From a virus (taxonomy: Duplodnaviria; Caudoviricetes): a DNA stretch of 34,089 nt. The notes below the pieces were generated by a model that had not been told where the DNA came from, ran no database searches, and saw only the letters and a program-made list of their open reading frames with translations. This document shows positions 1 through 34,089 of this stretch, one piece after another. The stretch lies in IMG/VR virus record IMGVR_UViG_3300019996_000004, positions 1 to 34,089 of that record; one strand, 5' to 3'. Positions within the stretch are counted from its first letter, which is position 1. Each line of letters starts with the position of its first letter. The position numbers and the translations under genes are program-made.

Positions 1-127
1 ATGAAGCTGCGGCACTTCATGAAGGGTTTAAGATAAGGCTTAAAAAGGAAAGACAAAAATCTGAAGCTGAAGCAAAAAAAGCTGAAGGATTGGCAAGACA
101 GCTTGATGAGTTACAAAAAAAGTTTAA
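1..127. repeat. Terminal direct repeat, left copy (circular assembly overlap)
   Basis: 1-127 is identical to 33963-34089. Confidence 0.97.
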
Positions 128-629
128 TAGCGGAAGGGCTACATCAGAGCAATCAGCTGAATATGTTGGGGCAAAGAATGCCATTGCGGAAGCAAAAAAT
201 TCTGGAATTCCGCCAGAGGCTTTGCCTGGAATAATAGAAGAGCATATGCAGATTCAAAAGCTTGATGCTGCTCTCACGAGTGCCCGCGAAAAAGACCCTG
301 AATTAAATGCTTTAGTTAGTGACCCTGAATCAATGAAAAAGGTGTCGCCAGAAGAATTCATGCTCATGAAGCATTTGCCTAATGCGCCAGCTGTATTAAA
401 GCATTTGTTGACAGATAACCTTGATCTTCAGACATTAAAGGCAACAGAAAGGGCGTGGGCAAACGACGGTGGAACAGAATTTTTTAAGTTTGTCAACAAT
501 TTAAGTCGTCAACTTGATTCGACGGCTAAATATCCTCATCCATCAAATTATACGCCGTCACCAAGTCTTGACGATGTTGGGTCACCTGATGCGTTCAATC
601 TTGAGACATATATTAATGAAAAATACTAA
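1..629 (+). CDS. Scaffolding protein, C-terminal part
   Basis: Coiled-coil/helical charged protein immediately upstream of the coat gene, which is the P22 scaffold position. Confidence 0.75.
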   Translation, partial: EAAALHEGFKIRLKKERQKSEAEAKKAEGLARQLDELQKKFNSGRATSEQSAEYVGAKNAIAEAKNSGIPPEALPGIIEEHMQIQKLDAALTSAREKDPELNALVSDPESMKKVSPEEFMLMKHLPNAPAVLKHLLTDNLDLQTLKATERAWANDGGTEFFKFVNNLSRQLDSTAKYPHPSNYTPSPSLDDVGSPDAFNLETYINEKY

Positions 630-658
630 TTGACAATCAATTTTATATCATATATAAA
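630..658 (+). promoter_or_regulatory. Sigma70-like promoter upstream of the coat gene
   Basis: TTGACA (630-635), 17-nt spacer, TATAAA (653-658). Confidence 0.6.
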
Positions 659-676
659 TATAAAGTAATTAAAAAT

Positions 677-779
677 AGTCTTCCTTAGACTTTAAATATG
701 CGGTCATTGAGACAGTCTTCCTAAGACTTTAAATAAGCGTGCCTTCGGGTTCGTCTTTTAGCAAGACGTTAAAGATGCG
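677..779 (+). repeat. Three tandem hairpin-containing units at 37-38-nt period in the coat leader
   Basis: AGTCTTCCTTAGACTTTAAATATGCG (677), AGTCTTCCTAAGACTTTAAATAAGCG (714), CGTCTTTTAGCAAGACGTTAAAGATGCG (752). Confidence 0.85.
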
Positions 780-824
780 GATTGATACTTAATCTTACTT
801 TAACGACTTTCTAGGAGACGCTTC

Positions 825-2105
825 GTGTCTAATCAACAGCTATTTTCGAATCTTATCGCTCATTCCATGACTGAGTTCATGGAATTAAAAAACCCAATTT
901 ATAACACTTGTAATCGCAAATACGCCAACATGTTCATGCAAAAACAATTTGCAACTGGCGGAAGTATTGATATAAAAATCCCAGGTTACCCATCCACTCA
1001 GACAGGACTTGTCGGCACTGCATCAGACATTCAAGATTTAACGGTGAGCTATACGATTACTGAAGATGACATCATTAGTGTTATTCGTAATTTAAACTCA
1101 GATGAAGCATTGTTTAACATAATCTCAAGCGACAAAGCATTGACTGATCAGCAGCAGAAAGCAATTGTCGATAACTATGGATATCCGGCATATTTGGCGA
1201 TTTCCGCTAAGGTTGAAACGCGCTGCGCAGAACAATTAACCGCAAATGCTTATTACACTCCAATAGATGGCATTGAAAAGCTGAAACCACTTAACAACTA
1301 TGATGCTGTTGCATCCATTGACACAATGGCAGAAGACTTACACTTTTCATCTGATCGTTATCTGATGATGAATACAAAAGATTCTCAACTCGTATCCAGT
1401 TCTCTCCAAAATATGTTTAACCAATCAATAAACGAAAAGATCACAAAGACAGCTCGCATCGGAGGAGCTGAAAAAGGTCGATTGGCAGGGTTCGATTGTT
1501 GGAGATCAACATTTTTAAAACGTCATGTTTCAGGATCAATAAAAGGATTGGCTGGTGTGCAGATCGGAGCAGTTGGCGTAGGCGGCGCAACAATTACGCT
1601 CAAAAACGTTACGGCTTCTTCCGCTGTCTTAATCAACAAGGGCGATTTGATATCCATTCCAAGCGTTTATCTGTGTGACACGATTGATCATACTCAGATT
1701 GGTTGGAGATTGGTTGTCAAAGCTGCTGAAGACGCAAACGGAGACGGCGCAGGAAATGTGTTGGTTACTCTTTCGTATCCTTTGATGGCGTCTGGCGAGC
1801 ACCAGAACGTTATGGCATTACCGGCAATAAACGCACCTGTCGATATTTATCCTGACTATGATCAAAACTATGCTTACGTGCCTTCTGGATTAAGCGTTGT
1901 TGCTCTGAAAATGCCTCCAATTTATGGCGCGGTCAACTCAGACGCAAGCAACCGTGTGGCTAAAGGTAGTGCATCCGCATTTCCTGTTCATGTAACCATG
2001 CAGGGTGCTTCTTTGCAGTTGTCAAACAACTATCGAATATACACTTTGGTAGCGGCAAAGGGTTTTGCTCCTTACATTATATCTGTTCCAAGCGCAAGCC
2101 TATAA
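825..2105 (+). CDS. Major capsid protein, P22 coat-like
   Basis: 426 aa, AGGAG + GTG start, 'NRKY..F..G.SIDIKIP' N-terminal pattern, 'GRLAGFD' motif, position after scaffold, followed by a terminator. Confidence 0.88.
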   Translation: MSNQQLFSNLIAHSMTEFMELKNPIYNTCNRKYANMFMQKQFATGGSIDIKIPGYPSTQTGLVGTASDIQDLTVSYTITEDDIISVIRNLNSDEALFNIISSDKALTDQQQKAIVDNYGYPAYLAISAKVETRCAEQLTANAYYTPIDGIEKLKPLNNYDAVASIDTMAEDLHFSSDRYLMMNTKDSQLVSSSLQNMFNQSINEKITKTARIGGAEKGRLAGFDCWRSTFLKRHVSGSIKGLAGVQIGAVGVGGATITLKNVTASSAVLINKGDLISIPSVYLCDTIDHTQIGWRLVVKAAEDANGDGAGNVLVTLSYPLMASGEHQNVMALPAINAPVDIYPDYDQNYAYVPSGLSVVALKMPPIYGAVNSDASNRVAKGSASAFPVHVTMQGASLQLSNNYRIYTLVAAKGFAPYIISVPSASL

Positions 2106-2113
2106 ACACCTGC

Positions 2114-2145
2114 GATGGGGTGTTACTCACCCCATCTTTATTATT
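2114..2145 (+). terminator. Intrinsic terminator after the coat gene
   Basis: GATGGGGTG-TTACT-CACCCCATC 9-bp stem followed by TTTATTATT. Confidence 0.8.
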
Positions 2146-2159
2146 GTGAGGATTAATCC

Positions 2160-3284
2160 ATGAGTGCATTGCAGCTTACCCCTAAAGGAAATACATATCT
2201 AAGAACAGATATTTTATTTGATCAGTTTTCACAAAATTCAATTGATCTTGAGCTTGAAACAGACAACGTCACTTCTTTGGTAACTCCGAAGTTATTGCTG
2301 GATGGGTCGGGAAGAGCGTATTTGACTGGAGCTGTTACATTATCCAATGCCACTCCTACCGCGGGTATGCCTTTGTTTTCTCTTCCAAGAGCTATCTCAA
2401 TAGCTAAAGATTATTTCATGCCGGTCATGAAAAAAAGCGGATCAACATTGTCAGCAGTAGGAATTGAACTATTGAATTCATCTAGTGGAATTTCTTCTGT
2501 GGCAGTTACTGCAGCGGGCTCATATGCAACGATGCCAACCACTGCAACAACTGGAAATGGTTCAGGTGCAACTTTTACCAATCATATGAAAGCAGTATCT
2601 GCAACTTTAGCGAGTAACCCGACTGGATCAACAAGCTATGCTCCAACCAATACAATAACTCTTACTGGTGGAACGAGCACAACGGCTACAATTTTGCAAG
2701 TCGCAACTACCGGTGTTTATGGGGCAACAATTGACAATGGCGGAACTGGCGGTACGCCAGGAACACAAACTGTCACGGGAACGACAGGGACAGGAACAAA
2801 ATTTACGGCGAGCGTTACTGTGTCCGGTGGTGGTGTCATTACTGCTATTTTGTCTATCTTGACGGCGGGAAGTTATACAGTAAACCCGACCAGTCTTACA
2901 GTTGAGCCTGTAACTGGAGCTGGTTTGACTGGCGCAACATTAGCTATAAATATGAAGCCAGTTACATTCACGGTTCAGACAGCCGGAAATTATACAGCTC
3001 TTCCTTCTTCTCCTGTTTCTCAGTCTGCCTCATCTGGAAGTGGTGTTGGCGCAACTTATACCGTTCTGTGGGGATTGTTGAGTATTGCGGTGAGCGCCCC
3101 AGGAGAAGGATATGACGATACGTCAGCCATCTCTATTAGTGGTGGTGGTGGTGCTGGTGGTGGTACAGCAACTTTAACGCTTGGTTCTTCTAGTGGAGTG
3201 ATAGAAGGGTCTCTTGCCATAGCAGCTACTCAGAATGATGTTCTTTATTTGGATGGAACTGTATTTTTTGTTAATTCCTACTAA
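2160..3284 (+). CDS. Thr/Gly-rich virion decoration or fibre protein with repeated beta modules
   Basis: 374 aa; repeated 'xxGxY...GxGAT' units; directly after coat. Confidence 0.65.
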   Translation: MSALQLTPKGNTYLRTDILFDQFSQNSIDLELETDNVTSLVTPKLLLDGSGRAYLTGAVTLSNATPTAGMPLFSLPRAISIAKDYFMPVMKKSGSTLSAVGIELLNSSSGISSVAVTAAGSYATMPTTATTGNGSGATFTNHMKAVSATLASNPTGSTSYAPTNTITLTGGTSTTATILQVATTGVYGATIDNGGTGGTPGTQTVTGTTGTGTKFTASVTVSGGGVITAILSILTAGSYTVNPTSLTVEPVTGAGLTGATLAINMKPVTFTVQTAGNYTALPSSPVSQSASSGSGVGATYTVLWGLLSIAVSAPGEGYDDTSAISISGGGGAGGGTATLTLGSSSGVIEGSLAIAATQNDVLYLDGTVFFVNSY

Positions 3285-3292
3285 GGCAAAAA

Positions 3293-3973
3293 ATGAAAGT
3301 CCAGCAGATATTGACCAATGCAATATATGAATCATTGCAGGATCGAAAATTTCAACCGATCGTTGATGGTGGATATCTGCTTGTTTCACTTAATCACCTG
3401 AATAATATATTAGATGAATGGAAAGACTTAATTCCTTATGCGACTTCTATTACTTTCACGGATGTCGTTAATCTAAGAAATACATTGTTTACGGAAGTGG
3501 ATTCAGTTTCGTTCGTGATCAACAGATCGACAACGATTTTGAATGAAAGAACTTTGCGTGAGTTTAGAGAGATTCAAGATGTTATTGACTTAAAAGGATT
3601 TCCGGAAAGTTTCTATTTTGATCAACAACTTCAAACATTAGAAATATACCCTGAGCCTTCTACTTTCCCTTATCAATTTATTATTGATGGTCGCATTGCA
3701 CTAGCTGATCTTGGTCAGTTTGATGATGTGCCAATAAATATGCCTAGATTCATGCAGTCAGCATTGATGTATGAAATAGCATTTAGGTTAGCCGCCACAT
3801 ATGGCGTTGAGTGGGACGGAAAGAAAGAAACTTTGCGAACATTTTTGTTTGATCAAATGAAAAAGAAAAAAAGTATAGATTTGAGTTCAAAAGCAGAAAG
3901 CGTTTTTGGGTTACCAAGCACAAGAAATCGAGCTCCATTTCCAACATGGTACTACTTGAGTGGAGGAACTTAG
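3293..3973 (+). CDS. Head-tail adaptor, P22 gp4-like
   Basis: 'I...A..L...L..LN.ILDEW' N-terminus and 'AL.YEIA.RLA..YG' C-terminal motif. Confidence 0.75.
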   Translation: MKVQQILTNAIYESLQDRKFQPIVDGGYLLVSLNHLNNILDEWKDLIPYATSITFTDVVNLRNTLFTEVDSVSFVINRSTTILNERTLREFREIQDVIDLKGFPESFYFDQQLQTLEIYPEPSTFPYQFIIDGRIALADLGQFDDVPINMPRFMQSALMYEIAFRLAATYGVEWDGKKETLRTFLFDQMKKKKSIDLSSKAESVFGLPSTRNRAPFPTWYYLSGGT

Positions 3974-3975
3974 CT

Positions 3976-4245
3976 ATGGCAGATATGCAGCCTGTAAATA
4001 TTCCAAAACCACCTGTTAAGGCAGATTTAGATGAACTTCATAAATGGGCAACCTCATTGAACATTTGGATTGGGCAGAATATGGGGACAGGACTTCAGAC
4101 AACACTTTTATCAGCCAATCAATTATCGGCTGTTACAGAAAAAAAAGATGCGGCAAAGCTTTTCTATAATAACGATACGGGCGACATGCACGCATCCGTT
4201 ATATCTGGCGGAAATTTAGTGATTAAAAAGTTCACGTTAACTTGA
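3976..4245 (+). CDS. Small virion-module hypothetical protein
   Basis: GGAGG RBS then ATG 3976 (more likely than 3946); lies between adaptor and ejection genes. Confidence 0.65.
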   Translation: MADMQPVNIPKPPVKADLDELHKWATSLNIWIGQNMGTGLQTTLLSANQLSAVTEKKDAAKLFYNNDTGDMHASVISGGNLVIKKFTLT

Positions 4246-4261
4246 ATTTAAAGGTGAGATT

Positions 4262-5089
4262 ATGGCTCTTAATTTAGAAGACCCAACTGGTGGATTTTTA
4301 GACCCGTTGGGATTTTTCGATAAAGATAAGACGCTACCGTATACAAGCAATAAAGCCGCATTTGACGAATACGCGAAAGCGATGAAAGATGCTGCTGCTC
4401 GTTATAACGGGTATGTTGATCGTGGAAATCGCGCTGGTGAGTTGTCGATGGGCGAATATGAAAAAAATATAGCTGATCCTAATGCGATACAAGATAGAAT
4501 CGCTGCCGGTTTCGAAATGTCACCGTATCAGAAATACATGCTCGATTTAACAACAAAAAGGCTTAATTACAATTCCTCTGCTACTGGCATGCTGGGGAGT
4601 GGCGCGGCAAATCGTGCGCTAATGGAAGAATTAACGAAAAACACTGGACAATTCCAAAATGAATATATCAATAGAGGCTTGGGAATTTATGGACAAGCAT
4701 TAAATGGACTTAATTCAACCAGTGAACTTGGATTTAGAGGGCTCAATTCAGCAGATGCTCTACTTCAAGAAGCTGCAGGCGGAACTCTTAAAGGCGAGAT
4801 GGGCGAGAATGAAGTAAATGATAAAAACAGAGCTGCATTAGCGGCACGAGATGCAGGGTTGAAGGGAAGCATTATGGGCGCAGTTGGCGGCATAGTTGGG
4901 ACATATTTTGGTGGTCCGCAAGGAGGAGCAGCCGGCATGCAGGCAGGTCAAGCAATTGGACAGGGCTCTCCGGCTGGAAAATATCAGCCCTCTCAACCTA
5001 GTTATGGAACAGGAGGATATTCTCCAGTACCTTCAGGTTCTTCAATGGGTCAATCAAGCGGTACTAATACCGGAAATTGGAGTTACTAG
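4262..5089 (+). CDS. DNA ejection/pilot protein, P22 gp7-like
   Basis: 'F..SP.Q.Y......SATG.LGSGA..RAL' motif, Gly/Ala-rich C-terminal hydrophobic segment. Confidence 0.7.
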   Translation: MALNLEDPTGGFLDPLGFFDKDKTLPYTSNKAAFDEYAKAMKDAAARYNGYVDRGNRAGELSMGEYEKNIADPNAIQDRIAAGFEMSPYQKYMLDLTTKRLNYNSSATGMLGSGAANRALMEELTKNTGQFQNEYINRGLGIYGQALNGLNSTSELGFRGLNSADALLQEAAGGTLKGEMGENEVNDKNRAALAARDAGLKGSIMGAVGGIVGTYFGGPQGGAAGMQAGQAIGQGSPAGKYQPSQPSYGTGGYSPVPSGSSMGQSSGTNTGNWSY

Positions 5090-6433
5090 ATGGCGGGCTC
5101 ATACGGAATTTTAAATGTAGACCCATTAGGTTTTAAGTTAGACAAAGAGGTTTCGCCATTTGATAAGGCAATGAGTACCGCAAGTGGACTTTATGATCTC
5201 TTCGGGAAACATTATGAAAATAAGTTGCGGGGTTCTGAGGCTAATCTAAAAAATCTTGAGGCGCAGCAAAAGGCATCTACATTGCCTGGACTTATTGAGT
5301 CTATTAACGCTAAGAGTGCTGCCGACACTAGGTTCTATCCTCAGCAGGAAGAAGCAAAGCTTGGATATACGAGAGCTCAAATAGATGAAGTAATGGCAAA
5401 GACTGGATTAAATCGCGCTGAAGCAACCGCAGCATTCGCGCGTGCAAATTCTTCTAATGCAGAAGCCGGACTTCATAATGCAAATGCTCGTCAAGCAGGA
5501 ATGGGGAAATACGGCGGACTATTAAATGCGTATCAAAATTCCAAGCCAGGTTCTGAAGAATGGAAATACTATGGCGCATTATTGAATAAAGAAATGGGTG
5601 GTTATTCTCCAGGGAATGGAGGAATGACGGGCGGTTCCTCTGCGCGGGGCATCGGTGGTGGAGGGATGTCAGAAGGTGGAATTGAACCTAATCCATTGGG
5701 AGGAGGACCCAGAGCAACCTTTCATCAAGGATTTGACCCAGCAACAGGAGAAACTATCGAATCTCCTACAATGTCATCTGCTACGCGAAATCAGGTTAGG
5801 GTCGAAGCTACTGCCGAATTAAAGAATATGGAGCCCATTATAAACAAAGGATTTTCCCCATATCTAGGGAAGCTCGGGTCAACAAAACTTATGTATGATT
5901 CGGCTCTTGCTGCCTCATCTCCAGATTCAAAGAATGGGCAAGCCGCGGCGCAAAGATTAGAAAACTATAACTTGGCAAGCCGCATGAAACGTGAAGCGGC
6001 GAATATCATATCAAGGCAAACATCAGGGCAGGCTCCAGGCGTTGAAGCTGCCCGCGAACAAGAGCAAGCTAGTTTCGGTAATCTTCCTGGTCAATTTGCC
6101 GGTTCCTTTATTCCTCAAAAAGTCCTTCAGAAAGGAATGGAATCGTACATTCCCGCTCAAGAAAAAATGGCGCAACAAGCTCTTATTCAAGAAAGGCAAG
6201 GATACAAACAAGGGGGTGAACAACCCAGTTGGGCTGGGAATCAACAGCCTAATCAGAGATTTGCATTTGGACAAGAGCCAAGACAACAGCCTCAGGTAGC
6301 TCAAGGATTTAACGGAAATCCAAACTTGCCCGCTCAGCAACAGGAAGGTCAGCAGAATCCTCAAATACAGCAAACCAAAACCGTTGGAAATGATGAGTAC
6401 GTGCAAATTAATGGGCAGTGGTATCACAAATGA
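5090..6433 (+). CDS. DNA ejection protein (gp20 position)
   Basis: 447 aa, Gln/Gly/Ala-rich helical; C-terminal 'KTVG..YVQINGQWY' tag. Confidence 0.6.
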   Translation: MAGSYGILNVDPLGFKLDKEVSPFDKAMSTASGLYDLFGKHYENKLRGSEANLKNLEAQQKASTLPGLIESINAKSAADTRFYPQQEEAKLGYTRAQIDEVMAKTGLNRAEATAAFARANSSNAEAGLHNANARQAGMGKYGGLLNAYQNSKPGSEEWKYYGALLNKEMGGYSPGNGGMTGGSSARGIGGGGMSEGGIEPNPLGGGPRATFHQGFDPATGETIESPTMSSATRNQVRVEATAELKNMEPIINKGFSPYLGKLGSTKLMYDSALAASSPDSKNGQAAAQRLENYNLASRMKREAANIISRQTSGQAPGVEAAREQEQASFGNLPGQFAGSFIPQKVLQKGMESYIPAQEKMAQQALIQERQGYKQGGEQPSWAGNQQPNQRFAFGQEPRQQPQVAQGFNGNPNLPAQQQEGQQNPQIQQTKTVGNDEYVQINGQWYHK

Positions 6434-8403
6434 GACCAGTAACTGATCCAAATATTTTGGCTCAATTGAATGGGGGACAACCATCTCAGCAGAGTGCGCC
6501 TCAAGGTTTGCGACCAGTGGAAGACCCCAATATTTTGGCTCAGCTTAATAGTGGAAATGAAAGGAGTCAGAATACACCAGAACAAATTAATCAATCTCAG
6601 CCAGAATCTTCGCCATGGTGGGACAGAAAAGATGTATCTAATCGTGCAATGGCTTCGTTCTTGCAACAGCAATCACCGCTTGGAAAATCAAACAATCCTG
6701 ATCCAGGGAAAAAAGATTACAACCTGGTCGAAAATATCGGAGAAGGCGTGATGGATTTTGCGCCATATCTCATTGGCGCAGGCGGATTGGTAAAAGGTGG
6801 CGCAGCTTTGGCAGCTAAATCGCCCGCAATAGCTGAAAGTTTAGCGAAATTTGGTGCCAAAAATCCATATACTTCTGCATTTCTAAAAAACATGGCTGTA
6901 AATGCACCCGCTGGAGCGGCATTTACAGGCGCGAATCAAGGTGATCAGGGAGAATCTTTGGCGGCATCTGCTGCCGCAAGTGCATTACCTGTAGCATTAA
7001 GCCCATTGGTAAAATATGGTGCAAAACAATATGCGCAAAGTGCGATCCCGAAATTCACCGAGAAAGCTACTGAGAAGATTAGAGGACTGTTGCCATCAAG
7101 TGAATATGCAACTAACTTGGCGAATAAATATTTATCTGCTGTTGGAATGAACAAAGCAAATTGGAAAGGGTTAGATAAAACCGCAGAAGCATTGGATAAA
7201 AATGTTTTGCGCAGAACACCAGAAGAAATTAAATTATCCGATATGAATAAATTGGGGGCAAAACTATTTGACAAATCACAAGGAGATTCCCCACAGGTAG
7301 CAAAATCTTTGCATGAAGTAGATGCGCGATATATGAATCAAAAACCATATTTAGATTACATTGGTAAATTTAATGAAAAAGTAAAAGGGTTAGAGCCATC
7401 TCTTCAAGCACCATATCAGCAATCAATCGGAGTTGCTCAAAAAGCTGCTGAAATGGCACCTGAAAGTTTTGGGGGGGCAGTTGCCGCAAGTAAAAACATA
7501 AATCAATCAATGAAAGATTATTTGAGCGAAGGCGGAAAAGCGATAAATCCAGCGAACCGAGAATCTCAAAAATTCCTAAGAGGATTAAAGGACACAATCC
7601 GAAATGACTTGGTTGATGCAAATAAAGATAAAGTTGGAGCAGAAGCGTTATCAGATTTTAAGACGCAGTGGGAAGGCGCCAATAAATCACATCAAGATGT
7701 CCTGAAATTCAACAAATCACCTCAAAAAATGACTGGAGTTGAAGAAGAAGGCCGAACCGTCAGAAATGCGTTTAAAGCTTCTCTTCCTAAAGAAATGGGA
7801 GGGGAAGGAATTCCGCTTGATCCGTCAATTCTTGGAAAATACATGCCAGCTTTAACGCCTAATGGCGCAAAAGGCGTGCAGGGATTTAGGCAACTATCCA
7901 AGTTACTAGGAAGCAAGACGGATGCGCGAGATGCCGCGAAGTCATTTCTATTTCAGAAACAAATCGGAAATGGGGCGAATACGGTAGATGTTGCGGCGCA
8001 GTATGCAAAACTTTCTGAACCTCAAAAAAAATGGTTGTTCGGAAAATCTGAGGAAGGAAAGTACTTGGATGCTATTAATCGAACTCGATTAGCCTTTGGA
8101 CGTGAACCCGCAAAAACAGCTGAAGGAATGGGAATGAATAGACATCTTTCAGGGATGGGGGCCCCAGCACTATTGGGATTTGGAGGTTCATATTACAGCG
8201 GCGATTCATGGGACAAATCCTTGGTTCATGGTATTGAAGCAGGTCTAGGCGCAAAGCTTTTAGGGTATGGCGCAGGCAGGTTCGCAACTCCAAAGTCAGT
8301 TGATCGCGCAATAGCAATGAAAAACTCTGCTCCATCAAGCGGTAGATATCTAAATTTAGCAGCACAAAATCTTATTAACCAACAACAAAAGGGCGGATCA
8401 TAA
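6430..8403 (+). CDS. DNA ejection protein (gp16 position)
   Basis: ATGA overlap with upstream stop; two N-terminal RPVxDPNILAQLN repeats; Ala/Gly-rich hydrophobic stretches. Confidence 0.62.
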   Translation: MRPVTDPNILAQLNGGQPSQQSAPQGLRPVEDPNILAQLNSGNERSQNTPEQINQSQPESSPWWDRKDVSNRAMASFLQQQSPLGKSNNPDPGKKDYNLVENIGEGVMDFAPYLIGAGGLVKGGAALAAKSPAIAESLAKFGAKNPYTSAFLKNMAVNAPAGAAFTGANQGDQGESLAASAAASALPVALSPLVKYGAKQYAQSAIPKFTEKATEKIRGLLPSSEYATNLANKYLSAVGMNKANWKGLDKTAEALDKNVLRRTPEEIKLSDMNKLGAKLFDKSQGDSPQVAKSLHEVDARYMNQKPYLDYIGKFNEKVKGLEPSLQAPYQQSIGVAQKAAEMAPESFGGAVAASKNINQSMKDYLSEGGKAINPANRESQKFLRGLKDTIRNDLVDANKDKVGAEALSDFKTQWEGANKSHQDVLKFNKSPQKMTGVEEEGRTVRNAFKASLPKEMGGEGIPLDPSILGKYMPALTPNGAKGVQGFRQLSKLLGSKTDARDAAKSFLFQKQIGNGANTVDVAAQYAKLSEPQKKWLFGKSEEGKYLDAINRTRLAFGREPAKTAEGMGMNRHLSGMGAPALLGFGGSYYSGDSWDKSLVHGIEAGLGAKLLGYGAGRFATPKSVDRAIAMKNSAPSSGRYLNLAAQNLINQQQKGGS

Positions 8404-10874
8404 TGGCAAATTTTTATCCATTAAACACACCATTTATTAACTATTATTTTTATAAAGCTCCTTTTGTTAATGACGCATATTCGCTAACAAATTTATCGGT
8501 ATTATCGGGGGGCTCCGGATATGCGCTTAATGATACTGTAATTCTTGGCGATGGCACTTATACAAATCCTGCCGTAATAAGGGTGACAGGTGTAACGCTT
8601 GGCGCCATCACTCAATTCATAATAACGAGCAATGGAAAATATAGCGTTACTCCAACGACTTTCACGCAGCTTGCCACCAATGGTGCAGGTACGGGTGCTA
8701 CATTTGACGGACTGGTCTTTGCTCCAAACTTATATCCAATTGGACCTAATGTCCCCTTAGCTGGCGGATTTATTTCTTTCTACGAAGATGAAAACAGAAC
8801 TGTGAGAGCTAATACCTATTCAGATGTTTTTGATCCACAAAATCCTGTCGTGAATCCAAATCCAATTCAATTGGGAAGCTCAGGAGATTTTCCTCCTATA
8901 TACATGGAAGACAGACTTTACTATATCGTAATTACAGATAATACGGGAGATGAATCCAATCCTGTCGAAGTTTTAGAGCATTTTGACCCAGCCGATTCGT
9001 TGGCTCATGCTTCTGCGTTTAACGACAATTTTATTGTAAATCCTCAATTTAATTATCCGATCACTTTTTATAAAACAACAGATGAGTTGGGAGAAATAAC
9101 GCAACCACTTACACGTCCGGCATGGGCATGGGAATTTTTAGAAGACGAAGACACTGATAGTAAAAACTACATTACTTTTGAAGAAATCCTTGGCTTAGGA
9201 ATAGAAGGGAATCCTGTCAACCAAATGGTTATTGATTGTCAAGAAACAAGTTCTGGAGAAACTCTAAAGGATGCAAGGTCATATCTTGGATCGGTTGATT
9301 TTTACAATGGAAATTCATTAACATTTAGTGCCCAAATGATAAGTTTATTAGTTACGCCCATCCCGATTACGATATCTTTGGAATTCAATTATGGAACCAA
9401 CGGTTCTTCATCTGAGTTAATACCATTAACGGTTTTTAATGTTGGAATTTCTCGGCAAAAATTCGCATATTCTTTTAGGGTTCCAGTTATTGCAGGGAAA
9501 ACTATTGGAGATGGAAATTATCTTGCATTGAGAATTCGTCTTCCATTGCAAACGATATGCAAACTTGGAATAACAAACGTTATGGAGTTGCCTGGTATTC
9601 AGCCATCGGCAATATTCAGCGATGAACCTTATGGATTTTCGAAAGCTGAAATTCTCGGAGAAGCAACTCAAATAAGCACGGCGGGATTATACGAAAATTA
9701 TTCTCCATATTACTACAAAGACGGCAAGATTTTTCCATATGCAAATACCGGAGATATTATTCTTTGCCCTTTAGATATTACGCCTCAGCCATTTAGACAT
9801 ATTTGCGATCATGCGTCTTTGAAAATAAGCGACTACAACGAAGCTGGAATTCCATATCAAAGGTTATATGACAAAATAGGTGTTGTTTTTGGGGCCTCTG
9901 GCGATCTTATTGTATCTTCAAATAATAATGTCGTCACATTTTCAAGTGCAGAGGGAGCCAGAGAAAAAACTGCGTATACCGCAGGTACCACAACTTTTGT
10001 TGTTACCAATACAGTCATTGGCTTACAATTTGGAATTAGCTTGGTTAACAACCATGATTATACTGTTACAGCAACATTCTTTGATCAATTTGCTCCTTCC
10101 CAGACAACACCAACATTCGGAAGTGCAATTGATCCTAGTTTTTCAAATAGTGGTGCAGGAATAATGACATATTGGGGAACCGCAACTTTAATATCCCCTA
10201 CTTCATTTGTTTTTACAACTTTAGCGGCAGGAAGCGGAGTCACTAATGCGTCAGTTTTGATAGACTTCATATCACATAATGTCAATGATTATACTACCAG
10301 GAGGGTCAATGAACCCAACCCACCATTCCCGCCATTTACGCAGGTTAGTAGCTTCATTGAATTTGCATCATTTGCCGTAAATAATAGGCAGCCAATAGGA
10401 CAGTATTCAGTCAACCAACAGATTTTGTTCAGTGTTGATGGAAGCAATTACGGTTATCCGGGCCAGGTTGCTCCCCCTCCGGCAGCGACAATAGCTTCAA
10501 GCCAGGTCATATTTGTTCCATTCTTTTCCAATTTATCTGTGCTAGATAACATCAAAACATTTGTAAAAATAATTGCAAATCCTTTTACGTGGACAGTTCA
10601 AGTAACGGTATTTCCGGTAGCAGGAACTTATTTCTTATATTCCTCTGCTGCTGTCGATTACTACGCTTGGTTTACTGTTGATGGAGCGGGAACCGATCCA
10701 GCAGTTGCAGGAAGAACAGGCGTAGTAATTCCTATATTTTCTGGACAATCAACAGAAAGAGTGGCCGAGATAATTGCATTAACTCTTAATACAGCAACAT
10801 TCAATGTGCCAGCACTAACAGATTTGCCCGCACTCGTGGCGTCTTCAAAAGTATCTTGGTTTATTAACTTATAG
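8403..10874 (+). CDS. Tail fibre/spike with head-binding-like N-terminal domain and split tail-collar motif
   Basis: 'PLAGG.I.FY......A.TYSD......NPNPI.L...G' head-binding-type motif; 'TGDIIL...CD.......Y.RLY..IG..FG' collar motif. Confidence 0.75.
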   Translation: MANFYPLNTPFINYYFYKAPFVNDAYSLTNLSVLSGGSGYALNDTVILGDGTYTNPAVIRVTGVTLGAITQFIITSNGKYSVTPTTFTQLATNGAGTGATFDGLVFAPNLYPIGPNVPLAGGFISFYEDENRTVRANTYSDVFDPQNPVVNPNPIQLGSSGDFPPIYMEDRLYYIVITDNTGDESNPVEVLEHFDPADSLAHASAFNDNFIVNPQFNYPITFYKTTDELGEITQPLTRPAWAWEFLEDEDTDSKNYITFEEILGLGIEGNPVNQMVIDCQETSSGETLKDARSYLGSVDFYNGNSLTFSAQMISLLVTPIPITISLEFNYGTNGSSSELIPLTVFNVGISRQKFAYSFRVPVIAGKTIGDGNYLALRIRLPLQTICKLGITNVMELPGIQPSAIFSDEPYGFSKAEILGEATQISTAGLYENYSPYYYKDGKIFPYANTGDIILCPLDITPQPFRHICDHASLKISDYNEAGIPYQRLYDKIGVVFGASGDLIVSSNNNVVTFSSAEGAREKTAYTAGTTTFVVTNTVIGLQFGISLVNNHDYTVTATFFDQFAPSQTTPTFGSAIDPSFSNSGAGIMTYWGTATLISPTSFVFTTLAAGSGVTNASVLIDFISHNVNDYTTRRVNEPNPPFPPFTQVSSFIEFASFAVNNRQPIGQYSVNQQILFSVDGSNYGYPGQVAPPPAATIASSQVIFVPFFSNLSVLDNIKTFVKIIANPFTWTVQVTVFPVAGTYFLYSSAAVDYYAWFTVDGAGTDPAVAGRTGVVIPIFSGQSTERVAEIIALTLNTATFNVPALTDLPALVASSKVSWFINL

Positions 10875-10885
10875 GAGTCATAAAA

Positions 10886-11263
10886 ATGTCTACATTGTCT
10901 GGATTAAATATTACTGACAGAAATACGGATTTGCCATTTTTCCCAAATATTACCTGGAATTTATTACAGGCAGATATAGCGGCAATAAATTTGCCAACAT
11001 TTAATTACATACAGGCATTTTTTGATGAATCTCTGGCGGTGGCTCCTGAATTGGCTCTTTTTAGTGGTTCATTTCATGATACAGGTTTGCCAATATTAAA
11101 CCTCGTAAGATTTGCTTATAGTGGGGATAAAATTCAAATAAAAGGAAGTGGATTTTTTATGACCGGCACAAATATTAGAGGGCAAACCGTAAGTTCAATC
11201 CCGATTGGGTCAGTTCCAACAACGGATTTGCTCAAGGTAATTGCATTTGGAGGCATGAGATAA
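10886..11263 (+). CDS. Hypothetical tail-module protein
   Basis: AGGAG RBS, 125-aa ORF between the fibre genes. Confidence 0.65.
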   Translation: MSTLSGLNITDRNTDLPFFPNITWNLLQADIAAINLPTFNYIQAFFDESLAVAPELALFSGSFHDTGLPILNLVRFAYSGDKIQIKGSGFFMTGTNIRGQTVSSIPIGSVPTTDLLKVIAFGGMR

Positions 11264-11265
11264 TT

Positions 11266-11409
11266 ATGGACAACCATAACTATGGAACTTTTCAACAAAA
11301 TCCTGATGCGATACATCCATTTATCCCACCTCTCCCTGGATTTTTGGAAGACAACAACTCTATCGCTCTTACAGATAACAATGGCGACCCATTAATAGAC
11401 AACGGATAA
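11266..11409 (+). CDS. 47-aa acidic peptide not in the ORF track (possible fibre-attachment peptide)
   Basis: GGAGG upstream; MDNHNYGTF...FLEDNNSIALTDNNGDPLIDNG*; fills the gap between flanking genes. Confidence 0.6.
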   Translation: MDNHNYGTFQQNPDAIHPFIPPLPGFLEDNNSIALTDNNGDPLIDNG

Positions 11410-11419
11410 GGTGAATGAA

Positions 11420-13342
11420 ATGGCAAAATATACGGCTTATACAAATAGCGCACCAATTGGAACAGATGTAATTGGAATATCACGCTCTCCTTTTACGGCA
11501 AATACATTTTTTTCAACAACTTTAGATCAGGTTAAAACATTTATTGCGCCAAATGAGCCAAACCAACAAATACTTTATGGGACGGGATCAGGCGTTTCTT
11601 CTAGCCCAAACTTAGGTTGGGATGGTTCATTTTTAGTTATAGGTGGAAGCATTGAGATTCCATCAATGACAGTGGCGGGAGTTATACACAATGATACTAG
11701 CGGACAATTTTTGAGTTCTTTGGTTGTTAATGCTGACATTGATGCAGCGGCGGCGATTACAGATTCAAAGCTTGCCACAATAGTCACCGCGGGAAAAGTT
11801 TCAAATTCTGCTACAACTGCTACGGCAGCAAACACCAGTTTAGCTATTGTTTCGCGTGATGCTAGCGGTAACTTTACAGCTGGGACAATTACGGGCGCCC
11901 TTTCTGGAAACGCAACAACATCAACAACTTCCACTAATTTTATAGGTAGTTTGTCTGGAGATGTGTCAGGAACACAGAGTGCTACTGTGTTGGGAAACGC
12001 CACAGTTACCAATGCAAAAATGGCTCAGATGGCCGCTCATACATTCAAGGGAAATAATACAGGGTCTTCTGCTACTCCAATTGATCTAACGATAGCGCAG
12101 ATGCAAGCCGAGTTAGGTGTGCCCTCCGGATTGGGCACAATGTCAACACAGAATGCCAATGCCGTTGCAATAACAGGAGGTACTATTTCTGGCACGAGTT
12201 TGTCAGCAACAATACCAACAAATTCTTTCATTATTGCAGATGGTGGCGGAATATATTTAAAATTCAATAGTGTAGATAGTCTGGTGCAAAATGGCGGAAC
12301 AATAATGAATGCCGCATTTACATTTGGTCAAGTATTAACTACCGTCATAAACGGAAGCACCATTGGATTGACAACAGCAGCTGCCGCTAAATTTACAACC
12401 ACAACAATTACCTCACTTGCTCCGACCGCTGGTGTTGTTCATAACGATACCGCCGGATTGCTGTCAAGCAGCTTGATTGTGAATGCAGATATCACTGCTG
12501 CCACAATAACGAATGGCAAGCTTGCTGTGATGGCTGCACATACTTTTAAAGGAAATAATACGGGCTCCTCTATCGCGCCTTTAGACTTAACAATAGCGCA
12601 GATGCAATCTGAACTGGGGATTGCTGGAACCCTAGGAACAATGGCCTATCAAAATGCGAATGCAGTCGCAATTACTGGTGGTTCAATATCTGCTGCTACT
12701 TATTCCAGAACTATAAGTGCAGCCACTGATTTCGTTCTTGTGAATGGTGCTGGTGTATATTTACAATTCAACACTACCGTAGGGTTACTACAAAATGGTG
12801 GAAAGATTCAAAATGCTGAGTTTACCCTTGGAGTCGTTACGGCAACTACTATGGTCTCGTCAATCATAGACAGTACGACTATCGGAGCCACAACGCCTTC
12901 AACCGGAAAATTTACCACTCTTCAAGCCACCACGGGTCTTACACTTCCAACCACTGGAGGAACGCCTACATCTCTTAATTACTATGAAGAATTCGATACT
13001 ACTATTGCGGTAACTGGCCCATGGGCAAGCCAAAACTTAACCGTAAAATTCACAAGAATTGGTCGAATTGTAGTCATGACATGGGGTGATTTAAGCGTAG
13101 CAATAACGGTAGCGAGTCAAAAAATAGCAAGTGCTGCTGGCGCAATTCCTACAAGGTTTAGACCTGTTGGTAGTGAAGGATTTGCGGAAATTATTAATGG
13201 TGCTTCATCCATTACAGAAGCACCAGGGATTGTTAAGGCATTATCGGGCGGAGGGATTCAGTTTGCAGCTGAAGCAGATAACAACTATGGCACAACGGGA
13301 TATGCGGGCGTCATTGCCGGATATTGGATATATACAATATAA
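11420..13342 (+). CDS. Long tail fibre with internal duplication and C-terminal receptor-binding head
   Basis: Thr/Ala-rich shaft motifs 'LGTM..QNANAVAITGG', 'IGATTPSTGKFTTL'; C-terminal 'TRIGRIV...IPTRFRP'. Confidence 0.8.
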   Translation: MAKYTAYTNSAPIGTDVIGISRSPFTANTFFSTTLDQVKTFIAPNEPNQQILYGTGSGVSSSPNLGWDGSFLVIGGSIEIPSMTVAGVIHNDTSGQFLSSLVVNADIDAAAAITDSKLATIVTAGKVSNSATTATAANTSLAIVSRDASGNFTAGTITGALSGNATTSTTSTNFIGSLSGDVSGTQSATVLGNATVTNAKMAQMAAHTFKGNNTGSSATPIDLTIAQMQAELGVPSGLGTMSTQNANAVAITGGTISGTSLSATIPTNSFIIADGGGIYLKFNSVDSLVQNGGTIMNAAFTFGQVLTTVINGSTIGLTTAAAAKFTTTTITSLAPTAGVVHNDTAGLLSSSLIVNADITAATITNGKLAVMAAHTFKGNNTGSSIAPLDLTIAQMQSELGIAGTLGTMAYQNANAVAITGGSISAATYSRTISAATDFVLVNGAGVYLQFNTTVGLLQNGGKIQNAEFTLGVVTATTMVSSIIDSTTIGATTPSTGKFTTLQATTGLTLPTTGGTPTSLNYYEEFDTTIAVTGPWASQNLTVKFTRIGRIVVMTWGDLSVAITVASQKIASAAGAIPTRFRPVGSEGFAEIINGASSITEAPGIVKALSGGGIQFAAEADNNYGTTGYAGVIAGYWIYTI

Positions 13343-13415
13343 GGAAAGTCTTCGAAAATTAATACATTTTAAAAAAATGATTGTTAAAAAACGCAAATAA
13401 GCTAAGGGTTACAAA

Positions 13416-13817
13416 ATGCAAATAAGCGAAGACTTAAAAGTTCATTCGATATTAATCGGTCAGATGATGGGTCAAATAGAAATGCTGAGAGAACGGACAC
13501 ATAGCACAGATAACGATGTCAAAATACATGGATATGCCATTAATAAAATCGACGGTAACCTTGATGGTACGGTTAAAAATGTTTTAAATATTATTGAAAA
13601 CCAATTAAAGCTTACATCCACTATCAATAATATTTCAACTGAAATAATTATCCTAAAGAATGCGGAAGATAAAAGAAAGAATTCATTAGAATTCATAAAA
13701 GAGCTTTTCGATAAAAAGAGAAATTGGATATTGGTGGTTGGCGTCATTAGTTTTATTAAACTATTTGAGAGCATTAATGTAATGAGCATAATATCAACTT
13801 TAACGAGGATAATATGA
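13416..13817 (+). CDS. Coiled-coil protein with C-terminal hydrophobic segment (lysis-cassette membrane protein)
   Basis: Heptad-like N-terminal part, WILVVGVISF segment, overlaps endolysin start. Confidence 0.55.
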   Translation: MQISEDLKVHSILIGQMMGQIEMLRERTHSTDNDVKIHGYAINKIDGNLDGTVKNVLNIIENQLKLTSTINNISTEIIILKNAEDKRKNSLEFIKELFDKKRNWILVVGVISFIKLFESINVMSIISTLTRII

Positions 13818-14143
13818 TGGTTGAAAAACAATCTAAATTTTCAAACATGATCGCTGATTTAATAAAAAAATCTTATGAATTAGGCTATATGATTACTTTT
13901 GCGGAAGCTTATCGACCACCAGATGTCGCCCAGCTGTATGCCAAGCAGGGTCGCGGAATAGCAAATTCTCTTCATTCACAAAGACTTGCGGTAGATTTCA
14001 ATATATTTAAAAATGGAAAGCTGTTGACGGATGGTTCACAGTTTGAAGATTTAGGTAAATATTGGGAATCTATAGGAGGAACATGGGGCGGCAGATTTAG
14101 AGACGGAAATCATTTTTCACTAGAACACAATGGCGTTAAATAA
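13814..14143 (+). CDS. Endolysin, peptidase M15 family (L-Ala-D-Glu peptidase type)
   Basis: 'EAYR', 'SLH...LAVD', 'WGG.F.DGNHFS' zinc-binding motifs. Confidence 0.9.
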   Translation: MMVEKQSKFSNMIADLIKKSYELGYMITFAEAYRPPDVAQLYAKQGRGIANSLHSQRLAVDFNIFKNGKLLTDGSQFEDLGKYWESIGGTWGGRFRDGNHFSLEHNGVK

Positions 14144-14227
14144 TATTGCCATCTCGGCATTCCCGAACCCGAAAACTATAATCGGCGATGGCGACGGAGA
14201 ATATAGCACAATTTTAGGAGAAGAAAA

Positions 14228-14794
14228 ATGAATTGGTCAGATATATCATCTTCTGTCTCAAAATTTGCTCCTTTAGCGGGTGCCGCATTATCTTCACCGC
14301 TAGGTGCAGCAATCGGCGTAGGGACTATTATCGCTAATTTATTTGGCGTAGATGCAAATCCACAAAAAGTTTTCGATTATATTAAAGAAAACCCGGAAAA
14401 AGCAGAAGAAAGACTAAAGTTTGAAATGTCAAATAATATTGAATTAGAAAAACTTGTTCTCGATTCTCTTCAAGAGCGAAACAGACATATGGAAGAAGAG
14501 AAGTTTATTGAATTTCAGAATGTTGATAGTGCCCGAAAAAATAGCGAAAATATCAATGGAAGTCCAGTTGATAATAATATAAAAATGATACTAGTCATCG
14601 GTCAATTTGCAGTTTTGATTATTTTGATAGCATTATTTTTTATATTCAAAGAAACCATAAATCAATCTGTTACTTTGACGCTAGGCACGGTAATGGGGGC
14701 GATAATGGCAAGTATAGCCAGCATGGTTAATTTTTATTGGGGAACTTCCTTCAGTTCTCAGAAGAAGGATGAGGTAATTTCTCGAAAATTGTAG
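14228..14794 (+). CDS. Putative holin (three hydrophobic segments)
   Basis: 'K.APL.GAAL..P.GA' N-terminus, two C-terminal TM helices ending 'NFYWGTS.SSQKKD'; next to endolysin. Confidence 0.7.
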   Translation: MNWSDISSSVSKFAPLAGAALSSPLGAAIGVGTIIANLFGVDANPQKVFDYIKENPEKAEERLKFEMSNNIELEKLVLDSLQERNRHMEEEKFIEFQNVDSARKNSENINGSPVDNNIKMILVIGQFAVLIILIALFFIFKETINQSVTLTLGTVMGAIMASIASMVNFYWGTSFSSQKKDEVISRKL

Positions 14795-14996
14795 GACAAA
14801 AGGCTTTGCCAGGTTTCAGATCGTTTAATGAAGCGAGATTGTCTAATTTCATATATTCAGATTCGCCATGACACATCACCTTGAATAGAACTTTATTTTC
14901 TAAAGCGCTATATTCATGAAAATAATTTTCAACAGGCTTGCAACATCTATCGCAAATTATTTTTTTCATTATTGCATCTAATGAGTAGGTGTCCAT
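14751..14996 (-). CDS. Hypothetical protein with CxxC and CHG motifs
   Basis: GAGG RBS; last ORF of the leftward operon, overlaps holin 3' end. Confidence 0.6.
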   Translation of the reverse strand: MDTYSLDAIMKKIICDRCCKPVENYFHEYSALENKVLFKVMCHGESEYMKLDNLASLNDLKPGKAFCPTIFEKLPHPSSEN

Positions 14997-15034
14997 TATT
15001 TAATCCTCATTTTCATAGAACGCAAAAAATTGTT

Positions 15035-15244
15035 TCATAACTCTACCCTATGTTCATAAAGTTTGTTTTTAAGGATAATTTCAATTCTATTTGATCTCAA
15101 TGATTCGCATACTTCCCATAATGCGCACACAATTACGCCACCAGATGAGGCTATTGTCAGTTCTAAATTATGAAAAATTGTTGTGAGTATCGTTACTACA
15201 AACATTAAGATAGTAAGAAATCTTGAATCCATAAAAAGTTTCAT
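15035..15244 (-). CDS. Small membrane protein
   Basis: Two hydrophobic segments; ATGA coupling at 15244. Confidence 0.55.
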   Translation of the reverse strand: MKLFMDSRFLTILMFVVTILTTIFHNLELTIASSGGVIVCALWEVCESLRSNRIEIILKNKLYEHRVEL

Positions 15245-15384
15245 GATAATTTTTCCCATTCTTTGTCATGAATTGATATAAGTTTGTCGCATCTGGGGCA
15301 GATTGCAACAAATGGAGATCCAGTCAGTGAGTATTGTTTATGAAAATCATGTCCCTTAAAGTAACATATTATTTTATAAAACAT
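15241..15384 (-). CDS. 47-aa Cys/His protein (DUF1660-like pattern), not in the ORF track
   Basis: AGGAG RBS; MFYKIICYFKGHDF...ICPRCDK. Confidence 0.6.
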   Translation of the reverse strand: MFYKIICYFKGHDFHKQYSLTGSPFVAICPRCDKLISIHDKEWEKLS

Positions 15385-15393
15385 AATTTACTC

Positions 15394-15600
15394 CTATTCT
15401 GAATCTGCAATATTTACTTTAAACGAAAAAGATAACGTTTGACCATTCGCAAGACCCGACGTATGTTCGGGGCAACTCTCTATTTTTTCTTTGAAGTGAT
15501 TGATAAGTCCCTGTTGAAATGACTTATAATCATCATAAACTTTAATTGGAACAATAGCGTTATTCGCAAGTATTACTTGGCTTAAAATATATTTTTTCAT
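15394..15600 (-). CDS. Hypothetical protein
   Basis: GGAGG RBS, ATGA coupling. Confidence 0.6.
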   Translation of the reverse strand: MKKYILSQVILANNAIVPIKVYDDYKSFQQGLINHFKEKIESCPEHTSGLANGQTLSFSFKVNIADSE

Positions 15601-15779
15601 TTCGCCTCCTCGTATTTCACCATTACTTGATTATAAACAGCACCATTATCATCAATATATATTGTTGGTTCAAAATATGGTTGACATCCAGCATCAATAT
15701 ACGCATTTACGCTCATAGAAAGCCACGTGGCGTTAGATGAAACTAAAATATAATAATCAACAATCTTTCTTTCTCTCAT
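15597..15779 (-). CDS. DUF1737-like protein
   Basis: 'I.DY.IL......L...VN..I..G.QP...P........Y.Q.MVKY' pattern. Confidence 0.7.
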   Translation of the reverse strand: MRERKIVDYYILVSSNATWLSMSVNAYIDAGCQPYFEPTIYIDDNGAVYNQVMVKYEEAK

Positions 15780-15940
15780 AATTTAAATCCAAATATAGAC
15801 ATCGGGTGATCTTGTCGGTACTCCTGAACGGAGCAAACTTCACACATTTTCTGCCAGTAATTTAAGGAGTCCCATTTTTCTTTGCCTAATAGCTCTACCA
15901 TTAATGGATTCCATTTTTCCATTGGATCATTTTTTATCAT
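15776..15940 (-). CDS. 54-aa hypothetical protein, not in the ORF track
   Basis: MIKNDPMEKWNPL...FKL*, stop overlaps the next start. Confidence 0.5.
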   Translation of the reverse strand: MIKNDPMEKWNPLMVELLGKEKWDSLNYWQKMCEVCSVQEYRQDHPMSIFGFKL

Positions 15941-16024
15941 TATTTGATGCCCATTTACTTTTGCAGAATGGACAATAACTCCAAAAAAGAGCGCACATAA
16001 TACAAGCTTTTAATTTCATTGGGA

Positions 16025-16543
16025 TCATAATTTAACCTCACATTGTTTTCTGGCCATTTCAACAAGTCGAGCATCAGCCAATGTCAAAACATCAAGCAAT
16101 AACCTTTTTTCTTCAATGTAAATCTTTGCGAAATCAGGATCATGATCAACAATAGAAGAGGTGTTGCTTATTAAGTCAGCAACCTTAATATTTTGAATAA
16201 ATCCGTTGCATTGTGACAGCCTAATTCTTGATTTTTCTTTTCTTTCTTTTCGGTTTCCAATATCCATATCCGAAAGCAATAGTACGTTATCAGCAAGCAA
16301 TATTCCAATTTCTCCACCAAATTTTTTTATGAAAGAATCATAAAGATTTTGCGCGTCCGTTAATTGATCCTCATGGACATCATGAAGCCATGCGGTTGCA
16401 ATTGAAACTTCATCGCTATCTATAGTACAAGCTATGGCCGCCACCTCCGCTATGTGGTCGGTATATGGGTTTCCAGTGTATTTTCTCTTTTGTCCCTTGT
16501 GCGCTTCCATGGCAAAAACCATAGCTTCATAAGCAAGATTCAT
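16025..16543 (-). CDS. RelA/SpoT-type HD hydrolase (small alarmone hydrolase/Mesh1-like)
   Basis: 'H.GQ.RKYTG.PY..H', 'LHDV.ED', 'IK.AD...N' motifs; stand-alone 172 aa. Confidence 0.88.
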   Translation of the reverse strand: MNLAYEAMVFAMEAHKGQKRKYTGNPYTDHIAEVAAIACTIDSDEVSIATAWLHDVHEDQLTDAQNLYDSFIKKFGGEIGILLADNVLLLSDMDIGNRKERKEKSRIRLSQCNGFIQNIKVADLISNTSSIVDHDPDFAKIYIEEKRLLLDVLTLADARLVEMARKQCEVKL

Positions 16544-16857
16544 AACTCAATCTCCTTAATTTCTTTTCCGCAATATGGGCAGAATTTGAAATCATCGAGC
16601 GTATCGAGCGTATAGGCTTGATAAATAAATTCTTTTTCTTTTTTGCAAGATGGTATTACCCTTTTTGTTATATGATCTTTAAAAAAATTACATTTATTTT
16701 CTGACTTCCATCCACATGTCTCATTAAGAATTTCTTCACATACGGATTTGAAAAATGCAATATCTTCTTTTGTATCAAATCTCATTCTGTCTTTTAGTTC
16801 TTCTCGCGTTAGTCGCACTAACATGGGAGATTTAATTTTATCCATGGTCTTTCTCAT
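16540..16857 (-). CDS. Hypothetical protein with C-terminal FCPYCG zinc ribbon
   Basis: 'FKFCPYCGKEI'. Confidence 0.65.
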   Translation of the reverse strand: MRKTMDKIKSPMLVRLTREELKDRMRFDTKEDIAFFKSVCEEILNETCGWKSENKCNFFKDHITKRVIPSCKKEKEFIYQAYTLDTLDDFKFCPYCGKEIKEIEL

Positions 16858-17455
16858 TGATTAATATATCTATGGCATCTCTTATTGAGCTACAAGGAAG
16901 AGCTGACTCAGAGTTTCCTGACGAGCACCAGCTGGCATTTCCATTTTCATTATTATTAATTTTTGCGCGAATATTGTGAATGCTAATATGATTTTTCTCT
17001 ATAAAGTCCAATCTTTCTGTATCTGTTATTTCTTTTTTTTCTTCAATATTATCGGATTGTGGCTTTCTAGGAACGTGATAACCGCAAACACATTCAGTTT
17101 CAGAAATAGATTCGCATACAGAAAGAAAAGATTCTCTTATCCTTGAAGATGAAATAACAGATAGAGTATCATCTACGGATTCTTTTTCGATAAGATAGCA
17201 AACTTGATTTTCGAGCTCTTTGATTCTCGATTCGTTTTTTTTGATAGAATTATTAATAGCTTTAAAATTTTCAAAGAAAATCGCATCTTCTTCAGTTATC
17301 TTATATACATCAAAATTTCCATCATTAATTCCTTTAATTAATGATGTGATATTATATTCATACATTCGAATTGTACTTATATAACCAGAGTATATGTTTT
17401 CTAATTTTTTTGGAAAATTTTCTAATATATCAATAATTTTTTGTTTATCAATCAT
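16838..17455 (-). CDS. Hypothetical protein (paralogous N-terminal domain; start may be 17533)
   Basis: GAGGG RBS before MIDKQKII; C-terminal 'TDTERLDF...IRDAID' phage motif. Confidence 0.6.
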   Translation of the reverse strand: MIDKQKIIDILENFPKKLENIYSGYISTIRMYEYNITSLIKGINDGNFDVYKITEEDAIFFENFKAINNSIKKNESRIKELENQVCYLIEKESVDDTLSVISSSRIRESFLSVCESISETECVCGYHVPRKPQSDNIEEKKEITDTERLDFIEKNHISIHNIRAKINNNENGNASWCSSGNSESALPCSSIRDAIDILINEKDHG

Positions 17456-17724
17456 CTTTGTTTCCCTCATGTAATTTGTTTTGCTATTGCACTCCCTCAA
17501 CTGTCTTTCTTCAATGTTTACGTTCTCTTTCATGATGCCCATCCCAAATATTCAAGTAAGTGTAACATTCCGCTAAACGCCATGACGATGGCGCATGCAG
17601 TAAAAATGAATGCCCCAAGGAATAAAAAGTATTGCTTCATTTCGTTTCCTGCCGCCAGTTAGGGTTGTTGAAAATGTTTCCGATAATTTAACATTTTTCA
17701 TATCCTCCTTTTGTTCATTCTACT

Positions 17725-18252
17725 TTATTCTGTTGATTTTTTAATTTCTCTTTCACTTTCTCTTTGAGCTACTTCTGATGCCAATGCAGCTCTCTTTTCA
17801 TTCTCTATTTTTTGAACTTCAATCATTTTATCTCTGTCTCTCATAAATTCTTCTTCATTTAGTTTCGTTGATGATTCTTCTTGTTCTTTCTTGTCAGCTA
17901 CGGTTCCTTTTAAAGTTCGCAGTGTATTCTGATAGAGAAGTGTTACAAGGGTGGTATATTCTTCCCAGTCTCTTGAATTAAATAGTTCTGTAGCCAATTT
18001 TATTCCTTTTTCCAGAAAAAATATTGGCGTATCCCAATAAAGGGCCATCATCGCAATATCATTGAATTTCTCCGCTTCCGATTCGTGATTAGATTTTCGT
18101 ACCACTTCATTTAATAATTCATCATGCGATTCTTTTATGTCATAACAACCATCATTTATCTTTTTTAATATCCATTCTATAACTACATTAGGTTTACTAG
18201 CCGTTGCTTTATAATTGTTCATTTCAGCCACTATTAATTTTTTATCTAACAT
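17725..18252 (-). CDS. Hypothetical protein (paralogous N-terminal domain)
   Basis: GGAGGA RBS before MLDKKLIV at 18252. Confidence 0.65.
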   Translation of the reverse strand: MLDKKLIVAEMNNYKATASKPNVVIEWILKKINDGCYDIKESHDELLNEVVRKSNHESEAEKFNDIAMMALYWDTPIFFLEKGIKLATELFNSRDWEEYTTLVTLLYQNTLRTLKGTVADKKEQEESSTKLNEEEFMRDRDKMIEVQKIENEKRAALASEVAQRESEREIKKSTE

Positions 18253-18445
18253 TTGATTCCTCCGCATATTTAACCCATATTTGCCTAAAAAGATTGTCAC
18301 TAATATGGGGATACCCATATGGTTGATAATTCTTTTTAAGTTGAAAAGACGCTGATTCTCTAAACGCTTTTGCTTCCTGGAGTTCGACAAGCTTATATTC
18401 AATTATTTTCCTATGGCACATTACTTTACCTCCACTCTCTGTCAT
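18242..18445 (-). CDS. Second DUF1737-like protein
   Basis: 'RKIIEYKLV.......K.YQPYG.P......F.Q.WVKY', similar to 15597..15779. Confidence 0.65.
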   Translation of the reverse strand: MTESGGKVMCHRKIIEYKLVELQEAKAFRESASFQLKKNYQPYGYPHISDNLFRQIWVKYAEESNVR

Positions 18446-18609
18446 GATTTATTTTCCTCTTCTACATAATCATAAAGTTTAGAATGTATTATTTCATCGA
18501 AAAGCATCAAAAATTGTTTTCTGGTAAATTCTTGTAGTTTTTGATAATCTGAATTTTCTAAGTCATATATCTTTCTCATTGCCGAAACTATTTTTTGTCT
18601 GTCTAACAT
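18442..18609 (-). CDS. Small hypothetical protein (paralogous domain)
   Basis: GGAG RBS before MLDRQKIV at 18609. Confidence 0.6.
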   Translation of the reverse strand: MLDRQKIVSAMRKIYDLENSDYQKLQEFTRKQFLMLFDEIIHSKLYDYVEEENKS

Positions 18610-18634
18610 TTTTTTCTCCATTTTATATAAAAAA

Positions 18635-18727
18635 TTAAATAACGCCCCTATTAAGTAAAACCGCAATAACACAAATAAAAATCACAAATCCCCAAATCAA
18701 AATATCTTCCACAGCTTCTCGTTTCAT
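18635..18727 (-). CDS. 30-aa single-TM peptide
   Basis: GGGAGGA RBS; MKREAVEDILIWGFVIFICVIAVLLNRGVI. Confidence 0.55.
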   Translation of the reverse strand: MKREAVEDILIWGFVIFICVIAVLLNRGVI

Positions 18728-18743
18728 AATTCCTCCCATAAAA

Positions 18744-18793
18744 TGGTGGGCATCTTTTAGAAAGATGGTTAAGCTTAAGCCTAATTGATGCCC
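18744..18793 (-). ncRNA. 50-nt tRNA-like minihelix with 3' ACCA
   Basis: GGGCATC...GATGCCC-A-CCA (7-bp perfect stem). Confidence 0.5.
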
Positions 18794-18811
18794 GTAAACT
18801 TTATTAAAAAA

Positions 18812-18945
18812 TGGTGTATCTCGGCGCGAGTCGAACCCACTACGCGTGTCATATCGCCAGTTAGCCCCTGCGGGTTCTTCGCACACATACCGCCCCTGCG
18901 TAATTCTTACGACATCTAGCGTTTCACCGTGAACGCCCGAGATAC
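18812..18945 (-). ncRNA. 134-nt tRNA-like RNA, non-canonical cloverleaf with 3' ACCA
   Basis: GTATCTCGG/CCGAGATAC-A-CCA stem; D-arm-like GCGTT-CACGGTGA-AACGC; GGTTCGACTC T-loop motif; TGTCGTA/TATGACA stem enclosing 54 nt. Confidence 0.7.
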
Positions 18946-18958
18946 ATTTTTTCATCTC

Positions 18959-19222
18959 CTAATTACTGTTTTTTTCATATACTTCCGATGCTTTCTTAAC
19001 TCTTTCATCGAGATTTAATAGTTTAAATTGTTCATATAATGTCAATCCATTAATTTTTGATAGGATTCTTGTATGTTCGATAAGAATTGAAAAAGGTATT
19101 GAAATTCCCATAGATAATTGTTCTCGAGGACAAAATGAAGTAGAATTAAGATTAATTTCTGCCTCCAAAAACTCATCTACATTCTTCGCTATTTCCTGGA
19201 CAAGTTTTTCTTTAATGTCCAT
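18959..19222 (-). CDS. Hypothetical protein
   Basis: 87 aa, TAATG-coupled to csrA. Confidence 0.65.
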   Translation of the reverse strand: MDIKEKLVQEIAKNVDEFLEAEINLNSTSFCPREQLSMGISIPFSILIEHTRILSKINGLTLYEQFKLLNLDERVKKASEVYEKNSN

Positions 19223-19443
19223 TACTTATTCCCACTTGATTCAATTTCCTCCTCAGTCCTCAAAGAATTTTTTATTCTATTTTCTAGTTGAATTTTATTG
19301 TAGATTTCTTCCCTATGGACAGAAACATTTTCTGGTGCGTTTATTCCCACTCTTACTTGAGTTCCTTTTACGCTCAATATCCTAATCTCAATATCATTCC
19401 CTATTACCAATACCTCTCCCACACGTCTCGTTAAAATAAGCAT
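19222..19443 (-). CDS. csrA: Carbon storage regulator CsrA/RsmA homolog
   Basis: [10 protein letters not shown]...[18 protein letters not shown]: near-canonical CsrA including the RNA-binding HRE arginine. Confidence 0.95.
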
Positions 19444-19490
19444 GAAACCTCTCCCCGTTAAAGTTTAGTTAAAATTCCATTGTCCTTTTA

Positions 19491-19558
19491 TGGCGTATCG
19501 CGCGATCGTTTCCATAATGTCATCAGTCAAATCTAAAATAGACGCCGTCACGCGATAC
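19491..19558 (-). ncRNA. 68-nt structured RNA with 3' GCCA upstream of csrA
   Basis: GTATCGCGTGA/TCGCGCGATAC 11-bp stem then G-CCA; same ATGTATC...GATACRCCAT ends as the 134-nt element. Confidence 0.55.
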
Positions 19559-19592
19559 ATATTAGTGTGTTATATTTTTTAAAACGATATTA

Positions 19593-20537
19593 TTACTTTG
19601 TTTCTTCTTCTCCAAAGAACTCTTTTGATATTTCTTCTGCTTCTTTTTTTGTTAGGTTATCTAAGTCTTCTTCTTCTTTATTGACATTCTTATTGGCTAA
19701 TTTTTTAGCTAATGATGATGTGCGCGTTTCTTCTGAATTTTTTATAGGCTCATCAGTTTTTGAAAAATTGAAAAAATCCTCTCTTTTGACAACATTGTCT
19801 TTTAATGATCTATAAACCGATCTTAAAGTAATGATTTCATCTTCAATCATTGATTCAAGTTTATGGCCCAGTTTTTCTTCAATATGATTGACTTTTATTC
19901 CAATACCATCAAAAGCCAAAACAAGGTTTCTCACTCTATCTTCAATTGGGTCTGAATTTCCCTCTTTTTGTGTTTTTTTGCACTGATCTTCTGCTGCCTC
20001 TGTAATGTCACCAGGGATGACGGCAAGAATACACGATCTTAATCGTCTTGCCCCTTGATTGGCGACGAGCTCATAAATATCTCGCGGGTCTTTAAGGTCG
20101 TAAGAACCGCTTTTTGTATATCGTTTATGAGTCACTTGAAACTCTTTGATTTCTTCAACATTATTTTCAAGGTCTATGGCAAATGCCTGTACTACTGAAA
20201 CCCCATCAGACTGGCTTATTTCTCTTATCCCAAAGCTCATATTCCCCCAATTCTGGGCTATTACTTCTGCAAGCCTAATTGATGGTCCTGTGACGACTGC
20301 GCCCCCTCTGGGATATGCGTAGATCGCTTTTTCGGCAAGACTTTTTCTCTTGCACGAATTAATTATCTTCGAAAACGCTTCGTTAATATCTCTCGGAAAT
20401 CGCTTCGCCATGATAGAACTAACCTGAACTTTAGACATCGCACGTGACTGTTCTATTTGAACCATATCAGTTGATCTTTGCTGGCTTGAAATAGCACTCA
20501 ATTCATAACTATTACTTACACTTCTTTCTTTGCTCAC
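19593..20537 (-). CDS. Putative single-strand annealing recombination protein
   Basis: 'AKRFPRD...Y.YPRGG..VTGPSIRLAE..A..WGN' phage family, adjacent to the exonuclease; function inferred from context. Confidence 0.6.
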   Translation of the reverse strand: MSKERSVSNSYELSAISSQQRSTDMVQIEQSRAMSKVQVSSIMAKRFPRDINEAFSKIINSCKRKSLAEKAIYAYPRGGAVVTGPSIRLAEVIAQNWGNMSFGIREISQSDGVSVVQAFAIDLENNVEEIKEFQVTHKRYTKSGSYDLKDPRDIYELVANQGARRLRSCILAVIPGDITEAAEDQCKKTQKEGNSDPIEDRVRNLVLAFDGIGIKVNHIEEKLGHKLESMIEDEIITLRSVYRSLKDNVVKREDFFNFSKTDEPIKNSEETRTSSLAKKLANKNVNKEEEDLDNLTKKEAEEISKEFFGEEETK

Positions 20538-21446
20538 TTAATCTCTCCTAACTCTAAATACTCTTGACTTTGATTTTTTTATGAATTTCTCATAAATATC
20601 GGGATGAACAATTTTAAATTGTGACACATCAAATCTGTTTGATTCCTGAAATTTCCAGGTGCATAATATATTTCCGAAGTCGTCTACCAAGCCTTCATGA
20701 TCTGAAATAGTTTTTTTTATTTCAAAAGACATCTTCTCTCGCTTCTCTTTTAATTGTTGAATTTCTACATCAGTTTCATTAACCAATTCAATCAATTTTT
20801 GTGTTGGCAGAGATACATTTTTCATTTTACTTTGTGTCTCAATTATCATTTTATTTAGATCATCTTCGGTTCTTGGCAGAGGAGGAACGCCCTTCAAAAC
20901 ATTATTATTCCAAAAATCATCTTCTGCCTTAATAATCAATGATTCTAAATTTTCATTTCTATTATAGGTATAAATCCTGAAATCATTTCCGCCAATCAAA
21001 ACAGCTAAATCAACGTATGGCGCATCATAAATTATGGCGTAATGAGCGCACTGGATTAAATATTCCTCAGGGAAAAAATCACTCCCATTTTCTCCCCATT
21101 TATTAGCTGATCTTGAATCGGACGTTTTACATTCAAGAACTGCGCCATCAAATGGAATAAATCCATCTATATTTGAAAGCATGAATGGATAGTGGTTGCT
21201 TTTCATTAATTTATTTTGCGTGTTAACAATTTTATTTGTCTCTTCTTCATATTTTTTAACAATTATCGGCTCTAATATATTCCCCCAATACATGTGTTGA
21301 TTTTCTTCTTGCTCAACTATGTAATCGGTTGTTTTATCAATGTATATATCAAATGGAGTTCGCCATCTCGACAATCCGCATATGGCGGCTGCATCGCTCC
21401 CGCCTATACCTTTCTTGCGCTCCCTCAGTTGTGATTCAGTTAGCAT
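20538..21446 (-). CDS. YqaJ-like viral recombinase exonuclease (lambda Exo type)
   Basis: 'RKKGIGGSDAAAI.G', 'WG..LEP', 'NIDG', 'LECKT', 'Q..HY' motifs. Confidence 0.92.
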   Translation of the reverse strand: MLTESQLRERKKGIGGSDAAAICGLSRWRTPFDIYIDKTTDYIVEQEENQHMYWGNILEPIIVKKYEEETNKIVNTQNKLMKSNHYPFMLSNIDGFIPFDGAVLECKTSDSRSANKWGENGSDFFPEEYLIQCAHYAIIYDAPYVDLAVLIGGNDFRIYTYNRNENLESLIIKAEDDFWNNNVLKGVPPLPRTEDDLNKMIIETQSKMKNVSLPTQKLIELVNETDVEIQQLKEKREKMSFEIKKTISDHEGLVDDFGNILCTWKFQESNRFDVSQFKIVHPDIYEKFIKKSKSRVFRVRRD

Positions 21447-21630
21447 ATTTATCACCCATCATCTTTATAGTGTGAAGTGAGGCTTCAAGCTTCTCTTGAC
21501 GAGAATCAAGATTGCATCTCTCATAAAATATGCTGTTAATTTCTTCTACAATAAACTTTTGATTCAAATTCATTTTTGGAAATACGTCAATTCTTTCTTG
21601 AGGTGTTACATAGTCTTTCATTGCGCTCAT
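21436..21630 (-). CDS. Hypothetical protein
   Basis: AGGAG RBS, 64 aa. Confidence 0.55.
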   Translation of the reverse strand: MSAMKDYVTPQERIDVFPKMNLNQKFIVEEINSIFYERCNLDSRQEKLEASLHTIKMMGDKYAN

Positions 21631-21680
21631 GATTAAATCTCCTAATCAACTGAACTGTCTTTAAATAAATTGTCAATGGA

Positions 21681-21887
21681 TTATTTTATTGCTATAATAG
21701 AGTTGCATACGTTACATTTATCATTGGTTATATTTAAAATTGTATTTTCTTTTTTATCGAAAATTAAATCACCATAAATACAAACCCCACACTTATAATT
21801 TTTTGTTTTTTTGTTTTTGCTTTCATTTATCAAATGTGCAAGGAAAATTTCATTTTTAGAGTTTACGCACTCAATATTCGGTAGCAT
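21681..21887 (-). CDS. Small CxxC...CxxC protein
   Basis: AAGGA RBS before MLPNIE; CGVC and CNVC. Confidence 0.5.
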   Translation of the reverse strand: MLPNIECVNSKNEIFLAHLINESKNKKTKNYKCGVCIYGDLIFDKKENTILNITNDKCNVCNSIIAIK

Positions 21888-22251
21888 AATATTTCCTTCT
21901 GTATAAAGACTCGGCATCATGTTCAATAGATTGACGATAATAAACCAAAGCATTTCTTACTATAGAATTTGATATTTTTATTGCTATTTCGTTTTTATTC
22001 TCGTCTTCCTCTTCTAGGCCCATATAAGTAGTAATAAGATCAAAAATTTCTCCATTTCCTCTGAATAAGTCAACTAAACATAAAAGGTGCATGTAGTCGG
22101 AAGATTTTATGCACGATTCTTTTTCATTCAAAAGCATATTTATAATTATGTTTCTGTAATTATCGCTATATATACTTGGCATTTCTCCTATTATTTCCAT
22201 CTCATCAACGAGCAACTCGATTAAATCTGAATAATTATTTGATGAACTCAT
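21871..22251 (-). CDS. Hypothetical acidic protein
   Basis: 126-aa ORF in the leftward operon. Confidence 0.6.
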   Translation of the reverse strand: MSSSNNYSDLIELLVDEMEIIGEMPSIYSDNYRNIIINMLLNEKESCIKSSDYMHLLCLVDLFRGNGEIFDLITTYMGLEEEDENKNEIAIKISNSIVRNALVYYRQSIEHDAESLYRRKYYATEY

Positions 22252-22253
22252 TT

Positions 22254-22502
22254 TTACGATTCCTTTTGTTTTTCTACTGAATTTACATCAATCACTAGAG
22301 TATCTATTTCTGCAACTGTTTTTTCTTGTTCAACTTCCTTTGGAATATAATTGAAATTGCCAGACTCAATTGCATTAATTATCTGCGCAACCATTTCGGA
22401 TTTCCCAATAAGCTTTGCTACCTTTATTGAATCATCCAAAGATGTATTCAAGAATTTAAGGTCATTTTTCAATACGCCAATTAACATATCTTTGTTAAGC
22501 AT
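22254..22502 (-). CDS. First early gene (paralogous domain)
   Basis: GGAG RBS; MLNKDMLI...IINAIESGNFN. Confidence 0.65.
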   Translation of the reverse strand: MLNKDMLIGVLKNDLKFLNTSLDDSIKVAKLIGKSEMVAQIINAIESGNFNYIPKEVEQEKTVAEIDTLVIDVNSVEKQKES

Positions 22503-22592
22503 TTGTGTCTTTCTCCAATAAAATTAATCATAAAAATATAGTATATGTTTTTTATTGTCGTTGTTTTTTGTCAATTTCAAATTCGTAATTGA

Positions 22593-22621
22593 ATGTTAAT
22601 ATGGGTATTGCGCTTTGTCAA
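22593..22621 (-). promoter_or_regulatory. Leftward early promoter (PL-like)
   Basis: Minus strand TTGACA, 17 nt, TAACAT. Confidence 0.55.
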
Positions 22622-22726
22622 CACATTTATGAAAAATAAATTAAAATATTTTTTTAATGAATCCTGGGTTGGATAAAATAAACGATAAATCCTCCCGTAA
22701 AAAGAGAGGATTTAAGTGATATAAAG

Positions 22727-23059
22727 TTAATTAATTTCCTTCATGCAGTCTTTTAAAACTCTCTCCCAATTGTTGGGAAAACTCTTTTTCAACATTTCAA
22801 GGCTGGACAATTCTTTTTTCTTAGGGATATATTTTTTTAGTTCTCGAGGGTTAACACCCAATATATCTGTTAACTCCAATAGATTTCGTGGGAGCATCCT
22901 TTCACCCGATTCAAGTCGACATAAAGCCGAGGGTGACATCCCAGCTTTAAAGGCTGCTTCTCTCTGCGACAATCCTTTGCTTTCACGTGCTGCCTTAAGA
23001 AACTGTCCTGGAAAGCTATAGTCTTTTGTAGTTAAAGTATATTCATTTTGCTGTCTCAT
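22727..23059 (-). CDS. XRE-family HTH repressor (CI-like, no peptidase domain)
   Basis: 'LKAARE.KGLSQREAA...GMS.S.L.RLESG'; divergent from cro. Confidence 0.85.
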   Translation of the reverse strand: MRQQNEYTLTTKDYSFPGQFLKAARESKGLSQREAAFKAGMSPSALCRLESGERMLPRNLLELTDILGVNPRELKKYIPKKKELSSLEMLKKSFPNNWERVLKDCMKEIN

Positions 23060-23110
23060 AAAGACTCCTTAATATGTATTTTAAATTTTAGAGCAAATGC
23101 AAATTAGAAA

Positions 23111-23268
23111 TGTAAGTATTTGACATTAGTACTTGTAAGCATTTGACGCCATAAACTGTAATCCAATTATGTCTATTTTGTCAACAAGGAATGTTGACAA
23201 CAATCAAACTTATTGTTGAAGCAAAATTGACTTTACAAAATTGACAAAAGGCAATATCCTCTTTTAAT
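23111..23268. promoter_or_regulatory. Switch region: operator-like repeats and rightward promoter candidates
   Basis: TGTAAGYATTTGAC x2 (23111, 23134); TTGTCAACA-AGGAA-TGTTGACAA palindrome (23178-23200); AAAATTGAC x2; TTTACA-17-TATCCT and TTGACA-16-TTTAAT. Confidence 0.6.
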
Positions 23269-23320
23269 GCGTTCATTCGAGCGCATTCACATACTAAACT
23301 TAAAAGAGAGAGTATCCGCC

Positions 23321-23656
23321 ATGCTATTAAATAAACACGATTTCCCGCCTGAAAAACATGCTTTAATTTGCGCTATAAACATCATTGGATGTCCAGCTGA
23401 AGTTGCAAAACAATTGGGTATTGCCAGACAAAATGTTGATCATTGGTTATATCATAGAAAGATTGCTCCACCAGAAAGACATTGTGATCAAATAGAAAAA
23501 GCAACAAAGGGGGTTGTCACAAAAGAAGAGCTTAGACCTGATATTTTCAAAGGAATTCCATCTAAGAAACCAACCTTTAAACAGACAAGGAAAGAGGATA
23601 TAGAGAAGGCGAAGGCTCATATAGCGGCAGCATTAAACTATATTAATGATCTATAG
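23321..23656 (+). CDS. Cro-like (YdaS family) regulator
   Basis: 'AI...G..AEVAK.LGI.RQ.V..W', 'IEKATKG.VT.EELRPDIF'. Confidence 0.88.
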   Translation: MLLNKHDFPPEKHALICAINIIGCPAEVAKQLGIARQNVDHWLYHRKIAPPERHCDQIEKATKGVVTKEELRPDIFKGIPSKKPTFKQTRKEDIEKAKAHIAAALNYINDL

Positions 23657-23668
23657 GGGCATTGAAAA

Positions 23669-24577
23669 ATGGCGGCTATTCTTTATATGCAATTTAATAT
23701 TGTTGATTACCTAGGAGACACGCAAGGTTTGACCACAATTGAGCATGGCGCTTACCTTCTTTTAATCATGAATTATTATCAAACTGGCAAAAGTTTGGTC
23801 GATAATGATCAGGTTTTGGCACAGTTTTGTCGTACTTCTGTTCAAAAATGGTTGAGAATGAAACCAACGCTTGAAAAGTTTTTTTCAATTTGTGATGGAA
23901 GATGGTATCACAAAAGGATAGAAAATGATCTGAATAAAATAGCAGAAAAGTCAATAAAATCGCGCAATGCGGCGCTGTCACGATGGGCAAATAATAGGAT
24001 AGGTGATGAGGATAAATCTACATGCGAACGCAATGCGAACGCAATGCGAACGCAATGCGAGTGCAATGCCTATAATAATAATAAAACAAATATTAAAAAG
24101 GATGTTAATAATAATAATAGCTCGGAGGGCAAAAAGACGCCCTCCGAGCTTGTGGAAATTCCAGATAACAATTTCATCTCTATTCAGCTTGTCGACAAAA
24201 CAGATTTTCATGTCACGGAAGATATCGTCCGTGAATTTGAGGGTTGCTATCCAGCGGTGAACATTCGGGAAGAACTCAAAAAGATGCGCGCCTATTTTTT
24301 TTCAAACCCGGTCAAAAGAAAAACTCGCCGAGGAATCATGAAGTCGATAAACAGCTGGCTTTCAAAAAACCAAGATTCTGGATCAAAGCAAATTCATCAA
24401 CCTTTCGCGGCGCGCCCACTTAACAACGTTCAGCATAACCAACTCGTTCTTGAAAAGATTCAGCAAGAAGAGGACGCAAAAAAACTTATGTTGGGAAGTG
24501 ATGATTTGGAAAAGCAAAGAGAAGACGAAAGAATTAGATTTATAGAAGTGATGAAGGATGCAAAAAATTATGTTTGA
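23669..24577 (+). CDS. Replication initiator, DUF1376/YdaU-type N-terminus
   Basis: 'YMQF.I.DYL.DT..LT..EHGAY.LL.M.YY' motif; internal iterons. Confidence 0.85.
   Translation: MAAILYMQFNIVDYLGDTQGLTTIEHGAYLLLIMNYYQTGKSLVDNDQVLAQFCRTSVQKWLRMKPTLEKFFSICDGRWYHKRIENDLNKIAEKSIKSRNAALSRWANNRIGDEDKSTCERNANAMRTQCECNAYNNNKTNIKKDVNNNNSSEGKKTPSELVEIPDNNFISIQLVDKTDFHVTEDIVREFEGCYPAVNIREELKKMRAYFFSNPVKRKTRRGIMKSINSWLSKNQDSGSKQIHQPFAARPLNNVQHNQLVLEKIQQEEDAKKLMLGSDDLEKQREDERIRFIEVMKDAKNYV
24022..24150. other. Probable replication origin inside the initiator gene
   Basis: ATGCGAACGCA x3 plus a degenerate 4th copy (24022-24069), AT-rich tract 24071-24118, perfect 12-bp inverted repeat 24119-24150. Confidence 0.75.
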
Positions 24578-25184
24578 TACCGACAAAAAACTTTTTTCAG
24601 AATATTTGATTGGATGTTTCCAAAATTATCGTGCAAACATTTCAGATGCCATGGTTGAGGAATGGTTTCGCGGTAAGTTGTTTGGATTTCCGTTGATGGT
24701 TGTTAAAAGCGCATTTAATAATTACGGTGAGGATTGTAAAAATAAATATCCTCCGCAACGAGCACAGATAATACAACTTTGCTATCAGCATACTTCTCAA
24801 AAGATAAACGAATCAAAAATGAACATTGGATGTATTCGTATGATTGGAGATAGAAATTGTGGGAAAGAAATTTTTGTTCATAGACATTGCGAAGAATGTT
24901 ATGAAGAACTTAGACCAAAAAACGATGTTGAAAAAATGATTATTGAGAGAAGGGAGCGCGAGATTGAGAAGGCGAAAAAATCTGGAATTGAAAATTTTGC
25001 TAAAAAAGAATTGGGGTTAACACCTCTTGGCAGAACATTTCTTGATCATGTCGAAAAAGTGCAAATCGAAAAACCGAAGACGAAAGATGAGCTCGATGAG
25101 TTTTTTAGAAATTATGAGCCATCTGTTTGTGAGCCTCACAACGACCCAAGAAATTTTGAAAAAACTCGGGAGATTCTGTCCTGA
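24570..25184 (+). CDS. Replication accessory protein (helicase loader/inhibitor-like N-terminus)
   Basis: 'W...L..F....V..AF..Y......PP..A.I' pattern; follows the initiator. Confidence 0.55.
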   Translation: MFDTDKKLFSEYLIGCFQNYRANISDAMVEEWFRGKLFGFPLMVVKSAFNNYGEDCKNKYPPQRAQIIQLCYQHTSQKINESKMNIGCIRMIGDRNCGKEIFVHRHCEECYEELRPKNDVEKMIIERREREIEKAKKSGIENFAKKELGLTPLGRTFLDHVEKVQIEKPKTKDELDEFFRNYEPSVCEPHNDPRNFEKTREILS

Positions 25185-25375
25185 GGGGTCAAATTCTGTA
25201 TTTTAGTTTGAAGCCGCTACCCCTACATAGGGTAGGTGACGTTCGTGGCTGTATTGGGTATGTATGGAGGCTTAAAGTCGATTTTTAAACATGACTTAGG
25301 GGTTAAAAATGAGTGAAGATATAAAAATGGAAAAATTATTACAAATTTTCAAGATATACCATTATAGGAGGCGCA

Positions 25376-25534
25376 ATGAAAGAAATTGAATTATTAAGAA
25401 AACTACACGGCACTTTTGACCGTCTTTGTCGGGTATGTGACACGGTAAAGCATGTCTCGCGATTTAAGAGATTTAACGCGCATCACAAAATGTGTAATGA
25501 TTGTTTTTTGAATAAAAAGGAAAAAACTTTATGA
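25376..25534 (+). CDS. 52-aa zinc-finger protein, not in the ORF track
   Basis: AGGAGG RBS; RLCRVCDTVK....F......MCNDC. Confidence 0.65.
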   Translation: MKEIELLRKLHGTFDRLCRVCDTVKHVSRFKRFNAHHKMCNDCFLNKKEKTL

Positions 25535-25695
25535 TAAAAGATTTAAATTCACAATTAAGAAAATGTATTGTTTGTAGAAAAGAAAAGTACTTAAGAAAGT
25601 TTCCTCCATATGTAGGAGGGTGTAGACGTTCAGTTAAGATTTGTAAAGATTGCTTTTATAAAAAACAACATTGTTTGATTGGAGGTGAGAAATGA
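25531..25695 (+). CDS. 54-aa zinc-finger protein, not in the ORF track
   Basis: ATGA overlaps at both ends; RKCIVCRKEK....F...ICKDC. Confidence 0.7.
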   Translation: MIKDLNSQLRKCIVCRKEKYLRKFPPYVGGCRRSVKICKDCFYKKQHCLIGGEK

Positions 25696-25880
25696 TTCAA
25701 TCTTGGATATGTCAAAAATGCGGGTATGTATGGGCTTTCCATGTTAAAGGATGTGAAAATTGTAATCATCAAGCAAATCATAATTTATCTTTATCTGAAT
25801 ATTTGTCGCGCCAACATTCTAATAGCGTGAAATATTTAGAGCGATTGGATGTGGGTCAAATATTATGGCGCACGAAATGA
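25692..25880 (+). CDS. Small zinc-ribbon protein
   Basis: GGAGG RBS; WICQKCG.V......CENC. Confidence 0.7.
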   Translation: MIQSWICQKCGYVWAFHVKGCENCNHQANHNLSLSEYLSRQHSNSVKYLERLDVGQILWRTK

Positions 25881-26296
25881 TAAGAACAATTAATGCCTCT
25901 GAGCATCAAATTCAATGTGCAATTGTGGAGTGGGCACGACTCACTCCGATAAATGTCGGGAAAACAACAATGGGGAAAATAGGTGACTATTTAATAAAAA
26001 ATGCTAACGAAGGAAAAAGAAGTTTTTCTTTGGCAAAAAAGATGAAGAAAGAAGGTTTAACATCAGGAGTATCAGATATGTTTTTTGCTTTTCCAATAAA
26101 TATCGGCAAACTTAATAAATTTATTTGTCCCACTCCTGGACTATGGATTGAAGTAAAGTCTAAAAAAGGTAAATTATCTGAGTCTCAAAAAATTTGGATA
26201 GAGCGCATGCGTTATATTGGATATCAATGTGTGGTTATAAATACAGTTGAAGAGGGGATGCAGGCAATCAAAAACTATTTGGGGATGAGATTATGA
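25877..26296 (+). CDS. VRR-NUC domain nuclease
   Basis: 'SEH.IQ', 'NEGKR', 'G...GVSD', 'IEVK...G.LS..Q..W'. Confidence 0.88.
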   Translation: MIRTINASEHQIQCAIVEWARLTPINVGKTTMGKIGDYLIKNANEGKRSFSLAKKMKKEGLTSGVSDMFFAFPINIGKLNKFICPTPGLWIEVKSKKGKLSESQKIWIERMRYIGYQCVVINTVEEGMQAIKNYLGMRL

Positions 26297-26367
26297 ATGT
26301 CTTAATAGCTTGCGAGTTCTCTGGGATCGTGCGAGAGGATTTTGCAATGGCAGATCAAAGAGGATAA
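26293..26367 (+). pseudogene. Truncated N-terminus of a phage DNA-cytosine methyltransferase-like gene
   Basis: MNVLIACEFSGIVREDF then stop after 24 aa; ATGA-coupled to VRR-NUC. Confidence 0.65.
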
Positions 26368-26371
26368 ATCT

Positions 26372-26548
26372 ATGGAAGAAAAAGAGAAAGCTAAAATAAG
26401 ATGCCTAAAATGTGGCAAAGAAAAAGCGCGCAAAGAGTTTCAGCGAGACAGTAAAGAATTTAAGTCTTGTAATGAATGCTGTTATGGATTACAAATATTA
26501 ATTGAGAGCCAATTCAATCTTGCTTTTGAATTGTTTAATTTAATATAA
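26372..26548 (+). CDS. Third zinc-finger paralog
   Basis: GAGG RBS; IRCLKCGKEK....F.......SCNEC. Confidence 0.65.
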   Translation: MEEKEKAKIRCLKCGKEKARKEFQRDSKEFKSCNECCYGLQILIESQFNLAFELFNLI

Positions 26549-26566
26549 GATTTTTAGGAGAATATA

Positions 26567-26860
26567 ATGGTTGAAAAATATGATGTAAATTATGAAAGAA
26601 ATAAAAAGATATTGGGGGGCTTGATTGCGGTTACCACTCTTATAGGTACAGGTCTGTCAATTTATTCTTTTTATAATTATTCAGATCAGTTGGGATTTTA
26701 TGCCGGACTGGCGGGAGGCTTTTTAGGGATGGGGGCTTTAACGGGAACGGCGGCATCTGTATATTGTTGCGCTTCATCTTTTTGGAATTCAAAAAAAGAA
26801 TCCCCTACTATGGATGAAGATACGGAAGTGACAAATAACCCAATATATATTAATGTTTGA
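26567..26860 (+). CDS. Two-TM membrane protein with acidic tail
   Basis: AGGAG RBS; two Gly-rich hydrophobic helices. Confidence 0.7.
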   Translation: MVEKYDVNYERNKKILGGLIAVTTLIGTGLSIYSFYNYSDQLGFYAGLAGGFLGMGALTGTAASVYCCASSFWNSKKESPTMDEDTEVTNNPIYINV

Positions 26861-26890
26861 AAAATTTACTTTTAGGAGTCTGATTCAAGA

Positions 26891-27097
26891 ATGTATACAC
26901 CAATAAATGAATATAAACTTTCAAAAGAAAATCAGGCTCTTTTAAAGCGGTGCAAAGAAATGTGTAAATTTAAAATTGACAAAATTTATTTAAATAGATC
27001 AGAGTTCAATGATTTTCTTGATAGCATTTCGGCGGCTTCTCGGAATTCTTATTGTGAATCAATCCCTTTCGAGGGTAAATTGTTGGTGATGAAGTAA
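26891..27097 (+). CDS. Hypothetical protein
   Basis: AGGAG upstream, 68 aa. Confidence 0.6.
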   Translation: MYTPINEYKLSKENQALLKRCKEMCKFKIDKIYLNRSEFNDFLDSISAASRNSYCESIPFEGKLLVMK

Positions 27098-27129
27098 AAT
27101 ATCATTTTTTAATATTTCGGAGATTTAAA

Positions 27130-27339
27130 ATGGCTAAATTAAGCGCATCAAAGCGAAGTGCCCTTAAAGATTCAACTTTCGGATTGCCAGGAAGTAGAAA
27201 ATACCCGATGCCTGATAAGAGTCATGCAGCAAATGCGAAAGCACGCGCTACGCAGATGGTTAAGAAAGGTAAACTAAGCGAATCTAGCAAGAACAAGATC
27301 GACGCGAAGGCTAATAAGGTTTTAGGGAAGAAGAAATAA
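27130..27339 (+). CDS. Small basic protein, DUF6582-like
   Basis: 'LS...R..L..S.FGLP..RKYPMPDKSHA.NA.ARA.Q'. Confidence 0.65.
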   Translation: MAKLSASKRSALKDSTFGLPGSRKYPMPDKSHAANAKARATQMVKKGKLSESSKNKIDAKANKVLGKKK

Positions 27340-27382
27340 TGTTTTAATAAGTAATTTTTGATAAAAACTTATCTATATTATG

Positions 27383-27411
27383 TTGACTTTTGAAAAGCAT
27401 ACTGATATAAC
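27383..27411 (+). promoter_or_regulatory. Candidate late promoter
   Basis: TTGACT, 17 nt, TATAAC with extended -10 TG. Confidence 0.55.
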
Positions 27412-27448
27412 CCTATAAATTGTTTTTATTAATTTATGGGGTAAGTAA

Positions 27449-27667
27449 ATGCAAAAAATGCAAAAAATTGAGAGACAACGCGTTCAATCAATTCCTGGCA
27501 AAGTCGGTACTCCCTCAAAAATCAAGCACCAGAAGATCAAAGAGATCACTGGAAAAAGCGCAGTAAAACCCAAAAAACCTTCTCTTGTCATCGCTATCGG
27601 TGTGGGTAAGCTTGGAAAAGGAATGCCCAGTATGGGGCAATCAAGCAAGATGAGGAAAATGAAATGA
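27449..27667 (+). CDS. Lys-rich basic hypothetical protein
   Basis: 72 aa, highly basic. Confidence 0.55.
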   Translation: MQKMQKIERQRVQSIPGKVGTPSKIKHQKIKEITGKSAVKPKKPSLVIAIGVGKLGKGMPSMGQSSKMRKMK

Positions 27668-27972
27668 GGTGCTCTTTCCTGAGGGTCTGTATTGATCCAT
27701 TATGTAAGTTTCATAATCCTCAACCACAAGCATTTCCACCTCCTGATGAAATGTTTTCCGAATCTAAAAATGCGGGTGCCGGTATGTCAAAGGCAATATC
27801 TGAACAGGAAGAAGACTTAATCTTTTCACTCACCCAAGCAAATAAAATGATTGACTCTCATATCGCTAGAATAACTCCATCAGTTGGAGATGAAGCAATT
27901 ATTTTGAGAAATTTAAGCAAAAATATTAATTTTGCAATTCAAAAACTTAAAGATATTTATGGGATTATTTGA
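27664..27972 (+). CDS. Hypothetical protein
   Basis: ATGA-coupled; N-terminal C..C....C..H. Confidence 0.55.
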   Translation: MRCSFLRVCIDPLCKFHNPQPQAFPPPDEMFSESKNAGAGMSKAISEQEEDLIFSLTQANKMIDSHIARITPSVGDEAIILRNLSKNINFAIQKLKDIYGII

Positions 27973-28007
27973 TTTCTGAAAAATCAGTTTTTTAACAGAA
28001 GAGGTCT

Positions 28008-28355
28008 ATGGCTAGAGGCGAAGGTGCACATCTTTTTAAAAAAGGTCAATCTGGTAATCCTGCTGGAAAGCCAAAAGGCCTGAAATCTCTTGTACTTTTT
28101 AATCCTGGTCGTATTTGCACAGATGAAAAGTTCAATCCTTTCTTACATCTAATAAAACTAGCACGCAATGGTAGCACTGAGAGAATACAGTTAGAGGCAA
28201 CCATTGAGCTTTGCACATATGTTGGAAAGAAGCTAAAACCTGTTGAGACTGATGGTGTTGATTCCGAAGAACGTTTGAATGTTATTTTAAATATCGGGAA
28301 TAAGCCAATCCAAAATGACGATACTCGAATATACAGCGACACGAACGGCAGATGA
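28008..28355 (+). CDS. terS: Terminase small subunit (DUF5681-type N-terminus)
   Basis: 'FKKGQSGNPAGKPKG'; overlaps terL start. Confidence 0.75.
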   Translation: MARGEGAHLFKKGQSGNPAGKPKGLKSLVLFNPGRICTDEKFNPFLHLIKLARNGSTERIQLEATIELCTYVGKKLKPVETDGVDSEERLNVILNIGNKPIQNDDTRIYSDTNGR

Positions 28356-29781
28356 ATTCCATCTTGACGATAGTTTTGTAAGGCTTTTATTTGGGCCCGT
28401 AGGATGTGGTAAGAGCGTCGCAAACTGTCTTGAGATATTTAGGCGCGCATTACAACAAGAAAAGGCTGATGACGGTATTAGGTATAGTCGATGGGCCGTA
28501 TGCAGGAATACGTATCCAGAATTAAAGAGCACAACTATTAGAACGTGGCTTGATTGGTTTCCTGAAAGAATTTTTGGCAAGATTAAATATGATTCTCCAA
28601 TTATGCACGTTATTAGCATCGGAGATTTGCACTTAGAGATTTTATTTTTGCCGTTAGGATGTGATGACGATTTAAGCAAGCTAAAGTCATTAGAGCTCAC
28701 TGGAATTTACTTTAACGAGCTTCAATTCTTTAGCGAATTTTTGTTTGAAGAGTCATTGGAACGAGTTAATCGGTATCCTGGTAAAAAGCTTGGTTGCAAG
28801 ATTACATGGACTGGCGCGATAGCTGATACAAATCCGCCAGACGCGCAGCATTGGATATACAAAAGATTTGAAATAAAAAGTCCAGAAGGACAGAAGATTT
28901 TCAAGTATGAACCGGCAGTTATAAAAGTTGAACGACTTACAGAAAATGATAATGATAGTGAGCACGCATATTCATTGGATGGGTCGTTGTATATAAAGAA
29001 CGATAACGCTGACTACGCAATGAATCAGCAGGCAGGCAGTAATTATTGGCTTAACTTGGTAAAGAGTCATAACGATGACACCATAAAAGTTTCATATATG
29101 GGTCACTATGGGATTGTAAGGAAAAATAGGCGCGTGTATCCAGAATATAATGACCAGATACATTGTGTTGAAAATCTCTCGTATCATCGGGCAACGGAAC
29201 TTGGGATGGGCTGGGATTTTGGAAACACTCCGGCTGTCGTGTTGTGTCAGCTTTCTGTTCATGGGCATTTCATGATTTTAGATGAGTTGGTATGTGATGG
29301 TGGTGGTTTGGATGCGTTTTGCAAAGATATTGTATTGCCACATTTGAATAAAAATTATCCTGGTTGGCATAATAGTTTTTTAAGTGTTGGCGATCCTGCC
29401 GGCGTAGCGGCATCTCCAACAGATGCAAAAACATGTTTTCAGATTTTGAATTCGAACGGCATAAGAACGAAGGCTGCCAAAACAAATGCGATCATAGCGA
29501 GAAAAGAAGCCGTCTCGTTTTTTCTACGAAAAATGATTGGTGGGCGTCCGGCATTAATGATATCGCCGAAAGCAATTATAGTAAGGCAAGGTTTCAATGG
29601 TGATTATTTTTATAGACGTGTGAACGTTAAGCATGACGAAAGATACAAAGAAGAGCCAGACAAAAACTTCGCCAGCCATCCTCATGACGCTTTACAATAT
29701 ATCGCAATGGAGTATCAGGCTCTTTACGAAAGGCCGGTCGGAGTTAAAAGAGAAGCATTAACGGGCACATTAATTTCATAG
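28315..29781 (+). CDS. terL: Terminase large subunit
   Basis: Walker A GPVGCGKS, Walker B IYFNE, DTNPP, nuclease GWDFG, 'SHPHDALQY'. Confidence 0.95.
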   Translation: MTILEYTATRTADEFHLDDSFVRLLFGPVGCGKSVANCLEIFRRALQQEKADDGIRYSRWAVCRNTYPELKSTTIRTWLDWFPERIFGKIKYDSPIMHVISIGDLHLEILFLPLGCDDDLSKLKSLELTGIYFNELQFFSEFLFEESLERVNRYPGKKLGCKITWTGAIADTNPPDAQHWIYKRFEIKSPEGQKIFKYEPAVIKVERLTENDNDSEHAYSLDGSLYIKNDNADYAMNQQAGSNYWLNLVKSHNDDTIKVSYMGHYGIVRKNRRVYPEYNDQIHCVENLSYHRATELGMGWDFGNTPAVVLCQLSVHGHFMILDELVCDGGGLDAFCKDIVLPHLNKNYPGWHNSFLSVGDPAGVAASPTDAKTCFQILNSNGIRTKAAKTNAIIARKEAVSFFLRKMIGGRPALMISPKAIIVRQGFNGDYFYRRVNVKHDERYKEEPDKNFASHPHDALQYIAMEYQALYERPVGVKREALTGTLIS

Positions 29782-29791
29782 GGGATTTTTT

Positions 29792-30247
29792 ATGGTAGAC
29801 GAGAAAAAAGAAGTTGAGGCAGAAGTAAAAAAACCAAGGATGTCAAAAGAGAAAGAAGCTTTGCTAAAAACGGTTCAAAATCTTGGGATTTCTACGGATG
29901 GATTGTCTGATCAGGAATTGCTTAAAAAAGTTGTGGATGAGTTAAATAAATCATCTGATAAACTTGCAGAAAAGATGGCGATATCCGAAGTAGATTTTAT
30001 TAAGAAATACGTATCAGGTGTCGAGCATAACATAAAGAATCAAGAGCTTTTGAGCCGCTTACGAATGATGAGCGTCCCTTCTTTCTATCTTCACTTATTC
30101 AGAGATGAAGATATGATTCTGGAAGATTCAGAGCTTTGGTCAATTATTAATGAAAGCGGGATTAATCCATACGGAAACGTTCAAGATTTATTTAGAAAGA
30201 ATAAAACGTTTATGGGTAAAGGGTCTAAAAAGCGTAAACGCGGTTAA
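29792..30247 (+). CDS. Hypothetical protein between terL and portal
   Basis: 151 aa, helical, basic C-terminus. Confidence 0.65.
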   Translation: MVDEKKEVEAEVKKPRMSKEKEALLKTVQNLGISTDGLSDQELLKKVVDELNKSSDKLAEKMAISEVDFIKKYVSGVEHNIKNQELLSRLRMMSVPSFYLHLFRDEDMILEDSELWSIINESGINPYGNVQDLFRKNKTFMGKGSKKRKRG

Positions 30248-30261
30248 TGCGAGCATAAGAC

Positions 30262-32481
30262 ATGAAATATTCTGCCGATAAAAAAGACAAAAAAAAAGAA
30301 AAAGTCAAGGACATTGATAATGAGGTAATACAAAAGCAAATCGAGTGCTGGAAAAGCAAGTTTCAAGACAATAATGAGCGTGGCAGAGAGATGATTTCAT
30401 TCATCACTCAGGGGGAGCAATGGGATTCTCGGCAGACTAGCGAAAGATGGCTTGCTGGGAAAGAAAGCCTCACATTTAATATTTGCTGGAAAGAAATGAA
30501 GAAGATGAAGTCTCAGATAAAAGAGATTGAATTTTCTTTAGATGTATTTCCAACCTCAAAAGATTCTGAAGAAGACGTATCAACAACAAACGCATTCGGC
30601 ATTCTGATGGATAACATAATTTTAGAAAAAAAAGTTGTTTCCAATTTAAGCGAAACATTCGAAAGATGTATTGATTTCGGGTATTCGTTTGGTCAAGTGG
30701 ATTTTAGGCGCATGAATAATAGTACACTATCGCTTTATCCTGTTTATATTCATCATAACGATCCTACAATCGGATTTTGGGATACAAACGCCTGTTCAAA
30801 GACAAAGATTGATGGGCAGTTTTCGGGTATTACGCGAATTCTTACCGGCACAGAAATCAAAAGAAAATACCCCAAAATTGATTCAAGCAAATGTTTAGTA
30901 AAACCTACCGGTAATGTCGTAGTCGATTATTGGTTTCGTCAAGAGATAGAAAAAGAGTTTTGCTTGTTATTGAGCGGCGAATATAAGCGCAAAGACTTTT
31001 TAACATTTGACGATAAAAACAGTTTGATGACTTATGACAGGTTAAGACTGCTGAAGCAGGCTGGTGATATTGATAATGATTTCGAGTTAGAGAAAAAAGG
31101 GTTCGTAGACTGTATTTATTTCAAAAGAATATGCAACTGGGTCAATCTTGAAAACCCAAAGATGTTTCCTACAGATGACTTGCCTTTGCTCTATCATCCT
31201 TCTTGTACGTTTTGGACGCCAGACAACTCATCTTTCACAATTCCGTTTGGGTATCATTTGCAGGGAGCTCAAAAGCTTTATAACTTTGTTAATAGTCAGA
31301 TTGCAACTCAGTCGAAGGCGTGTACTTCTGATAAATGGTTATTTGAACCAGAGCATGTCGAATCTCAAACTCAGCTTGAAACGGCGAGAAACATTAACAA
31401 AATTGAAGGAGGCGTGGCATTTGGCGGAGACATCTCAAGAATACGAAGGGAAAGACCGTCTGAATTATCTATGTCCCTGATTCAAATGTCTCAAACTATG
31501 AAGCAGGTCGTTGATGAGATTGGTGGCGCTCAGATTGACGCTAATAATGCTCAGCAAACTGTTATTTCTGGGGTGGCTCTTGATAAAATAACAAAAAACA
31601 TGAAGGTTATAAACGATGAATCCATGGCAAACCATATTTTGTTTACTAATGACGTCGGAAAGCTATACGGGCAAATGTTGCCTAGAGTCGTTACAGAACA
31701 ACGCACAATGGTTGTAAAGATGAAGGACGGCACGGGGAAACCCATAATAATCAATCAGGAGCTTGGGACTGGCGAAATCGGGAATGATATTACTGATATT
31801 AACAATAAGTTTGAATATGACATTAAAGCGGGCGCAAGCGGAGATATCGAAAAAGAGAATATGGCGAGATATTTGACTCAGGCGTATCAGTTAAATCCTG
31901 GTCTTTTTGCGACTACTGCAGATATTTATTTTAGAAACCTTAACGGGAAGGATTCAGGGGAATTGGCATTGCGCGCTTTGGCGGCTATTGATCCTAATCT
32001 GGTTAAATTTTCTCAAGGTCTTATTACACAAGACGAATACAATCAATCTGTTCAGCGGCAGCAGAAACAACAACAAATTGCTCATGCTGAAGCTCTTAGG
32101 AGTGATCCAACATATCAAAGTGCTGTGGCGATGTCAGCTGCTGAAACAGAGAAGGCAAAAGCCGCTCAGAAGAATTCAGATACCACAAGAATTAAGGTAC
32201 TCGCTGAAGCCATAGGCAAAGAAACTGATCGTGATATTGAAGTTGCAAAAGTATTGATTCAGTCTGATAAGGCTGATGCGCAAAAAGCAGTTAGCGCACT
32301 TAATGCTCAGCTATCAGTTAATGATCAAATGATTGATCGAATGCGTGAAGTTATCGGAGATAATGATCTGGCTTTGGAGGGAGAAAATCAACCTGGCGCG
32401 CCCAATGATGCTGGCGATAACGCTCAAATTTCTCCTGATCAGGAAGATGGGTCTCAACAGGGTGATCCTAATGCAGGCTAA
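30262..32481 (+). CDS. Portal protein, P22-like
   Basis: 739 aa; 'F..GEQW', 'LTFN', 'Q..YN', 'SGVAL'; C-terminal Gln/Ala coiled-coil barrel. Confidence 0.9.
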   Translation: MKYSADKKDKKKEKVKDIDNEVIQKQIECWKSKFQDNNERGREMISFITQGEQWDSRQTSERWLAGKESLTFNICWKEMKKMKSQIKEIEFSLDVFPTSKDSEEDVSTTNAFGILMDNIILEKKVVSNLSETFERCIDFGYSFGQVDFRRMNNSTLSLYPVYIHHNDPTIGFWDTNACSKTKIDGQFSGITRILTGTEIKRKYPKIDSSKCLVKPTGNVVVDYWFRQEIEKEFCLLLSGEYKRKDFLTFDDKNSLMTYDRLRLLKQAGDIDNDFELEKKGFVDCIYFKRICNWVNLENPKMFPTDDLPLLYHPSCTFWTPDNSSFTIPFGYHLQGAQKLYNFVNSQIATQSKACTSDKWLFEPEHVESQTQLETARNINKIEGGVAFGGDISRIRRERPSELSMSLIQMSQTMKQVVDEIGGAQIDANNAQQTVISGVALDKITKNMKVINDESMANHILFTNDVGKLYGQMLPRVVTEQRTMVVKMKDGTGKPIIINQELGTGEIGNDITDINNKFEYDIKAGASGDIEKENMARYLTQAYQLNPGLFATTADIYFRNLNGKDSGELALRALAAIDPNLVKFSQGLITQDEYNQSVQRQQKQQQIAHAEALRSDPTYQSAVAMSAAETEKAKAAQKNSDTTRIKVLAEAIGKETDRDIEVAKVLIQSDKADAQKAVSALNAQLSVNDQMIDRMREVIGDNDLALEGENQPGAPNDAGDNAQISPDQEDGSQQGDPNAG

Positions 32482-33865
32482 GCAAACACAAAAGTTTGTT
32501 GATATCCCTATCAATAAGGGAGCAATGCCTCAATGGGAAACTAGATTGGGATATCCAAAATTATTCAATATGTTTGTAGGTGAAGAAGGACACGCCTACT
32601 GTATGCCGTGGCTAAAAAATATCAGTCCTTTAAATAGTATTAGGAATATAAGGGCTATTTTTGAAACACAATTTAAAAACGGTTCATACATCATTTTAAC
32701 TGATGAGGCTCTATTAAGACTTGAATATACTGGCGATGTCAGGTTCATTCAATCAATAAGAAATAACGGTCTTCCAGTTCAAATCGATGAGAACCAACAA
32801 TGTCAGGTCGGATTTGTGGATGGTCAGAGTTTTTATGTTTATGATCAGGCAAATGAAGACCTTGTGAAGATGGGCGCAATTCAGGGATTTTCCTTCACCA
32901 CTCCAATATCAATCACGATGGTAAATAATATCGGAATTGTTCTTGATTCTGATACTGGAGAGTGGGCAATATCTGACCCTAATCAGTTGTTAGTATTTCC
33001 TCCGATAGATGGAGAACAAAGAATTTCTAGTGCTTTGGGTGACGGCAGGACATTGGAAACAATAAATGACAATTTATATATTTTTGGCTCAAAAGGAATT
33101 GAGAAATGGATTCCAAGCTCTGGAAATAGCCCTTATCTTTTTCCTTTTGCAAAAGATAATAGTTTTAGAATTGACTTCGGTGTTATTGCAACCAATGGCG
33201 CAAACCAAGGATTTAGCGAAATATATTTTGTAAGTTCTAACCTTCTTCCTGAAGTTTTGACCAGCGCCGGCGTAAAACCTGTTGCATCCCCTGCATTGGC
33301 AAAGATTTTTTCAAAATATCCCGATATAGACAGAATTTCTACAACTTTCTATAAGTTTTTGGGTAATTATTTTTTCCATATTTATTTCCCTGTCACTCAA
33401 ATATCTTGGATATATTGTACAAATTCTCAGACATGGTCTTTATCTGATGACCATGTTACATGTGGAATAACAAGAGAAAGTGTTATTGCAAATCTTGATG
33501 GCGTCTTTATGCTAACTGATGACGATGCTTATGCGACAAGTAAAAAAAGAGAATTCCAATCAGAAAGGATATTTCACTATAAAGGAACCGAGACATACAG
33601 AATGTCTTTGAATTCTGTAGAGTCCAAGATTATTCAGGGATATATACAGTCTTCGACTGTAGAGCCTCAGCATTTGAGATTAAATATATCTCTTGATTCT
33701 GAGAAATGGCTCAATCCTGTTCCTATGCCAATGGGAGATACGGGTGAAAGGGAAGGAATCACACTATGGCGCACAAATTTGATATCTCATGAATTTACCT
33801 TTAATTTGCAATATCAAGGCACATACAGAATAACCTTAGAGAAGTTAACGGCAATTATTAAATAG
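32471..33865 (+). CDS. Tail hub / packaged-DNA stabilization protein, P22 gp10-like
   Basis: 464 aa beta-rich; 'LYIFGSKGIEKW...G...FPF', 'W.Y...SQTW', 'L.IS.D...W' motifs. Confidence 0.78.
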   Translation: MQAKQTQKFVDIPINKGAMPQWETRLGYPKLFNMFVGEEGHAYCMPWLKNISPLNSIRNIRAIFETQFKNGSYIILTDEALLRLEYTGDVRFIQSIRNNGLPVQIDENQQCQVGFVDGQSFYVYDQANEDLVKMGAIQGFSFTTPISITMVNNIGIVLDSDTGEWAISDPNQLLVFPPIDGEQRISSALGDGRTLETINDNLYIFGSKGIEKWIPSSGNSPYLFPFAKDNSFRIDFGVIATNGANQGFSEIYFVSSNLLPEVLTSAGVKPVASPALAKIFSKYPDIDRISTTFYKFLGNYFFHIYFPVTQISWIYCTNSQTWSLSDDHVTCGITRESVIANLDGVFMLTDDDAYATSKKREFQSERIFHYKGTETYRMSLNSVESKIIQGYIQSSTVEPQHLRLNISLDSEKWLNPVPMPMGDTGEREGITLWRTNLISHEFTFNLQYQGTYRITLEKLTAIIK

Positions 33866-33874
33866 GAGAAAGTT

Positions 33875-34089
33875 ATGCAAGAGAACGAAAATCCGGAAAT
33901 TCAGGAAGATCAGGCACAGATGCCGGAAGTACCGCAAGCAGAAAATGAAGCTGAAACAAAAGATGAAGCTGCGGCACTTCATGAAGGGTTTAAGATAAGG
34001 CTTAAAAAGGAAAGACAAAAATCTGAAGCTGAAGCAAAAAAAGCTGAAGGATTGGCAAGACAGCTTGATGAGTTACAAAAAAAGTTTAA
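33875..34089 (+). CDS. Scaffolding protein, N-terminal part (continues across the junction to 629; 238 aa total)
   Basis: AGGAG RBS then ATG at 33875 (MQENENPEIQED...), acidic N-terminus, reads in frame through the terminal repeat into ORF 90..629. Confidence 0.8.
   Translation, partial: MQENENPEIQEDQAQMPEVPQAENEAETKDEAAALHEGFKIRLKKERQKSEAEAKKAEGLARQLDELQKKF
33963..34089. repeat. Terminal direct repeat, right copy
   Basis: Identical to 1-127; 127 nt is a common assembler k-mer length. Confidence 0.97.

Follow-up and report, generated by a model that had tools for sequence, protein, structure and literature searches.

What are the three short elements that lie around a csrA gene on the early strand of this phage, and do they act together? 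The stretch analysed here (the window, 34,089 nt) represents a complete phage record of 34 kb that has direct repeats at its termini. Its coat is of the P22 type (PF11651 among relatives), and no cultured phage was found to match the coat protein. A divergent repressor pair is located at positions 22727-23656, the leftward operon carries recombination genes and small accessory genes, and we infer a temperate life style for this phage. An earlier note on this DNA described three minus-strand elements in that operon, each closed by a terminal stem and followed by purine-CCA, and all three were recovered where it had placed them. In operon order, the features of the region are as follows.

19593..20537, minus strand: 314-aa ORF (phrog_3657), an early-operon gene that lies behind a RecE-like exonuclease and is the neighbour on the upstream side; 78-83% identical in record G002
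19558-19491, minus strand: element 1, 68 nt, 11-bp stem (one G-U) followed by GCCA; directly upstream of csrA
19444..19490, minus strand: leader of csrA, carrying three GGA motifs, one of them the ribosome-binding site
19222..19443, minus strand: CsrA-like regulator of 73 aa (phrog_9500, E 1.7e-28)
18959..19222, minus strand: 87-aa partner ORF, in stop-start overlap with csrA; no PHROG match
18945-18812, minus strand: element 2, 134 nt, nine pairable base pairs followed by ACCA; a tRNA-Sec-shaped 8/5 frame without an anticodon arm
18793-18744, minus strand: element 3, 50 nt, 7-bp stem followed by ACCA
18635..18727, minus strand: 30-aa hydrophobic ORF with its ribosome-binding site 3' of element 3; 74-80% identical in records G001 and G003

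The csrA assignment made in the earlier note agrees with the PHROG match. The window CsrA is 60-68% identical to gammaproteobacterial proteins, with no clear best match, and by its sequence is of the gammaproteobacterial type. Tandem GGA motifs also occur in the csrA leaders of G001, G002 and G049, which suggests that the phage CsrA possibly controls its own translation. Proteins 28-33% identical to the product of the 87-aa ORF come after csrA in G001 and G002. A 106-aa ORF running across elements 2 and 3 was considered as a gene and rejected: two relatives match its last 30 aa only, and G002 gives a weak 96-aa alignment at 30%. Comparison of the region with cultured phages by blastn returned csrA and chance pieces only. 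A promoter scan gave 21 sites versus 25.8 expected, none of them at the elements, and the CATTAT of element 1 is TATAAT-like on the opposite strand, with no fitting -35 box seen. The terminator scan yielded one weak plus-strand candidate that overlaps the end of element 3 and is within chance. Elsewhere in the window, positions 27130-27339 (plus strand) encode a basic protein of 69 aa, and hundreds of viral contigs have relatives that are 71-82% identical to it.

A single feature of this kind is not rare, as a loose stem-plus-NCCA rule gives 22 rows across the whole window. When each element's own intergenic stretch was shuffled with dinucleotides preserved, a G-started stem of at least the observed length ahead of RCCA turned up in 0/2000, 0/2000 and 2/2000 shuffles for elements 1, 2 and 3, respectively, and three RCCA-ended stems fell inside 900 nt in one of 100 simulated strands. 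Fold z-scores are -3.0 for element 1, -3.0 for element 3 and -0.25 for element 2, the last having been scored one base off. We conclude that the three elements are real, beyond chance. Their 5' ends are also as first read, with G+1 in all three and U-1 in elements 1 and 2, the two larger ones, and C-1 in element 3. The expected lack of a canonical tRNA call was likewise confirmed, with 0 genes found by ARAGORN in the window and 0 Rfam matches at the gathering score; the three matches at E<=10 are unrelated chance hits, and no Rfam family fits the elements.

Relatives of element 2 were collected by several routes. A scan for a terminal stem plus RCCA through 80 phage csrA loci and six upstream-gene loci gave G001, where an RNA of the same build lies directly before csrA. 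The copy in G003 came via a neighbouring protein, that in G004 via a 3'-end pattern, and those in G105 and G106 via a D-arm pattern, while covariance models run on whole records added G002, G049, G059, G008, G012 and G016 together with second and third copies. The resulting family comprises 17 copies of 100-215 nt in 12 phage records, with one to three copies per genome in compact genomes. Narrow patterns recovered the G001 copy only. The 3'-end pattern matched 63 viral loci (three of them family members), five metagenome loci (three already known, one of these being the window itself, and two non-members) and three loci in genomes, where it gave no family member; the D-arm pattern matched at least 119 loci, and among the matches listed five have the full frame. 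Whole-record searches found the family in 1 of 50 and again 1 of 50 records with model R1, and in none of 50 new and 3 of 61 re-searched records with model R2. One copy compared with E. coli genomes and one compared with plasmids gave no match. The family is uncommon within the records searched, many of which are fragments. Our search of literature listings found no description of it, and the supplementary data of PMC5389517 or of large surveys of RNA motifs may hold the frame. Neither ARAGORN with default settings nor Rfam at the gathering score calls any of the scanned copies, and such RNAs would therefore be absent from phage annotations.

Element 2 contains a D-arm (18936-18919) and a T-arm (18840-18824) that were overlooked in the first reading, and its parts in the window are these.

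18938..18945, minus strand: 5' strand of the acceptor stem, 8 nt, pairing with 18823-18816
18919..18936, minus strand: D-arm, GCGTT-CACGGTGA-AACGC; the loop CGGTGA is also in E. coli selC
18841..18918, minus strand: variable insert, which replaces the anticodon and variable arms
18824..18840, minus strand: T-arm with loop TTCGACT; 4/5 pairs in the window copy (one G-G)

The acceptor stem is 8 bp long, its ninth potential pair yielding to the T-stem, and the TTCGACT loop stands 12 nt before ACCA, one more than in an ordinary tRNA. No anticodon-type hairpin was found in the insert of the window copy, and its free fold lacks the T-arm, the stem of which has the G-G mismatch. The possibility that element 2 is an attP remnant was rejected because it has both a D-arm and the 5' strand of the acceptor, and these covary. 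At 18947-18924 on the minus strand, a frame of seven codons (MYLGRSR) preceded by an AGGAG site runs into the 5' end of the element; its conservation was not seen.

The frame recurs throughout the family. RNAalifold, given an unfitted alignment of the first four copies, returned only an 8-bp acceptor, a 5-bp D-stem and a 5-bp T-stem, with compensatory changes in 8 of the 18 pairs. In the model-fitted alignment of all 17 copies, 97.4% of cells pair, compared with 33-42% in slid controls, and 16/18 pairs change on both sides, bearing in mind that such an alignment is biased towards its own structure and that relatedness inflates the shuffle test. All eight acceptor pairs form in 16/17 copies, with covariation at seven of the eight positions, and all five T-stem pairs form in 14/17, so that the 13-bp (8/5) acceptor-T helix characteristic of tRNA-Sec is present. 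Six copies outside the training set of R2 have 48/48 acceptor pairs and 29/30 T pairs, in a setting where the model itself selects for pairing. Most copies carry a 5-bp D-stem with an 8-nt loop able to close further, and the G059 copy has a 6-bp D-stem with a CGGT loop. The homologues and stem covariation that the earlier note proposed to look for are thus at hand for element 2.

This covariation bears on the view that the copies are decaying or junk-filled genes for tRNA-Sec or serine allo-tRNAs, with no present function. In the G059 and G106 copies five arms can still be made out, one hairpin having GCT at its tip, ARAGORN reports a tRNA for the G059 copy when its threshold is lowered, and one copy is degenerate, all of which such decay would explain. 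Compensatory changes run throughout the frame while the inserts differ wholly, however, and one to three copies persist per compact genome. We therefore judge this view highly improbable, and ordinary decaying tRNA genes, which the earlier note had named as a finding that would speak against its proposal, are largely ruled out by the covariation.

The letters of the D-loop and T-loop change jointly, like those of a tRNA elbow. Ten copies combine D-loop GG with T-loop TTCGA, five, which may stem from one event, combine AG with TGCAA, and one has GT with TTAGA; a single degenerate copy (G4b) combines GG with TTAGA and has 3/5 T-stem pairs. In tRNA numbering, we take the three combinations to be G18-U55 plus G19-C56, A18-G55 plus G19-C56, and U19-A56, respectively. 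U54 and A58 are found in 17/17 copies, and the literature search returned no paper on an A18/G55 elbow variant.

Between the D- and T-arms, the copies carry inserts of 42-157 nt, and only 1 of 136 copy pairs is similar at p<=0.01. All inserts can fold into hairpins, and most are no more stable than shuffles (z below -2 in 2/17). Loose candidates for anticodon-like hairpins were seen in 3 of 13 copies tested, in no common place, and none has UCA. Given a conserved frame and unrelated inserts, selection acts on the frame. A search for complements in the same genome, covering 20 elements, found none above chance (lowest p 0.14, same strand), and it would miss split seeds of 6-7 nt. These data can be set against a scaffold role, in which the tRNA frame would protect and release a different small regulatory RNA in each copy, the cargo being swapped by recombination within the conserved frame. 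Near-identical frames around unrelated inserts of 70, 93, 112 and 141 nt in four AG/TGCAA copies are what such a role would produce, as are the ability of every insert to form hairpins and the strong folding of two of them. No insert has detectable relatives, though, and long own-genome complements are missing for the 20 elements, which makes a scaffold role unlikely in our view.

A possible trace of how inserts change is seen in G004 (L169 100-685 and L170 17347-17899), where near-duplicate gene pairs each precede an element-2 copy, and the acceptor stem of these copies is the same. This arrangement suggests that the segment was duplicated and that the inserts then diverged wholly.

The ends of the family members resemble those of an RNase P substrate. 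This enzyme has a preference for A at -2, and A-2 is found in 15/17 copies versus 35% A nearby; G+1 and a pyrimidine at -1 are present in 17/17, the latter being U in 14. Position 73 is A in 15/17 copies and U in two. The contacts of RNase P described in PMC11143913 are U-1, G+1, the T-stem-loop and RCCA. NCCA is encoded in 6/17 copies, and in 3/14 among those found without a CCA-requiring scan, so a host enzyme would have to add CCA in most copies. Absence of conserved stems or RCCA in related genomes was among the outcomes that the earlier note had held to be fatal to its proposal; the stems turn out to be conserved, and CCA is encoded in a minority of element-2 copies.

Elements 1 and 3 are of different kinds. 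At the same place in G002, an orthologue of element 1 has a changed 15-bp stem, the shared loop motif TTTGAYTGRTGRCATTAT and the same A-2 U-1 G+1 start, and it lacks CCA. A candidate in G001 (16 bp, GCCA) was not counted as a sure homologue, having only CATTATA in common and aligning poorly. Element 3 carries the loop motif AAYTARGCTTWDG at 18786-18774 (minus strand), and its relatives in G001, G004 and G106 share this motif within closing stems that differ in sequence yet are paired. NCCA ends 4/4 copies, with A, U, G and C before CCA, two of the three relatives having come from a CCA-requiring scan and the G004 copy not. The motif occurs in 5 of 79 records, where a reversed control matched twice; the fifth of these records (G029) was dropped, since it has neither closing stem nor CCA. 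In three of four records, an element-2 copy is found no more than about 110 nt from element 3. RCCA as a hallmark of the elements, as first claimed, consequently does not stand: CCA is encoded in the minority of element-2 copies just given and is absent from the clear element 1 orthologue, and the bases before CCA in the four element 3 copies are A, U, G and C.

The earlier note had also cited P1 C4 and P4 CI as phage RNAs processed by RNase P. Elements 1 and 3 would be the most plausible members of this class of antisense immunity RNAs, their loops pairing with short targets on the same transcript. The class is compatible with their size and terminal stem, with 5' ends of the RNase P type and with the conservation of loop motifs, and the P1/P7 C4 precursor is an RNase P substrate according to a title cited in PMC11143913. 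The comparisons made here gave the analogy no support: no Rfam C4 family matches at E<=10, no complement exceeds chance in a search blind to split seeds of 6-7 nt, the location is far inside the accessory region rather than at a promoter beside an antirepressor, and the window phage has a protein repressor pair. We consider an antisense immunity function improbable.

Whether the three elements form one system with csrA can be judged from their distribution. A csrA gene is present in 7 of the 12 element-2 records, some of which were found via csrA itself, and absent from five, of which three are rated complete. The place before csrA is taken by element 1 in the window and G002, by element 3 plus an element-2 copy in G001, by an element-2 copy in G003 and G049, and by another structured leader in G004, and it is empty in G059, where the same upstream gene is joined to csrA with no element between. 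The single system around csrA that was originally envisaged is not upheld by these arrangements. By sequence comparison, elements 1, 2 and 3 are instead three separate families that occur in differing combinations, and the cluster in the window is a local grouping, in a hot spot that follows the genes for recombination, rather than a fixed system.

The frequent position beside csrA, together with five GGA motifs in one copy (G4c), could be taken to mean that the RNAs are CsrA-binding sponges that control phage or host CsrA in the manner of CsrB or RsmZ. Window element 2 has no GGA, the 17 inserts together contain 20 where about 29 are expected, and 5/12 records are without csrA, and so we give this idea almost no credence.

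Other structured stretches were seen as well. At L021 (2766-2856, plus strand), an RNA of 91 nt, closed by a stem of 11 bp and ending in ACCA, lies upstream of a prophage csrA, and its sequence is unrelated to the three elements. GC-richer folds with no CCA end occupy the element 2/3 slots at L081 (about 5603-5665, plus strand) and L164 (345-530, plus strand; G002). A hairpin GCCAGT...ACTGGC and, in G001 and G003, a CGGTAGGC...TAAAACC motif occur in early intergenic DNA of four relatives (L162 13579-13554 minus; L167 3383-3359 minus; L254 16497 minus; L256 92 plus) and are absent from the window. This hairpin and this motif are probably further phage RNA motifs.

Among host RNAs, the one closest to the element-2 family by model is tRNA-Sec. 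The family model scores E. coli selC at 20.9 bits, a weak value beside the 34 bits or more of members, and leaves two tRNA-Ser loci unmatched. Conversely, the Rfam tRNA-Sec model (RF01852; gathering score 47) gives the G059 copy 34 bits, the best among five loci, and finds no match at E<=10 for the window copy and none in nine further loci. Shared features are the 8-bp acceptor and 5-bp T-stem, the T-loop TTCGACT and, possibly, the long D-stem with a CGG loop, and the segment GCAGG-TTCGACT-CCTG of the G059 copy is identical to tRNA-Sec letter for letter. The family differs in having no UCA anticodon arm, no conserved variable arm, and A73 (15/17) in place of G73, and the lack of a UCA arm and of G73 led us to reject an assignment to tRNA-Sec itself. 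The pairs named as EF-Tu antideterminants in E. coli tRNA-Sec have not been retained, as the last acceptor pair is G-C in 15/17 copies and the first T pair is G-C in 12/17. In the account of PMC6267555, the 8/5 versus 7/5 branch separates SelB from EF-Tu substrates, and shortening of 8/5 shifts binding from SelB to EF-Tu.

Several other known RNAs share parts of this architecture. Allo-tRNAs and irregular polycistronic tRNAs include examples with a tRNA-Sec-like D-arm, some in phages and some apparently not for translation (PMC5389517). The allo-tRNAs treated there are of the 8/4 or 9/3 type (12 bp) and have anticodons, whereas the element-2 family has 13 bp (8/5) and no anticodon arm, and it was not assigned to them. 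The tRNA-like domain of the TLD-only tmRNA of mycobacteriophage DS6A also lacks an anticodon arm, and a titration role has been suggested for it (PMC4131195). Our family differs from it by an 8-bp acceptor, a true D-stem and the absence of G3-U70 (0/17), pair 3 being C-G in eight copies, A-U in seven and U-A in two. Rfam tmRNA matches the T-arm only (16.6 bits), and with no G3-U70 a tmRNA domain was rejected. [quoted passage not shown] Its acceptor-like stem lies between the arms and its gene beside Ro60, whereas the acceptor of element 2 is formed by the two ends of the RNA. This terminal acceptor, and the finding of PF05731 (TROVE) in 0/9 records, with a control that matched in 2/14, excluded the element-2 family as a Y RNA.

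The closest known kind is represented by rnaC and rnaD of phage T4 (the species 1 and 2 RNAs), which are small stable RNAs of about 120-140 nt (PMC12685909 and PMC3014915). In its fold, the ends of rnaC pair, the T-arm is TTCGAAT and the middle is rich in hairpins; a complete CCA is not encoded. Like rnaC, the predicted element-2 RNAs combine end pairing and a T-arm with a non-decoding middle. However, rnaC lacks a tRNA-Sec-type D-arm and has an imperfect end stem, and the family model matches its 3' part only, at 18.3 bits, a result that leaves sequence kinship not shown. The T4 genes are part of a tRNA cluster in a lytic phage, whereas element-2 copies stand singly or in tandem between the early accessory genes of temperate-type phages of 33-44 kb, and their inserts, unlike the T4 RNAs, are exchangeable.

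What, then, do the elements do? Genomic placement offers some guidance. Eight of 17 element-2 copies begin no more than 15 nt after the upstream stop codon, and 8/17 end no more than 50 nt before the downstream start. The slot varies between phages, with no fixed neighbour gene. Tandem tRNA-like or stem-CCA elements occur in 6/12 records (the window, G001, G004, G008, G105 and G106), one such pair lying at an operon end and facing a convergent gene.

Nearly as likely as the reading we favour below is that the folds act solely in cis, as marks at which RNase P and 3' nucleases split the early transcript, the released RNAs being waste. Cleavage would set the 5' ends of csrA and of the small genes and expose the upstream recombination mRNA to decay. 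On this reading each conserved feature is one that RNase P reads, the unconserved and mostly unremarkable inserts are to be expected, and the structured element directly before csrA in five of the seven csrA-bearing records has an obvious use. There is also a precedent in the t-elements of plant mitochondria, intergenic tRNA-like folds proposed as cut signals for RNase P or Z (PMC1920247). The t-elements are organellar and have no conserved family frame, whereas the element-2 family covaries, belongs to phages and is often tandem. Moreover, tandem elements 5-20 nt apart give no further useful cut, nor would cutting account for a pair at an operon end or for the absence of a fixed neighbour gene. 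A length of 100-215 nt is also great for a cut mark, and a 7/5 helix would suffice, yet 8/5 is kept in 17/17.

The reading towards which we lean, tentatively, is that the elements are stable RNAs released by RNase P that act as tRNA look-alikes, with element 2 serving as a tRNA decoy in trans. RNAs that are themselves the products are favoured because of the tandem copies, the operon-end pair, the shifting positions and the steady 13-bp helix. Since RNase P reads the elbow and T-arm, conservation of the frame is predicted equally by a function in cis. The first part of the proposal, namely transcription with the early operon, RNase P cleavage and 3' trimming or CCA addition, is a prediction from sequence that we consider probable. 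In this scheme, the three elements would be transcribed with the early operon, host RNase P would cut before G+1, and 3' trimming would follow, with a host enzyme adding CCA where it is not encoded. The RNA would not decode, because it has no anticodon arm and its 13-bp helix is poorly suited to EF-Tu. Element 2 RNA would then tie up host proteins that read the top half and elbow of tRNAs, candidate targets, at a guess, being tRNA-attacking defence enzymes or the SelA/SelB pair, and mRNA cleavage would be incidental to element release. Elements 1 and 3 would undergo the same processing and act through their conserved loops. The earlier proposal that the elements are tRNA mimics therefore survives in part: element 2, by its D-arm, T-arm and covariation, is a true mimic, and elements 1 and 3 belong to different families.

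A broader formulation, which we regard as possible though not likely, is that a family of temperate phages uses the tRNA-Sec frame as a swappable chassis, with a translationally inert 13-bp top half and a covarying elbow, that tRNA enzymes of the host would mature and shield, and that this chassis neutralizes tRNA-targeting defences or the Sec machinery, or carries a cargo specific to each copy, beside two families of CCA-ended stem RNAs. Stable phage RNAs without anticodons have been known since T4 rnaC and rnaD, and the element-2 family provides a clean handle on them: its short frame is under strong structural selection, its elbow varies naturally, some copies encode CCA and others do not, and the wholly different inserts let frame and insert be studied apart. 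A tRNA-Sec-like 13-bp frame in phages would point to RNA-based counter-defence against tRNA attack, or to a natural tRNA scaffold.

Further tRNA-like RNAs were encountered during these searches. In G105 (L260 1117-1050, minus strand), a tRNA gene of the 7/5 type, normal in its D- and T-arms, has a 5-nt loop replacing the anticodon loop; it stands third in a tandem row after two element-2 copies and scores 42.7 bits with Rfam tRNA. RNAs of another frame type, tRNA-like, ending in ACCA and with a long insert and an altered T-loop (TTAAACT and TGAAATT), lie 5 nt from an element-2 copy in G004 (L169 3593-3734, plus strand) and G008 (L383 about 1372-1495, plus strand). Other RNAs with an 8/5 acceptor and T-arm and ending in ACCA, with no clear anticodon arm, come from unrelated viral contigs and score 16-25 bits with R2 (L131, L144 and L147, 86-88 nt; L153, 131 nt; L119, 111 nt). 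Finally, tRNAs of about 90 nt with an 8-bp acceptor and a TGTA-type anticodon loop, found on large viral contigs (L096, L100, L104, L105, L110, L117, L118, L123, L129, L136, L138, L139, L142 and L150), are probably 8/4 allo-tRNAs.
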